Source: Spirochaetota bacterium
Lineage (GTDB): Bacteria; Spirochaetota; UBA4802; UBA5550
Direction of reading: 5' to 3'
Assembly: GCA_963663865.1 (NCBI GenBank)
Contig: OY760686.1
Span: forward strand, 704,001 to 768,000
DNA: 64,000 nucleotides
The notes beneath the pieces are model-generated. The model did no database searches. It was not told where the DNA came from and saw only the letters and a program-made list of their open reading frames with translations. Below, piece by piece: positions 1-64,000 of this stretch (position 1 is its first letter; every line of letters begins with the position of its first letter). The position numbers and the translations under genes were made by a program.

Positions 1-1
1 C

Positions 2-3000
2 CAGGCTGTTTACAATCTGAAGAAAAAGCGTGTAACTGAAGGATATGGCATTTTGCAGCCCAGAATTGATTCGGCAGTAGCCAGAGTTCCGGTCTCCCGG
101 TATTTGCGCATGCATGGTAGCGTTTCCGGAATCGACCCTTATACCCGTGTTTCTTCGGATGTATATCAGGATCTTTTCGGCGAAGGTTCGTTTATAGGCA
201 AAGGCATTTATGATGTGGATGTATTTGAAAAATCGGTGGGTAATGTTTTTCCGGAAAATCGTATTTTAAGTCACGATCTATTGGAAGGATGTTACTCCCG
301 CTCCGGATTAATAAGCGATGTTTTTTTGTACGAAGATAATCCATCACAATATATTACTGATGTAAAACGCCATCACAGATGGATAAGAGGGGACTGGCAG
401 GCCGGTTTATGGATGATGCCTTTTGTTGTATCAGCGGACGGTCATTTAATACTTAACCATCTTTCCGCATTATCAAGATGGAAAATTTTTGATAATCTCC
501 GCAGGAGTCTATTACCTCTATCTTTATTTCTTTTTTTGGTAATGGGTTGGTCTGTACTGCCTTTGCCTCTGTTTTGGACATTATCACTTGCAGTAATCAT
601 TTTATCGCCTAGATTATTGGCTGCTTTCTGGCAAATAATGCATAAATCCGCTGATCAGACTTTTGGAACACACTTTTTTGAAGCATTCATTTTGATGGGG
701 AATCAGTTGTTCAGTTTTATTTTTGCTGTTTCTGTGCTCCCATATGAGGCATTTGCTTATTCTGGTGCCGCAATACTGTCTGTCTGGCGGATGGTTGTGA
801 CACGTAAAAAACTCCTTGAATGGGCCCCCTCAGCATCGGTTTCACGTGATAAAAGTAGCAGTTTAGCTGAAATATTTTATTCTATGGCAATAGCTCCTTT
901 AACAGCACTGTTCTGTACAGGGTTCCTATTATATGTCAATTCAACAATTCTCTATATAATTTCTCCAATAATTATATTATGGTTATTGGCTCCTGTCATG
1001 GTTTGGTCAGTGAGTAAAGCTGAAGCTGAAGAAAATACAAATCTTCCTGAGGAGCAAACTCTGTACCTCCACAGAATTGCCCGGAAAACATGGTACTTTT
1101 TCGAACGTTTTGTGACAGAAGAGGACAACTGGCTGCCGCCTGATAATTATCAGGAACAACCAGTTGCAGCTATAGCTCATCGTACATCACCAACCAATAT
1201 GGGCCTCGGATTACTTGCCAATCTTACTGCCTATGATTTCGGTTATATTCCGGGTGGTGAACTTGTAATTCGATGTTATAATACATTGCAATCCATGAGT
1301 AAGCTGGAACGATACAAGGGGCATTTTTATAACTGGTACGACACTTTGTCATTACTACCGCTGCATCCAATGTATGTTTCAACAGTCGACAGCGGGAATC
1401 TTACAGCCCATTTGCTTACCCTGCGGCAGGGACTTTTAAGCGTTCCTGACGCTCCAATTTTCAGTGCAAAGGTTTATTGCGGGATAGAAACTACAGTCAG
1501 AATAATGCGTGAATTTTCTGATCTTGAGACTATCAGAATTACAAAACAGATGCTGGCTGTACTTGATTCAGCAAAAAAAGATGTCAGCTCACTGAGTGGC
1601 ATAAAAAAGAATATAGATCAACTTATCTTTCTTGCTGATAAAATTTCACCAGCGGGAGAATTCAGAACAGATTTAGGACAATGGATTAACAGGCTTTTTC
1701 TGCAGATAAATACCATTTACGACGATCTGACTTATATTCTCCCATGGATAGACTTATTACCTGTTCCTGCCGAACTTGCTCAGATTGTTGGAGCCGACAA
1801 TATTCCTTCACTTCTGTCCATTTTGACAATGACAGACATTCTACAGGAATTTGAACATTCTGAACATGAGATTAACCTTTCGGATGGATCGGATGCAAAG
1901 GAATGGTTAATCAGGATGCGTGCCGCTCTTGCGGAGGGGCACAGCCGTGCTTCTGCAAGGATTTCTCTTTTGGAAGAACTTGCAGAAGAGTGTGAGCAGA
2001 TGAGTGACTCAGATTATGACTTCCTGTTTGATAAAACAACAAATCTTCTCAGAATAGGCTATAATGTTGACGAGCAGAAAAAAGACGACAGTTATTATGA
2101 TATGTTGGCATCTGAAGCCCGACTGGGAATTTTCGCTGGCATAGCACTTGGGAAGCTGCCGCAGAAAAGCTGGTTTGCTCTCGGCCGTCTATTGACCAAT
2201 TCCGCAGGAGACCCTATATTACTGTCCTGGAGCGGGTCGATGTTTGAATATCTGATGCCGCAGCTTGTAATGCCATCTTATGTAAACACTTTGCTCTACC
2301 AGACCTGTAAATCAACTGTAAAAAGACAAATAGAGTATGCCGGCCAGCATAAAATACCCTGGGGTATTTCAGAATCCGCATATAATATGTTCGACTCAAA
2401 TCTTAATTATCAATATCGTGGATTTGGTGTTCCAAGACTGGGACTTAAACGTGGTCTGGAAGACGATCTCGTGATAGCACCTTATGCTTCCATGATGGCA
2501 CTGATGATATCACCGGCAAAGGCATGTCTGAACATGCAAGTTCTCTCCAGAGAGGGTTTTGAGGGAGAATACGGTTTTTTTGAATCTATCGATTATACTG
2601 CCAGTCGCCTACCGTTGGGCATGACTCATAGCGTTATCCGATCCTATATGGTTCATCATCAAGGCATCGGATTCCTGTCACTGGCTTATCTACTGCTCAA
2701 CAAACCTATGCAAAAAAGGTTTGTATCTGAACTTCGCTTTCAGGCAGCTTTACTGTTGCTCCAGGAGCGTATCCCGAGGGCAACATTCTTTTACGCACAT
2801 CCCGCAGGTCTTATAGAAACACATGCTGCGACAAAAGAAGCTCAAATACGGAAAATTACAACAACGACTACTTCGATTCCAGAGATTCAGCTTTTGAGTA
2901 ATGGCCGGTATCAGGTAATGATAACAAACTCGGGCGGTGGTTATAGCCGTTGGAAAGATATTGCTGTTAATCGGTGGCGGGAAGATGCCACTCGGGATGA

Positions 3001-6000
3001 CAGGGGGATTTTCTGTTATATTAAGGACATCAAAAGCGGTAATTTCTGGTCTAATACGTATCAGCCGACTTTAAAAACTCCCTCTGATTATGAGGTAATC
3101 TATTCGCAGGGACGTGTGGAATTTCGCAGAAAAGATCACGGAATTGACATAAAAACTGAAATTGTTATCTCTCCTGAAGATGATATTGAGTTGAGAAGGG
3201 TTAGGGTAACTAATCGATCTTTGTCGACTAGAGTCATGGAGATAACGAGTTATGTTGAAATAGTGATGGCCAGCCAGTCTTCTGATGAGTCACATCCAGC
3301 ATTCAGCAATCTTTTTGTACAGACAGAAGTTATGCCCGAACACAATGCTATTTTTTGTACACGTCGACCGAGATCTGCTCTTGAAAATCCTCCATGGATG
3401 TTCCACCTCATGGATGTACATGGAGTCGATGTTGAAAGCATATCTTATGAAACAGACCGTATGCGATTTATTGGAAGAGGTAAAACACTGATTCATCCTC
3501 AGGCTATGGATACTGAATTACTTTCCGGTAGCGATGGATCTGTGCTTGATCCCATTATGTCCATTCGGTGTCGGATCAGGCTCAAGCCCAATGAGACAGC
3601 CGTGCTTGACCAGGTTTACGGGATAAGTGATTCAAAAAAATCATGTGAAATATTGATGCACAAGTATCAGGATCGCCATCTTAAAAATCGTGCTTTTGAA
3701 CTTTCCTGGACACATAGTCATGTGATGCTGCGTCAGATTAATGCAAGTGAGGCGGATGCTCAGTTGTACAACCGCCTGGCAGCTTCAATTATTTATGCCA
3801 ACCCCAATATGCGCGCGCAAGAGTCAGTTATCATTAATAATTTAAGAGGACAATCCGGATTGTGGAGTCATTCGGTTTCTGGTGATCTGCCTATAGTATT
3901 GCTGCAGGTCTTTACCTCAGAAAATATGGAACTTGTAAAACAAATGGTTCAGGCGCATGCATATTGGCGTCTGAAAGGATTGGCTGTAGACCTTGTAATA
4001 TGGAATGAAGACCATGGATCTTACCGACAGCTTTTACATGATCAGATTCTCGGGCTGACCACTTCGCGGAATGCAGAGAATCCAACTCATGGGACGCCGG
4101 GGAATATTTATGTTAAATCCACCGATCAGTTGTCAGCAGAAGACCGTATACTTTTTGAAAGTGCTGCACGTGTAATAATTCATGACACAGATGGCACTTT
4201 ATCCGAATTTGTGAGCAAACTTTATATAGAAAAAGTATTGCCACCTTTACTGGAAACGAAATCATCTGAAGCAGACGAGAAACTAAGTTCAGTATTCCTG
4301 CCCGATGATCTTTTATTTTTTAATGGTTGTGGCGGATTTACACCGGATGGCAAAGAGTATAAAATAATAACGAATAGAAATGAAACTACCCCCGCACCAT
4401 GGGTTAATGTTATTGCAAATTCTGAATTTGGCACTGTTGTCTCTGAGAGCGGTTCAGCCTATACCTGGGCTGTCAATGCTCATGAATATCGCATTACCCC
4501 CTGGAGCAATGACCCAGTTAGTGATGAGGGAGGTGAAGCCTTTTATATACGTGACGAAGAGACTGGTCATTTCTGGTCACCATCATTATTTCCTGCAAAA
4601 GGTGTAACTCCTTATATTACAACACATGGCTTTGGATATACCAGTTTTGAACATGTTGAAGAAGGTATCTCTTCAAGAATGTGTGTCTCTGTGGACAAGG
4701 TGCTACCGGTTAAATTTGTTGTTTTGAACATAAAAAATGATTCAGGATACGAGCGGAAACTATCCATAACGGGGTTTCTTGAAATCATTCTTGGTGATGT
4801 CCGTTCCAAAACAAATATGCATATTGTTTCCGAGATGGATGTTGACAGCGGAGCTTTGATCCTTAAGAACAGGTACAATTCTGCATTTGCTGACCGCGTT
4901 GCCTTTTTTAAAGTAGATATGCCATATCAGAGTTTTACAACAGACCGTTCCGAATTTATCGGTAGAAACAGAAATACTGCTGATCCTCAGGCCATGTACA
5001 GAAAGAAGCTTTCGGGCAGGAGCGGTGCCGGCATAGATCCATGTGCCGCATTGCGCGTAAAATTTAATCTGCTCGACGGAGCTGAAAAAGAAATAGTATT
5101 TCAGATCGGAAATGAAGAAAATCATGCAACAGCAAGTTCTCTGATTGAAAAATTGGCAGAGAAGGAGATGGCCATATCGTCCCTGAATGGTGTAAAAGAA
5201 TACTGGGAAACGGTACTAGGCAGTGTGCAGGTAAACACTCCTGATCCATCACTTAATATTATGGCAAACGGCTGGCTTCTCTATCAGACTTTGGCTTGCA
5301 GAATTTTCGCCCGAAGCGGTTTTTATCAGTCTGGGGGAGCTTTCGGATTTAGAGATCAGCTGCAGGATGTACTTGCTTTGCTGCATACAAGACCTGAAGT
5401 GGCGCACGACCAGATACTATTAAATGCTTCGAGACAATTTTCAGAAGGTGATGTGCAGCACTGGTGGCATCCCCCAGAAGGGAGGGGAGTTCGTACACAT
5501 TGTTCTGATGATCTCCTGTGGCTTCCTTTTGCAGTTTCAAAGTATATTTCCACGACTGGAGATAAAACGATTTTGGATAAACCCGCAGGCTTTCTCGAGG
5601 GCCGGTTGCTGAATGATAATGAAGATTCACTATATGACCTTCCTATGCGTGGGAATCTTAACGGGACATTGTATGAACATTGTGTTCGTGCAATAAAACA
5701 CAGCTGTAATTTCGGGAAACACGGTTTACCGCTTATAGGATCCGGTGACTGGAATGATGGGATGGATCAGGTCGGAAATAAAGGCCTTGGTGAAAGTGTC
5801 TGGCTGGCTTTTTTTCTCTATGATGTATTGTTGAGTTTTGCCGATGTTGCAGATGCTTATAGTGATAACCTATTTGCTGAAATATGCGCAAATGAAGCAG
5901 CAGTCCTTAGATCAAATATTGACATTTCAGGTTGGGATGGGCAATGGTACATGCGAGCATATTTTGATGATGGAACACCGCTGGGTTCAAAAATAAATGA

Positions 6001-6721
6001 TGAGTGCAGAATTGATGCTATTGCCCAAAGCTGGTCTGTTTTATCGGGTGCAGCTGATGAAGAAAAAGCAATCATAGCGATGTCATCTCTTTATAAACAC
6101 CTTGTTAAAAAAGATATGAAACTTATTCAGCTACTTGATCCGCCGTTTGACAAGAATGGGCCTAATCCGGGTTATATTCGAGGCTATTCGCCAGGTATTA
6201 GGGAAAATGGCGGACAATATTCTCATGGTGCGGTATGGGCACTCATGGCCTTCGCATTGCTTGGAGATAGAGTAAAGGTCTGGGAGCTATTCAGTATGAT
6301 CAATCCATTAAACCATTCGTCTGATTCTGTAAGTATGAAAAAATATAAGATTGAACCGTATGTTATGGCAGCAGATGTTTATGCAAGTAAATCACAGGAA
6401 GGAATGGGGGGGTGGTCTTGGTATACAGGCTCCTCAGGCTGGATGTATCAGTTTATCACCGGATACTTATTAGGTTTGCAATTACAGACCAATCTGTTGA
6501 AATTCAGTCCGTGTTTCCCCATGGAATGGCCATCGGTCTCAATAGTATATTGTTTTGGGAAATCAAGTTACAGGATTACACTTTTTCAGATAATAGATAA
6601 AGATTCCTGGTGGGAAATGGATGGCAAGCATGGCAGGGGCAGTGTTATCGAACTCACTGATGATGGCCTCGAACATGAAGCAGCGGTACATTATTGCTGT
6701 GCACCTGACTTTAAATCCTAA
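2..6721 (+). CDS. ndvB: Cyclic beta-1,2-glucan synthase (Cgs/NdvB/ChvB; GT84 + glucoamylase-like + GH94 domains), 5'-truncated by window edge
   Basis: Frame is open from base 2 (...GYGILQPR). Motifs GKGIYDVD, LSHDLLEG, RWIRGDWQ, a TM block, TSPTNMG, LSWSGSMFEYLMP, PWGISES and GH94 motifs YQSGGAFGFRDQLQD, GDWNDGM, ENGGQYSH, WYTGSSGW. Confidence 0.93.
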   Translation, partial: QAVYNLKKKRVTEGYGILQPRIDSAVARVPVSRYLRMHGSVSGIDPYTRVSSDVYQDLFGEGSFIGKGIYDVDVFEKSVGNVFPENRILSHDLLEGCYSRSGLISDVFLYEDNPSQYITDVKRHHRWIRGDWQAGLWMMPFVVSADGHLILNHLSALSRWKIFDNLRRSLLPLSLFLFLVMGWSVLPLPLFWTLSLAVIILSPRLLAAFWQIMHKSADQTFGTHFFEAFILMGNQLFSFIFAVSVLPYEAFAYSGAAILSVWRMVVTRKKLLEWAPSASVSRDKSSSLAEIFYSMAIAPLTALFCTGFLLYVNSTILYIISPIIILWLLAPVMVWSVSKAEAEENTNLPEEQTLYLHRIARKTWYFFERFVTEEDNWLPPDNYQEQPVAAIAHRTSPTNMGLGLLANLTAYDFGYIPGGELVIRCYNTLQSMSKLERYKGHFYNWYDTLSLLPLHPMYVSTVDSGNLTAHLLTLRQGLLSVPDAPIFSAKVYCGIETTVRIMREFSDLETIRITKQMLAVLDSAKKDVSSLSGIKKNIDQLIFLADKISPAGEFRTDLGQWINRLFLQINTIYDDLTYILPWIDLLPVPAELAQIVGADNIPSLLSILTMTDILQEFEHSEHEINLSDGSDAKEWLIRMRAALAEGHSRASARISLLEELAEECEQMSDSDYDFLFDKTTNLLRIGYNVDEQKKDDSYYDMLASEARLGIFAGIALGKLPQKSWFALGRLLTNSAGDPILLSWSGSMFEYLMPQLVMPSYVNTLLYQTCKSTVKRQIEYAGQHKIPWGISESAYNMFDSNLNYQYRGFGVPRLGLKRGLEDDLVIAPYASMMALMISPAKACLNMQVLSREGFEGEYGFFESIDYTASRLPLGMTHSVIRSYMVHHQGIGFLSLAYLLLNKPMQKRFVSELRFQAALLLLQERIPRATFFYAHPAGLIETHAATKEAQIRKITTTTTSIPEIQLLSNGRYQVMITNSGGGYSRWKDIAVNRWREDATRDDRGIFCYIKDIKSGNFWSNTYQPTLKTPSDYEVIYSQGRVEFRRKDHGIDIKTEIVISPEDDIELRRVRVTNRSLSTRVMEITSYVEIVMASQSSDESHPAFSNLFVQTEVMPEHNAIFCTRRPRSALENPPWMFHLMDVHGVDVESISYETDRMRFIGRGKTLIHPQAMDTELLSGSDGSVLDPIMSIRCRIRLKPNETAVLDQVYGISDSKKSCEILMHKYQDRHLKNRAFELSWTHSHVMLRQINASEADAQLYNRLAASIIYANPNMRAQESVIINNLRGQSGLWSHSVSGDLPIVLLQVFTSENMELVKQMVQAHAYWRLKGLAVDLVIWNEDHGSYRQLLHDQILGLTTSRNAENPTHGTPGNIYVKSTDQLSAEDRILFESAARVIIHDTDGTLSEFVSKLYIEKVLPPLLETKSSEADEKLSSVFLPDDLLFFNGCGGFTPDGKEYKIITNRNETTPAPWVNVIANSEFGTVVSESGSAYTWAVNAHEYRITPWSNDPVSDEGGEAFYIRDEETGHFWSPSLFPAKGVTPYITTHGFGYTSFEHVEEGISSRMCVSVDKVLPVKFVVLNIKNDSGYERKLSITGFLEIILGDVRSKTNMHIVSEMDVDSGALILKNRYNSAFADRVAFFKVDMPYQSFTTDRSEFIGRNRNTADPQAMYRKKLSGRSGAGIDPCAALRVKFNLLDGAEKEIVFQIGNEENHATASSLIEKLAEKEMAISSLNGVKEYWETVLGSVQVNTPDPSLNIMANGWLLYQTLACRIFARSGFYQSGGAFGFRDQLQDVLALLHTRPEVAHDQILLNASRQFSEGDVQHWWHPPEGRGVRTHCSDDLLWLPFAVSKYISTTGDKTILDKPAGFLEGRLLNDNEDSLYDLPMRGNLNGTLYEHCVRAIKHSCNFGKHGLPLIGSGDWNDGMDQVGNKGLGESVWLAFFLYDVLLSFADVADAYSDNLFAEICANEAAVLRSNIDISGWDGQWYMRAYFDDGTPLGSKINDECRIDAIAQSWSVLSGAADEEKAIIAMSSLYKHLVKKDMKLIQLLDPPFDKNGPNPGYIRGYSPGIRENGGQYSHGAVWALMAFALLGDRVKVWELFSMINPLNHSSDSVSMKKYKIEPYVMAADVYASKSQEGMGGWSWYTGSSGWMYQFITGYLLGLQLQTNLLKFSPCFPMEWPSVSIVYCFGKSSYRITLFQIIDKDSWWEMDGKHGRGSVIELTDDGLEHEAAVHYCCAPDFKS

Positions 6722-6761
6722 AATTCAGGACCTGGACGCTCCGAATGTCCTCACTGATTTT

Positions 6762-6812
6762 TTTGTACGCCAAAGGCTCTCCGAAAAAAACAGAGGGTTT
6801 TTGGCGTACAAA
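6762..6812. terminator. Inverted repeat between convergent ndvB and tRNA-Arg
   Basis: TTTGTACGCCAAA (6762-6774) and TTTGGCGTACAAA (6800-6812) form a 13-bp perfect stem just beyond the tRNA 3' end; no clear U tract. Confidence 0.5.
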
Positions 6813-6814
6813 TG

Positions 6815-6888
6815 CGCGTCCGGAAGGATTCGAACCTTCGACCTACGGATTCGTAGTCCGGCACTCTATCCAGCTGAGCTACGGACGC
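6815..6888 (-). tRNA. tRNA-Arg(ACG)
   Basis: Minus strand GCGTCCG-TAGCTCAGCTGGATAGAGT-...CT-ACG-AA...GGTTCGAATCC-TTC-CGGACGC-G; acceptor stem pairs; CCA not encoded. Confidence 0.96.
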
Positions 6889-6895
6889 ATATATG

Positions 6896-7282
6896 TTAGA
6901 GATAATCGATCTTATCTGCGAATTTGTCAACAAAAGGTATGGGAAAATTTCTTTTTTTGATCATTGAAGCCGTAGCAGCCGCGCAAAGAGCGAAATAAAG
7001 AAATTCCACAGCATAAACCGCAATAACAGCTGTCAGCTTGAGTATCCTTGATTCAATTCCAATGAATATGAAAGAAATGCCGAGAACAAGAAGGACGGCC
7101 GCAAAAAAAGCCGACATAACAAAGGCACGTCTGACATGAAAAATGAGTTCCCTGTCCTCTCGCCTGAAAGCCGCTGCGGGCCACCATCCGATAAAAGGAA
7201 AGTAGACGCCATAATGCGGAGCGTTCTTCAGAATGATGCGGACGCTCTGGTTTATCTGGTTTAATTTAGCTGTGAGGGCCAT
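6896..7282 (-). CDS. Small integral membrane protein (DUF4870-like)
   Basis: 128 aa with hydrophobic segments, FHVRRA and C-terminal FPIPFV motifs reminiscent of DUF4870 proteins; lies between tRNA genes. Confidence 0.6.
   Translation of the reverse strand: MALTAKLNQINQSVRIILKNAPHYGVYFPFIGWWPAAAFRREDRELIFHVRRAFVMSAFFAAVLLVLGISFIFIGIESRILKLTAVIAVYAVEFLYFALCAAATASMIKKRNFPIPFVDKFADKIDYL
6902..6930 (-). promoter_or_regulatory. Putative sigma70 promoter for tRNA-Arg embedded in the 3' end of the upstream ORF
   Basis: TTGACA-17 nt-GATTAT on minus strand, ending 13 nt before the tRNA 5' end. Confidence 0.45.
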
Positions 7283-7318
7283 CTTTTCCGGTTGTTAACA
7301 TTTTTTTCAGCTACCATT

Positions 7319-7406
7319 CGGAGAGGGGGGGATTCGAACCCCCGGTGCCAGTAATAGGCACTTTTGCTTAGCAGGCAAACCCCTTCGGCCTCTCGGGCAC
7401 CTCTCC
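7319..7406 (-). tRNA. tRNA-Ser(GCT)
   Basis: GGAGAGG...CCTCTCC-G acceptor stem, anticodon loop CT-GCT-AA, long variable arm, GGTTCGAATCC T-loop. Confidence 0.96.
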
Positions 7407-7442
7407 AGAATTATCAGGCAGACTGATCGAAAAGAATCGATG

Positions 7443-7526
7443 CGGAAAGTGAGGGATTCGAACCCCCGGAGCTTTTGGCTCAACGGTTTTCAAGACCGCC
7501 TCCATCGACCACTCGGACAACTTTCC
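7443..7526 (-). tRNA. tRNA-Ser(TGA)
   Basis: GGAAAGT...ACTTTCC-G acceptor stem, anticodon loop CT-TGA-AA, long variable arm, GGTTCGAATCC. Confidence 0.96.
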
Positions 7527-7533
7527 GTGAACT

Positions 7534-7561
7534 AACCTAATTGGTGTATGCTCCCTGTCAA
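7534..7561 (-). promoter_or_regulatory. Putative sigma70 promoter of the tRNA-Ser pair
   Basis: TTGACA-16 nt-TAGGTT on minus strand just upstream of tRNA-Ser(TGA). Confidence 0.45.
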
Positions 7562-7596
7562 ATAAAAAAATTCCGAGAGGCGGTTTAATAATCAGA

Positions 7597-8469
7597 TCAG
7601 CTCCGGGCGCCGCCAACAATCTCAGTGCCGATTCCCGCGTCGGTAAAAATCTCGAGAAGTACGGCATGCTCAATTCGGCCGTCAATAATATGGGCCTTGT
7701 GGACGCCTCCTGAAACGGCTTCAACGCAGCAGTTGACCTTTGGAATCATTCCGCCGACAATCTCACCCGAGTTGATGAGCCCGCCGACATCCCCCGCCTC
7801 TATCGTTGAAACGAGGGAACCTTTGACCTTGACGCCTTCAACGTCAGTAAGCAGAATCAGCTTCTCTGCTTTCAGAGCTTCAGCGATCTTTCCAGCTGCT
7901 GTGTCCGCGTTGATATTGTAGGTGTTGCCGTGCTCGTCTCCGCCGATTGGAGCTATGACTGGAATGAAGTTCCTCGCTTTCAAAGTTTCGAGTATCTCGG
8001 GATTGACGGACTTGACTGAACCAACATGGCCTATGTCGATCTTTTCACCATTTTCGTAGTGATACATCTTCTCAGCGCAGATCAGAGAGCCGTCTTTTCC
8101 GGACAGGCCGGCGGCCTTTCCGCCCATGACGTTGATGCTGCTCACAATGCCCTTGTTTACCGTGCCGGTAAGGACCATCTCGACAATTTCCATTGTCTCG
8201 TCGTCTGTAACCCTCATCCCTCCGGCAAACTCGCTTTTCATCCCGAGCTTTTCAATGAGCTTTCCTATCTGAGGCCCGCCTCCGTGAACTATTACAGGAT
8301 TTATTCCAACGTACTTCATGAGAAGTATATCTCCCGCGAAGGAACGGCACAGCCTGTCATCCTTCATGGCATGGCCGCCGTACTTAATAACAACGGTCTT
8401 TCCCGAGAACTCCTGAATGTACGGGAACGATTCCATGAGGGTGTTAACTTTTTCGATGTATTTGATCAT
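7597..8469 (-). CDS. argB: Acetylglutamate kinase
   Basis: [63 protein letters not shown]. Confidence 0.97.
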
Positions 8470-8734
8470 AGCACGGCTCCAGTACGATGGTATTAAGCAT
8501 GGATGTCCGCTAAAGCCTTAAGCATCGACGCGTGACTATTAGCAGAGTTCACGCAAAACTAAAGAAACGGTACGGTCAGAGTCAATAAGAAAACGTCTGA
8601 TGAAGAGCTTTATCCCCCCCAAACAAAAGAGGAGAAATTGAGCCCATCCCGGAAACCGAATGTGAAGCCTGGATGATAAACTGCTTGCGCGGCCGGGCAT
8701 TGCCGGTATTGATGCAAAAAGCTTCGAGAGGAGA

Positions 8735-9346
8735 ATGCGGATGAAAAGGGTTTTACTGCTGCTTGCCGAAGGTTTTGAAATGATAGAGGCAGGCGCGTTT
8801 ATCGATGTGTTCGGATGGAACAGCAGTTTCGGCAGCGTTCCGGTTGATCTGAAGCTCTGCGGAACAGCGGGCGTTGTCCGCTCAGCGTTTGGGGTCGAGA
8901 TAAAGGCCGAGCTGACGATTGACTGTGTCTGTGCCTCTGACTTTGACGCCCTTGCCGTGCCGGGAGGTTTCGGCACATACGGATTTTACGCCGACGCGCA
9001 TTCGCACGACTTCACAGGTCTGATTCGTGAGTTCGGCAGGTTGAACAGACCTATAGCATCTGTCTGTACCGGGTCAATCCCCCTGGCTAAAAGCGGCATA
9101 TTGAACGGAAGAAGGGCGACTTCGTATGGGCTCAATGCCGGTAAAAGCCTGAAGCGGCTTGAGCGCCTTGGCGCCGTTCCCGTCGATGAGCGGATTGTCG
9201 TTGACGGCGGCATCATAACTTCACAGTATCCGTCAACGGCCTTCGATACGGCCTTTCTGCTTCTTAAGGCGCTTACGGGAACAGATAACGCTTCACATAT
9301 CAGGGAGCTCATGGGGTTTCAGGCCGCAGGCATTAAAGGTTTATAA
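8735..9346 (+). CDS. DJ-1/PfpI family protein
   Basis: GFEMIE, DALAVPGG, nucleophile elbow ASVCTG, GRRATSY, VVDGGIITS. Confidence 0.9.
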   Translation: MRMKRVLLLLAEGFEMIEAGAFIDVFGWNSSFGSVPVDLKLCGTAGVVRSAFGVEIKAELTIDCVCASDFDALAVPGGFGTYGFYADAHSHDFTGLIREFGRLNRPIASVCTGSIPLAKSGILNGRRATSYGLNAGKSLKRLERLGAVPVDERIVVDGGIITSQYPSTAFDTAFLLLKALTGTDNASHIRELMGFQAAGIKGL

Positions 9347-9574
9347 TTTATTCACAACGCTGTCCGCGTTTTTTTTTATATTTACCGCGGTTCAGTCTTT
9401 TTTTTGGCGGGGGGATAATGACTTTTTCAAGTACTCCGTTTGAACGCGGGGCGGGGGCTCTCTCCTCTCCGTAAAAAAGGATGCCTTATAGGAATTGAGA
9501 TTGATTAGTGAGCGCATTGATGTATGCTTGTTGACAGCTTTTAGTCTGTATGATAATAATATAGAGAGGAAAAA

Positions 9575-10048
9575 ATGAAACCAGTAAAAAGAATAGCCCT
9601 TGTGGCGCACGACAATAGAAAGAAAGACCTGGTTGAGTGGGTCGAGTGGAACTACGCTGAGCTTTTAAGCCATGACCTGATCTGTACCGGTACAACCGGA
9701 AGGCTTGTAGAGGAGGCTCTGTATGAAAGGTGTTCAGCGGACAATGTGCCGTTTAAATCGAAGCTTACCCGCCTGAAGTCCGGGCCTCTCGGCGGCGATC
9801 AGCAGCTCGGTGCCCTTATCGCGGAAGGCAAAATTGACATGATGATCTTTTTCTGGGACCCCATGCAGGCGCAACCTCACGATGTCGACGTAAAGGCGCT
9901 GCTCAGGATTGCCGCGGTTTACAACATTCCGATGGCAACAAACAGATCAACAGCTGATTTTATTATTTCTTCACCTCTGATCGGCAAGGAATACAAGCCG
10001 GAGTTGAAGGATTATGCTTCATACATTACGCGCAAGCTGCCGTCCTGA
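9575..10048 (+). CDS. mgsA: Methylglyoxal synthase
   Basis: IALVAHD, TGTTG, SGPLGGDQQ, FFWDP..QPHDVDVKALLR, ATNRSTADF. Confidence 0.97.
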   Translation: MKPVKRIALVAHDNRKKDLVEWVEWNYAELLSHDLICTGTTGRLVEEALYERCSADNVPFKSKLTRLKSGPLGGDQQLGALIAEGKIDMMIFFWDPMQAQPHDVDVKALLRIAAVYNIPMATNRSTADFIISSPLIGKEYKPELKDYASYITRKLPS

Positions 10049-10085
10049 AAAATAGCGGGGAAGTGCCCGCGCGGAGGGGAACGCA

Positions 10086-11465
10086 ATGGTACAGTTCAGA
10101 GGATATGAGGAACTCATCTCAAAGGTCTATGACGCTGAGAACGGCCACGTCTTTACATTCTGGGATGAGCTCAGCGAAAAGGAGAAGCTTACTCTGCTGG
10201 CTGACCTTGAGAAGGTCGACTTCAGGGAGATAACACGTCTGATGTCAGGCGACCTGTACGCCGACGAGCAGGAGTTCTCGCCGGCGCCGGGCATTACTCT
10301 TGCTGAAAGCGGGCCTTTCGCCAGCCGGTCTGAGGCCTTCACGGCCGGTGAGGAGTACATCGCTTCCGGACGAGTAGCGGCATTTGTCGTAGCAGGAGGC
10401 CAGGGCAGCCGTCTGGGATTTGACGGGCCCAAGGGTATGTTTCCGGCCGGCCCGGTCAGCGGCAGCACGCTTTTTGAGATATTTGCGGCCGGCATAAAGA
10501 AATCTTCTGAAAAATACGGCGTTGTGATTCCCTGGCTTATAATGACTTCGATGGAAAACCGGAGCGATATTGAAAGTTACTTCAGTGAGAATGACTATTT
10601 CGGCCTTGGCAAATCAAATATCTACATGTTCTCTCAGAAGCAGGTTCCTTCTCTTACCCTGGACGGGAAGCTTATTCTTGCTTCGAAAAACAGCCTTTTC
10701 AGGAACCCCGACGGGCATGGAGGAAGTCTGACCGCACTCAGGGATTCAGGGCTGCTTGATGAGCTGAAGTCGAGAGGAATTGATACTATTTCATACTTCC
10801 AGGTGGACAATCCTCTGGTTCGTGTAATTGATCCTTTCTTTATCGGACTTCATGCCGGGTCGGGGGCAGAGGTCTCAAGCAAGTATATTGAAAAAACCGA
10901 TCCTGACGAGAAAGTGGGAATATTCGTAAGGTTCTCACGCGGCCGTGCCGGGGTCGTTGAGTATTCAGACCTGACACCGGAAAGCGCCGTTGCCGTGGGC
11001 GAAGACGGAAGGCTCCTATACTGTGCCGCTAATATTGCCGTTCATCTTTTTGACAGAAAGTTTATTGAGAGAATAACCTCAGAGGGAGACGCGGGACTGA
11101 AGTATCACAGGGCAGCCAAAATAATTGAGTGCCTTCAGCCGGACGGCTCTATAGCGGAAATAAAAGGCTACAAGTTCGAGAAGTTCGTTTTCGACGCGCT
11201 TCCTTTAACAGATAAAAACCTTCTCGTTGAAACGGTACGGGAAGAGGAATTTGCCCCGATAAAGAACGCTGACGGTAAAGACTCGCCGGCATCGTCTCGC
11301 AAGCTGATGACCGGCCTTCACCGGCAATGGCTCCAGAAGAGGGGAATCGTCATACCTGCGGGGGTCAGGGAGATAGAGATATCACCTCTCCTGGCAGCAG
11401 GGCCGGAGGACATTGACCCGTCGCTTCAGCTTCCCGATCAGGAGAAGGTCTATATCAGGCCCTGA
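10086..11465 (+). CDS. UDPGP type 1 family nucleotidyltransferase (UAP1-like UDP-N-acetylhexosamine pyrophosphorylase)
   Basis: AGGQGSRLG..GPKG, PDGHGG, QVDNPL, EKVG, VEYSD, KFEKFVFDA, EEFAPIKN. Confidence 0.9.
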   Translation: MVQFRGYEELISKVYDAENGHVFTFWDELSEKEKLTLLADLEKVDFREITRLMSGDLYADEQEFSPAPGITLAESGPFASRSEAFTAGEEYIASGRVAAFVVAGGQGSRLGFDGPKGMFPAGPVSGSTLFEIFAAGIKKSSEKYGVVIPWLIMTSMENRSDIESYFSENDYFGLGKSNIYMFSQKQVPSLTLDGKLILASKNSLFRNPDGHGGSLTALRDSGLLDELKSRGIDTISYFQVDNPLVRVIDPFFIGLHAGSGAEVSSKYIEKTDPDEKVGIFVRFSRGRAGVVEYSDLTPESAVAVGEDGRLLYCAANIAVHLFDRKFIERITSEGDAGLKYHRAAKIIECLQPDGSIAEIKGYKFEKFVFDALPLTDKNLLVETVREEEFAPIKNADGKDSPASSRKLMTGLHRQWLQKRGIVIPAGVREIEISPLLAAGPEDIDPSLQLPDQEKVYIRP

Positions 11466-11511
11466 GCTGTGTTGAGCTAATATACCTGACGGGTTTGCCG
11501 TCAATCCAATG

Positions 11512-12147
11512 TCAGCTGAATCCCATGAGCTTGTGTAGCTGGATGTTAAGTCTCACTGGGAGCCCGTCCTCAAGAATGCCGGACACGAGCCTCGAACAGT
11601 CCATCATCCCGAAGACGGGAGAGACATTTAATACGCAGGGCGGTTCAGGTAAAAAACGGTTAATAAAGTCCCTGACAAACAGGTAATCCTCTTCGGTACC
11701 GACTACGAATTTAAGCTCATCGTGAGATGTGAGTTCAGTGAGGTTTTCATGAAGGAACGAGCCGGCTTCCATGCTGGATGGGCATTTAACATCGACTATT
11801 CTTCGGCAGTCCCTGCTTAGCCGCTTAATGGGAAGGCTGCCGTTTGTTTCAACCTGTACTGAATAGACTGCGGCTACAAGCCGGTGTACAAGCTCCGGCG
11901 TGTCATCCTGAAAAAGAGGTTCACCACCAGTGACGGTGACGTGATGGAAGGGCTGAAGCTTTTGCACCTCGCCGAGTATTTCCTCGATCTCCATGAAGGA
12001 GCCGCTGCCCCGATCGCGCGCCCTCTCAGTGTCGCAGTAGGCACAGCGCAGGTTGCATCCGGCAAGCCTTATGAACACTGAGGGGAAACCTGCGGTAGTG
12101 GTTTCCCCCTGGAGTGAACGGAATATTTCATTTATCTCAATAGACAT
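11512..12147 (-). CDS. queE: 7-carboxy-7-deazaguanine synthase (radical SAM)
   Basis: EIFRSLQGE, FIRLAGCNLRCAYCDT, TGGEP, VETNGS, DELKFVV, QLHK; start moved to ATG at 12147. Confidence 0.9.
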   Translation of the reverse strand: MSIEINEIFRSLQGETTTAGFPSVFIRLAGCNLRCAYCDTERARDRGSGSFMEIEEILGEVQKLQPFHHVTVTGGEPLFQDDTPELVHRLVAAVYSVQVETNGSLPIKRLSRDCRRIVDVKCPSSMEAGSFLHENLTELTSHDELKFVVGTEEDYLFVRDFINRFLPEPPCVLNVSPVFGMMDCSRLVSGILEDGLPVRLNIQLHKLMGFS

Positions 12148-12148
12148 A

Positions 12149-13558
12149 TTAAAAAAGAGTGCGGTAGTTGACGAAAGTCTTTTCCCCTTTCTTAATCTCA
12201 ACATTCTCAGTCTCTGTGCGTATTACATTGCCGTTAACGCCAACAAAGTTAAGTGTTAATGAGTGTTTTCCCGGCGGCAGGAAGATGCGCTCAAGCTGCA
12301 GGTTCGCCGGGAGAGTGTGCCAGCACCTCAGGTCGGGCTTTATCTGTGAGATAAGGGCGGCGGCTGTTCCGGCGCCTGCCGCGGCTCCTATGAGTCCCGA
12401 AAAGGCCTTGAGATAATCGTTGTCTGTGCTTTCAGCTATAGCTTTTGCCGCCATTCCGGCCGCTACTGATGCCGCCGCCTTGGCTACGACGCCCGCTGCA
12501 ACCTTTGCGTAGAGCCTGTTGTAGTCATCACGCAGGTTGTTGACTGCGGTGGTTTCAATATCCTCAAGGAGCAGAGTGTTCCCGAGAACACGTCCGTTTC
12601 CGTCGGTCAGTCTGATGCTTCTGACCTGGTTTGAGCGGCGGACGAATTTTGGTATGGGATTTTCCGCCTTACGCAGCGCAGCTGCAACGGCGGCTATGGT
12701 GACCCCGGCCTGGAGATTTTTTGTTCTGAGAGCTATGTTTATTGCCTTCGACATGTTGGCGTCACTCATAAGGTTCCCGCGTGATTGTTTGACGGCACCG
12801 CGGCCCGCCTGGTATATTACTATCAGCTCACCGCTGTCCGCATTGATGTTGTCTTTCCTGCCAAACCTTTTGATCCACGCCGCGTAATCGTCGTTGTAGC
12901 GGAGTTTTTTTGCTATGCGCTGAAGGTCTCGGTGGACGGGGCTCAGACCGGGGGCGAGAGCGAGTATCTGCTTGTACTCAACATACGCGTAATCCCAGGC
13001 GCTGTCGTCTTTCTCGATATCGCCAGTGAGTTCGTAGGCAATGGCCGTGAGGTACTTTGCCATTATGTTCTGCTTGTACTGCCTGCCTGACTCCTTGCCT
13101 ATGCGGGCCAGCTCATCGTTTACCTTCTTGAACTCGACGCGGGCGCTCTCCGAATTTTTCATGATAAGGAAGTTTATTCCAAGATACATGTGGACGAGCA
13201 CCCTTTCGAAGTCTTCGCCCTTGTAATTGGTGGAGGTTTCGTTAATGAACAGCGACGCTGCCTGCCTTGTTACGCTTGTTGCCGCATTGTCGGTTATCTG
13301 TGCGGCGGCCAGAAACACTTCCGCGCTCTTGTCATATTCTTCAGCTGTGTGAAGCATGAGCCCTGCTTCCATGAGGAAGAGGAGCTGGTCTTTCCCTTTT
13401 TCGTTAATGAGCGGGAGGAAATGCCTTGCCGCCCCTGAGGGATCGCCTGAGTAGTATTTCCTCTCCGGCTCTTTTATCAGCTGCGGATAGTTCGCGGAGG
13501 AGCAGGCTATAAAAGCTCCTGTAAGTAAAGTAAGGAATGCTGCCGCGATTTTTTTCAT
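12149..13558 (-). CDS. COG3014-like TPR lipoprotein
   Basis: Lipobox FIAC; YKGEDFE..L.H.Y.G.N.L, ARVEF, PDLRCWHTLP motifs. Confidence 0.7.
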   Translation of the reverse strand: MKKIAAAFLTLLTGAFIACSSANYPQLIKEPERKYYSGDPSGAARHFLPLINEKGKDQLLFLMEAGLMLHTAEEYDKSAEVFLAAAQITDNAATSVTRQAASLFINETSTNYKGEDFERVLVHMYLGINFLIMKNSESARVEFKKVNDELARIGKESGRQYKQNIMAKYLTAIAYELTGDIEKDDSAWDYAYVEYKQILALAPGLSPVHRDLQRIAKKLRYNDDYAAWIKRFGRKDNINADSGELIVIYQAGRGAVKQSRGNLMSDANMSKAINIALRTKNLQAGVTIAAVAAALRKAENPIPKFVRRSNQVRSIRLTDGNGRVLGNTLLLEDIETTAVNNLRDDYNRLYAKVAAGVVAKAAASVAAGMAAKAIAESTDNDYLKAFSGLIGAAAGAGTAAALISQIKPDLRCWHTLPANLQLERIFLPPGKHSLTLNFVGVNGNVIRTETENVEIKKGEKTFVNYRTLF

Positions 13559-13705
13559 TTGATTACCTCAAGTCGATTAATGTCTGTTGGCTGAAAGCTG
13601 TCTTCCGGGTCCCCCTGTAGCGGCGGCCGATTCAGCTTTCTTTACGAGTCATGAGCTGTGCTATGCTCTGCTATTACGGCATTGGCCGCAAATAGTCATA
13701 TGATA

Positions 13706-14479
13706 TCAGAAAAATGTTCCGATAGAGATTGCCGCTCTCTTGTGCGTGTAGTTGAGTTCTTCTTCAAAGTCATTAACTATCTTTCCCTTGGTTACGGTGT
13801 AAGATATCTCAAACTGAATACCATAGAGGTAGACCCCGGCAGCCAGGCCGTAGTGGAAGCCTCCCTCTCCGTCTGAATAGGTCTCGTCGTTGACTGTCAG
13901 GGACGAAACGGCATTGTAACCTGCTAAAAATGAGACATAGGGGCTTATCTCTGAAGAGGAGAAGTATATCTTTCCGCCCAGATAAATCGGCATGTAAACC
14001 AGTTCATAGGAGTATGATATTTCACTGTATTCCTGCTTGTCCATTACTATATCGAGCCCTATTATTATTGAGAAATAGGAACTCGCGGGTAATAGCAGTT
14101 CGAGTCCGCAGTTCCAGGAGTATCCGTCGGTGTTCTCTGTATAGTTGGTGCCGGTGTCGGCGTTTTCGAAGGCATTGGAGTATCCGTATCCGAGTTTGAC
14201 GCCGAAGGTCCCCTTTCTCGCTGAAGATGAGCCTGTCGTGGAGGCCGTGTTCGAACGGGCTGTTCTTTGCCTCTTAATTCGTTGTTCCCGGGCGGTATCG
14301 GCCGGTGATGTGGAAGAGGACCCCGGGCTGTCAGGAGTTTCCTGAAAGGCGGTATCTCCCTCTTTTTCGTAGGTTCGGTCGACAGGAATTGTCGGATCGG
14401 CAAAGAACCTCGCGTACTGTTCGCCGCACAGGGACAGAGTTATAGCGAGAGCAAGCAGAGTAATTCGGAATTTCTTCAT
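13706..14479 (-). CDS. Putative outer-membrane beta-barrel protein with low-complexity N-terminal linker
   Basis: Signal peptide MKKFRITLLALAITLSL, S/T-rich linker, amphipathic strands (YMPIYLGGKIYF, ISPYVSFLAGYN), C-terminal F. Confidence 0.65.
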   Translation of the reverse strand: MKKFRITLLALAITLSLCGEQYARFFADPTIPVDRTYEKEGDTAFQETPDSPGSSSTSPADTAREQRIKRQRTARSNTASTTGSSSARKGTFGVKLGYGYSNAFENADTGTNYTENTDGYSWNCGLELLLPASSYFSIIIGLDIVMDKQEYSEISYSYELVYMPIYLGGKIYFSSSEISPYVSFLAGYNAVSSLTVNDETYSDGEGGFHYGLAAGVYLYGIQFEISYTVTKGKIVNDFEEELNYTHKRAAISIGTFF

Positions 14480-14967
14480 TTTATCTCCCCGGTAATTATC
14501 TTGCGTCAAAATGGAGTGTCGATTCTATCTAAACCGGATGAATGCGTCAATTAGTTTTTAGCCCGGCTGTGCTGTGAATATAATTGAGAGCCTGAATGAG
14601 AATTGGACTCTGTTGATTCTATTCTGTTAAGTTTGGACATTAACAATCTCGATTGCCAGGATTAAAAAGTTATATAAATATAACATATATACAAATTATA
14701 ACAAAAAGATAGATGGCTTAAATTTAACCAGCTATTAGTTCTTCTTCACATGCATGAATATAGTTCCCAGAGCATCAATTGATTATTTTGATGCATTTTT
14801 TCAAAAAAAAGTCGTGAAATAGTCCTCCCTTGTCGGGGAGGACGACAGGTATTGAGTTGATATGGTAAGAATAGATCGCATGAGAGTTTTATTTGATTCT
14901 CCTGGGGGAGAGGATTATTATATTTGGGTTCATGGGAATAAAATGCTGGTTGGTGGTTTAACGTATT

Positions 14968-16209
14968 ATGCTACCTAAATTAAATCATTACGATTCCCTT
15001 CCTGGGGTTGTTGTAAACCCGGCGTGTGCGATTGTAATCGGCAATGAGTATTTTGAAATATCAATCAGGCACATTACAGTTGATGCGGGAATAAGAGTAC
15101 TCTCCAAGGTTTTTTCTCGCTCTGCAGGTGTTCCCGGGGACATCGAAAAATGGCTGTGTTTAAATATGGTCAAAGATGTGGCAATACAGGGAGACGGAAA
15201 CAGCTGGAGGATGATCTGTGATAGACTTGAGAATTCCTTTTCTCTTCATCTTACTCACTGCAACGATCTTTTACCGATGGTCGGATTTAACCTACATAAA
15301 AATGAATCAGAAAAAATAGCCGAGCTTCTCCAGTATGGTCTTTTAAAGACAAAATTTATTCCTGACCGATTTACCCGAGAACTTCAGGACATGACGAGAA
15401 TGAGGGAGGAGATAATAGAAAGAATTTCCATGTTGAAATGCAGGATTAGGCTGATTCTGGAGGAAAGTGGAATTTCTCCTTCTCTACTCAGGAGTTTTAA
15501 AGGGATGCTGGATGGGAAAAACAGCGGTTTATATCAAGATGAAAAAGGTTTCACCAAAATTGTTAACTCCAGCTCTGTTTCTGAAAATAAAAAACTAATT
15601 CTGAATATATATGCTTCTGATTTGAGCAAGGCGGAAATGAGTTTTAATCAGATTTCAAACTCAATTGCTGTAATGGACAGGAAATACAGCAATTATATTA
15701 CAAGACTTATAGAAATACCTGGTCTTATAAAAAGATATGCTGAGCGAATAGTGGCTGAAACAGGGACCAATTATGAATGTTTTGACTCATATGAGGATTT
15801 GTTAACCTGGGCTGGTATGGTTCCTTTTTTAGACAATAAAAATTCTAAAAAGGATACTGGGAAAATAGGCAAAAGCGGGAGAGAGTGGTTCAAACGGGCA
15901 ATTACTGATTCTGCGATTGGAGTTGTGAATGCTGGTAGCAGAACTATTTCAGGTAAGTATAAGGAACTCCTTCATAAGTATGGGGTTAGGAAGTCAATGC
16001 TATTTATGGAACAGGCCATTGTATATCTGGTTTTCCGGATTATCAAAGAGGGCAAGAGATATCATGAACTTGAAAAGGATATTCAATCTTCTTTTTTCTT
16101 AAACCAGTCTTCGGGATCAGTCCAGTTGAAAGATGGAAAAGCTTTAGCGGCGCCCTGTCTTGGAAATAAAATCAATTTTAACGAAACCTGGAGGCCGGAT
16201 AGTGATTAA
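14968..16209 (+). CDS. IS110-family recombinase homolog with catalytic residues substituted
   Basis: Retains IS110 scaffold motifs (IAELLQYGLL..FIP..RELQDMTR.R, L.EIPG....AE.IVAETG, F....L..WAG..P, G..Y.EL) but the DEDD and Ser positions read V/Q/H/E and K. Confidence 0.8.
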   Translation: MLPKLNHYDSLPGVVVNPACAIVIGNEYFEISIRHITVDAGIRVLSKVFSRSAGVPGDIEKWLCLNMVKDVAIQGDGNSWRMICDRLENSFSLHLTHCNDLLPMVGFNLHKNESEKIAELLQYGLLKTKFIPDRFTRELQDMTRMREEIIERISMLKCRIRLILEESGISPSLLRSFKGMLDGKNSGLYQDEKGFTKIVNSSSVSENKKLILNIYASDLSKAEMSFNQISNSIAVMDRKYSNYITRLIEIPGLIKRYAERIVAETGTNYECFDSYEDLLTWAGMVPFLDNKNSKKDTGKIGKSGREWFKRAITDSAIGVVNAGSRTISGKYKELLHKYGVRKSMLFMEQAIVYLVFRIIKEGKRYHELEKDIQSSFFLNQSSGSVQLKDGKALAAPCLGNKINFNETWRPDSD

Positions 16210-16309
16210 TTTCTATAAACTTGGGAATTATCAATATGGAGTTATCTTCGTTTCTGAATTGATTTTATCAAATATTTTTATAATCTATTTTAGGAGGAGG
16301 ATTTTTTTG

Positions 16310-18481
16310 ATGAAAAAAATTCTGGTACTTTTAAGTCTCTCCGCAGCTTTTTTCTTTGGTTGTGGGGATGACGGAGACGACTCGAAGGAAGTGGTTGATG
16401 ACACCTGTGTAAGTGTGTATTGTGATGATTCTGGATCACTGGTGCAACCTGAGATAGGTGTGAAAACCGGCAGCGGGAAAACAGTAATAACTGTTGATGG
16501 CTATCAGTTCAAAGATTCAAATGGTAATGGGAGTCTGGATGTTTATGAGGATTGGAGACTTTCGGTTTCCGAGAGAGCTGAGGATCTCGTAGCCAGAATG
16601 ACTGCTAATGAGAAGGCAGGATTCATTAATGCTCCCAGCGTAAGCGGACAGACTACTACAGGATCTCTCAAGAACGAAGACGGTACCTGGATTGAAGATA
16701 ATTCAGGTTATAGAGCTATTACAACGCTATTCAGAAGATTCGGAATGCTCACTTTGTCAGCTTCCTCTGAGCCGGAACGGATTGCGACTTATAATAACAG
16801 TCTAAATGAAATCTGTGAAGGTGTATTGCGGGAGGACGGTTCACTCGGACTTGGAATTCCATTTGTCACTTGCACGAATCCGACGCACGGAACGAACTCA
16901 AACTCAACAGTTCTGGTGTCAGCATGGCCGTACGCGATTGGCCTTGGCGCCATTACTGATCCGGCTGTTATTGAAAAATATGCATTAACGGTGAGGGCTG
17001 AGTTGGCAGCGCTGGGACTCCGTTCTTATTACGGACCGCTCGCAGATGTTGCAACCGAGCCCAGGTGGCAGCGGCAGCAGGAAACCTTCGGCTCAAGTCC
17101 TGAAAGAATAGCTGTATATTCTAATATGGTTATCAGAGCGCTTCAGGGAGGAAATTCACTCAAGCCGGGAGGAATAGTATGCGCGATCAAGCATTTTCCC
17201 GGACATGGCGCCCAAATTAAGGGATTTGATTCTCATTACAAAATGGGAAAATATACAGTTAACCCGGGAAACAACTTTGATATGCATGCTTATCCTTTTG
17301 AGAAGGCATTCAGAGAAGTTAATCCGGCTGCATGTATGCCATGTTATTCGATTTACAGAGATCAGCCTTTTGAACAGGTCGCTGCTGGTTTCAACGCTGA
17401 GATCATGAATGAATTAGGCCGTGATCAGCTTGGGTTTACAGGCTACTATACTTCAGACTGGGGATTGTTCGGGATTGGTGGAGGAGTGGATTCACTTCCT
17501 AATTCAGGAACATTCGCAGCATGGGGGGTTGAGGGGCTGACTTTGCCGGAAAAAATAGGGAAAGCTATGGAAGCCGGAATGGATCAGCTTGGTGGTCACG
17601 GGTCAATAATGGATATTATTGATGCGTTGAGCTACGGATATCTTTCTGAAGAAACTCTGGACAGGGCGTGTGCAAGTATCCTGAAAGGCTATTTCACAAT
17701 GGGTCTGTTTGAGAATCCTTATGTTGATGTGGATGCCGCAGGTACTATTTGTAATAATGCTGAAAGTCAGGCTGCAGGCCTCGATGCAATGCACAAATCA
17801 ATTGTTCTGGTAAAGAACAGTGGCAGCACGCTGCCGGCTGCATCGGGGATCAGTATTTATTACGATGGTACGGTAGATGGATCGGATGCAGCCCAGGCGA
17901 CATTTATCAATGAAACGTATGGTGCAACTGCAGTATCTGATATAACGCTGGCTGACATTGCCGTAATAAGGATAAACGGTCCTGTGATTAGCAGGTTCTA
18001 TCCCAATAAACCGACATTTTTGGGTTACGTTGGTGCAAGCAGCCGTTCACTCCAATATTTAGATGAAGAGCCGGACGCAGAGTATGGCGGTTTATACACC
18101 GAAGATTACACTGATCCTCTTGGCAACGTCCATTATGGAGTAATGAAGTCAGACACCATCGGAGAGTTTGAGAAGATCCTAAACGCAAAAAAAGCCATTA
18201 CAGACGCTGGAGCTTCTACCAAACTTGTCGTACTTGTTAATGCCGACAGGCCTCTGGTAATGAAAGAGTTTATAGATTACGTTGATGCCGCTTTCCTGAC
18301 ATTTGGTGCCAGCGATCGTGCAGTTCTCGATCTGGTATTCTCAAAAGATGGGCTTAAACCTACAGGAGTTCTTCCCTTTGAGCTGCCATCTTCAGATACG
18401 GAGGTTGAAGCACAGTTGGAAGACCTTCAGGATGATACAGATGCTCCTCTATACAAGGCAGGTCATTACCTGACTTATTAA
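16310..18481 (+). CDS. GH3 glycoside hydrolase lipoprotein (paralog 1)
   Basis: RBS AGGAGGAGG, lipobox FFFGC, FKDSNGNGSLDVYEDWRL, ADVATEPRW.R..ETFG, KHFPG, nucleophile SDWG. Confidence 0.92.
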   Translation: MKKILVLLSLSAAFFFGCGDDGDDSKEVVDDTCVSVYCDDSGSLVQPEIGVKTGSGKTVITVDGYQFKDSNGNGSLDVYEDWRLSVSERAEDLVARMTANEKAGFINAPSVSGQTTTGSLKNEDGTWIEDNSGYRAITTLFRRFGMLTLSASSEPERIATYNNSLNEICEGVLREDGSLGLGIPFVTCTNPTHGTNSNSTVLVSAWPYAIGLGAITDPAVIEKYALTVRAELAALGLRSYYGPLADVATEPRWQRQQETFGSSPERIAVYSNMVIRALQGGNSLKPGGIVCAIKHFPGHGAQIKGFDSHYKMGKYTVNPGNNFDMHAYPFEKAFREVNPAACMPCYSIYRDQPFEQVAAGFNAEIMNELGRDQLGFTGYYTSDWGLFGIGGGVDSLPNSGTFAAWGVEGLTLPEKIGKAMEAGMDQLGGHGSIMDIIDALSYGYLSEETLDRACASILKGYFTMGLFENPYVDVDAAGTICNNAESQAAGLDAMHKSIVLVKNSGSTLPAASGISIYYDGTVDGSDAAQATFINETYGATAVSDITLADIAVIRINGPVISRFYPNKPTFLGYVGASSRSLQYLDEEPDAEYGGLYTEDYTDPLGNVHYGVMKSDTIGEFEKILNAKKAITDAGASTKLVVLVNADRPLVMKEFIDYVDAAFLTFGASDRAVLDLVFSKDGLKPTGVLPFELPSSDTEVEAQLEDLQDDTDAPLYKAGHYLTY

Positions 18482-18505
18482 GAAAGACTATTCTGAAGTA
18501 TTCCT

Positions 18506-18537
18506 GCTCCCCGGCATTTCCTGTCGGGGAGTGTTTT
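18506..18537 (+). terminator. Rho-independent terminator after GH3 paralog 1
   Basis: CTCCCCGGCA-loop-TGTCGGGGAG followed by TGTTTT. Confidence 0.65.
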
Positions 18538-18701
18538 AGAAAATATCTGAAACTGCCAGCCAGCAGTTGGCAGATGTGGATGAGGTAAGTCTGAGTTTCT
18601 GTGTCGATATATTTGCTTTGGGGTTGAATCTGTCATACTTTCTTGATGCCATCGGGTTTCTGAAAAAACTAAAATTCAGCGTTGTGGATAAAGTCGAAAT
18701 A

Positions 18702-19898
18702 ATGATTAAGTATAATATAATTACGATAATAGCAATACTCGGATTTGGTCAGGGAGTATTTCTTGCAATTGTTCTGGCAACATCAAAGCAGAACCGTCAG
18801 TCCAACAGGATACTATCAATTTTTATGTTGATACAAGCCGTTGTTTTAGCTTCAAACTGTGTTTTTTCGCCGGATGTTCAGTTGAACCTGCCGCATCTTT
18901 TACGAATCGACTGGCCGCTCTCAATGGCTTTTGGGCCTATTTTTTATTTTTATTATTCCTCCATTCTTGAAAAAAATTTCAAGTTTAAAGCTTACCATAT
19001 TCTTCTTTTTATTCCATTTTTTTTATCAGTGCTGTTTCTAATGCCTCTGTTCGTTCTGGATGGACCCACCAAAACAGATATTCTGAATGCATCTCACAAT
19101 GGAAGAACTCCATCTTCATTAACCTCATATTCCTGGAGTTTCAAATATTTAGTTCCAGCACTTCAGATACAGATGGCTATTTATTGCGGGATATGTATCC
19201 AACGGATAAAGAAATACAGAAAAGAACTCTATAATTACAAATCAAATATCAGCAAAGAGAGTCTTTCCTGGCTTTTATATCTTTCCATAATCATGATTAT
19301 AACTCACCTGTTTAATCTGGTTGGTTTTACTGCTACAGTTTTTTTTGGTAACAAGATAGTTCACCATTCTTATTTAAGCGACAGTCTTGGCGCTATGGTA
19401 GCGCGTAATATAGCCCCTCTTGAGTTTGCTTTGCTCACATACATGATTGGTTATAAAGCCTTAAAACAAAGTGAACTATCTATGATCAGAGAAATCACGA
19501 AGACGCAGAGGAAATATGAGAAGTCATCCTTAACCGATGAAGAGAGCAAAACTATTATGAGTGAACTTTCCACAATCATGACAGAGGAAAAGGCATATAT
19601 GGATTCGGAACTTAATATTGTTTCGCTTGCAGAAAAACTTTCGATCAGCCGACATCATTTGTCTCAGGTTATAAATAGACAGACTGGTAAAAACTTTTAT
19701 GAATATATTAATAACTATAGAATAAATGAAATAATATTTATGCTTCAGTCCGGATTTAATGAAAATAAAAATATTCTCGACGTGGCGTATAGGTCAGGTT
19801 TTGATTCCAAGTCTGCTTTTTACAAATATTTTCGAAAAATTACTGGAATGTCTCCCAGGGAATATATCACAACGAATAAAATGAACAACTTGCAATAA
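18702..19898 (+). CDS. Multi-TM membrane-anchored AraC-family regulator
   Basis: About 7 hydrophobic helices, KYEKSSL linker, HHLSQVIN..GKNFYEYINNYRI, SGFDSKSAFYKYFRKITGMSP. Confidence 0.9.
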   Translation: MIKYNIITIIAILGFGQGVFLAIVLATSKQNRQSNRILSIFMLIQAVVLASNCVFSPDVQLNLPHLLRIDWPLSMAFGPIFYFYYSSILEKNFKFKAYHILLFIPFFLSVLFLMPLFVLDGPTKTDILNASHNGRTPSSLTSYSWSFKYLVPALQIQMAIYCGICIQRIKKYRKELYNYKSNISKESLSWLLYLSIIMIITHLFNLVGFTATVFFGNKIVHHSYLSDSLGAMVARNIAPLEFALLTYMIGYKALKQSELSMIREITKTQRKYEKSSLTDEESKTIMSELSTIMTEEKAYMDSELNIVSLAEKLSISRHHLSQVINRQTGKNFYEYINNYRINEIIFMLQSGFNENKNILDVAYRSGFDSKSAFYKYFRKITGMSPREYITTNKMNNLQ

Positions 19899-19971
19899 AG
19901 GAAAGACCCAAGCAGTCTCAATTTTGATTGCAAAACAAATAAGCTTCCTAATGCAGGAAAATTCAGTTGCT

Positions 19972-19986
19972 TGAGAGCTGCTATCA
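19972..19986. promoter_or_regulatory. Palindromic operator candidate TGAGAGC-T-GCTATCA
   Basis: One mismatch from a perfect dyad, upstream of MerR-1; near-identical site at 23345. Confidence 0.45.
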
Positions 19987-20115
19987 GGTCGTAACAAGTA
20001 CTCATCAATTTATAAGGCATGATTATTTTTGTTCTTTTTCACAAGTTTATGGATGAATCAGTAAAAATTAATTAGATTTAACTGGTATGCTGTAAAGTAT
20101 GAGGTAGAAGAGAGA

Positions 20116-20568
20116 ATGTACACAATGAAGCAGGCAGCTGAGCTGACAAAAATGTCGGTCCATACGCTGAGGTTCTATGCCAATAAAGGATTGTTCCCAT
20201 TTATTTCGCGCGATTATAACAATGTCAGATGGTTCTCCGACGAGGATATCGAAAAAATAAAGGTAGTCCTTTGTCTGAGAAAAACAGGGATGCCAATTTC
20301 CGATATCAAAAGCTATCTGTTAATGTGTGTTTCCGGCGAAGACAAAAAATTTGATAAGAGGTACGAGCTGTTTGTCCGTCAGGAAAAGAAAGCAGTACAG
20401 GAACTGGAGGAATTAAAAGAGCAAATAGAGCATTTGCAGTTAAAGATGGAATACTATCGAGAGTGTATTGAAGTGGGTAGGCATTTAAACTATTATCAGT
20501 ATGTGAAGGACATAGAAAAGAGATCTAAAAACAGGAATGCTGTTAAAAGAAAGAAGGCTGCCATTTAA
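20116..20568 (+). CDS. MerR-family regulator (AdhR/NmlR/YyaN-like), copy 1
   Basis: HTLRFYANKGL, RD.NN.R.F, CLRKTGM, C-terminal coiled coil. Confidence 0.92.
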   Translation: MYTMKQAAELTKMSVHTLRFYANKGLFPFISRDYNNVRWFSDEDIEKIKVVLCLRKTGMPISDIKSYLLMCVSGEDKKFDKRYELFVRQEKKAVQELEELKEQIEHLQLKMEYYRECIEVGRHLNYYQYVKDIEKRSKNRNAVKRKKAAI

Positions 20569-20580
20569 GGCAGCCTTCTT
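20551..20580. terminator. Bidirectional terminator overlapping the MerR-1 stop
   Basis: AAGAAGGCTGCC-ATTTAA-GGCAGCCTTCTT, 12-bp perfect stem between convergent genes. Confidence 0.7.
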
Positions 20581-20605
20581 AATAATAGACTCAAGACTTA
20601 TCAGA

Positions 20606-23122
20606 TCACCAGGTAAGACCGAAACCTGCCGCATAAGTCGGGTCTACGTCATCATTCATCACGTCCTCGTACTGTGCTTCCACTGCTTCATCAGATGATG
20701 GGAAGTTCCATGGCAGATGAGAAGTCGGAGCAAATCCGTCAACTGCAAAGAGGACCTCCATGAGTTGATCGTCGTAGATTCCAAATTCGATCATAAATGC
20801 ATCTATCTGATCTATCCATGGTTCAACAACCATTGGTCTTGGAGTAAAAGCAACAAGAACTATCTTTACGTTTCTGCCTTCACTTGCGGCTGCCTGTTTT
20901 ACTGCAATCGCGTTATTGATGGCTTCCATCTGTGATAGGGCTGCAGAGTAGTTGCCGTCACGTCCAATGTATCCTCCGCTTGAGTAGTCGACTCCGTCTA
21001 CTTCTGTTGTACCTCCGCCGTTATCAGTTCCACCCGGTCCGGCTGTAGAGTTGATTAGAGCTACATGTTCATCCCATGTACGGTGTCTCCATTCTTCCTC
21101 ATAGTAGTTGAGAAGTGGAGTTTCGTACGAAAGTGGAACCCCGCCTGTGAGACCTCCGTATGTTCCGAATCGTCCTGACACCCTCAGAACAATTACGTCC
21201 GCAGCTGTAATGTCTTCTGTAACATTGGCAGTGGGCAGGTAATCTTCGATAGCAGCATCATCGGTTATACCATCGTAATAAACAACATATTGCGCAGAAT
21301 CTTCCTGGAGAGGTAATATGTCCCCTTCATTCTTAAGAAGTACACAGGCCCGTTTACGCATTTCTTTTTGCTTTGATGTGAATTCTTCAGAAGCCAAAAA
21401 TGCCTGACTTTCTTCAAGGTCCGTATATGGATTTTCAAACAGACCCATTCTCATATAGGTCTCAAGAACCTTGCCAGCAACTTCGTCAATATCTGCTTCT
21501 GTCAGGAATCCTGCATTATAGGCATTTACCCATATTGTGGGCTGTGCCTGACCGAGCTGGTGACCTCCGGCTTTAGCATATCTCATAACAATATAGTGCT
21601 GTTGTTCTATAGCTCCATATACGTCTCCATAACGGCCTGAAATGACAGATGGAGTCCAGTCCTCAAATTGAGGGGCGGTTTCAGGAATGTCTGTTGGTGA
21701 AGCAGGATTTGTCTGAAATGAGAAGGTAAAAGTTTCAGAAGCCTCATCATAATTGTCTATGTAGACAGAATCAGGATAACCCATGTCGGCGAGCCTGAGA
21801 CCATAGTCTCTGGATCCCGAGTTTCCGACACCCCAGTCAGAGGTAACCATACCGTCCCAGCCCCAATCATCGCGAAGAATTTCCTGCATAAGATGTTCTT
21901 CATAGCTGGCGGCTATATAGTCCAGAGTAGTCTGGGCAAATGTATTGGTAGCTGTATTATAGTCAGTAAGATACAGACTATAGCAGGGCATTAAAGCGAG
22001 AGGACCTGCTTCACAGGCAATTTCAAATGCTCGAAGGTGCTCTTCCAGGTTATTACCTTTCATCGGCGCAAAGCGGCCATGATATGTGTGGCTGTCCATT
22101 CCTCCGACATTTGTTCCAGCACCAGGGTAGTGTTTAAGAGTACAGGCAACTCCGGGAATAGGATGCCCGTAGAATCCGTCATCAACACCCTGGAGGCCCT
22201 GCATATAAGCCTTAGTGTTTTCACCAGCTGCTTCACAGGTCGGTCCGCCCATTGTGTCGTATGCCCTTGCCCAGCGGGGTTCTGATAGCGGGTCGCACTG
22301 CGGGCCGTAAATGATTCTGATACCGCCTGCCCTGTAAGCTTGAGCGTGTAAACTTCCTATTTCTTTTGCGTATTCCGGGTCGTTGATCGCACCGAAGGCC
22401 TGGGTGAAAGCCCAGTTTCCGACTATGTCTCCGCCATTTTGTTTAGCAAAGTTAGTCGCAGCGGCATTGTTTCCGGTTCCGGTACATGGGTCGCAGCAGA
22501 ATGCATAGGGGATCCCGTATGTTGTACGTTCACAGGTTCTCTGAACAGCATTAACCAGATTGATCCGTGTTTCCACATCTCCACTTGGTCCACCCATACC
22601 CATTCTTGTATTGTTCATTGGGCCTACTTCTGCGTCGGGACCCCATCCGACAGGAATTCCAGCCCAGCCGTCGTCGCCAATCGCAAAACTTGCCATGTAG
22701 ACGGTTAAAAGGCCTGCTTTTGCTTCAATATCTCCCGACATATTGGAGAGAAGGTCTGCAACACGCGTCTCCAGCGAAAGCCTCCAGTCCTCATAGTCAT
22801 CAAGTTCGTTGTTTTTATTCAGGTCCCTGAATTGGAATGTTACCGGGTCGCCGGCAATTTCATTTTCACCTGTAGCCTCCGGTGTGACCTGTACCTCTAA
22901 AATAGAGACTCCTGTTCCCTCTCTAACCTCGACTTCAGGCTGCCCCTGAACGCCGTCATAACAATACAGGCTGTTATCATCAATACATTTGATGTCTGTA
23001 ATTGTGACCGGCACGACGGGCGCAGGTGTTGATTTTTTGTCGTCATCGCTGCAGGCAGTAAAGGTCATTGAAAAACCAATAGTTGCTAACAGGAGAAACA
23101 AAAATGTTAGATTTTTTTTCAT
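20606..23122 (-). CDS. GH3 glycoside hydrolase lipoprotein (paralog 2)
   Basis: Lipobox FTAC, FRDLNKNNELDDYEDWRL, EPRWAR, KHYPG, MPCYS, SDWG, GLFENPY, VLLKN. Confidence 0.9.
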   Translation of the reverse strand: MKKNLTFLFLLLATIGFSMTFTACSDDDKKSTPAPVVPVTITDIKCIDDNSLYCYDGVQGQPEVEVREGTGVSILEVQVTPEATGENEIAGDPVTFQFRDLNKNNELDDYEDWRLSLETRVADLLSNMSGDIEAKAGLLTVYMASFAIGDDGWAGIPVGWGPDAEVGPMNNTRMGMGGPSGDVETRINLVNAVQRTCERTTYGIPYAFCCDPCTGTGNNAAATNFAKQNGGDIVGNWAFTQAFGAINDPEYAKEIGSLHAQAYRAGGIRIIYGPQCDPLSEPRWARAYDTMGGPTCEAAGENTKAYMQGLQGVDDGFYGHPIPGVACTLKHYPGAGTNVGGMDSHTYHGRFAPMKGNNLEEHLRAFEIACEAGPLALMPCYSLYLTDYNTATNTFAQTTLDYIAASYEEHLMQEILRDDWGWDGMVTSDWGVGNSGSRDYGLRLADMGYPDSVYIDNYDEASETFTFSFQTNPASPTDIPETAPQFEDWTPSVISGRYGDVYGAIEQQHYIVMRYAKAGGHQLGQAQPTIWVNAYNAGFLTEADIDEVAGKVLETYMRMGLFENPYTDLEESQAFLASEEFTSKQKEMRKRACVLLKNEGDILPLQEDSAQYVVYYDGITDDAAIEDYLPTANVTEDITAADVIVLRVSGRFGTYGGLTGGVPLSYETPLLNYYEEEWRHRTWDEHVALINSTAGPGGTDNGGGTTEVDGVDYSSGGYIGRDGNYSAALSQMEAINNAIAVKQAAASEGRNVKIVLVAFTPRPMVVEPWIDQIDAFMIEFGIYDDQLMEVLFAVDGFAPTSHLPWNFPSSDEAVEAQYEDVMNDDVDPTYAAGFGLTW

Positions 23123-23344
23123 GAAAAAAATCCTCCTCCTAAGATATAGTGTTTAAAATAATAAATCCGTACATTAGCCGCCGAAGAGTCACCAGAATAG
23201 AGCTCTCACATTATCAAAGCATTACAATCCCCATAATGCCCCGTCAATACTCCAACGGAGGTCTCCAACGGAAACGGACGGTTTATTTGCCTTTTTGGGA
23301 TGGATTGGTAATCCACTAAAATCATGTGGGGCCTTTCTACGAGT

Positions 23345-23359
23345 TGAGAGCAGCTCTCA
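23345..23359. promoter_or_regulatory. Perfect palindromic operator candidate TGAGAGC-A-GCTCTCA
   Basis: Perfect 7-1-7 dyad in the divergent GH3-2/MerR-2 intergenic region. Confidence 0.5.
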
Positions 23360-23651
23360 GTCAATAAAAAAATTATAGAAGTTTTTCTTCTTCAGCCTGA
23401 AACTTTACTTGCCAAAAGTATTTAATTTGTGGAGAGATGAAGAATCTCGCATTATACACAATCCCCATTCTGGAGGCAGTTCCCAGGTAACTTGATAGAG
23501 CTGTTAGATTTATTGAGAGCGGCATGTACGAGGTTTTGACAGCGCAGATCAGAGCTGCTGAGCCGGGCGTGTTTTATCTGTTACAGTGAAACCTGTGTCC
23601 AGACATTTCATTAAGGCCCCGTCATTATTTATGACGATATGAGGTCTTGTT

Positions 23652-24143
23652 ATGTATACAATCAAGAAAGCAGCTGAGCTGATGTCTATTTCAGCTCATA
23701 CGCTCAGGTTTTACGCGAATAAGGGACTTTTCCCTTTCATTGAAAGAGATTACAATAACATCAGATGGTTCAGTCTAAAAGATCTTGAATGGATTGAACT
23801 GGTTAAATGTCTTCGGAAAACGGGTATGTCAGTATCTGATATCAGGAAATATATAGAATTGTGCAAACATGGGGACAGGACTCTTAAGAAGAGATACAAA
23901 ATGATTCTTGAACAGTATGAATCAGCAAAAGCCGAGCTTGCGGCAATGAAGGACAGGATTGAATATCTCGAATATAAAAAAGAATTTTATACAAAATGGA
24001 TAGAAAAAGGTGAACAGCCTGAATATAACAACCCGGCCAGTACAGTTTGCGAACTGGATGAGATCAGACAGAACGATTTGAGATGTCAGCTTCAAGACAA
24101 ATCAGGGAATTACAAAAAAAGAGACCGGGAGGAATGGGACTGA
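23652..24143 (+). CDS. MerR-family regulator (AdhR/NmlR/YyaN-like), copy 2
   Basis: Same N-terminal HTH as copy 1 (HTLRFYANKGLFPFI.RDYNN.RWFS), CLRKTGM. Confidence 0.92.
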   Translation: MYTIKKAAELMSISAHTLRFYANKGLFPFIERDYNNIRWFSLKDLEWIELVKCLRKTGMSVSDIRKYIELCKHGDRTLKKRYKMILEQYESAKAELAAMKDRIEYLEYKKEFYTKWIEKGEQPEYNNPASTVCELDEIRQNDLRCQLQDKSGNYKKRDREEWD

Positions 24144-24236
24144 CCTGTCAGCTTTATTTAACTCATTTTGAATGGATGGCGCTTTAACAAAATAAAAAAT
24201 CACATAAAACAAGCGCTATTAATAAGCAAAAGTCGC

Positions 24237-24265
24237 AAGCCGGGACGGAGATAAGTTCCCGGCTT
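24237..24265. terminator. Hairpin between convergent MerR-2 and pepF
   Basis: AAGCCGGGA...TCCCGGCTT stem; T-rich on minus strand beyond it. Confidence 0.55.
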
Positions 24266-24280
24266 AACGAAACGATCAGT

Positions 24281-26101
24281 TTAACGTCCGCTTTTAAGGT
24301 TGCTGTACGCTTCCTTAAACATTTTTACCAGTTTGCTGAAATGTTCCAGCGCATTGCGCACCGGCTCAGGAGAGGCCATATCCACCCCTGCTTTTTTAAG
24401 CTCATCAATGGGATACATGCTGCCTCCAAGTCTGAGAAAGTCGATGTAATTATCAGCTGCTTCCTTGCCTCCAGAGGTGACCTTTTCAGCAAGGGCGACC
24501 GCAGCAGATATGCCGGTCGCGTATTTGTAAACGTAGAACGCTGAATAGAAATGGGGTATTCTGAGGCATTCAAGAGAAAGCTCATCATCGACAACCAGAG
24601 TGTCTCCGAAATACTCTTCCAGCAGCCCCCGGTAGATTCCGGTGAACGAGTCAAGCGTGAGGGGCCTGTTTGCCTCAAGTTCAGAGTGAGTCAGCTTCTC
24701 GAACTCAGCGAACATGGTTTGCCTGTACAGCGTGGCGCGGATGTTGTCGATTTCACGGTTGAGAATATAGGCGGTCATAGCCGGGTCAGAGGCGTATTTT
24801 TTGAGCAGATAACCGCTAAGCAGGGTTTCGTTGAATGTTGAAGCGACCTCTGCCACGAAGATCGTATAGTCGTGGTTTACGTAGGGCTGGCTGTTCCTGG
24901 AGAACCAGGAGTGCATTGAGTGGCCTGCTTCGTGTATCAGCGTATAGAGGCTGTTGATATTGCCGGGCTCGTAATTCAGCAAAATGTACGGGGCCGAGTC
25001 GAAGCATCCCGAGGAGTAGGCGCCACTGCGCTTGCCGCGGTTCTCATATCTGTCAACCCATCCATTGAGAAGTCCATACCTGAGCGTTTTCTGATATTCA
25101 CTGCCGAGCGGTTCGAGCGCCTCAACGCAGGTCTCAACAGCTTCATCATATTCCATGCGGAAATTGATATCTCCGACAAGGGGAACATAGGTGTCGTAGA
25201 AGTGAAGTTCATCGAGTCCAAGCGCCTCACGGCGGAAGTTCAGGTATTCGAAAAGCGGAGCCGCGTTTGACTTAACCGTTTCGATGAGAGTGTCGTAAAC
25301 CCCGGCAGGCACATTGTCTCCAAAGAGCGCCGCTTCACGGCAGGAGCTGAATTTCCTGACCCTCGCGTAGAACCAGTCCTTCATATTTGAGTGCGCAAGG
25401 GTGGAGGCTATTGTGTTCTTATGGGACTTGTAGGCGTCATAGTACTGAAAAAAAGCTTTCCGGCGGATATCGCGGTTTGGTGACAGCAGGAATGAGCTGA
25501 AGTTTCCGTGGCTCAGTTCAGTCTCAGAGCCGTCTTCGGCAGTGATATTGCCGAAACTGAGGTCGGCATTGTCGAGCTGGCTGAAGGCATCCGACGGGGC
25601 ATGGGCCATTTCACCGGACATTGCGAGTATCTCCTCAATCTCATGGCTGTGTGTATGGGGCTTGAAGCGGATGATTTTCTCGATAGAAAAGCGGTAATCT
25701 GCCATTGACTCATCGCTCATGTATGAGTGAATTACATCGTCAGGAATGGACTGTATCTCCGGCGTCATAAAGCTTGATGCTTCAGAAATGCGGGTGTACA
25801 GGTTCATGGCTTTCTGATTCATCGCAAGATATGACTGATTGCCCCTGTCTTCGTCGCTCTTCAGGTGAGAGTACGTGTAGAGCTTCTCTATAGCTCTGGA
25901 GATATCGAGGTCGAACTCAATGCCCTTTTTAAGCGCTTCAAGTGAAGAAGCCAGTGTGCCCCTTATATCGCTGTATCCTGAAATTCTCTTTTCGAGACCG
26001 CTGTATAAAGCTTCCCAATCGCTGTCGCCATTAAAAAGAGGACTGAGGTCCCATTTATCGCTTTCTGCTATTTCTGATCTTGATCGTATTTTTTTATCCA
26101 T
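24281..26101 (-). CDS. pepF: Oligoendopeptidase F (M3B)
   Basis: KWDLSPLF, GKRSGAYS, TLIHEAGHSMH (HExxH), FVAEVASTFNE, RIPHFY..FYVYKYATG. Confidence 0.95.
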   Translation of the reverse strand: MDKKIRSRSEIAESDKWDLSPLFNGDSDWEALYSGLEKRISGYSDIRGTLASSLEALKKGIEFDLDISRAIEKLYTYSHLKSDEDRGNQSYLAMNQKAMNLYTRISEASSFMTPEIQSIPDDVIHSYMSDESMADYRFSIEKIIRFKPHTHSHEIEEILAMSGEMAHAPSDAFSQLDNADLSFGNITAEDGSETELSHGNFSSFLLSPNRDIRRKAFFQYYDAYKSHKNTIASTLAHSNMKDWFYARVRKFSSCREAALFGDNVPAGVYDTLIETVKSNAAPLFEYLNFRREALGLDELHFYDTYVPLVGDINFRMEYDEAVETCVEALEPLGSEYQKTLRYGLLNGWVDRYENRGKRSGAYSSGCFDSAPYILLNYEPGNINSLYTLIHEAGHSMHSWFSRNSQPYVNHDYTIFVAEVASTFNETLLSGYLLKKYASDPAMTAYILNREIDNIRATLYRQTMFAEFEKLTHSELEANRPLTLDSFTGIYRGLLEEYFGDTLVVDDELSLECLRIPHFYSAFYVYKYATGISAAVALAEKVTSGGKEAADNYIDFLRLGGSMYPIDELKKAGVDMASPEPVRNALEHFSKLVKMFKEAYSNLKSGR

Positions 26102-26339
26102 AAAAGGTTACCTTCCCTATAATTCAATCTATGTGCATTCTGAGCTGAAGTCATGAAGAAGTCAATATCTTTGAAGAAATTGGAGCTCCAGAGGAGCTGT
26201 TGAACAGAATGTCAGATATCAGGAAATGGGAACAGGATTTAGGAGTGCTGATAATTTGATATATCACGCATTCAGAAGCGCATCAGGTGAAAACAGTATA
26301 TCCAGTGGGCAATAACAACAAACAAATGGAGGGGGAGTT

Positions 26340-28640
26340 ATGACGTTAAAAAACATCAGACGTCCCGGTATGGCAGCGTTTTTGCTGTATCTGGGTGTAT
26401 CGTTCATCTTTGCCGGCGCCATGTCAGGATGCGCGGACAAAAAGGATTCACTTAAGGACGAAGAAGAAGGAACAGTTGAAGGTTTCGAAGAGTTCGATGA
26501 GTACTATGCAGTCAACCCTACGGGAATTAATGAGGTCCCGGGGCTGCCTGGAATCAAGGCTGATGATGAGATACTTCTGGAGGCACAGCAGTATCTTGCT
26601 CTGTTGACGCCTGCAGAAAAAGTTAATCAGATGAGCGGAAAAACAGAGTTCGATTTGACGTATATGTTTGACCAGTATGATAATGAGGAGCGCGGGATAG
26701 ACGGCTTTTACTATCTTGATGGACCCAGGGGGGCCCGCTGGATTCAGGACGCGGCGCCCTATGGAACAACTGTATTTCCCGCCTCAGTAACGAGAGCAAA
26801 CTCCTGGAGTCCTGAGCTTGAAACAGAACTCGGCAAGATCGCGGGCGATGAGACAAGGGCGCTCGGAGCTAACGTAAACCTCGCTCCGTGTATGAATCAG
26901 GTTACGCATCCGCGTCATGGAAGGTCTCAGGAAACCTATGGAGAGGATTCACATCTTCTCGGCGTGATGGGTGGCGCCTATGTTAAAGGTGTTCAGTATG
27001 AAACCGCGGGCAAGAACCCGATTGGTGCGTGCGTAAAGCACTATGCCGCAAACAACATTGAGAATACCAGGATGCAGGTCAACGTGAATGTTGATGAACG
27101 TACGCTTCGCGAGGTATATCTCAGACATTTCAAGAGGGCAATTCAGGAATCAAATCCAGCTATGGTAATGGGTTCGTACAACCAGGTTAACGGATTTTAC
27201 TCATGTATGAATAAACCCCTGCTGAAAGGTTTTCTCAGAGATGAGTGGTACTGGTCAGGAATGGTAATATCAGACTGGTTCGCAACAGGCAGCACAGTTG
27301 AGTCGCTTGAGGCTACGCTTGATGTTGAGATGCCTATTAGTATGGTAAACGACTGGTTCCCGAACATAATTTACGGAACAAGTCTCCAGACTGCTATAGA
27401 TAACGGGACAGCTGATATCGAACTGGTTAACCAGTCCGTTCTCAGAATACTCTATCAGAAAGTGAGACTTGGCATGATGGATTACGATACAGAGCAGCAG
27501 GATACCAGCGTATTACAGAGTGATCCTTCAATGCAGACAGTTCTTGAATCCGCCAGAAAGGGTATAGTACTTCTTAAGAACGAGAGCATTCTGCCTCTTG
27601 ACAAGACAAACCTTTCGAATGGAATCGTAATGCTTGGCGAGTATGCCAACAAGAAAATACTGGGAGACCAGGGAAGCAGCGACGCCCACCCGGTTGAGGC
27701 CAACGAGTCTGACGCGCTTGTTAAGAACTGCTATGAGGGAATCGCCGATGTTCTTGGCGCTGGGAATGTTCAGGCTTTTGTTGATGAAGCCGCTGATACA
27801 GGTAATGCTGTTTCTTCAGCTGATGTAGTTATAGTTGTTGTCGGAACGATTCCCCGTTCTCTCTGGACAGGAGCAGGTGAAGAAGGTGAAGGTTATGACC
27901 GCGAGTCGCTTGCTCTCCCGCAGAGAGACCTCGATAATATCGCCTATGCTACAGAGAACAACGACAATGTTATAGTCGTTGCGCAGATAGGAGGACCCTT
28001 CCTGGTCAAAAACTGGATATCTGATGTTAAAGGTCTTATCTGGGGAGGTTTCATGGGCATGAAGGGCGGAACGGCTCTCGCTGAAATAATCTTCGGAGAT
28101 GTCAACCCGAGCGGTAAAACATGTCAGAGTTTCCCCGTAAACGAAACCGACCTGCCTGCCTTTGACAATGAGAGTGAAGAAGTAACCTACCAGTACTACC
28201 ACGGTTACAGGTATCTTGATAAGCAGGGTACTGCACCTCAGTATTATTTCGGACACGGACTCAGCTATACGACCTACAGCTACTCCAATCTCCAGGTAGC
28301 GGGGGTTGATGAGGACACACTTGAAGTAACAGTGTCTGTTGATGTCCAGAACACGGGAGATATTGACGGAGAAGAGGTAGTCCAGCTCTATGTCGGTTTC
28401 GACAACACAAAGGTAGCTGATTCAATCGGAAGACCAAAGAAGGAGCTAAAAGCGTTCGACCGTGTAGCTCTGAGTGCAGGAGAAAAGAAAACGGTCACTC
28501 TTACAATTGATCCTGAAGACCTGACATACTGGAACGCTGAAGTCGGCAAGATGATTCTCGAAAAAATGGAGTATCAGCTCTATGTTGGAGCTTCATCCGA
28601 TCCGGCAGACCTTTTAACAGGCGCGTTTACCATAGACTGA
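26340..28640 (+). CDS. GH3 beta-glucosidase lipoprotein with C-terminal Fn3-like domain
   Basis: Lipobox MSGC, DGPRG, GRSQETYGED, KHYAAN, ERTLREVYL, SDW, EGEGYDRESL, GYRY..FGHGLSYT, EVVQLYV, KELKAF. Confidence 0.93.
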   Translation: MTLKNIRRPGMAAFLLYLGVSFIFAGAMSGCADKKDSLKDEEEGTVEGFEEFDEYYAVNPTGINEVPGLPGIKADDEILLEAQQYLALLTPAEKVNQMSGKTEFDLTYMFDQYDNEERGIDGFYYLDGPRGARWIQDAAPYGTTVFPASVTRANSWSPELETELGKIAGDETRALGANVNLAPCMNQVTHPRHGRSQETYGEDSHLLGVMGGAYVKGVQYETAGKNPIGACVKHYAANNIENTRMQVNVNVDERTLREVYLRHFKRAIQESNPAMVMGSYNQVNGFYSCMNKPLLKGFLRDEWYWSGMVISDWFATGSTVESLEATLDVEMPISMVNDWFPNIIYGTSLQTAIDNGTADIELVNQSVLRILYQKVRLGMMDYDTEQQDTSVLQSDPSMQTVLESARKGIVLLKNESILPLDKTNLSNGIVMLGEYANKKILGDQGSSDAHPVEANESDALVKNCYEGIADVLGAGNVQAFVDEAADTGNAVSSADVVIVVVGTIPRSLWTGAGEEGEGYDRESLALPQRDLDNIAYATENNDNVIVVAQIGGPFLVKNWISDVKGLIWGGFMGMKGGTALAEIIFGDVNPSGKTCQSFPVNETDLPAFDNESEEVTYQYYHGYRYLDKQGTAPQYYFGHGLSYTTYSYSNLQVAGVDEDTLEVTVSVDVQNTGDIDGEEVVQLYVGFDNTKVADSIGRPKKELKAFDRVALSAGEKKTVTLTIDPEDLTYWNAEVGKMILEKMEYQLYVGASSDPADLLTGAFTID

Positions 28641-28681
28641 CACGAAGTAATTGATCTCTGATCAAAACTTCTATTCTCACA

Positions 28682-28705
28682 GCCCCGCCGTTTCAGCGGC
28701 GGGGC
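28682..28705. terminator. Intercistronic hairpin between GH3 and porin-like gene
   Basis: GCCCCGCCG-TTTCAG-CGGCGGGGC with no U tract. Confidence 0.45.
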
Positions 28706-28733
28706 ATTACTAACAGAAATAGCAGGTGTAAAA

Positions 28734-29861
28734 ATGAAAAATATAATCAACGGGAAAATGGCGGCATTGATTCTGGCGCTTGCAATCGTCCCGGTCTCTG
28801 CTTTCGCGGTTGAAAGCGACCCTCTAATCCCTAAATTCGAGACAAATAAGCCGAGTATTCCTATCGAATTTTCAGGATACTTCTGGTCAGATTCGACATA
28901 CAGGGAGGACGGTGCTGGGAAACAGACGGAATCGGACAGCACTCAGTACAAGCAGTACGGGCGTCTCGTGCTTGCGGCTAAATTCAGAAAGGAAACATCA
29001 AACGGATACTTCGCGGAGGCAAAAGCCGAGTTTATAGCCCTTGACAACGAGATTGACGGGGGTGCTTTTAAGGCTCATATTCGTGATTCCTATATTAAAC
29101 TGGGCAACCCTTTCTTTGACTTTCAGGCTGGACGGTTCCTTGCGTGGGAGGTCTATCACAAGGGGCAGGGAATGGAGCTCTATTCCTCCGAAGAGACCGG
29201 AGCAGCAAATTCAACTCAGATATACGCCGTTAATGCCAACAGAGAACATGAGGGCAGCGCAGGGCAGTTCGCCTTACACATGTTTCCGAGTGAGACCCTC
29301 AAGTTTGAGCTAAGTGCGGTGTACGGAGATGAACTGACAAACAACATATTAGGTGTAAGGCCTGTTATTGACGCTTCATTCGGCCCGATTCAGATAATTG
29401 CCGGAGCTGAGTACAGAAAAGAAGCAAACATGAAAACGGATTACAAGGATAACAGTGTTATCATGGGCGGCGGAGGAAGAATCCAGTACAACTCGGACTT
29501 CCTGACATTTGGAATCAACGGGACCTACTGTACCTATGAGTACGAGAACCTTCTGGGAGAAATTGACAGAACGAAAAAGTTTACTCAGGTTTCATTCGGC
29601 GGATGGGCGAACATAAACTTCTGGCGGAATTCCATTGGAATAGGCTGTCACTACTCAGAGCGGGAGTATGAATTTGGCGATGTTGATACCCATCTTCAGC
29701 CCTATATTTCATACCTGTACAAGCTCCCGTTCGAAGGCGTCAGCGTAAAGGCTGTTTTTGCTTATGCGAAGGCTGTCAATCAGGAGCAGAACACAAATCT
29801 GGACGAGTTCGAAAACGACATGAAGTCGGTCAGAATAAGAATAGCGTACGACTTCCTCTGA
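28734..29861 (+). CDS. Putative outer-membrane beta-barrel (porin-like)
   Basis: Sec signal (..VSAFA), many amphipathic aromatic-rich strands, C-terminal VRIRIAYDFL. Confidence 0.65.
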   Translation: MKNIINGKMAALILALAIVPVSAFAVESDPLIPKFETNKPSIPIEFSGYFWSDSTYREDGAGKQTESDSTQYKQYGRLVLAAKFRKETSNGYFAEAKAEFIALDNEIDGGAFKAHIRDSYIKLGNPFFDFQAGRFLAWEVYHKGQGMELYSSEETGAANSTQIYAVNANREHEGSAGQFALHMFPSETLKFELSAVYGDELTNNILGVRPVIDASFGPIQIIAGAEYRKEANMKTDYKDNSVIMGGGGRIQYNSDFLTFGINGTYCTYEYENLLGEIDRTKKFTQVSFGGWANINFWRNSIGIGCHYSEREYEFGDVDTHLQPYISYLYKLPFEGVSVKAVFAYAKAVNQEQNTNLDEFENDMKSVRIRIAYDFL

Positions 29862-29899
29862 TTCCAGAAAACGCTTCTCCAATAATTATTTATTTTATC

Positions 29900-29943
29900 A
29901 TAAGGCGGCACTCCTCAGTGGGGTGCCGCCTTATCATTTTTCT
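29900..29943 (+). terminator. Rho-independent terminator
   Basis: ATAAGGCGGCACTCC-TCAGT-GGGGTGCCGCCTTAT followed by CATTTTTCT. Confidence 0.75.
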
Positions 29944-30309
29944 TTCATATTTATGCTATAACAAATAATGATACTCTGTCGACAATGTTTACTCTCCCGG
30001 GATAATCATGCTATATAATGCGTGAGTAATGCTAAAAAAATATTTTTATTTACAAAACGGAATTGAACATGAGAAACCTTTCCGTTATGGATACTGATGA
30101 GGATAAAGCTAACTTTCTAAGAAATCCATGCTTGATCTGTTATAAGATATCTGGAACATAAGTTTTTAGAAATCTAAATCAAAGAAAAAACCTCAGTTTT
30201 TCAGAAAAAATCTTCTCATCTTAGCTTCAGTAAAACGTTTTAAGCGGTAGGCTGTTTATATTACAGTGAATAGAGCATTTAAAACAACAAAAAGCAAAAG
30301 GAGATTCAA

Positions 30310-30888
30310 ATGAGGATTTTAAAGGTATTGTTGATAATACCGCTTCTTGTGTCGTGCGTGGCTGGCATTCAGGTTAAGAAGGACAGTTTCAAGAACGCGC
30401 TTGTTGTAAGCATGGAGAAAGACCACGATGCCGATCTGGATGAGGGATTCGGAAGCATTGTATCAAGAGGGTCAAGGTACACAAGAGAGATTGCCAACGG
30501 CGTAAAGGGGCCCATTCACTACTACTTCAAGCTGTACACAAAACCAGACTTTGATGGCATCAAGGAGATTGCCTATATCTCTATTGACGGTAAGGTGTCA
30601 GAGGTCAAGCTCAGTGAGATAAGCTATTCACAGCAGACAGATTATTCAATGGTTGAAAAAAACAGCATTGTTATTGAGGGAAAGGAATCACATGAAGTCT
30701 CTGTTTCCCAGCTTAAGATAATCAGCTGCGGACTGACAATAAGCCCTGCACTTGAGAAGGAAATCCTAAACGCGAAAGAACTGAAATACAGGCTCTATTC
30801 CCTGAGCAACTCTGTAACTATCGAAGTCTCAGAAGGCGAGCTCGAGGACATCAAGAAGTTCATCGCGACCGAAAAAGAGGAAAGCTGA
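30310..30888 (+). CDS. Hypothetical lipoprotein
   Basis: RBS AGGAG, lipobox LLVSC, 192 aa. Confidence 0.7.
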   Translation: MRILKVLLIIPLLVSCVAGIQVKKDSFKNALVVSMEKDHDADLDEGFGSIVSRGSRYTREIANGVKGPIHYYFKLYTKPDFDGIKEIAYISIDGKVSEVKLSEISYSQQTDYSMVEKNSIVIEGKESHEVSVSQLKIISCGLTISPALEKEILNAKELKYRLYSLSNSVTIEVSEGELEDIKKFIATEKEES

Positions 30889-30945
30889 CAAACTGCCGCT
30901 CGTATAATCACAGAAAAAAAGACTCACCTGCACAATTAAACCTAT

Positions 30946-30978
30946 CATAGCGCCCCTTAATTATAAGGCGGCGCTATG
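30946..30978. terminator. Hairpin between convergent genes
   Basis: CATAGCGCC-CCTTA...TAAGG-C-GGCGCTATG. Confidence 0.55.
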
Positions 30979-30989
30979 TTAATGAATCT

Positions 30990-33197
30990 TTACCTCGTAT
31001 AGCTAAATATCCACTCGGCAGACTCTGTGCTGTTAAGCGCCTCGATGTAAAGAGTGGGATCTCCCATGAACGCGTCATATCGCAGATACAAAGCCGGATC
31101 AGCACTAGCGGCTGTGTAATTGCTGGTGATTGCCATATGGGCCTGTTCCGAGAAGCTGTTAAACGCGCTCCCGAGCTCCGCGAAGCATACGCCGGTCTTA
31201 TAGTCAGATATCGGCTGGAGAACAGTGGAAATACCTGAGGCAATAAGGTCGTTTGTGTAAGCATCATTAGCTCCGATTGAATACAGTGCGGTCACGTCTC
31301 CCGGACTGCTGAGCGCCATGGCAATGCCGGTGGAAGCGCCCAGGTCATAACCCATTACATAGACCCCTGCTGAGTCAACGCTGTAGTTTGCTTTTACATA
31401 ATCAATCAGCTCCAAAATCTGCTCAGCATAGAGAGGCGCGTCTCCCTTCCAGTTGGCCGCTAAAGCGCTTCGGTTCAAAGTAATATTGCCCGGCTGGGGA
31501 GCGAGAATAATCATATCGTCAAAGCCGTTAGAGCTAATCCACTCAGTGGCTATTTTGCTCGAGTCAACATTGCGTCTGGGATAGGACTCGCTGCTGAGAA
31601 TATCACCTGAGATTGAAACAAGCAGAGGGAAGGGCCCGCTTCCTGATGGGACTCTCAGAGAGTAGTAAAGCTGGTTGCTTGATTCAACCGTGACTGAGGA
31701 AGTGAAAAGATCATCATCGAATTCTTCCCTGACAAGTTCTCTGACATAAGATGACGCATCTGATGAAAACACTGTTCCCGTTGAGAGTATCTTTTGTCCC
31801 GAGGTATATGTGATATCAGAGGTCTGCGCCGATCCAACGAGCGGATATCCCTTAGTGTTGCTTAACGCGCCATTGTAATACGATATGTCACTGTATGCTG
31901 AAGGATCGAACTCTACGATGACGTATCTGCCTTCGGCGTAGCTGCCTGTCGGCAAAAGCTCAGGAGATGCCGCTGTATAGACCCTCAGATTTGTCGGAGT
32001 TATGTATGTCCACGCAGAATCCCAGAAGTGATAGGTGAAGCTGTAGCCGGTGTTTGATAAGGACCCGAAGTCAACAATATCCCGGTATTCAATAGCGGCA
32101 GCGACCACGGTGAGTCCATAGTCGAGCACCTTTGATATCGGAGTAACAGAAAGTATTTCAGTACTGTCGTAAACATCAGGCGGACCAATGTAGACGAAGT
32201 CGGCGTGGATTGAACAGTCTGAGTTGACAGTAAAGTAGACTGTGCTGTCCATCGAAGAAACACATCCCGAAAATGCCGAAAGGGCATAATAGGTCTCAGG
32301 GACGGCGTCAGCCTGGATCACTGTTCCCTCGGGTATGCTGTCTCCGCTCCTGACCGCGGCCATGGTCACCGTGTTCGTGAGCGAAATGGAACCACCGCTG
32401 CCTGACGTTGACGTTACAGTATAGCGTGGGGTCTCGTTAAATACAGCGCCGATAGTCATGTCATCGGTTATCGTTATGTTTAGAGGGTCAGAGGTCCCGG
32501 AAATATCGCCGGTCCATTCAGAGAATGCGTAACCGTAATTGGGCGACGCGTAAATGGTAACGCTGTCATTCAGAACATAAGGCCCCTGGGGATACATGTA
32601 TATATTTCCGGATGGATTTTCCTCGGCATTTATATACAGCGCTTCTGAAAATACAGCGCTAACAGTCTTGTTGGAGTTCATGGTTATGTTCATGGATGTG
32701 TATCTTCCGCTCAGGTCGCCGATCCATGAATCAAGAATGTAATCCGGGTCGGCTATTGCGGTAACAGTGACGATTTCTCCGTCAAGGTACTCTGCCTTGT
32801 GTGGACTGAGCTCAATCCTGCCGAAGTCCGGCTCGGTTACAGTCAGAGTGTAAGCCGTCGATGTCACCGGGCGGAATATGGCTCCAATATACTTGTCGGA
32901 ATCAAGCTCTAAAACCAGAGGAGATGTGCCTCCTACCGAATCGCCTATCCAGCTGCTGAAAACATATCCGTCTGCGGGGGTGGCTGATAGAACAAGCTGT
33001 GTTCCGGGCCGGTACATGCGGTTGCCGGATTCGGGACTTACTTCAACAGCTCCATTAACGCTATCCTCAAGATACAGCGTGTACTTTCCGGTTATCTCCG
33101 GAAGCGTTGAACCTGAATCGGAAACAGCGTCTTTACACGATACCGCGAACGAACACGCAAGGGCTATCAAGGCAGCAGTAAACATTTTCTTTGACAT
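30990..33197 (-). CDS. Lipoprotein: four InlB B-repeat-like domains + Ig-like domain + alpha/beta-hydrolase-like domain (atypical nucleophile)
   Basis: Lipobox AVSC; four ~70-aa repeats (YTL...G....P...Y..G..V...A.P..GY.F..W.GD......I.AVF); EstA-like KVLDYGLTVVAAAIEY; PLLV, ILAPQ, YSVD...VYVMGYDLG. Confidence 0.7.
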   Translation of the reverse strand: MSKKMFTAALIALACSFAVSCKDAVSDSGSTLPEITGKYTLYLEDSVNGAVEVSPESGNRMYRPGTQLVLSATPADGYVFSSWIGDSVGGTSPLVLELDSDKYIGAIFRPVTSTAYTLTVTEPDFGRIELSPHKAEYLDGEIVTVTAIADPDYILDSWIGDLSGRYTSMNITMNSNKTVSAVFSEALYINAEENPSGNIYMYPQGPYVLNDSVTIYASPNYGYAFSEWTGDISGTSDPLNITITDDMTIGAVFNETPRYTVTSTSGSGGSISLTNTVTMAAVRSGDSIPEGTVIQADAVPETYYALSAFSGCVSSMDSTVYFTVNSDCSIHADFVYIGPPDVYDSTEILSVTPISKVLDYGLTVVAAAIEYRDIVDFGSLSNTGYSFTYHFWDSAWTYITPTNLRVYTAASPELLPTGSYAEGRYVIVEFDPSAYSDISYYNGALSNTKGYPLVGSAQTSDITYTSGQKILSTGTVFSSDASSYVRELVREEFDDDLFTSSVTVESSNQLYYSLRVPSGSGPFPLLVSISGDILSSESYPRRNVDSSKIATEWISSNGFDDMIILAPQPGNITLNRSALAANWKGDAPLYAEQILELIDYVKANYSVDSAGVYVMGYDLGASTGIAMALSSPGDVTALYSIGANDAYTNDLIASGISTVLQPISDYKTGVCFAELGSAFNSFSEQAHMAITSNYTAASADPALYLRYDAFMGDPTLYIEALNSTESAEWIFSYTR

Positions 33198-33406
33198 GAA
33201 ATCATCCTGTCATTATGGGATGTAGCTATTATACAAAAAATCGGCACAATCGTCATTATGATTATAAAATAATTCATTTTTAGTCAGCTTCTGCTGTTAG
33301 CAGATTTTTTTGCGGGGGGATGATGACCGTTACAATCAGGATAAATGCGTTGACATGTGAACTCTCTGCGGTTTCTGAACTTATCAAGAAACGAGGTACT
33401 GGACTC

Positions 33407-34282
33407 ATGACGATTACTATAGGCACAACAGAAAATAACCTGCTTCTCAAAAGGGCGAAATACGCCGCCTCACAGCTTGAGGATAGCAGGGTTGAAGTAA
33501 TAGAATCACCTTCGGATATCGGGCATAATGATCTTCAACCGCTTTCTGAAGTCAATTTCCTGAGGAAACAGCTGCACGGAGGTGCCTTCGATGTGGCAGC
33601 CGTCCCTGTGAATATGCTTCCTGTTGATGAACTGCCGGGCCTCGTCATCGGGGCGGTTCTGAAGCGGGAGGACCCCGCGGATATGCTTGTTATCAGAAAG
33701 GACAGACTGGCCATTGACGGGCCGTTTCGTCTGCTTGATGGCGCAGCTGTCTGTACGTGCTCACGGAGGTGCGCTGCCCAGCTGAGGTTCAACCGCCCCG
33801 ATGTCGAGGCCGTTATTGCTGAAGCTGGTATTGCCGAAAGGTTTGAGCGGCTGCGTGCGGGAGAGTATGACGCGCTTATGCTGCCTGTGTCAGATGCCTC
33901 TATCTTTGAGATCGACTACAGCGGTCTTGAGCAGGTCCGCCTGGACCCGTTCATGTTTCCGCCGTCGCCGGGGCAGGGAGCGGTTGCTCTTCTGGTGAAG
34001 TACTTCGACCGGGCGCTGCTGAGGAGGCTGCTGCCGGCAATCAACGCGGAAGCCACCGCACAGGTTTCAGCGGAAAGGGCATTTCTGCAGGAGTTGGGCG
34101 CCGGCTGCGCCGCCGAAGCGGGAGCTTATGCGGTTTTGAACTCAGAGGGATTAACGATAACCGGAATGCTGACGCTCCCGGACGGAAGCACGGCGCTTCA
34201 TGAATCGGTAACAGGCTCACATCCTTCAGATACGGGACGCGGGCTGGCAGTCATGATGAAGCAGAGAGCGGACTTTCTGTAA
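33407..34282 (+). CDS. hemC: Hydroxymethylbilane synthase (HemC)-like protein with degenerate active site
   Basis: REDPAD, PSPGQGAVAL, AERAFLQELGAGC retained; HSxKD, the N-terminal Arg and RGN motifs are replaced. Confidence 0.75.
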   Translation: MTITIGTTENNLLLKRAKYAASQLEDSRVEVIESPSDIGHNDLQPLSEVNFLRKQLHGGAFDVAAVPVNMLPVDELPGLVIGAVLKREDPADMLVIRKDRLAIDGPFRLLDGAAVCTCSRRCAAQLRFNRPDVEAVIAEAGIAERFERLRAGEYDALMLPVSDASIFEIDYSGLEQVRLDPFMFPPSPGQGAVALLVKYFDRALLRRLLPAINAEATAQVSAERAFLQELGAGCAAEAGAYAVLNSEGLTITGMLTLPDGSTALHESVTGSHPSDTGRGLAVMMKQRADFL

Positions 34283-34321
34283 CAAGCTGCTTGAGCGCAT
34301 TCTGTGAAATACTGAACGGAC

Positions 34322-35473
34322 TTATTTGCCGCTTCTTCGCCTGCGCAGTTCCCTTGGTGTTGTTTTGAACTCTGCCCTGAAGGCCCTGTTGAATGTGCTG
34401 ATGTTGTCGAAGCCGACCTCAAGAGCTATATGGGTTATTGTGCTGTCTGTTTCATCCAGCAGTTTTTTTGCTTCGGTAATCCGCAGGCGGTTGATGTACT
34501 CGTTGAGCTTATAGCCCGTGTGATGCTTGAAATATCTTCCGAAGTTGTCGGCGTTCAGACCGATATGCGACGCGAGCCCCTCCCGTGATATGTTGCGGGA
34601 GTAGTTTTCTTTGATGTACTCAATGGCCAGATTGATTTTTGTTTCTGTTGCTGTTGATATCTGTACAGAGTTACGGATGTTTCTGTCGCGTGATTTCAAA
34701 AGGATCCAGTTGAGCGTGATTAGCATCAGGACAAAAAGCAGAGAGTCTGCAGCGGCGGTGATGTAGAATCTGAATTTTGCTGCTAAGGTTTCATAGTCAG
34801 ACAAAACCAGATTTACGTAACCTGTGAGCCTTCCTTCGTACCTGATTTCCCGCGTTACCTTGCCGGCTTCTTTTACCGGCATAATGTAATCTCTGGTTTT
34901 TTTTGCTACAGGAGTTCCTTTTTCGGTTGTGATCTCAATGCTGCTTATGGATCTGTCGTTGAAAAATACCGATATGTTGTTTCTGATCTCATCGATATTA
35001 AAAAGCCAGAGGGCCATGGAGTTCTCAGAGGCGATTGAGTCAGCCAGCGAGACAGCCTTCTCCAGAAGAATCGTGTCAGGCACTGTGATTTCGAAATCAA
35101 ATCCGACTGTATGAAGGGCGCCTATTCTGGAGCTGACGGCTATATGTGGAGTGTTTTCTGAAAAGTCTCCCTGCTGGAAGACCGTGTTGCCCGCAATATC
35201 CGAGATCCTTATTGATAATATCTCCCCATTGTGGATATATGGGTGAGAGGCTTCTTTGAAAAAATCGGGTGAGGAGTGGTTCAGCTCAATATTTGCGCTC
35301 AGAGATATTGTAAGGTTTCTTAATACCCTTTGTGCGTCCTTTCTCAGCGGTTCCGAGGCTGACTGGATATCCCTGTAGCTTCTGTAAATAATCAACCCTG
35401 AAGGCAGGCTGTAAAGCAGCGTGAAAAGCAATAATACGTAAATCCTTTTTGCTTTAAATGATACTGTCATCAT
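34322..35473 (-). CDS. Two-TM periplasmic-sensor AraC regulator (module 1)
   Basis: N-terminal TM, ~200-aa extracytoplasmic region, second TM, AraC HTH (FGRYFK, INRLRI, IALEVGFDNISTFNRAF). Confidence 0.88.
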   Translation of the reverse strand: MMTVSFKAKRIYVLLLFTLLYSLPSGLIIYRSYRDIQSASEPLRKDAQRVLRNLTISLSANIELNHSSPDFFKEASHPYIHNGEILSIRISDIAGNTVFQQGDFSENTPHIAVSSRIGALHTVGFDFEITVPDTILLEKAVSLADSIASENSMALWLFNIDEIRNNISVFFNDRSISSIEITTEKGTPVAKKTRDYIMPVKEAGKVTREIRYEGRLTGYVNLVLSDYETLAAKFRFYITAAADSLLFVLMLITLNWILLKSRDRNIRNSVQISTATETKINLAIEYIKENYSRNISREGLASHIGLNADNFGRYFKHHTGYKLNEYINRLRITEAKKLLDETDSTITHIALEVGFDNISTFNRAFRAEFKTTPRELRRRRSGK

Positions 35474-36663
35474 TCCCTGTTCCGATAATTGTTGAGATCA
35501 GCGCCTTTTTTTTGCCCTGTTTGTGAAATAAAGGTTCTGGAATCAAAGCTGTATGATTTCATTTCAGGATTATGCGTCCTAGTCATAAAAGGTATAATTC
35601 TTCTCAGGTTTTCAGTGTCGTGAACCGCTGTGGCATCTTTATCATCCTGAGTCAGCACAGACATTTTTGTCCGAAATGATACTCCCTCAGAGCTGAAATC
35701 TTTTCCATTAAGAAAGTCGTAAAGCAGTATGATTGCCCTTGCTCCATCGTAGCAGTGACCGCCGGCGGTGGCGTGTATCTCTCCGTTTTGCATCGAATGT
35801 ATCGCCCATGGGGACCAGTCAATACCTCCGATTATCAACTTGCCGATGCCCTTGTCAGTTTTTTTAAGAGCTTCAACAACTCCCTTTGCTATTGAATCTG
35901 AGGAACACCAGACGATGTCGGCATCAGGATATCTGTCATTAAATATCAGGGCCGCCTTTTCCGAGGCGGTTGCCGGGTTGTAATGACGCACTGGAAATAT
36001 CTGCTGAATGATAGAGTTGCCGTCTTCCATGACGGCCTTTTTCAGGCCTTCGATTCGAGTCAGTGATGCTGGATCGTACAGGCTGGCAGAAAGACCGACT
36101 ATTTTGAGTTTGCCTTTCTTCTCTTTTCTGGCCTGTCTGATAAGTTCCGATGCCAGCAAGTAGCCGCTGGAGCTGTCGTCGGGTATAACCTGTCCAATAT
36201 AGTATGGTGTTTCGCCCGGTTTTCCAATGCCGTCCATTGTATTGTGAAAGCTTATCAGCGGGATATTATTGTTCAGTACATGTCTGATAAGAAATCTGCT
36301 CATCCTGCTCAATGTTTGAGCTTTTAGACCAAAAGGGAGTATGAGAATTCCATCGGGTCTGCTTGTTTTGATTTTGTCTTCTATCTCTCTTGTGGTTTCA
36401 GGATCGTCAAAATTGTACACAATCTCATCAAGCCGGATATCAAGGGCGGATGCGGCTGTTTTGGTGTAGTCTATGAGTTTGTAAGTAAAGAACGGCCCCA
36501 GGGGGTTCATCCTTGACAGACTGCTGACCATCAGCAGTACCCTGAAGCGACCGTTCCCGGTATTAGCATGGTCCTTTTCTCCTTCCGGGGCTTTTTTACA
36601 GGCAGCAGCCAGAAAAACAGAAACGGATAATAAAGCGGCTACTATTCTACGGCTATTTCTCAT
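35470..36663 (-). CDS. Periplasmic sugar-binding-like lipoprotein (type I PBP), module 1
   Basis: Lipobox LAAAC; YIGQVIPDD..GY.LA..LI, R..GL, IVWCSSD, GGIDW, TAGGH; ATGA overlap with the AraC start. Confidence 0.82.
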   Translation of the reverse strand: MRNSRRIVAALLSVSVFLAAACKKAPEGEKDHANTGNGRFRVLLMVSSLSRMNPLGPFFTYKLIDYTKTAASALDIRLDEIVYNFDDPETTREIEDKIKTSRPDGILILPFGLKAQTLSRMSRFLIRHVLNNNIPLISFHNTMDGIGKPGETPYYIGQVIPDDSSSGYLLASELIRQARKEKKGKLKIVGLSASLYDPASLTRIEGLKKAVMEDGNSIIQQIFPVRHYNPATASEKAALIFNDRYPDADIVWCSSDSIAKGVVEALKKTDKGIGKLIIGGIDWSPWAIHSMQNGEIHATAGGHCYDGARAIILLYDFLNGKDFSSEGVSFRTKMSVLTQDDKDATAVHDTENLRRIIPFMTRTHNPEMKSYSFDSRTFISQTGQKKGADLNNYRNRE

Positions 36664-37185
36664 ATTCCCATACTTCTAAAACACCCTGTCAACGATGTCA
36701 ATTCACATTCCCCTCTTCGATATTTTAGAAAACTCGGCGGGACGGCTTTAAAGCACAGAACAGCCCCCCGTCAATGCCGGGAGATGCGGCAACCCTGGAA
36801 AACTCAAGAGGTTAGAGTTTTTCACGAGAGATTGTCTTGAACATGGATTCGCCAGTCCTGATGAGCACAGGATAATAGCAGTTGAGAATCTCATGTCAAA
36901 CAATAATATTCTTATCTCGTTATTGAGAACGGTAAATATCTTGCGCAAGAATTTCATTATAATGGAAAACTTGCCTGCAATACTATCATTTGTAAACAGC
37001 TCAAAGCTCCGTATATAAAGGGCTCAATCAGAGGTACAGAAGCCTCTGATCATTCGGATTAGAGGCCGTGTTTTGGAGGAATTCACTCGGATGAGAGGTT
37101 GACTCAAATCGCTCTTTCCGTTTGATTCCCGAAATACTCTCTCAGTTCAGAATAACATTCAAACAAATTTAGGAGGATGGATTTT

Positions 37186-39309
37186 ATGAGAAAAATTCCA
37201 TTAACGCTGTTTGTTGCCCTTTTCTCAGCATTTAGCTTTTTTGCCTGTGGAGATGAGGTAACGAAGAACTATTACCAGTCATCGGATGATGTTGACGATA
37301 CAGCGGATTATGACCCTTACGTGTCACCTGTTTACGAGGAAAGCAACCCGCCGGCCATTCAGAACCGTGTGCACACGCCAATAACAGACGACGGGCTTAC
37401 GTTTAACGATGCCAGCGGCGACGGTGAACTGCAGCCATATGAGGACTGGAGGCTTTCACCGGCTGATCGTGCCGCGGACCTTGTAGCGAGGCTCGATTTG
37501 CCCATGAAGCTGGGAATGCTGAGTTCTCCGGGGCACTCGGCGGTTACTGCCGACGGAAGTCTCTCGGAGACTGATGCCGACTACATATCGATCACGCAGG
37601 ATAATCTCAGATACGGCCTGATACGGATGAGCGGAAAGGTTACGAATGTCGCGAAGTATCATTCAAATATTCAGCAGCTGTGTCAAAGCCTTCCCTGGGG
37701 AATCCCATACATTGTGAGCGCTGACCAGTCACATGGTGGAGCTTATTATTATACTCAGGGAACATATTTTTCCCTCTGGCCGACGCATCTTGCTTTTTCG
37801 GCTATGAACGATCCTGAGACTACACGGAAATACGCTGAGATAATCAGAGAGGAGTACAGAGCTGTCGGTATCAATATGTCGCTCTATCCTACACTTGACG
37901 TGGCTACAGAGCCGAGGTGGGGAAGGGTCAGGGAGTCCTTCGGCTCAAGCTTTGACCTGACAGCCATTCACGGCGTGGAGTTCATAAAGGGGCTTCAGGG
38001 CGGTGACCGACTTGTTCCAGGAGGCGTTATCACCTGCGTTAAGCACTTCGTGGGATACGGAGCAAGCCAGGACGGCTATGATGGACACTATTTCATGGGG
38101 AACCGGGCCGTATTTCCCGGCGATAACTTTGATGCGCATAAAATACCATTTGAGGCGGCTTTCAGAAAGGCAAACGCTGCGGCGTGTATGCCGTGCTACC
38201 CTATACTTGAAGGGCAGACCGATGAAGAGGTCTCAGCAGGTTTCAGCAGGGAGCTGCTGACCGATGTCGCGAGAGGAGAGCTCGGTTTTACCGGTTTCTT
38301 CACCGCGGATTGGGGAATATACAATAGTGAGTCTGGTTTCGGAACAGAGGGAATGAGCGTTACTCAGAGAGTTGCCAAGTCAATGAATGCCGGGATGGAC
38401 CAGCTTGGAAACGCCGTCTTTGCCTCTAATGTAATGGAGGCCCTTGCGCTGGGCGATTTGACAGAGGAGAGGATAAACCTTTCGGTGGAACGTATATTCA
38501 AAGCCATGTTCGCGGCCGGGCTTTTCGAAGACCCGTATCCGGTTACACCCGAGTCGGACACTGTATTCATCGCCAGAAGCTCCGAGCACTGGACGACTGC
38601 CCTTGATGTAATGCGAAAATCCTTCGTCCTGCTTGAGAACGGTACTTATGACTCTCCGGTTCTCCCGGCTCAGACTGGTCAGAAGATTTACTTTAAAGGG
38701 ATTGTCCAGGACGGAACAAGTGCGAACATTATCGATCAGGTTGAGGATATGCTTGGAGCGACGCTTGTTACGAATGTTGAAGAAGCCGATGTGGCAATAA
38801 TTAGGATAACCGGGCCTTCATATTCATGGTATCCTGGCCGTGACGGAAATCAGTACTATTATCCTTCAAGCGGGTCGTTGAAGTTCTTCGACGAAGAGGC
38901 TGACAGTGATTACGGTGTGAGCGGTGTATCGTTTACTGACAGGGACGGTACGGTTTATCCCAACGCTGAGGTTTCATCGAACTACGACAGCACTATCGGC
39001 CGGGTTTACGCGGCAAGAGACGCCATAGAGGCGGCTGGAAGCTCGACTAAGCTGGTTGTTGTCCTGACATTCAGCAAGGCCTGGATTGTTGAAGAGATAC
39101 TTCCAGAGGCTGATGCTATAATAGGAGACTTCGGCTCATCTGACGAAGCGCTTCTTGATGTATGCTTCAAGGCAAACGGCGCTGAATTTACCGCCGGGCT
39201 TCCTTTTGCTATATCAAGGTCCAATAAGGCCATTGAAATCCAGTACGAAGATCTCTCAGACGATGATAATGATCCACGCTATAAAAGGGGATACGGCCTG
39301 ACTTACTGA
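37186..39309 (+). CDS. GH3 glycoside hydrolase lipoprotein (paralog 3 of the YEDWRL type)
   Basis: Lipobox FFAC, FNDASGDGELQPYEDWRL, DVATEPRWGRVRESFG, KHF, MPCY, ADWG, GLFEDPY; alternative ATG at 37177. Confidence 0.92.
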   Translation: MRKIPLTLFVALFSAFSFFACGDEVTKNYYQSSDDVDDTADYDPYVSPVYEESNPPAIQNRVHTPITDDGLTFNDASGDGELQPYEDWRLSPADRAADLVARLDLPMKLGMLSSPGHSAVTADGSLSETDADYISITQDNLRYGLIRMSGKVTNVAKYHSNIQQLCQSLPWGIPYIVSADQSHGGAYYYTQGTYFSLWPTHLAFSAMNDPETTRKYAEIIREEYRAVGINMSLYPTLDVATEPRWGRVRESFGSSFDLTAIHGVEFIKGLQGGDRLVPGGVITCVKHFVGYGASQDGYDGHYFMGNRAVFPGDNFDAHKIPFEAAFRKANAAACMPCYPILEGQTDEEVSAGFSRELLTDVARGELGFTGFFTADWGIYNSESGFGTEGMSVTQRVAKSMNAGMDQLGNAVFASNVMEALALGDLTEERINLSVERIFKAMFAAGLFEDPYPVTPESDTVFIARSSEHWTTALDVMRKSFVLLENGTYDSPVLPAQTGQKIYFKGIVQDGTSANIIDQVEDMLGATLVTNVEEADVAIIRITGPSYSWYPGRDGNQYYYPSSGSLKFFDEEADSDYGVSGVSFTDRDGTVYPNAEVSSNYDSTIGRVYAARDAIEAAGSSTKLVVVLTFSKAWIVEEILPEADAIIGDFGSSDEALLDVCFKANGAEFTAGLPFAISRSNKAIEIQYEDLSDDDNDPRYKRGYGLTY

Positions 39310-39352
39310 CAATTTCTCTTTTTCTTAATATAATGCAGGTGTTGAATTGTGT

Positions 39353-39383
39353 AAGGCGGCTGTCCCGACAGGGCGGCCGCTTT
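39353..39383 (+). terminator. Putative terminator after GH3
   Basis: AAGGCGGCTGTCC-CGACA-GGGCGGCCGCTTT. Confidence 0.55.
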
Positions 39384-39739
39384 CGCGAATTGCTGCTTTT
39401 CCACGGGGCATGTTCGCCGGCATTAATATATTTTGTTTCGTTCTAAAACAACTTATCACCTGAGTTTATGTAGCTGACAATGACAGCTCAGTGATTCCTT
39501 GTGTTCATATCCCCCCATATAATAAAGCTAATAAAAATCATATAAGCAGGTGACGGACTAGAACCCGTAAATTCAGGGCTGGTGCGATGGCATGAATTGT
39601 GTACAAAATATTAATACGGCTGACGATTTAAGATTTGACTGGATTTATATCGTTTGTAAAAATTAGTATATAGATACATTAATATATACTCATTGCCGCT
39701 GATATCCTGCCGGTGCCGGGCAATGAAGCGGAGCAGACT

Positions 39740-41650
39740 ATGAAGCTGATGAATTTCAAGTGGAAGAACAGGTCTATTCGTGTAAGTCTGTTCTTTCTTT
39801 TCATTGTCTTTGGTATCATGATCGGAGCGGCATTTTTTCTAATTATTGCGAATAATACTATCGGGAATTTGAAAGCGCAGGTCAGGCAGGCGGTTGTTCT
39901 TGAGACAGACCTTGTCACTACTAAGGTAAACGACTATTTCAGCAAAATCAGGCAGAGCATTGAATACCTGTCCGGAAACCGGCTCCTTTACAGAGAAAGG
40001 CTGAGCGAAGGGGACGTAAAACTAATTACCGGCAGGCTTGAAGCTGTTCGCTCCGCCTACGGTTTTATGTTTGTCTATTACGGGAGGAAGGACCGTCCTC
40101 AGGCGATAAACTACCCGTCGCCTAAGGGATACGATGCCCGAAAGCGGGACTGGTTCACCGGGGCGGAAAAGAAAGGGCATCTTCATGTCAGCGAGCCTTA
40201 TAGCGATGCTGCGACGGGAGAGCAGGTCTCTACTGTATCGCTGCCGCTCTATAACGATGGGCGCATTGTCGGAGTTCTCGCAGTGGACGTGTCGCTGAAG
40301 GACATTGTTGACATTGTATTTGAAGAAAGCGGTCTGTTCAGTTCGACTGTTAATATGATTCTGTCGGATGAGGGCAGGGTCCTGATAACGGGTAACGGCA
40401 GGTATAAGGACAGAGCCTTTGATTTTCCGGCACTCAGAAAAGCCCAGGATGCATCTTCTATCATCTTTTCAGCGAAAGACAGAATTGGAGCTGTAAGAAA
40501 AAGCGCTGAAACATCGTTTTATATCGTTTCATCTGTGAACCGTATGGAGATATATCGGCCCGCAATAATTGCGCTAATGCAGATTACAGCGGCGATAGTC
40601 GTTATCCTCGGACTGTTTATTTACATTATGAACAGAATTCTTGCAAGGCTTGTTGTGTCCCCCATCATAGAGATATCGAAGGACATGGGTAAAATCAAGT
40701 CACTGGATTTTGACGGGAAGCTTAATCTTGACTGCCGCTGTCTGGAGATTTCAGTAATAAACGAATCGCTCGACAATATGAAGAAGGGACTCAAGTCGTT
40801 CGGCAAATATGTCCCGACAGACCTCGTCGATCAGCTGATGCAGCAGTCTTCGGAGGCCGTTCTGGGTGCAGAGAGGAAGATGCTTACCCTGTTTTTTACC
40901 GATATTGCGGATTTCACTTCAATATCCGAAAAACTTGGGCCTGAAAATCTTTCTGACAGAATGAGCGCTTATCTGGGCAACATGACGAATATACTCCAGA
41001 TGTGCAACGGTACGGTGGATAAATATGTCGGCGACGCGATAATGTGCTTCTGGGGCGCTCCAATGGAGGAAAGCCAGCACGCCTATCTTGCCTGCAGGGC
41101 GGCCCTTGAATGTCAGTCCTTTCTCGCGCAGTTCAACGGAAGTGCAACAGACATCCCGTTCATTACCAGAATCGGCATCAATACCGGCGAGGCCATCGTG
41201 GGCAATTTCGGTTTTGAAAGGCGGATGTCATACACGGCCCTGGGCGATACTGTGAATTGCGCATCGCGAATTGAAGGGTTGAACAAGTATTACGGAACTT
41301 CCATCCTGGTCAGTGAGTCAACAAAGTCCCTGACGGAGGAATTCTTTGTATTCAGAACGCTTGACAGGGTGGTTGTCAAAGGAAAGTCGACCGGGGTTAA
41401 GATATATGAACTGGTTGGATATAAAGGCGGTCTTTCTCCGCAGCATCAGGCCTTTATTGACGGATTCAATGAGGCGATGGAAGCTTACTATAACCGTGAC
41501 TGGGAGGGCTGCTATAGAATTCTTTCTGGAATACGGGGACGGGAATCGTCCGACAGACCGCTTGAGATAATGCTTAAACGGGCAGCCGGACTCATTAAAA
41601 ATCCGCCATCCAAAAACTTTGTGGGAACTGTCTACATGCGCGGCAAGTAG
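39740..41650 (+). CDS. Class III adenylate cyclase with dCache-like periplasmic domain and HAMP-like linker
   Basis: YDARKRDWF..SEPYSDAATG (dCache_1), two TMs, FTDIADFT, DKYVGDA, YTALGDTVNCASRIEGLNK, VKGK. Confidence 0.92.
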   Translation: MKLMNFKWKNRSIRVSLFFLFIVFGIMIGAAFFLIIANNTIGNLKAQVRQAVVLETDLVTTKVNDYFSKIRQSIEYLSGNRLLYRERLSEGDVKLITGRLEAVRSAYGFMFVYYGRKDRPQAINYPSPKGYDARKRDWFTGAEKKGHLHVSEPYSDAATGEQVSTVSLPLYNDGRIVGVLAVDVSLKDIVDIVFEESGLFSSTVNMILSDEGRVLITGNGRYKDRAFDFPALRKAQDASSIIFSAKDRIGAVRKSAETSFYIVSSVNRMEIYRPAIIALMQITAAIVVILGLFIYIMNRILARLVVSPIIEISKDMGKIKSLDFDGKLNLDCRCLEISVINESLDNMKKGLKSFGKYVPTDLVDQLMQQSSEAVLGAERKMLTLFFTDIADFTSISEKLGPENLSDRMSAYLGNMTNILQMCNGTVDKYVGDAIMCFWGAPMEESQHAYLACRAALECQSFLAQFNGSATDIPFITRIGINTGEAIVGNFGFERRMSYTALGDTVNCASRIEGLNKYYGTSILVSESTKSLTEEFFVFRTLDRVVVKGKSTGVKIYELVGYKGGLSPQHQAFIDGFNEAMEAYYNRDWEGCYRILSGIRGRESSDRPLEIMLKRAAGLIKNPPSKNFVGTVYMRGK

Positions 41651-41661
41651 GCAGTACTCGT

Positions 41662-42483
41662 CTATTTGAATTCGTTAAAGTAAACAGAAAGGATCAGAAA
41701 TATCTCATCCTCGCCTATTTCGTAACCCTTTTCTTTCAGGGCTTTGGCCAGCTGTTCCTTTTTAAGCGACGGGTCGCTTTTCTTTAACGAGATTACTTCA
41801 TCAATCGCCTTTTTGTCGATCGGGTAAACGCCCCAGAGAAAGCCTTCGTTGTGGAGTGTCATGACCGCGTAGCGTAGCTTTTCATTTTCGTGTTTCAGCC
41901 TGGCATAGGAACTTTCAAGCTCATCAAGTTTGCGCAAAAAGTATTCGGGATCGCGTTTTCGCATATAGTCACGTGGATGGTTATAAGCATCTTTAAGTTT
42001 TCCAGTGAGCTCATTTTCATCAATGAATACTCCGTTTACTCTGACAAAAATACCGTCCTTCATGATGCGGAAGTTGTACTCCAGAGAGTCGCTTTGCTGG
42101 AAGAGCATCCCTGCCGGCATATAATCTGAAGTCGGCTCTGTTATGCCCTCGAATGACTCGGGGATGAGTATCACATCAATGATATTTCCCGAGACCCTGA
42201 AGTTGAGTGTCGAGGCCTTGATTGACTTAAAGGCGTATAGCTTTTCAAACAATATGGATACGGACCTGGCTGTTTCTTCAGTGACTTCACCTTTGTAGCG
42301 GAGAGTCAATGTTCTTCCCTTCTCGTCGGTCAGTTTTGCGATGGTTTCCTGAGCCAACTCATCGAAACTCTTGCTTTCATCCGAAGCGCCCGCGGGTTTC
42401 AGGTTGAATCGGGCCCAGTCAAACGCGAAGGCTGAAAGCGGAGCGCTTAAAATCAGTGTGAATATTATTATTCTTGAGAACAT
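41662..42483 (-). CDS. Hypothetical secreted protein
   Basis: Signal peptide ..LSAFA; 273 aa; 1-nt gap to the upstream gene. Confidence 0.75.
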   Translation of the reverse strand: MFSRIIIFTLILSAPLSAFAFDWARFNLKPAGASDESKSFDELAQETIAKLTDEKGRTLTLRYKGEVTEETARSVSILFEKLYAFKSIKASTLNFRVSGNIIDVILIPESFEGITEPTSDYMPAGMLFQQSDSLEYNFRIMKDGIFVRVNGVFIDENELTGKLKDAYNHPRDYMRKRDPEYFLRKLDELESSYARLKHENEKLRYAVMTLHNEGFLWGVYPIDKKAIDEVISLKKSDPSLKKEQLAKALKEKGYEIGEDEIFLILSVYFNEFK

Positions 42484-42484
42484 G

Positions 42485-43717
42485 CTATTCTCCCGTTTGG
42501 TTTCTGCTCTTCATCTTGTGAAGAAGTATTTTATCCATGGGCTGAATCGATTTGCCCGGATTTATATTTACTGTTTTTGCTTTAAGGCCCTTTCCGTCAT
42601 GGAACAGCTTTATTGTTGCGATTATTTCATCGTCGTTTCTGAAAACAGAAGCCGTATCGCCTGAGGCGGCCCTGTATATGGGATTCACAAATAGTGAAAT
42701 TGACGATGTGCTTCTGGCGTCTATAATATAACCGTTTTCTGGCTTGATTCGGGTGAAGCTGTCCAGAGCGTAGTTGTAGCTGTTGAGCGACGCACTTTTG
42801 TATTTAATGGCATTAAGCATCTTCTGACGCAATGTCTCATATTTGTTAAGGATGATGCTGTCGATCTCATCAAGCTTTCTTATGCCGGCCCCTGCTGAAT
42901 TGATGTAGGGTATCTCTCTTATTCGGGAAACAAGTCGGGCCCTGTTTTCCGTAAGGCGTTTGAGCTCCTGATATTCTCTCTGACTGATAAGGCCTTCCGC
43001 GAGCATTGTCCTGTCGAAGGTCTCAGGTTGACCGCTGAACTTAGTATCGGAGCTGAAGCGTTCACGGAGTATCGATGTCAGGGCCGGGTTGCTGAACCAG
43101 GGATTGTATTTGAGTATTGTTTCATTTATTCTCTGTTCATAGTACTTCTTCTGTGAAGACATCTGCAGCTCGTGGAGCTTTTTGTAGTTGTTGACTATTG
43201 CCTCGGCCTTGCGGATGTTCTCACGGAGTCTCAGATCGTAGCTGTCAACATCAGACTGGTATTTTGACACCTCGGCTTTCTTCGCAGATATCAGCGGATT
43301 GTATTTATTCATAACTGCCTGCTTTTTCGAGGCGTTTCCCGCTGAAGCCAGGGCCCTTTCCATGGCTGTGTTGAGCTCTTTGAGCTCCTCTCTGGCCCTG
43401 GCAAGCTTCTTCTCATTCTGCTTCGCTTTGCTCAGAAGCTCCTGAAGGTTGAGGTCCGTAATTGAGGCGAACTCCAGGTCATTGGCTTGATATCCTTTTT
43501 CAACATGCCTTGTGACAAGCAGGGTGACACCTGATAGTATTATCAGGAATCCGCAAACCAAAAGGTAGAGTTTGTAGTTTCGGTTTTTTGACGTTTTCCC
43601 GAACTCTCTTTCAAGGGAGTATCCGGTTTTGCTTTCAACGTCGGAAAACTCTTCCGGAAGAAAGTGGGACTTCACTGCCGGAAGCTGTTTCTTGCTTATT
43701 TTGTCTTCATTTCCCAT
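42485..43717 (-). CDS. Hypothetical single-TM coiled-coil protein
   Basis: One TM near residue 50-68, long K/E/A-rich heptad region, beta-rich C-terminus; overlaps the upstream cyclase by 22 nt. Confidence 0.75.
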   Translation of the reverse strand: MGNEDKISKKQLPAVKSHFLPEEFSDVESKTGYSLEREFGKTSKNRNYKLYLLVCGFLIILSGVTLLVTRHVEKGYQANDLEFASITDLNLQELLSKAKQNEKKLARAREELKELNTAMERALASAGNASKKQAVMNKYNPLISAKKAEVSKYQSDVDSYDLRLRENIRKAEAIVNNYKKLHELQMSSQKKYYEQRINETILKYNPWFSNPALTSILRERFSSDTKFSGQPETFDRTMLAEGLISQREYQELKRLTENRARLVSRIREIPYINSAGAGIRKLDEIDSIILNKYETLRQKMLNAIKYKSASLNSYNYALDSFTRIKPENGYIIDARSTSSISLFVNPIYRAASGDTASVFRNDDEIIATIKLFHDGKGLKAKTVNINPGKSIQPMDKILLHKMKSRNQTGE

Positions 43718-45405
43718 ATGCCTTTCCAGTTCTTAGGAGCGACTCCGTCTTTTATTCTTGAAATGAACTCCGCAGCGGGAGGAAGAGAGCATTTTCTAAA
43801 GAGACTTACAGCCGCTTTCCATTCTCCTGCGTAGTACTTTTCGAGTGCATCGCTGTATATCTCGATGTCGTTCAGCTTGTCATTTTTCAGGTATCTGGGT
43901 ATCATCGGCCAGTATATCCTGCGGCCCTTTGTTTTGCCCTTTACCTGGACCATGTCCAGCTCAAGGAATGTTATGCCGTGATCGGGTACATTCTTCTCAA
44001 TATCGTCTTTAATGAATTCCGAACAGATGATTGGGACATTATAAACGCGAGTAAGGCCTTCGAGCCTTGAAGCGGAGTTTACATTGTCGCCGATTACTGT
44101 ATTGGTCATTCGCTCATGTGAGCCGATGTTTCCGTAGAACACATTCCCGCCGTCAATACCGACTCCAATCTTGAGAAGCACGGCCTTGTATATTCTGTTT
44201 TCAGCTGCGGTCAGCCTGCCCCTGGTCGCTTCAATATCAGCTTTCTTCTCGGTCATCTCCTTGCGGAGCGACGCCGCGACCTGCTGCAGACGGTAAGCGG
44301 TCAATATGGCAGCCATTGACTTGTTCTCTGTTCCCTCTTCTTCGATGGCCCCGAAAACCGCGAGAAGCGCGTCTCCGATAATTGAACCTATGATTCCGTC
44401 ATGTTTCATTATCTCGTTGATGGCATTGTTGTAATGAAGGTTGAGGAGCTTTATGATGTCAGAACCGAGCGTTTCGGTTATGTACGTAAAGCTCTTTATG
44501 TCTGTAAACAATATGGAAAGTTCTTTCTCAGAGCCTTCGAGCCGGATCTGCATTTCCTTGTAGGCCTTTATGGCGATATCCTTGTTAACAAACTTTCTAA
44601 ATATTGTCAGCAGCGTGTTGATGGTATTTGACAGTGAGTTGAATGCCATTCCGAGATAGGTGATCTCGTCGTTTGGAGCTCCATCCAGCTTGACAATACC
44701 TAACTGCTGTGACTTTACCATCTCCATGATCTGCGATGATATTATCGTAATGTATCTGAGAATTCTTCTGAGGGCGAATATCCCGATAATCGCGCTGAGA
44801 ATGCTTATAATGAAGATTATTATGCTTACATCGCGGAATATCCTTCGGGAGTTGCTGTAAAAATCGTTGTACTCTTCCGCGAGAACAATGAACACGCCCC
44901 ACTTGTCGCTGTACTTGTAGAAGCCGAAATACTCCTCTGAATTAATATCAAAGGTCACCGGGCCTTCGCTGGTACCGCTCTCGTTTTTAGCGACAAGACC
45001 TTTCAGGGTTTCCCTGTCAGTAAAGTTTTCGAGTCGTCCTCCGCCCGATGCCTGAAAGAGAAGGTCTCCGTCATTCTTAACACCGAGTAGGACTGATCTC
45101 TTGCCGGGGAGCTCCATGGCCCCCATCTTTTCAATGGCCGCGACGGATTCCTCAAGGTTTTCACTGAACTGATATATTTCATACTGGTTGTTGCAGTAGT
45201 TGTAGATGTCCTTCAGATCTTTGGAGAGCATCTTGCGGGTCTGTGTAATGAGCTCTTTCCTGTTGAGGATGAGGTTGATATAATTTGAAGATAGGTTAGA
45301 GACCAGAATAAAAAGAAGGAAAACAACGACGATCTTCAGGGATATTCTGACCACCCGGGTTTTCCCGACTTTCTGGCCGATAAACGAATCCAGGATTTTT
45401 CCCAT
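43696..45405 (-). CDS. Class III nucleotide cyclase, membrane-anchored with HAMP-like linker, atypical base-specificity residue
   Basis: Two TMs, DEITYLGMAFN, FTDIKSFT, GSIIGDA, GNIGS.ERM.NTVIGDNVNSASRLEGL, VKGK. Confidence 0.88.
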   Translation of the reverse strand: MGKILDSFIGQKVGKTRVVRISLKIVVVFLLFILVSNLSSNYINLILNRKELITQTRKMLSKDLKDIYNYCNNQYEIYQFSENLEESVAAIEKMGAMELPGKRSVLLGVKNDGDLLFQASGGGRLENFTDRETLKGLVAKNESGTSEGPVTFDINSEEYFGFYKYSDKWGVFIVLAEEYNDFYSNSRRIFRDVSIIIFIISILSAIIGIFALRRILRYITIISSQIMEMVKSQQLGIVKLDGAPNDEITYLGMAFNSLSNTINTLLTIFRKFVNKDIAIKAYKEMQIRLEGSEKELSILFTDIKSFTYITETLGSDIIKLLNLHYNNAINEIMKHDGIIGSIIGDALLAVFGAIEEEGTENKSMAAILTAYRLQQVAASLRKEMTEKKADIEATRGRLTAAENRIYKAVLLKIGVGIDGGNVFYGNIGSHERMTNTVIGDNVNSASRLEGLTRVYNVPIICSEFIKDDIEKNVPDHGITFLELDMVQVKGKTKGRRIYWPMIPRYLKNDKLNDIEIYSDALEKYYAGEWKAAVSLFRKCSLPPAAEFISRIKDGVAPKNWKGIWEMKTK

Positions 45406-45722
45406 GAAAGAGTCCTGCCTGTTATAATAGTTTATCCTTATCAAAAAAAACAGTAATCCGTTACTGTCAAACAATATTTAGAAAAATTTGTAGCAAATAA
45501 TGCCCGCTTTGTGCCTATAAAGAGGTGTAATGTCAATTTCAAAATAGTATATTAAAAATCCCCGCCGGTTTCAGCGGGGATAGATTCCTGTTAAATCATT
45601 TATATGCCTTTCTTGAGTGGTTTCAATTGACTGTCATTGGATCATATAAATTAATCAATGGACATTTAAATATTTATTAATCATATTATCGCTATACTTA
45701 TGATGGAGGATGTTTTCAGCAA

Positions 45723-46748
45723 ATGCCTGAGGGTGTAAAGAGTGCGTTGATGGTGCATTTCCGGAAGATCGCCCGGACGTTAATAGCCGTGTTTTCCGTT
45801 CTCCTCTTGTCTCCTGTATCCCTTTATAATTATTTGTTGTTTCACACCATTGCTGAGTTTTTCAGTATAATAATCGCTTTTGCTATATTTATTTTCAGCT
45901 TGAATACGAGGAGTTTTGCTGACAACAGATATCTTCTGTTTCTGGGTATTGGATTTTTCTTTGTCGGTATTATTGATTTTGCTCATACATTATTCTATCA
46001 GGGGATGAATATTGTTCCTGGTTACGGCCCCAATATCCCCACTCAACTCTGGATAGGAGCAAGGTTTTTTGAAGCAATATCGTTTGTCCTGGCGCCTGTT
46101 TTCTTTACGCGAAAATTAAGATATCGGTCAGTTCTATCATTGTATCTGCTCGGAGCGTTAATACTTTTCAGCTCAATCTTTGTATGGCCTGTTTTCCCTG
46201 ATTGTTACATTGATGGAATCGGTTTGACATCCTTTAAAATTGCCGCTGAATATGCCATTGTTGTGATGCTTGCTGTCGCCTGGATTTTTTTGTATGCAAG
46301 GCGCAGGCAGTTAGAAAGGTATGTTTATTTATTGATATCCATTTCACTGGTATTGACAGTAATCAGTGAAATATGTTTTACCCTGTATGTGAGTACTTAC
46401 GGGATATCAAATACCGCAGGTCATCTGCTGAAGATTCTGTCTTATTATCTTATTTATAGAGCTGTAATTGTTTCAACACTGCACTTCCCTTATGAAAATC
46501 TGTTTTCGAGGCTAATGGCAAGTGAAAAAACAAAAGCCAGATATATTGAAAAACTTGAAAAAGCTCTGGACGAGATTAATACCTTGCGGGGAATTATCCC
46601 TATCTGCAGTTATTGCAAAAAAATCCGCAACGACAGGGGGGCCTGGGAGATTATGGAATCCTATATAAGCAGTCATTCTGAGGCCCAATTCAGCCATGGT
46701 GTTTGTCCAGAATGCTATGAAAAACTGAAGAAAGATTTAAAGAAATAG
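45723..46748 (+). CDS. MASE3 membrane sensor fused to a C-terminal Cys-rich (CxxC...HGxCPxC) domain
   Basis: NYLLFHTIAEFFS, DFAHTLFY, QLWIGAR, GLTSFKIAAEY, GHLLK; C-terminal PICSYCKKIR...W...FSHGVCPEC. Confidence 0.82.
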   Translation: MPEGVKSALMVHFRKIARTLIAVFSVLLLSPVSLYNYLLFHTIAEFFSIIIAFAIFIFSLNTRSFADNRYLLFLGIGFFFVGIIDFAHTLFYQGMNIVPGYGPNIPTQLWIGARFFEAISFVLAPVFFTRKLRYRSVLSLYLLGALILFSSIFVWPVFPDCYIDGIGLTSFKIAAEYAIVVMLAVAWIFLYARRRQLERYVYLLISISLVLTVISEICFTLYVSTYGISNTAGHLLKILSYYLIYRAVIVSTLHFPYENLFSRLMASEKTKARYIEKLEKALDEINTLRGIIPICSYCKKIRNDRGAWEIMESYISSHSEAQFSHGVCPECYEKLKKDLKK

Positions 46749-46811
46749 AATACCTGTAAAGGCCGCAATCAAATTGCTAAACATGGTATAAAAGAGGGAT
46801 AATGGGGCCAC

Positions 46812-47927
46812 ATGGATATCAGGCTTGATTTTTTTTCGATATTTGGATTGATAACAATTATACAGGGTTTATTTCTCTTTTTACTGATGTTTTTCAGGGC
46901 GGACAGGCGAGAAAAAAGAAATTTTTTCCTGGCGCTTTTTGTCCTCACGTTTACGTATGCCAATACAAACTTTGTCAGGGATTATTCCGGGCTGAAGTTC
47001 TATGCGCCTCATCTGATTTTTACCGAGATTCCCGTTTCATTTCTTATTGGCCCGTTCTTATACTTTCATGCCAGAAGGTTAACAGGCAGGCAAAACCGGA
47101 TCGGCTTGCAAATGATTCCCCACTTTCTCCTTCCGCTAATTGCGGTTCTTGTTTATTTTCCCTTTTACTTTCAAAGTGGTGACGATAAGCTTTACTATAT
47201 TACGACGCTCCCTCATATCATTGATTACAGGCTGGACGTCATAGTGATAGCGCATCACATTCAAATGTTCTTCTACTTTATTATCAGCAGAAGGATTATC
47301 GGCGAAAGCACATGCAGGAAAGATACTGAGCGTCAGCAGAATCTGACGCCTGATCTCCAGAGGCTGGTAGAATTTACAACCCTTCTTCTTGTAGTCTATG
47401 CTGTACGTTCAGCTATGCTTGCAACGGTCATTATCCAGAAATTTATGCCGTATAACTTTATTGTTATACTGTTTACATCGGCTTCCATAATCTTCTATAT
47501 GAGTTACAGGCTGTTTATGGAGCCGGTTATCACGCGATACAGAGGGAGCGGAACCACTACCAGGCTTTATTTTTCTGATGAGGACGCCGCGATATTCATA
47601 AACGCGCTTGAGCGATTCATGGCGGAAAAGAGACCCTTTCTTGATCCGGATGTCACAATTGATGAGCTTGCCGCTGCAGTTGGGCTTAAGAGACATCAGT
47701 TCTCAGAGCTGCTGAACAGGTATGTAAAGAAAAGCTTTAACGACTATATCAATTCTTACAGAGTAAGAGAGGCTGAAAGGCTGCTTGCTGAATCAGGAAG
47801 AGAAGCTAACATCCTTTCAATAGCCATGCACAGCGGATTCAACACAAAGCAGACATTCAACTCCGCATTTAAAAAGTTTACTGGACTGACTCCGTCTGCG
47901 TACAGAAGAGAGGGCCCTGTAGGTTAG
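46812..47927 (+). CDS. Multi-TM membrane-anchored AraC-family regulator
   Basis: Hydrophobic N-terminal helices, GPFLYF, PFLDPDVT, YINSYRV, SGFNTKQTFNSAFKKFTGLTP. Confidence 0.9.
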   Translation: MDIRLDFFSIFGLITIIQGLFLFLLMFFRADRREKRNFFLALFVLTFTYANTNFVRDYSGLKFYAPHLIFTEIPVSFLIGPFLYFHARRLTGRQNRIGLQMIPHFLLPLIAVLVYFPFYFQSGDDKLYYITTLPHIIDYRLDVIVIAHHIQMFFYFIISRRIIGESTCRKDTERQQNLTPDLQRLVEFTTLLLVVYAVRSAMLATVIIQKFMPYNFIVILFTSASIIFYMSYRLFMEPVITRYRGSGTTTRLYFSDEDAAIFINALERFMAEKRPFLDPDVTIDELAAAVGLKRHQFSELLNRYVKKSFNDYINSYRVREAERLLAESGREANILSIAMHSGFNTKQTFNSAFKKFTGLTPSAYRREGPVG

Positions 47928-48160
47928 GAGGTTAATTAGCCTGGCGTACTCTGGAATAAAGTTGGAGCTGTTAATGGATTTTTCGGGTCCAACCCGTCCA
48001 TATGGTTGCGGACGGGCCTGGTTCTTGTTACAAATAATACTTGCTTCAACAGAGCTATATATAAGATTTGTTTTAGATTGGATTCTGCCGCTGATTAGTG
48101 CAAATGCATTTTTCAGGGCTTCTCCATGTTTACAGACGGTTACTGTAATAGTATTTACAC

Positions 48161-49852
48161 ATGAAAAAGAAAATAAAAATCCAGGCAGTAGTCCTGGGGA
48201 TTATCATCGTTTCTGTTCTGATTACAGGAGTCAGGCTCTCAAGTAAAACCGGGCTTGTTGTTTCAGAAAAAAACGGTGAATTATCCCCGGAACCGGTTAA
48301 GATTTTCCGGACTTCAGATAAAAAACTCAGCATAGAGGATATCCTCGAACGGTGTAAAAAGGGGGTAATCCGCTTTGCGGATGCTGATAAAGATAATTAC
48401 GGTTTTACCACTGACGTGTTCTGGATACATGTCAGTCTTGACGCTGGAGTTGAGGAGAGCGGAGTCAGCTTCCTTGAACTTCAGTACCCGCTTGTTGACT
48501 CTGTTGAGCTGTTTACGGTCAGAAAGGGAAAGGTCGTTGATTCACAGTACATCGGCGATAGCATCCCTTACAGCAAACGACATTATCCCCATAAAACACC
48601 TATTTTCAGAATTATGAAGGAATTTTCCGCTCCGGCGGATCTCTATATGAAACTTGAGACCCGTGGTACAATGCGGTTCCCTCTCAAGCTCTGGTCCGTT
48701 AAAGAGTTCGTAACTGAAAAGAACCGTTACAACATGTTATACGGCGCCTATTACGGGATTCTTCTTATGCTGGCTTTTTTTATCACAGTAATATCGCTGA
48801 ATCATCATTTGAAGAGCTATCTGTTTTTCGCGGTGTTTATTATTTCGGCAGGTGTGTTTTCCGGTCTTCAGGAAGGCATAATATTTGAATACCTGATGCC
48901 TGATTCAACTACGTGGAAGTTTTCTTTATACATAGCTTCCGGAACCGCAGGGTTGATGGCGATATCTGCTTTTGTATATAACTTTCTGAATTTAAAAAAA
49001 GCAAGCAGCTGTTTCAGGTGGGCTTTCGCGGCAATTATAACAGCTGGCGTTGTGATTAATACCGCGGCTCTGATTATTGATATTTCGACTGCTTTGAAGC
49101 TTTTTGCCGGGTATGGTATTGTATGCCTTGTTCCCAACCTGATGGCGGGAATTAGCGCTACAATAAAAAGAGAAAGACCGGGAAGGTACTTTTTAGCCGC
49201 AATGATAATCTTTCTACTCGCTATAACAGTTTTTGCGTTAAGGGGGTTCGGAGTTTTGCCGGTTAACGTGGTAACCCTTTACTCCAAGGAAATAGGCATT
49301 ATTCTAATGGTGATGACTCTTACATTCGGGGTCGCCGATATCTTTAACAAATACAGAATTCAGAGTATTACAGACAGTCTTACAGGCATTATAAATCTGA
49401 GACGTTTTTATGAAATTGCCGCCAACGAAATCGAACGGAGCAGAAGAAGCAGCGTTCCTCTTTCTGTTGCCATGATTGATATCGATTCTTTTAAGGTGAT
49501 TAATGATACACACGGTCATTCGGCGGGTGACTACATACTGCTTGCTTTCACAAAAAAGATAACCGAGTTGCTCAGGGGGATAGATACTGTCGGGCGGCTT
49601 GGAGGGGAAGAGTTCGCTGTCCTGCTCCCCGAGACTGACATCGGCGGCGCTGAAATAACGGCCTGCAGAATATGCAGGGCAGTTGAAGAGATGAAGACCG
49701 CCTATGGGAAGAAGGAGCTGACTTTTACCGTCAGCATAGGGATCGCGGAATTCCTTGAAGGGCGGGACACCATCGATTCGCTGATCAAAAGGGCCGATGC
49801 CGCGCTGTACCGGGCGAAGGGTGCGGGCAAGAACCAGGTTTGCAGAGGGTAG
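48161..49852 (+). CDS. Diguanylate cyclase with 7TM-DISM sensor
   Basis: GFTTDVFW DISMED2-like domain, 7 TMs starting YGAYYG, TDSLTG, DIDSFKVINDTHGH..GD, RxxD I-site (RGID), GGEEF, ADAALYRAK. Confidence 0.93.
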   Translation: MKKKIKIQAVVLGIIIVSVLITGVRLSSKTGLVVSEKNGELSPEPVKIFRTSDKKLSIEDILERCKKGVIRFADADKDNYGFTTDVFWIHVSLDAGVEESGVSFLELQYPLVDSVELFTVRKGKVVDSQYIGDSIPYSKRHYPHKTPIFRIMKEFSAPADLYMKLETRGTMRFPLKLWSVKEFVTEKNRYNMLYGAYYGILLMLAFFITVISLNHHLKSYLFFAVFIISAGVFSGLQEGIIFEYLMPDSTTWKFSLYIASGTAGLMAISAFVYNFLNLKKASSCFRWAFAAIITAGVVINTAALIIDISTALKLFAGYGIVCLVPNLMAGISATIKRERPGRYFLAAMIIFLLAITVFALRGFGVLPVNVVTLYSKEIGIILMVMTLTFGVADIFNKYRIQSITDSLTGIINLRRFYEIAANEIERSRRSSVPLSVAMIDIDSFKVINDTHGHSAGDYILLAFTKKITELLRGIDTVGRLGGEEFAVLLPETDIGGAEITACRICRAVEEMKTAYGKKELTFTVSIGIAEFLEGRDTIDSLIKRADAALYRAKGAGKNQVCRG

Positions 49853-49918
49853 AGGGTTCTGTATTTTTCAAAATACTTTCACTGCTTCTCAATACATTTA
49901 AAATCCCACTCAAAAATA

Positions 49919-49947
49919 TTGACTTTCACCTGGTTCTAATGTAGAAT
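49919..49947 (+). promoter_or_regulatory. Near-consensus sigma70 promoter
   Basis: TTGACT-17 nt-TAGAAT upstream of the CysG/SirC fragment. Confidence 0.6.
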
Positions 49948-50043
49948 TATCTGATGCGGGTTGGGCAAGGATATGTTTGTTTTTTAATGCGGAACAATGT
50001 ACCGGTAATCCGGTTTTTTATAAAGCGGGAGGACCCCTCGGTA

Positions 50044-50415
50044 ATGAACCTCAGTTATCCAGTAATGCTGAAGCTTGAAGGTAAAATCGCAGTGGTTATT
50101 GGCGGGGGCCGGGCCGGCTGCAGAAAAGCGGCGGAGTTACTTGAGTCCGGCGCCGCGGTAAGGGCCATATCCTCAGAATTTATCCATTCATTCGAAGACC
50201 TGGCCGGGCGTCATGGCAAGAGCCTTGTAATGGTAAGGCGCCCTTATAAGGATGGTGACCTCAAGGGTGCCTGCATCGTTTATGCGGCAACTTCAGACAG
50301 CGGTGTTAACAGAGCTGTATATGACGAGGGAGAAAGGGAGGGAATACTTGTAAATTCGGTTGACGATCCGGAGAACAGTAATTTCTACCCGATGAAAACA
50401 CAGCGAAAGAAGTAG
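50044..50415 (+). CDS. Precorrin-2 dehydrogenase (SirC/CysG N-terminal) NAD-binding domain only, C-terminally truncated
   Basis: YPVMLKL, VVIGGG.AG.RK, AATSD..VN, LVNSVDDP..SNF, then stop; lacks the expected downstream IAISTxGxSP region. Confidence 0.75.
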   Translation: MNLSYPVMLKLEGKIAVVIGGGRAGCRKAAELLESGAAVRAISSEFIHSFEDLAGRHGKSLVMVRRPYKDGDLKGACIVYAATSDSGVNRAVYDEGEREGILVNSVDDPENSNFYPMKTQRKK

Positions 50416-50418
50416 GTT

Positions 50419-51534
50419 CTACGCTCTGAAAGAGGCGGGTGTTTTCTTGTAAATCGCCTTGAAAACCCGGTTGAAGGTCCCCGGGCTGTTGAAGCCGCAC
50501 CTCAAGGCAATTTCAAGAATGTTCAGGTCGCTGGTTTTTATCATTTCAAGAGCTTTTGCTGCCCTGAGGCGATTAATATAATTGGTCAGCTTGACTCCCG
50601 TGTACAGATGAAAGTAACGTCCTATCGCGTCCCTGTTTAACCCTGCTATCCCCGTCAGCCTGTCTGCAGGCATCTCTTCCGTAAAATTGGAGTTGATATA
50701 TTCCTCAACAAGCCTGATTTTTTCGAGAATGTTGTCCGGGATATGCTGTGATGATGCTTTTGCTGGTATTAATCTTTTTAATACAAGGTATAAAAGCAGA
50801 TTAAGCAAAACAAGAGCTGTAGTGGAAGCTGAAACTATAAAAGGGACGAAGAACGAATTTTCTTCCAAAGCTCCGGCTTCCCTGAGCGCCAGATGAATGG
50901 AAGCTATCTTTTGGCCGTCCTTTGCTATATCGTGCCGGGCTTGAGCTGAAGAAGCCGCAGGATGCTGTCCTTTTACGAAGAGTGTTTTTCCGCGCGAGTC
51001 AGATAATACAAGATAGGAGAGCTGGTAGTATTCAAAAAATGCATCAAGTAGAGAGGACATCGCAGAAGTGTTGTAGTTCCAGACATGAGGGGAAACAACA
51101 GCTGCAATTATATCCGCAGAAACCTCCGCCTGCTGCAGTTCAGGATAATTCCCTGCTTTGACAATAACTGAGCCTTCTATGAATCCGGATGCGAAGGAGC
51201 TCTTGACTTTTGCTGATTTGTTTCCAGCGTAACGTGACTTGTGATTAAAGTTAATCAGACCTGAAGTGTCTTCAATGCTTACTTCTTCAATGTGCGAGTG
51301 GGCGTCAATAATTCCCTTGAGGCTCAAGGATTCACCTGCTGACGGCCCTGCGGCAATAGCTGCCTTTATGATGCCCGAAAATCTTTCTGCCCGGGCTGCC
51401 AGGCTGTCTTGAAGTATGAAGCTGCTGTTCTTAAGCAGTAATACGGTCGTGAGTATAATCAACACACTAATGGAAGTGTGAAACAGAATAATCCTGTGAT
51501 TATTCCTGAAATGACATATTGTCCGAAATCTCAT
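50419..51534 (-). CDS. Two-TM periplasmic-sensor AraC regulator (module 2)
   Basis: N-terminal TM, extracytoplasmic region with HVWNYN, second TM, AraC HTH (IGRYF, INRLR, IALRCGFNSPGTFNRVF). Confidence 0.88.
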   Translation of the reverse strand: MRFRTICHFRNNHRIILFHTSISVLIILTTVLLLKNSSFILQDSLAARAERFSGIIKAAIAAGPSAGESLSLKGIIDAHSHIEEVSIEDTSGLINFNHKSRYAGNKSAKVKSSFASGFIEGSVIVKAGNYPELQQAEVSADIIAAVVSPHVWNYNTSAMSSLLDAFFEYYQLSYLVLSDSRGKTLFVKGQHPAASSAQARHDIAKDGQKIASIHLALREAGALEENSFFVPFIVSASTTALVLLNLLLYLVLKRLIPAKASSQHIPDNILEKIRLVEEYINSNFTEEMPADRLTGIAGLNRDAIGRYFHLYTGVKLTNYINRLRAAKALEMIKTSDLNILEIALRCGFNSPGTFNRVFKAIYKKTPASFRA

Positions 51535-51551
51535 AGAGCCTTATCCCTGGA

Positions 51552-52676
51552 CTATTTTATCAGCTCAGAGGCGGTGAAGTTGTAGACTGATAAACCTTTA
51601 TTGTAGTGCTTTGAAAAAGACCTGAACTTCTCGGACGATGTGCTGCCGGCTTTAGCCTGCTCAAGAAGGCGAAGCGCTTTGCTTTTGTCCAGCACTGACA
51701 TCTCGGTGATGTAGGTCGGCCTGTCAGGCTTTATGCCGTTGAGATAATCAACGATAAGAACAGCGGCCCAGGCTCCGTTGGCAAGCTGTCCGCCGGCGCT
51801 CGCGGTCATTTGGCCCATGCTTATAGACTGAACAGCATCTTCAATCCAGTCGAAACCTCCGGTTATAATGCTGGAATGGCCCATTTTTTGAGCGGCATCA
51901 AGTACACCAAGCGCGGCCGTATCGCTGTCGCACCATACTATTGAGGCTTCCGGAAATCTCGCCTTTTTCAGGTACCTGAACTTTGCCGCGGAGTTCTCAA
52001 AAGTATAGTCTGATGTCACAACCTGGTCAAGTTTTATGTTCGGATAGAGGTTCAGTGCCTGTCTGAGTCCTTTCAGCCGCTTTGACGCGAATTCGAAGTC
52101 CTCCGGGCCTGAAAAAGCGAGGATGTGCAGCTCGCCGCGATTGCCTGGTTCGAGGGCCTTTTCGATAAGGGCTTTCGCGAGGCTGAATCCTCCCTTTTGT
52201 TCGTCTGAGTAGACTTCAGCTATCCATAGGCGGTGTTTTTCAAGAGGGGTCCCGCAGTTTTCCGGAGCACGTCCATTAATAGTGACGCAGGGAATATTGC
52301 GGCTGCCGCTGATGCTCAGAAGTTCAGAGGTGAAAGGCATAAACGGAATCATCAGAATCCCATCCGGTTTGGACTGTTCCAGAAAATCCCTGAAAATTTT
52401 TATCGCTTCAGATTTTCCGAAAGGCAGTGAACAGACCAGCATTTCTGATTCAAGCCCTCTGACAGCTTTTGCTGTTATGTCGAGAAAACGCTTAAAATAA
52501 ACAGACTGGTCTCTCCGGTCTGTGACAAGGCCCCTAATGTCCACATAGGCAATTTTTAATTTTGTGGGAGTTGATATCAGCTTCTGCTCAGTCAGGTATA
52601 TTTTAACCCTGAAAGATATGAGCAGAGTCAGAAGCAGTACTACCAGAGCTGCTCCGGCAGCGTATATTTTTCTCAT
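51552..52676 (-). CDS. Periplasmic sugar-binding-like protein (type I PBP), module 2
   Basis: N-terminal anchor; WIAEVYSDE..G..LA..LI, R..GL, IVWCDSD, TGGFDW, SAGGQ. Confidence 0.82.
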   Translation of the reverse strand: MRKIYAAGAALVVLLLTLLISFRVKIYLTEQKLISTPTKLKIAYVDIRGLVTDRRDQSVYFKRFLDITAKAVRGLESEMLVCSLPFGKSEAIKIFRDFLEQSKPDGILMIPFMPFTSELLSISGSRNIPCVTINGRAPENCGTPLEKHRLWIAEVYSDEQKGGFSLAKALIEKALEPGNRGELHILAFSGPEDFEFASKRLKGLRQALNLYPNIKLDQVVTSDYTFENSAAKFRYLKKARFPEASIVWCDSDTAALGVLDAAQKMGHSSIITGGFDWIEDAVQSISMGQMTASAGGQLANGAWAAVLIVDYLNGIKPDRPTYITEMSVLDKSKALRLLEQAKAGSTSSEKFRSFSKHYNKGLSVYNFTASELIK

Positions 52677-53087
52677 TGCTTGTCTCCTCAGATTATAAGA
52701 ACCAAATGCTTATCGGCGGATTCTTCATGAAGGTTCATTAATGCACTTCCCGAAATATATATCAATAAAAATTCGTTAATGTGCTATCCGCTGAGGCTTC
52801 TCAATTAATAGCCCGTGAATGAAGCTCTTTCGGTTTGGGAAATGGACTATTTGCTATATCTGATATCACAAATAAAGAAAGAGGCGATAGATTTGAAAAG
52901 GAAAACGGGGAGACTCTGTCTGCTGATAAAGCTATATAAATAATATTAAGCAACAACTTCTCTGTTCTGGTATAAACCTGCGTATTCTGGCAAAGGATTA
53001 ACATGTCCGGAATCTGCTCTATAAATTGCCGGCAGGACCATCAGCCAGGAAGGTGTTGCATGAAAACTGGATTATTTGGAGGATCGT

Positions 53088-54740
53088 ATGTTTTATCAGA
53101 AAAGCCGATGGCTTGTTGTACCACTGTCAGCCGCAATGCTTTTTTTCGCTGCCTGTTCTGACGATGACAGCTCGGACAAAGAGGTTGATCCTGGGCAGAA
53201 CCAGGAAGAAGACTTCAAGCTTGCATCTCAGATAGAGGTTGATGGAGGACTTGTCTCGGGCATGGCCCAGGGCACAGTTACTTCTTTCAAAGGAATTCCA
53301 TATGCTGCCCCTCCGGCAGGGGACCTGCGTTGGAAGGCCCCTCAGTCGGTTGTAGCATGGGACGGAGTGAAGGAGTGTGATGAGTTTGGTCCAAGCGCGA
53401 TTCAGACGGATCAGTCATCGGATGATACATGGACAACAGAGTTTATCATCGATACAAGTCTTGGATATTCTGAAGGGGAATGTCTGACTTTAAATGTCTG
53501 GACCGACAATGTCAGCTCTGACGGAGAAAGGCCGGTAATATTTTATATTCACGGGGGCGGATACACAGCCGGCGGTTCATCCTGTGAGGTTTACAGCGGT
53601 CAGGAAATAGCAAAAAAAGGGGCCGTGTATGTAAGCATTAACTATCGAGTCGCTGCTAATGGATTCCTTGCCCATCCGCTTCTGTCAGCTGAATCAGAAG
53701 AAAACGTGTCAGGTAACTACGGAATCCTTGATATGGTCGCGGCCCTGAAATGGGTAAAGAATAACATATCCAGGTTCGGCGGAGATCCGGAGAATGTGAC
53801 AATTGTAGGACAGTCTGCCGGAGCAGGTTCGGTGAGCTGTCTTATTATTTCTCCGAAGGCTGCCGGGCTGTTCCACCGGGCGGTGGTACTTAGCTACAAT
53901 TACATTAACTCGGCTATGCCGACGCTGGAAAGCCTTGAGACTCAGTCTGAAGCGGCTGCCGACCTTGCCGGTAAAACGCTTGAAGAGATGAGAGCGATGA
54001 CAACGGATGAACTGAAAGCGCTTCTATCCAACCCATTTATGTCGCAGGTGTCCTGTCAGCCATGTGTTGACGGTGTTGTGATTCCTAAAAACACCCTTGA
54101 AACATATAAGGAAGGGACCCAGAATGATGTTCCAATTATGACGGGGATGGCCGCTGAAGATATTATATTTTTTGGAGCATTCCCATCATGGTTTCAGCCC
54201 GATCCGACGGCAATGACGATTGCGGAATACACCGAGAAGATAACTAATGTTTATGGGGATCTGGCTGATGAGTGTCTTTCCGCCTACCCGGCTTCAGATG
54301 ACGATGAGGCGCTTGCGTCATACGTAGCTCTTTCAAGGGAAAACTTCCTTGCGGATCAGTACTTTTTGGCAAAGGCAAGAGCATTGAAAGGAAACAGCTC
54401 AACATATCTGTATTACTACACACATGTAATGCCGGGTGAAAACTCTGATACTATCGGAGCCTTCCATACATCGGATGTTCCATACTTTCTGAACTATTTC
54501 TCCGGTGAGAGGTCTGATTATTGGACACAGGCGGATTATGATATGGGAGAGGCTATGTCCTCTTATCTTGTAAATTTCGCTAAAAACGGCGATCCGAACG
54601 GGAGTGGTCTTACCGAATGGGGCGCATTTGACGGCGGTATGGATTTCTTTGAGTTAGGTGATACCATTTCACCGTTATCGTTCAGTGAAGCAAAGGCGGC
54701 GTTCTGGAATACCTACGGTAGTGAAAAACTGGGGCTTTAA
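53088..54740 (+). CDS. Type-B carboxylesterase lipoprotein
   Basis: RBS GGAGG, lipobox FAAC, FKGIPYAAPP.G.LRW, CLTLNVW, HGGG, GNYGILD, GQSAG nucleophile, GAFH. Confidence 0.93.
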   Translation: MFYQKSRWLVVPLSAAMLFFAACSDDDSSDKEVDPGQNQEEDFKLASQIEVDGGLVSGMAQGTVTSFKGIPYAAPPAGDLRWKAPQSVVAWDGVKECDEFGPSAIQTDQSSDDTWTTEFIIDTSLGYSEGECLTLNVWTDNVSSDGERPVIFYIHGGGYTAGGSSCEVYSGQEIAKKGAVYVSINYRVAANGFLAHPLLSAESEENVSGNYGILDMVAALKWVKNNISRFGGDPENVTIVGQSAGAGSVSCLIISPKAAGLFHRAVVLSYNYINSAMPTLESLETQSEAAADLAGKTLEEMRAMTTDELKALLSNPFMSQVSCQPCVDGVVIPKNTLETYKEGTQNDVPIMTGMAAEDIIFFGAFPSWFQPDPTAMTIAEYTEKITNVYGDLADECLSAYPASDDDEALASYVALSRENFLADQYFLAKARALKGNSSTYLYYYTHVMPGENSDTIGAFHTSDVPYFLNYFSGERSDYWTQADYDMGEAMSSYLVNFAKNGDPNGSGLTEWGAFDGGMDFFELGDTISPLSFSEAKAAFWNTYGSEKLGL

Positions 54741-54911
54741 GGCGGGTTTTCGTTTTTTTCAGTGAATGTACGGGGCAAGCTTCTATTTGGCTGCACAGCG
54801 CAAGACGCTTTTCTCATGCCAGGGAGCCTGCCGTTCTTTTAATTCTGCCATTGTGTTCCAGTGAGCCGATGGTACATCCACGTCCTGAGAATTAGTCACT
54901 GTGAAATAATC

Positions 54912-54960
54912 CGGATAGCGGGTAGAGCCGCCCAATTTGGGCGGCTCTACCCGCTATCCG
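54912..54960. repeat. 49-bp perfect palindrome (24-bp arms, 1-nt centre)
   Basis: CGGATAGCGGGTAGAGCCGCCCAA-T-TTGGGCGGCTCTACCCGCTATCCG. Confidence 0.9.
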
Positions 54961-55301
54961 ATAAGCCTGCTAAGGGTACCGTGCTCCCTTGATTTCATGT
55001 TAAGATATCTTTTGCACTGTTCAAGGCGACTGTAGCCCAGCATCGTTCCAAGAATGAAATCCTCTTCAGGAGTAAACTCGGAGAGTTTCTTGTCCCCGAA
55101 GTTCTTGATTACCTCTACACATTCTCTGGCGCCGAAAAAGATATTAATGCCGGGTCCGTCAAGAAACCTCACTATAAAATCTATGTTGTTTTTATCCAGC
55201 TTTCTGACTGCTTCGTCATGAAAGCTCTTGTCGAGTGTGTGCAGGACAAGGTTTCGAAGCCCTTTCTTGTATTCATATATGTGATGTACCAGAACTTTCA
55301 T
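54954..55301 (-). CDS. DUF2023 family protein
   Basis: HHIYEYKKGLR.L.L.T, NIFFG..CV, TPEEDFILG.MLGY...QC.RY. Confidence 0.85.
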   Translation of the reverse strand: MKVLVHHIYEYKKGLRNLVLHTLDKSFHDEAVRKLDKNNIDFIVRFLDGPGINIFFGARECVEVIKNFGDKKLSEFTPEEDFILGTMLGYSRLEQCKRYLNMKSREHGTLSRLIG

Positions 55302-55312
55302 AGTGTTAATCC

Positions 55313-55813
55313 TTAAAGGTCTTCTCTGATTGACTCAAGCCAGGCCCTGATTCTGTCGGCAGTCCTGTCGCTTTCATTATCCTCGTCAAGGGCAAGGCCG
55401 ACAAATTTACCGTCTTTGACGGCTTTGGAGTCGCTGTAGGAGTAGCCCTCATCGGACCAGCTGCCTATAACATTCGCTGATGTCCCGCTCAGCGTTTCAT
55501 AAATAGTCCCCATCGCGTCAACAAAAGTCTCCGGATAAGATGATGCGTCCCCAAGGCCGAATAAGGCGACAGTTTTATTCTTCAGGTTGAGCTTTGAAAG
55601 CTCAGGAAGGAAAGAGTCCCAGTCATCCTGAATGTCTCCGTATCCCCAGGTAGATGTACCGAGAATGAAGTTGTCATATTCACCCCATATTCCGGGATCA
55701 GCCTTGCTTATGTCGAAGAGAGAAGCGTCAGGTCCCAGAGTATTAGCGATTTCTCTGGCGGCATTTTCTGTATTTCCAGTAGTTGAACCGTAAACTACAG
55801 CTGTTCTTTTCAT
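55313..55813 (-). CDS. fldA: Long-chain flavodoxin
   Basis: YGSTTGNTE, GTSTWG.G..QDDW, VALFGLGD..Y...FVDAMG, FVGLALDEDN. Confidence 0.93.
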   Translation of the reverse strand: MKRTAVVYGSTTGNTENAAREIANTLGPDASLFDISKADPGIWGEYDNFILGTSTWGYGDIQDDWDSFLPELSKLNLKNKTVALFGLGDASSYPETFVDAMGTIYETLSGTSANVIGSWSDEGYSYSDSKAVKDGKFVGLALDEDNESDRTADRIRAWLESIREDL

Positions 55814-55923
55814 AGTGTAACACCTCGAAATTATATATTGACTGAAAGTTCCTGTTGAAAATATGCTCCGCCGCACATGGCGGCAGAGTAAATAATCAGG
55901 AGAAGCAACAGTCGACAAGAACA

Positions 55924-55951
55924 AAGTTAGCTAAGTCTAAATAATAGTCAA
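55924..55951 (-). promoter_or_regulatory. Putative fldA promoter overlapped by a DtxR-family-like box (TTAG-N6-CTAA)
   Basis: TTGACT-16 nt-TAACTT on minus strand; dyad TTAGCTAAGTCTAA at 55927-55940 covers the spacer and -10. Confidence 0.5.
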
Positions 55952-56012
55952 GGATATTCTCCTCTTTTTCAGGATAAAATAAAAAATATGACAGAAAGTG
56001 TTGTGACAGACT

Positions 56013-57146
56013 TCACAAAAGGCTGTCGGCAAGCTTTTCAATGGAAAAGTTATAGGACTTTTGGTCCTTATTGGCATGCACGGAAAGGGTTTTGAAGTCT
56101 ATTCTCGGCCAGTTTTTGCGGTCGAGGATCCTCCTGTACTTGTTCAGGTTTTCCCTGTCAATTACAGCCATTCTTGTCTTGAACTCGGTGCTGTGCGGGA
56201 GAAAGTCTTTCCCGTGCAGAAAGTCATATAACAGGACAGCGGCCGCGGCCCCGTCGGTGAAATGCCCACCCGCTGTCGCGGTCATTGAGCCCTCGCTGAC
56301 TGCCGAAACAGCCTCTGAAATCGCGTCAACCCCGCCTGTTATAATGTTTTCACCGGGGACAAGCCCCATTTGTCTGGCTGCTGACACAACACCGAGAGCG
56401 GCCATGTCGCTGTCGCACCATACGACTGATATCTGTCCGGGAGACGGCTTAAACTCATCACTGAAAATACTCCGTGACCTGTCAAAGCGTGAGAAATTAT
56501 AGCTGAGGCTTATATGTTTCAAGTCGGGATACTTCTTTAGGGCCCTGTTGAACCCCGAGGTTCTGGAAGTTGAGTAGATTCTGAGACTCGTGCCCGGGAA
56601 AGAATAGATTACCGGGAGGCTGCTTTTCGTTAATGCCTCCTGTATTAATCGATCGGCGAGGCGACGGCCGGCATCAGCTTCATCGGGAATTACCTGCCCA
56701 ATCCAGTATCGGTACTTGAGGCGTGGCTTCCCGGCGAATTGCGAGAGCGGCCCGTTGATGTTTATTGCCGGTATGCGAAGAGCTTCAACGGCGTCGAGAA
56801 GCATAGTGGTACCCGGATATGAGGGAACAAAGATTACAGCGTCAGGCCTGTTTTCAATCAGGAATTCGACAAGTGATTCGTTTATCGCGGCCGTGTCAGG
56901 CACTATAGAATGGCTGATGAAGTTCATTCCGAGGGACTGAACAGCTACCCTGGTGAAATCCCTCAGGTCTTTGAAGAAAACCGACGGATCGCGGGCGATT
57001 TCATAGAAACCGCTGAACTCAATATAGGCAACTGTCGGTTTTTTTTTGTCACCCGGGCGGCTGAAGAACGGAGATAAAAAATAGAGTAAAGACAGAACGA
57101 GCAGAAGAGACAGAAGGATAGCGTATAACAGGCTCTTTTTCTTCAT
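56013..57146 (-). CDS. Periplasmic sugar-binding-like protein (type I PBP), third paralog
   Basis: N-terminal anchor; WIGQVIPDE..G..LA..LI, VVWCDSD, TGGVD, TAGGHF.DGA. Confidence 0.82.
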   Translation of the reverse strand: MKKKSLLYAILLSLLLVLSLLYFLSPFFSRPGDKKKPTVAYIEFSGFYEIARDPSVFFKDLRDFTRVAVQSLGMNFISHSIVPDTAAINESLVEFLIENRPDAVIFVPSYPGTTMLLDAVEALRIPAININGPLSQFAGKPRLKYRYWIGQVIPDEADAGRRLADRLIQEALTKSSLPVIYSFPGTSLRIYSTSRTSGFNRALKKYPDLKHISLSYNFSRFDRSRSIFSDEFKPSPGQISVVWCDSDMAALGVVSAARQMGLVPGENIITGGVDAISEAVSAVSEGSMTATAGGHFTDGAAAAVLLYDFLHGKDFLPHSTEFKTRMAVIDRENLNKYRRILDRKNWPRIDFKTLSVHANKDQKSYNFSIEKLADSLL

Positions 57147-57272
57147 AGCTCTTATTGTATATCAGAGAGATAAGAAAGATTCAAGAAAAAAACTGCGGCC
57201 TGGATCTGTACCTGCGGGATAACCCGATGCAGCCCGGCTGCAGTCAATTAGACGTCGGGCCGCGGGGCTGTC

Positions 57273-57965
57273 TTACAGGGCCAGGAGATAGCCTGCACCG
57301 ACACCGACGAAAATGTTTCCCTTAAGTCCTTCCGAATCATATTCGTCTTGCAAAGCACTTGGAGGGTTGTTAGCCACTCTGGGGAAGAAAGTATATTCTG
57401 CAGAAGCAGAAATAAACAGATTGTCATACATTCTAATATTTCCTCTTATCCCTGCCACCAGGAGACAGGTAAAATTATGCTCTGAAGATGTTTCATGCTG
57501 ATAGTATTCCATTTCTAGAGAGGAATAATTGTCAAATATCCCGGCAGAGATAAATGTTGTCATAACAATTCTATCTGTGAACACAATATTTGTTCCAACG
57601 TTTGCCCGGCAGTATAATGCCTGTGAATCATATTTCGTGTATGCGGAGGAAGGAGGATCATACTCATAAGAATAATCATATTCAATCTTGTTATGCTCAA
57701 AAAATCCGATTGTAAAGCTGTAATGCAGAAAATCGAAATATGAATTGCTTACAGTGAGATTGCATCCTGTCGAATTGTCCTTTGCCAGATCCAGGAACTG
57801 GTATGTGAAGTTAAATGCGATTCCTTTTGAGGGCTTAACATAATCTGCCGATGATTGCCGTGTTGAGTCTTCTGAAGCATCCTGGCTCCCCTGCGCGGCA
57901 AGCTGAAGCGACAATGAAGCGAACAATACGAGGACCGAAAACGTGAACAATGCTGTTTTTTTCAT
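57273..57965 (-). CDS. Putative small outer-membrane beta-barrel protein
   Basis: Signal peptide, aromatic amphipathic strands, C-terminal IFVGVGAGYLLAL. Confidence 0.55.
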   Translation of the reverse strand: MKKTALFTFSVLVLFASLSLQLAAQGSQDASEDSTRQSSADYVKPSKGIAFNFTYQFLDLAKDNSTGCNLTVSNSYFDFLHYSFTIGFFEHNKIEYDYSYEYDPPSSAYTKYDSQALYCRANVGTNIVFTDRIVMTTFISAGIFDNYSSLEMEYYQHETSSEHNFTCLLVAGIRGNIRMYDNLFISASAEYTFFPRVANNPPSALQDEYDSEGLKGNIFVGVGAGYLLAL

Positions 57966-58329
57966 AAATAAAATCCCTTGCCTTTAAATAAGTTCTGATC
58001 TGTGTCGTTTGATAATCAGTGTGGCTGAACTCTGCTCAGGCCTAACGGAGAGAATCAACACTTATTATCGATTCAGTAAAAAATAAAGTCAAACAAAAAA
58101 ATGCTCTGTAATGGCGGGACGAGTGTCGAAAGCGGTATGATGCGGGGCGAATCTCACTGAAGGATTTTCAGTTTACGCGGATTAACCGTTAATGGACAAG
58201 ATATTTGATTAAGGCTGGCCCAACCTGTTTCCGCTGTTTCTTGACTCACGCGGAAGAAACGCATGTTATCTTAGAAAAAATTTGTTAAAAAAAATGTTAA
58301 TCATACACTTAACAATTATGGAGGTCACA

Positions 58330-59481
58330 ATGAAAAGCATATATATCAAATTGGCTGCTGTGTGCCTGACGATGGCAATGTTCTCATGCGAAAGTGATGA
58401 CAGCAAAGTTGAAGACAGCCCGGGAAATGAGAGCAGACCGCCTCTGGAGGGGGTTTTTATGACAGCCAATCCCACACAAAATGTTTTTGCTCCAACATCT
58501 CCCAGGTACTGGATAAATGGTGAAATAAACAGCCTCGAACTGCCCGATCCCTGTAACGTGGCAACCAGCATAGCTGTCAGCAATGAAGACGTCTATGTGG
58601 GCGGTTATTGTCAAATGTCTATAAACAACTTTAATAGATATGTAGCAGCATACTGGAAAAACGGGATACGTACTACCCTTCAAGATCAGAGTCATGAATC
58701 ATGGATATATTGCACGGCTGCCGATGAAGATGGGAACATATACTTTGGAGGCAGGCTCGGCGAGAACACGGCTTATTGGAAAAACGGAGAAACCGAGGTT
58801 GAGTGGTCTACGCCGGGCAAAGTGCTTGATGCGGCAGCCTTAGGAAACAGGGTGTTTTTTGGCGGTTACAGGGAGATGAATGATGTCAATGTTGCTACTC
58901 TCTGGGAGGCAGGAAATGGCAGGGCAATCAGCCTGCTGAGTAATCCCTACGGTCAGCAGCACGGGGCAAGCGTATATGCCGTTGCGGTTGATTCTCAGGG
59001 CAATATTTACGCGGGAGGTTACTGTTCAGACGAGTCAAATAATACTTTTGCTGGCTACTGGAAGAACGGGGTGTGGGTAGCATTGATAAATTCAGACGAT
59101 GAAGGCGCAGGAGTGAATTCTGCAGTTTTAGATATCTTCATTTCTGGTGATGATATCTACATGTCCGGTTCGTTGCGTAATAATACCACAGATGAACAGA
59201 CTATACCGGAACCAGGGTACTGGAAGAACGAAGAATGGAATTCCCTTGATAACAGCATGTATCCGGGAGCGGAAGTGTCTCCGGCAGGAATTGGTGTTAA
59301 GGACGGTGACGTCTATGTTCTCGGTGAGGTATGCATAATGAATGATTCCTATGAACCTGGACAGAGCCCTTACAGTCAGTTTTACTGCGGTTACTGGCTC
59401 AACGGCGAGTGGTTTGACCTGGACGGCTGGGACAAGACCGCGTACCCTGGCTCGTACGCGGGCGGAATGTGCGTTAAGTAA
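58330..59481 (+). CDS. Lipoprotein with repeated (D)VYVGG...YWKNG units (probable beta-propeller)
   Basis: RBS GGAGG, lipobox MFSC, about seven repeats ending YWING/YWKNG/LWEAG/YWKNE/YWLNG. Confidence 0.75.
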   Translation: MKSIYIKLAAVCLTMAMFSCESDDSKVEDSPGNESRPPLEGVFMTANPTQNVFAPTSPRYWINGEINSLELPDPCNVATSIAVSNEDVYVGGYCQMSINNFNRYVAAYWKNGIRTTLQDQSHESWIYCTAADEDGNIYFGGRLGENTAYWKNGETEVEWSTPGKVLDAAALGNRVFFGGYREMNDVNVATLWEAGNGRAISLLSNPYGQQHGASVYAVAVDSQGNIYAGGYCSDESNNTFAGYWKNGVWVALINSDDEGAGVNSAVLDIFISGDDIYMSGSLRNNTTDEQTIPEPGYWKNEEWNSLDNSMYPGAEVSPAGIGVKDGDVYVLGEVCIMNDSYEPGQSPYSQFYCGYWLNGEWFDLDGWDKTAYPGSYAGGMCVK

Positions 59482-59501
59482 AAGCCAGCCGAAGCATACC
59501 C

Positions 59502-59534
59502 TCAGGGTCGAAGCAGCTTCGGCCCTGATGTTTT
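59502..59534 (+). terminator. Putative terminator
   Basis: TCAGGGTCGAAGC-A-GCTTCGGCCCTGA then TGTTTT. Confidence 0.55.
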
Positions 59535-59629
59535 CTCAAAGCAATGTGTAAGAAACAGCCCGGGCAAAGTGTTTGGCAGGGCATGGCGCGGGCCGTGAGG
59601 CCTGTTGCCATATTGTGTACATCCTCCCC

Positions 59630-62095
59630 TTACTTAACAACAACGTTTACAAGCTTGCCCGGTACGGCGATTACCTTAACGACACTTTTGCCGGCAGTAA
59701 GCTCTGCCACCTTCTCGTTCGACATGGCCATCTTCTCCATCTCATCCTTCGATATGGAGGAAGGTGCCTGGACCTTCGCGCGGATCTTGCCGTTGACCTG
59801 GAAGACGAGCTCAACCTCGTCCCTTGCTGTCAGCTCCTCGATGTATGAAGGCCACTTGACCGAAGAGAGCCCGCCGCTGCGGCCGGTCATTTCCCACAGC
59901 TCCTCAGCGGCATGCGGAATGAACGGATAGAGCATCGGAATGAACAGGGAGAAGACCTCTCCGAGAAGGGCGCGTCCTTCCGGTTTCTCAAACTCGGTCT
60001 CCGGGGTCTGATACAGCGCGTTGGTGAGCTCCATCATTCTCGCGATAGCCGTGTTATACTGCATTCTTTCCTCAATATCGCCGGTTACAATCTTAAGCGA
60101 GCGGTGAAGCTCAATGCGAAGATCACGGAGTGTGCCGTTCAGCTCTCCGGACACTTCAGAAGAGAAATCAGCCACATCCGCGAATTTATTAACAAATCTC
60201 CAGATGCGGTTAATGAACCTGTACGCGCCTTCAACGCCCCTGTCCGACCAGTCAAGGTCCTTCTGCGGCGGTGCGGCGAACAGCATGAATAGCCTCGCGG
60301 TATCGGCGCCGTATCTGGCGATAATCTCGTCGGGATCAACGACATTGCCTTTGGACTTGCTCATCTTGGCGCCGTCCTTGATTACCATGCCCTGAGTCAG
60401 CAGTCTTTTGAATGGCTCGCTCGACTTCAGAAGGCCCAGGTCGTGAAGCACCATTGAGAAAAATCTCGCGTAGAGCAGGTGAAGAACCGCGTGCTCTATG
60501 CCGCCAATGTACTGGTCAACGGGCATCCAGTAGGCGGCCTCGTCTTTGTCGAACGGAGCGTTAGCACAGCCCGGCGATGTATAGCGCGCGTAGTACCACG
60601 AAGAGTCGACAAAGGTGTCCATCGTATCAGTCTCACGTCTTGCGGCAGCTCCGCATTTCGGACAGGTTGCGTGCAGGAACGAGTCCATCCGCCCTAAAGG
60701 AGACCTTGAGTCGCCGTGAAAGTCAACTTCGGTAGGCAGTACTACCGGAAGCTCGCTTTCGGGAACGGGGACAGCCCCGCAGCTTTCGCAGTAGATTATC
60801 GGAATCGGACAGCCCCAGTAGCGCTGCCTTGAGATGCCCCAGTCGCGCAGGCGGTAGTTGACCTGCCTCTTGCCGAAGCCTTCGGACTCGGCAAAGTCGG
60901 ATATTTTGTCCTTTGCCTCTTCGTTTCCGAGGCCCGAAAAGCCGGCCGAGTTGACGCAGATTCCCGGTTCAGAGTAGGCGTCCTCCATTGTGTTGACGTC
61001 AATCGGCGAGCCGGGATTGTCTATAACGAGTTTGACGGGAATGCCGTATTTCTTCGCGAAGGCGAAGTCGCGCGAGTCGTGCGCGGGTACGCTCATAATA
61101 GCGCCGGTCCCGTAGCCCATAAGTACGAAGTTGCCCGCGTAAAGGGGGACCTTTTCTCCGGTGAAGGGGTTGATCACCTTAATGCCCGAATCGCTCCCCT
61201 CCTTTTCTCTGGATTCATCGGTCCTTTCGCTTGAACTCTGCTTTCCTATCCTTTCAATGAAGTCCCTGACCGCCGGGTCCTGTACGTTTTTAAAGACAGG
61301 ATGTTCGGGCGCGGCAACCATAAAGGTTACACCGTAGACCGTGTCGGGCCTTGTCGTGTAAACCGGAAAGGGCGAGCCGTTCTCAAGCCTGAACTCAATC
61401 TCAAGACCGGTTGACCGGCCGATCCAGTTCTTCTGCATGGTGATGACCTGCTCAGGCCAGCTGCCCTCAAGCTCCGAGTGCCCGTCAAGAAGCCTTTCGG
61501 CGTAGTCGGTAATTTTGAAGAACCACTGCTCAAGCTCCTTCTGGACGACCTCGGAGTCGCAGCGCCAGCAGACGCCGTTTTCAGCCTGTTCGTTGGCAAG
61601 TACAGTCTGACACTCGGGGCACCAGTTGACCGAAGAGCGTTTTTTATAGACCAGTCCTCTTTCCAGCATCTTCAGGAATATCCACTGGTTCCAGCGGTAG
61701 TATTCGGGTTTATAGGTCGCTACCTCCCTGTCCCAGTCATATGAAATACCGAGCCGCTTGAGCTGTACTTTCATGTGCTCAATGTTTTCAGCCGTCCACT
61801 TCGCGGGCGGAATATTGTTCTTAATGGCCGCGTTCTCAGCAGGCATCCCGAAAGAGTCCCATCCAATGGGGTGAAACACGTTTTTGCCCTTCATCCTCAT
61901 AAAGCGTGCGATAATATCGCCGATGGTGTAGTTCCTCACATGCCCCATGTGGAGCTTGCCCGACGGATAGGGGAACATCTCAAGCACATAGTACTTCTCC
62001 CTGCTGTCCGGCGAGCACTTGAAGGCAAGGGTCTCATCCCATGTCTTCTGCCATCTGGTCTCAATTTCATTAAAGCTGTAATCCCTTTCTTTCAT
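59630..62095 (-). CDS. leuS: Leucine--tRNA ligase
   Basis: MFPYPSGKLHMGH (HIGH), TTRPDT and GTGAIMSVPAHD editing domain, DWGISRQRYWG, KMSKS; start moved to ATG at 62095. Confidence 0.98.
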   Translation of the reverse strand: MKERDYSFNEIETRWQKTWDETLAFKCSPDSREKYYVLEMFPYPSGKLHMGHVRNYTIGDIIARFMRMKGKNVFHPIGWDSFGMPAENAAIKNNIPPAKWTAENIEHMKVQLKRLGISYDWDREVATYKPEYYRWNQWIFLKMLERGLVYKKRSSVNWCPECQTVLANEQAENGVCWRCDSEVVQKELEQWFFKITDYAERLLDGHSELEGSWPEQVITMQKNWIGRSTGLEIEFRLENGSPFPVYTTRPDTVYGVTFMVAAPEHPVFKNVQDPAVRDFIERIGKQSSSERTDESREKEGSDSGIKVINPFTGEKVPLYAGNFVLMGYGTGAIMSVPAHDSRDFAFAKKYGIPVKLVIDNPGSPIDVNTMEDAYSEPGICVNSAGFSGLGNEEAKDKISDFAESEGFGKRQVNYRLRDWGISRQRYWGCPIPIIYCESCGAVPVPESELPVVLPTEVDFHGDSRSPLGRMDSFLHATCPKCGAAARRETDTMDTFVDSSWYYARYTSPGCANAPFDKDEAAYWMPVDQYIGGIEHAVLHLLYARFFSMVLHDLGLLKSSEPFKRLLTQGMVIKDGAKMSKSKGNVVDPDEIIARYGADTARLFMLFAAPPQKDLDWSDRGVEGAYRFINRIWRFVNKFADVADFSSEVSGELNGTLRDLRIELHRSLKIVTGDIEERMQYNTAIARMMELTNALYQTPETEFEKPEGRALLGEVFSLFIPMLYPFIPHAAEELWEMTGRSGGLSSVKWPSYIEELTARDEVELVFQVNGKIRAKVQAPSSISKDEMEKMAMSNEKVAELTAGKSVVKVIAVPGKLVNVVVK

Positions 62096-62156
62096 TGTAT
62101 CCTCATAATTAAGTAAGCCGCGGGAGGGCTGTGATAGTCGGAACGAAGGCGGAGCT

Positions 62157-62627
62157 TCAGCGGCCGGAAAACCTGTCTGACTCAGATCTGAAAATGTCAA
62201 GAATCGTCTCGGGCGATGACGCCGAAATAATCTTTTCTTTGGCCCTTTCATTTTTCAGAATAGCCATGATATTGGAAAGGAGCCTCAGGTAGTCCTTGTG
62301 CTGGTCCTGACCCGCAACGACAAGAATAATCAGGTGAACGGGGTTGCCGTCGAGCGAATCAAAGTCGATGCCTCTGGGCGAAATCCCGACCGCGAAGGCC
62401 ATCTCCCTGATGCAGTCGATCTTCGCGTGCGGAATGGCAATGCCAAGCCCGATCCCGGTGCTCATAATCTCTTCGCGCTCGCGCAGGGCAGCAATCAGGC
62501 TTTCGGTGCTTTCGCACACATCAGAGCACTCAAAGACGCCGGCAAGCTCCTCAATGGCCCGGTACTTGTTGTCCGCCTCAAGGGTTTTAATGTAAACAGA
62601 TTTTGTATAGTCGATAACCGGAGACAT
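62157..62627 (-). CDS. PTS IIA component (PtsN/fructose-IIA-like)
   Basis: RE..MSTGIG.GIAIPHA, GIDFDSLDG.PV; alternative ATG at 62654. Confidence 0.88.
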   Translation of the reverse strand: MSPVIDYTKSVYIKTLEADNKYRAIEELAGVFECSDVCESTESLIAALREREEIMSTGIGLGIAIPHAKIDCIREMAFAVGISPRGIDFDSLDGNPVHLIILVVAGQDQHKDYLRLLSNIMAILKNERAKEKIISASSPETILDIFRSESDRFSGR

Positions 62628-62722
62628 CCGCAACCTCTTAAAAAATATTACCATTACTCATTCAAACTTTTAACAGAAGATGTCAATTATAATTCCTCTG
62701 CGGAAAAAAGTCATCAATTTTT

Positions 62723-62794
62723 GGGCGTGTCCCGCCTGTCGGCGGGCCGGGCTTTCCCTTCAGGCCTGCGGCCTTCCGGTCAATCCCTCACGCG
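62723..62794. repeat. GC-rich multi-stem intergenic element (REP/MITE-like or structured RNA)
   Basis: GCGTG/CACGC outer stem enclosing CCCGCC-TGTC-GGCGGG and AGGCC-TGC-GGCCT hairpins. Confidence 0.45.
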
Positions 62795-62927
62795 GTCGCC
62801 CTGAAAGACGCAAAATGAGCAGACGGCCAAAAAGCGCTTGCGGGTAAATGCCGGCATGCTAATATGCCGAATCTGATATGCAATTTTGCGGAAAATGCGC
62901 TGCCGCTTCCCGCAGAAGGAGGAGCAA

Positions 62928-63386
62928 TTGAAAAAGTCAATACCTGGAATGGTCATGAAATCGGCGGTACTGGCTATAGCGATTTTCATGTCATCCTGCG
63001 AGTTAAATGAGTCCTGGTACACCGACCTTGCTCCCGGAGACGCTAAAACTGTTGAGATTGCGGCAATGGGACAGCATGTATACAGGGTCCATTTCCCGAT
63101 AGCAGCAGATTATACCATAGCCATATCACAGCTTACGAGCAACTTTGGCCTGTCGATGTACCATTATGACGCGTCAGCTCAGAAGATTGACGAGCTTGTC
63201 GACGAGTTTCTTGTAGTGGACGATTTTAGTGATTCTACCGGAGAATCCATCCTGGCGCGTATTGAGCAGCCGGCGTATTATTTCATCATCGTAAATGAAC
63301 TTGATAATGTTCCCGGTTCATACAGGATCACCTTCGATTACAATGACGTTAAAGACGGCGGCGGTGTTCAGCTGCTCAAACTTTAA
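62928..63386 (+). CDS. Hypothetical lipoprotein (PPC-like beta-sandwich)
   Basis: AGGAGGAG RBS before TTG, lipobox MSSC, Y...V......GSY.I pattern. Confidence 0.6.
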   Translation: MKKSIPGMVMKSAVLAIAIFMSSCELNESWYTDLAPGDAKTVEIAAMGQHVYRVHFPIAADYTIAISQLTSNFGLSMYHYDASAQKIDELVDEFLVVDDFSDSTGESILARIEQPAYYFIIVNELDNVPGSYRITFDYNDVKDGGGVQLLKL

Positions 63387-63548
63387 TAGAAAAAGTCCGG
63401 TAAAGGTCAGCAATCAGGATTTCTTGAGCTTACTGATAAATGAAAATTTATTGACTAATATCGCGATAAGGCTAATATCAGCATAGGGGTGTCAGTGGCG
63501 CGAAGTTGCCGCAGGGGCATTATCCAGAACATATAACAGAGGCTTCAT

Positions 63549-64000
63549 ATGAAAGTAGTGCATGTGCTAAAACGCATAGAAATGCTCGATCAGGACATCC
63601 GTGATCTTAAAAAACTGGAAAAGTCAATTGCTCGTGACAAGTCGTTCTCAACTCCGATATACATGTCTATTGAGAAGCAGATCAACCTTCTTCTCGGCGA
63701 GAGAATAAAGCTGCTCGAACTAACAATCGCCAATCCTCCAGAAACCCTTGTTGAAGCGATAGAGGGTAAACCGGAAGAGGAGGTACCAGCCCCTCCGGCA
63801 AGAAAAAAGTCCAGGTCTAAAGCGCGGGCAAAGGCCAGGCCCAAAAAGGAAGAACTTCCGGCGAAACCCGCGAGGCGTATTGAAGATGACGATGATGATG
63901 ACGACATGATCCCCATGCTAACGCAGGACATGATTGACGAGAAGATCAGCGGGATGAAGGCCGACGAGGACAGGCCTCCGCGCGACGTCAAGCCTGACGA
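63549..64000 (+). CDS. Hypothetical protein, 3'-truncated by window edge
   Basis: ATG at 63549 opens MKVVHVLKRIEMLDQDIRDLKKLEKS..., with basic and poly-Asp low-complexity tracts; open to the end; TTGACT-16-TAATAT upstream at 63451-63478. Confidence 0.75.
   Translation, partial: MKVVHVLKRIEMLDQDIRDLKKLEKSIARDKSFSTPIYMSIEKQINLLLGERIKLLELTIANPPETLVEAIEGKPEEEVPAPPARKKSRSKARAKARPKKEELPAKPARRIEDDDDDDDMIPMLTQDMIDEKISGMKADEDRPPRDVKPD

Follow-up and report, generated by a model that had tools for sequence, protein, structure and literature searches.

The window analysed here is a stretch of 64,000 nucleotides from a Spirochaetota bacterium (positions 704,001 to 768,000 of contig OY760686.1, assembly GCA_963663865.1). 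The gene under study, par0, lies on its forward strand at 14968..16209 and encodes a recombination-dead, IS110-type recombinase homologue of 413 residues. The frame has zero internal stops and closes with a stop codon at 16207-16209. Given the composition of par0, 413 open codons would be expected by chance with a probability of about 2e-14, and none of 20000 shuffled versions remained open. The next gene, at 16310..18481 on the same strand, encodes a GH3 glycoside hydrolase (Pfam Glyco_hydro_3, 102.8 bits) with a lipoprotein-like signal peptide. It is followed at 18567..19898 (+ strand) by the third gene of the module, which encodes a membrane-anchored AraC-type regulator with a hydrophobic N-terminal part and a C-terminal Pfam HTH_18/HTH_AraC match. 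These results agree with an earlier note on this DNA, which had described a frame free of stops and frameshifts, a co-oriented GH3 gene 100 nt downstream and regulator-rich, carbohydrate-related surroundings. The GH3 ATG at 16310 is preceded by the ribosome-binding site AGGAGGAGG. This site, together with ATG AAA AAA ATT, belongs to a conserved 40-nt translation-initiation region (16285..16324, + strand) that recurs with 0-7 mismatches at five GH3 genes, four of which follow par0, par1, par3 and par4. A terminator scan found no terminator-like site between 16209 and 16310, and par0 is probably co-transcribed with its GH3 gene.

Of the two Pfam profiles that the earlier note had named for checking its IS110 assignment, Transposase_20 (PF02371) matched par0 above its cut-off (33 bits against 21.3, residues 246-323), whereas DEDD_Tnp_IS110 (PF01548) remained below it (19.4 bits against 29), the match being limited to the C-terminal piece of the profile at residues 114-166. 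The score against the NCBIfam IS110 equivalog NF033542 was also under the cut-off (63 bits against 140). When a profile of the paralogues described below was compared by hhalign with 24 canonical IS110 proteins, the alignment spanned the full length over 369 columns (probability 100, E 2.4e-58). On this comparison the RuvC-like domain of par0 is clearly homologous to that of IS110 despite its sub-threshold PF01548 score, and the claim that par0 follows the IS110 scaffold from end to end is upheld. Searching the solved structures by phmmer with par0 alone gave chance matches only, while the family profile matched the IS621 structure (8wt6_A) at residues 173-272 with an E of 6e-6, and also the ISCro4 structure in the Tnp domain.

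The order of domains is that of the IS110 bridge/seekRNA recombinases such as IS621 and ISCro4, namely RuvC-like, coiled coil and Tnp. The degenerate RuvC-like domain occupies 15001..15351 (about residues 12-128, with approximate boundaries taken from the hhalign columns), the coiled-coil and variable region 15352..15684 (about residues 129-239, also approximate) and the Tnp domain, which holds the Transposase_20 match, 15685..16092 (about residues 240-375), all on the + strand. Within this scaffold FIPDR, RELQDMTRMRE (in the coiled-coil region), IPG, AETG and WAG are all present, as had been noted, and the structural motifs do not differ from one paralogue to another. Compared with its counterpart in canonical relatives, the coiled-coil and variable region lacks about 19 residues, with gaps common to all nine paralogues.

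At the active-site columns defined by hhalign, par0 has V23 for the first Asp, Q74 for the Glu, H110 for the third Asp, E113 for the fourth Asp and, in a Tnp domain whose Ser loop is replaced, K291 for the catalytic Ser; S293 aligns under the Gly that follows the Ser column. MAFFT and hmmalign gave the same mapping, which is also identical to the by-eye mapping of the earlier note with all five catalytic residues changed. The note had allowed that a proper alignment might restore DEDD and Ser; none of the three methods did so. Each of the five positions is essential in IS621, where mutation of any of D11, E60, D102, D105 or S241 abolished recombination (PMC11208158). The states at the D/E/D/D/S columns differ widely among the paralogues: VQHEK in par0, VQKEG in par1, LINEE in par2, SVPID in par3, NDDDK in par4, IMYES in par5 and YA-II in par6, with par7 and par8 gapped or carrying V. 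No more than two of the five exact residues are kept in any of the 13 family rows examined. By comparison, DEDDS could be read in 132 of 177 other database relatives, most of the remainder being fragments or having Thr for Ser. Unlike IS110 recombinases, the family thus has no DEDD tetrad and, as a rule, no Ser nucleophile.

Par0 is one of nine such genes in the genome, at pairwise identities of 19-49%, and all nine are open with the active site absent in each. In a genome scan the PF02371 cut-off was passed by eight of them. Canonical IS110 was not found in this genome, since tblastn with the nine paralogues and scans with PF01548 and PF02371 returned the nine loci only. In contrast, one relative (G011) has six canonical IS110 places with identical scores and two more close by. 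With a highest pairwise identity of 49%, near-identical copies are absent, and the nine are far too diverged to be copies of an active insertion sequence. The expectation that par0 would be single-copy was therefore wrong, and of the contrary outcome that the earlier note had considered, many copies with variable flanks, only the multiplicity was observed, since a GH3 gene adjoins or lies near every copy. A co-oriented GH3 gene is found 50-422 nt from eight of the nine and 1.8 kb from par5, in a genome with about 26 GH3 loci (counted from 29 HSPs), and membrane AraC-type regulators, themselves paralogous, are found near eight. The par genes consequently differ from IS110 elements in lacking near-identical copies and signs of mobility, in their fixed gene context and in that no guide RNA was detected (see below).

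In a quick tree, 12 of the 13 family rows were united in one clade (SH-aLRT 96), with family branches two to five times longer than the canonical ones. No member of the par family turned up in 63 further genomes from this taxonomic family, and a search of 1.84 billion representatives added near relatives only. Orthologues are present in at least two other assemblies; par0 itself had no cluster mate at 90% identity in a second genome. With P0043, P0001 and P0044 as queries, no related loci were found in the genome and the metagenome contigs. At seven AraC homologue loci inspected from relatives, neither a GH3 nor an IS110-like gene lay within 1.5 kb.

We propose, at a probability of roughly 0.6, that par0 belongs to a family, specific to its lineage, whose members descend from an IS110-type bridge recombinase, are recombination-dead and have been exapted, and that par0 serves as a non-catalytic factor of a GH3 operon. 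Since the dead copies form one clade with a common deletion of about 19 residues, and since the former catalytic positions now vary freely, we infer a single loss of the active site, in the ancestor of the family. The gene would then have multiplied together with, or beside, GH3 modules. Its product would still dimerise through the coiled coil, the element that mediates dimerisation in IS621 (PMC11208158), and would bind nucleic acid through the Tnp domain, with an accessory or regulatory role in the GH3 operon to which it belongs. The interpretation given in the earlier note is supported in part: a dead IS110 homologue under selection and linked to carbohydrate genes is retained in this proposal, its single-copy element is dropped, and RNA guidance, DNA binding and a role as regulator stand as putative properties.

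Among the RNA-guided DNA enzymes, IS110 recombinases form the newest class. The par genes offer a natural experiment on how a bridge recombinase turns non-catalytic, with the residues lost, selection acting, and nine variants in one genome tied to sugar-degrading operons. If an RNA partner exists, the proteins would be compact programmable binders that do not cut; if there is none, the coiled-coil and Tnp scaffold would be useful by itself. For annotation, such genes will probably carry the label "IS110 family transposase", which overstates their mobility. The par family looks like a transposase that the host now uses otherwise. A full-text literature search found no bacterial family of catalytically dead IS110 proteins, although inactive homologues may be listed in the supplementary tables of papers on bridge RNA and Nop5. 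Bertels et al. 2017 (PMC5581495) treat IS110 merely as a comparison family. For reuse of the IS110 fold, the one description that we found is the link to Nop5, which is very old and has only been proposed; it is taken up below.

By analogy, the nine paralogues might be the IS110 counterpart of TldR, that is, dead and dimeric proteins each with its own upstream RNA and each binding the promoter of its own GH3-AraC module in the manner of a bridge RNA complex. If so, they would be programmable, locus-specific regulators of glycan use, all derived from one transposase; we regard this as unlikely. The likeness to TldR is one of concept, in that a transposon-encoded, RNA-guided enzyme becomes inactive and the host retains it near the genes it controls (10.1101/2023.11.30.569447; 10.64898/2026.09.22.753285), and as far as can be judged from the alignments the par family has likewise lost catalysis and kept the fold. 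Unlike TldR, however, par0 descends from IS110 and not from TnpB/IS605, and for TldR both a guide RNA and targets have been identified. Most copies are preceded by at least about 150 nt of non-coding DNA, in the position where IS110-type elements carry their guide RNA (PMC11187229). The regions upstream of the paralogues contained no common sequence and no consistently stable fold, the z-scores over 150 nt upstream of eight of them being -1.9, -2.5, -3.2, -0.3, +0.9, +1.3, -1.6 and -4.6, with the last value belonging to a terminator-like hairpin. Rfam at gathering level found three tRNAs and nothing else in the window, and at E up to 1 returned nothing relevant at eight paralogue loci. This Rfam negative is uninformative, since Rfam was equally blank at eight profile-matching loci from relatives, of which one (L010) was inspected and confirmed as canonical.

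An equally doubtful reading is that the par genes are neutral relics, an old IS110 insertion that was passively copied as GH3-AraC modules duplicated and that is slowly decaying without function. The loss of all catalytic residues would be expected of such relics, as would the restriction to a narrow lineage and the existence of a third, closely related GH3-AraC module that does not have the IS110-like gene. In one ENA assembly the par3 orthologue is split into pieces of 227 and 58 residues, either through a genuine frameshift or through an error of assembly. The rate of divergence also speaks for decay. Between the par0 and par1 modules the IS110-like proteins are 49% identical and their neighbours 84%, and between those of par4 and par7 the values are 19% and 72%; dS across the par0 and par1 modules is similarly uneven, at 1.71 for the IS110-like gene, 0.76 for GH3 and 0.43 for AraC. 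This means that either the constraint on the IS110-like genes is weak or their pairing with GH3 is unstable. The adjacency to GH3 may furthermore have been inherited through module duplication, in which case the nine instances are not independent.

Against neutral decay, all nine frames are open at a divergence at which stops would have accumulated, when even the one frame of par0 would hardly be open by chance. The NG86 comparison of par0 and par1 gave a dN of 0.39 and a dS of 1.71, which is near saturation, and thus a dN/dS of 0.23. Conservation is also uneven along the protein and the structural motifs do not vary across the paralogues. Among par7 and its orthologues P0043 and P0191 (74-80% identity), invariant columns make up 52-58% of residues 1-120, 85-92% of residues 121-240 and 68-78% of residues 241-320, so that the coiled-coil region is the best conserved and the dead RuvC-like domain the least. 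In GC3, every copy follows the GH3 gene beside it. Judged from these substitution patterns, the family is under purifying selection that is strongest in the coiled-coil and Tnp parts and most relaxed in the RuvC-like domain. The suggestion of the earlier note that the frame was kept by selection and not by chance is therefore supported by the dN/dS against the closest paralogue, by the nine intact diverged copies and by the domain-specific conservation of orthologues.

The association with GH3 could instead reflect an old target-site preference, if an active ancestral IS110, its guide RNA matching a sequence near GH3 genes, had inserted independently beside several of them and been inactivated later; the link would then record past insertion specificity and no present function. 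IS110 elements are known to insert at specific, often repeated, intergenic sequences (PMC11187229; 10.64898/2026.03.19.712850), there are conserved short elements at the 5' ends of GH3 genes, and the strongly diverged IS110-like genes par4 and par7 lie on opposite sides of their much more similar GH3 genes. We nevertheless consider this history improbable, as it requires many independent losses of five residues, yet the dead copies constitute a single clade with a common deletion. It also leaves the open frames unexplained. No motif was common to all nine modules above control level: when 10-mers with one mismatch were counted in their intergenic DNA, eight of the nine modules were reached by AT-rich words only, the controls reaching five to seven.

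It is still less probable that the par proteins are scaffolds of the Nop5 kind, in which the dead RuvC-like domain would recruit a partner, such as the AraC-type regulator or an RNA-modifying or processing enzyme, while the coiled coil and the C-terminal helical domain hold an RNA as part of a ribonucleoprotein. An ancient co-option of an IS110-like protein has been proposed as the origin of Nop5, Nop56 and Nop58, which combine a RuvC-like N-terminal domain that is no longer active with a coiled coil and, at the C-terminus, a helical domain (10.1101/2024.06.21.599552), and which are a precedent for non-catalytic reuse. The same three-part architecture is kept in the par0 family, in which constraint is highest in the coiled coil. 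Nop5 is, however, archaeal and eukaryotic, universal there, and works with fibrillarin and C/D RNAs, whereas the par family is a recent bacterial one that occurs in a single narrow lineage and is associated with carbohydrate genes. In the par proteins the RuvC-like domain shows the least conservation, and in par8 it is shortened, which argues against a conserved partner-binding surface. Furthermore, a Pfam search of par0 at E up to 1 matched no Nop-type family and returned the two IS110 domains only.

Very unlikely is a recombinase that remains active with a non-canonical active site, for example to shuffle or invert GH3 cassettes: par4, the least degenerate copy, has three acidic residues and a RuvC-like domain above the PF01548 cut-off (49.8 bits; par2 passes marginally and no other paralogue does), and Ser occupies the aligned Ser column in P0044 and, among the paralogues, in par5 alone, yet par5 is without all of DEDD, the acidic residues and Ser are never combined, the first Asp is found in no member, the invariant columns of the family hold no new Asp, Ser, Tyr, His or Lys, and the single mutations in IS621 cited above are each enough to kill activity. 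Site-specific invertases of the Piv/MooV type are IS110 relatives that serve the host from a fixed site in the chromosome (PMC11187229), and in this the par genes resemble them, but Piv is active and needs the conserved catalytic motifs that the par proteins do not have.

Two further observations concern the DNA around par0. Among the metagenome contigs, one of 151 nt from run X10 joins position 14877 to 16115 and skips par0; with a shorter side of 39 nt and a depth of 3.8, its support is too weak for it to be accepted as a deletion variant. The divergent metagenome pieces, at 80% likeness, probably derive from the paralogous par1 module, and for this reason the contigs yield no variant statistics. 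The second observation is a 22-nt imperfect palindrome at 14827..14848 (+ strand), with TTGTCG-N7-CGACAG as its core, some 120 nt ahead of the start of the par0 frame. No other block is conserved between the upstream regions of par0 and par1, which agree at 21 of its 22 positions, and its chance expectation within the window is 0.02. A copy with four mismatches lies directly upstream of the third GH3-AraC module, the one that has no IS110-like gene (573858-573879 of the genome, minus strand), and the palindrome could serve the module as an operator or form a hairpin in its RNA.

The gene at window 14968-16209 (+), here called par0, comprises 413 uninterrupted codons, as the earlier note had claimed; given the AT-rich composition, the chance of such a frame staying open is about 2e-14, and none of 20000 shuffles was open. 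The HMM check proposed in that note was borne out for only one of the two domains: in Pfam, Transposase_20 (the IS110 C-terminal domain) passed its cut-off of 21.3 with 33 bits, but the N-terminal DEDD_Tnp_IS110 matched only in part and below threshold (19.4 bits, cut-off 29). The NCBIfam IS110 model, whose cut-off is 140, gave 63 bits. When an alignment of eight paralogues was compared profile-profile with one of 24 canonical relatives, 369 columns aligned over almost the full length (probability 100, E 2.4e-58), with V23, Q74, H110 and E113 of par0 occupying the four DEDD positions and K291 the Ser position. The same mapping was obtained from MAFFT and from hmmalign to the canonical HMM, so that three methods agree in reproducing exactly the residues previously assigned by eye. 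Solved structures of two recombinases, IS621 (E 6e-6) and ISCro4 (2e-5), are likewise matched by the Tnp domain of the family profile. Since recombination by IS621 is abolished by mutating any one of D11, E60, D102, D105 and S241, as reported in PMC11208158, the prediction is that par0 lacks recombinase activity.

The suggestion that par0 might be single-copy did not hold, as the genome, a single 3.16 Mb contig, carries nine IS110-like genes (par0 to par8) that are pairwise 19-49% identical. These start at genome positions 718968 (par0, +), 557202 (par1, +), 599864 (par2, +), 91811 (par3, -), 1075528 (par4, +), 62972 (par5, -), 57420 (par6, -), 44019 (par7, -) and 218358 (par8, -). All lie between 42 kb and 1.08 Mb, in the first third of the chromosome, with par5, par6 and par7 no more than 20 kb from one another. 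No further loci were found by tblastn of the genome with all nine paralogues at E up to 10, nor by genome scans with PF01548 and PF02371; since these two models match only the nine loci, there is no canonical IS110 able to act in trans.

All nine frames are open (334-413 aa). Read via hmmalign to the canonical HMM, the D/E/D/D/S columns are VQHEK in par0, VQKEG in par1, LINEE in par2, SVPID in par3, NDDDK in par4, IMYES in par5, YA-II in par6 and ----V in both par7 and par8. No family row keeps more than two of the exact catalytic residues and none keeps the first Asp, whereas DEDDS is present in 132 of 177 other database relatives, the remainder being mostly fragments or Ser to Thr changes. 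About 19 residues that follow the first coiled-coil helix in canonical relatives are also absent from all nine paralogues. In a quick maximum-likelihood tree, 12 of 13 family rows formed one clade (SH-aLRT 96), the thirteenth, par8, falling outside it on a very long branch; family branches were 2-5 times as long as canonical ones. The simplest reading is that catalysis was lost once, in an ancestor, and that the former catalytic sites have drifted freely since. Four otherwise canonical IS110 relatives of other origin, P0101, P0164, P0170 and P0174, read TEDDN, VEED-, EEDDR and DEDDR at these columns, and may be independent inactivations elsewhere.

A same-strand GH3 gene accompanies every one of the nine genes. 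It lies downstream of par0 (gap 100 nt, as had been noted), par1 (141 nt), par2 (422 nt), par3 (50 nt), par4 (167 nt) and par8 (82 nt), and upstream of par6 (199 nt) and par7 (161 nt), while for par5 the GH3 gene is the one preceding par6, 1.8 kb downstream and beyond an intervening opposite-strand ORF. A membrane-anchored AraC-type regulator belongs to the module of all copies except par4, and no terminator-like site was detected between par0 and its GH3 gene. IS110-like neighbours occur at 8 of the approximately 26 GH3 loci of the genome (counted from 29 HSPs), an adjacency far beyond chance, the nine cases not being independent if whole modules were duplicated. The GH3- and regulator-rich island described around par0 was likewise found: after its module, window 20116-23122 encodes a MerR-type regulator on the + strand and, on the - strand, another GH3 protein of 838 aa. 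Three tRNA genes are present at window 6815-7526 (-), and par5 has a 5S rRNA gene about 600 nt upstream (positions 3237-3353, -, of locus L006).

The expectation of dN/dS below 1 was confirmed for par0-par1, a paralogue pair, at 0.23 (Nei-Gojobori), and since dS is close to saturation this value is likelier an over- than an underestimate; the GH3 and AraC genes of the same two modules gave 0.135 and 0.25. In par7 and its orthologues P0043 and P0191, invariant columns amount to 52-58% in the dead RuvC-like part (aa 1-120), 85-92% in the coiled coil (aa 121-240) and 68-78% in Tnp (aa 241-320), a pattern that fits retention of the protein for dimerising and contacting nucleic acid rather than for catalysis. 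The RuvC-like part is shortened in par8. GC3 varies between copies from 29% to 58% in step with the adjacent GH3 gene, which indicates long residence in place. Against strong constraint stand the much faster evolution of the family than of neighbouring genes, a sister module without the gene, and a par3 orthologue on a 183297 bp contig of another assembly that is in two pieces (P0188 and P0189, 227 aa and 58 aa), which could reflect a frameshift or an assembly error.

The par family is shown to have lost catalysis, to comprise paralogues in a common gene context and to be under purifying selection. The findings support reading it as a domesticated IS110 derivative, dead for recombination, that has become a fixed part of GH3-AraC modules. 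From its conserved parts and by analogy with IS621, the protein would dimerise and bind nucleic acid, and its position suggests that it may regulate its own operon. That it is RNA-guided is possible, with no support here. The guide RNA of IS110-type elements sits in the non-coding region upstream of the gene, as described in PMC11187229. The upstream non-coding stretches of the nine copies (approximately 150-790 nt) have no common sequence and mixed folding z-scores; Rfam gave no match at the paralogue loci and likewise none at canonical IS110 loci, and is thus uninformative. The only conserved upstream block, common to par0 and par1, is a 22-nt imperfect palindrome (core TTGTCG-N7-CGACAG; window 14827-14848, +, and genome 557056-557077, +) able to form two alternative hairpins. 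Because a copy with four mismatches (genome 573858-573879, -) also precedes the sister module without an IS110-like gene, its placement suggests that the element serves the operon as operator or leader hairpin, not as a guide.

This sister GH3-AraC module (genome 570178-573879, -) lies outside the window and its GH3 gene is broken into two overlapping frames, apparently by a frameshift. The pairing of IS110-like and GH3 genes is not simply co-inherited: the GH3 genes adjoining par4 and par7 are 72% identical, while the IS110-like genes are 19% identical and on opposite sides of GH3. Between the par0 (window 14968-19898) and par1 (genome 557202-562098) modules, synonymous divergence falls from 1.71 in the IS110-like gene to 0.76 in GH3 and 0.43 in AraC, suggesting that the enzyme and regulator genes underwent gene conversion, or that the parts differ in history or age. 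A near-identical 40-nt ribosome-binding/start region (in the window at 16285-16324, +, and 23108-23147, -) recurs at five GH3 genes, although the encoded proteins share only 30-84% identity; metagenome contigs also break there. One short contig from metagenome run X10 (depth 3.8, shorter side 39 nt) joins window 14877 to 16115, skipping almost exactly par0, and could come from a strain lacking par0 or be a cross-match to a different module.

Although homologous to the IS110 family by descent, par0 should not be filed as a transposase, since the defining catalytic features are absent and the curated score thresholds are missed. The parallels are conceptual: TldR, the dead TnpB, and Nop5, for which derivation from an IS110-like ancestor has been proposed (10.1101/2024.06.21.599552). 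Piv is a precedent for an IS110 relative operating at a fixed locus, though it is active. Literature searches of article full texts, supplementary files aside, yielded no account of a dead IS110 family in bacteria.

Orthologues of the family occur in at least two other assemblies, with P0190 matching par1 and P0038 matching par3 (97% each), P0043 and P0191 matching par7 (79-80%), and P0044 as a further member. When 1.84 billion cluster representatives were searched with the family profile by HMMER, 18323 proteins matched at an E-value of 0.001 or less, but just eight of them, all family members, reached 285 bits or more; the next scored at most 228 bits, those examined being canonical enzymes. 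Searched with P0043, the 63 additional genomes from this taxonomic family gave no match at E up to 1e-20. On these searches, the par family is confined to a narrow lineage. The best non-self match among 40 relatives of the same family and order was a canonical IS110 with all motifs intact (genome G017, 185 bits). Another relative, G011, has canonical IS110 at 8 places, of which six are fully open and score identically; this suggests an active insertion sequence, in contrast to the diverged, dead copies of the par family.
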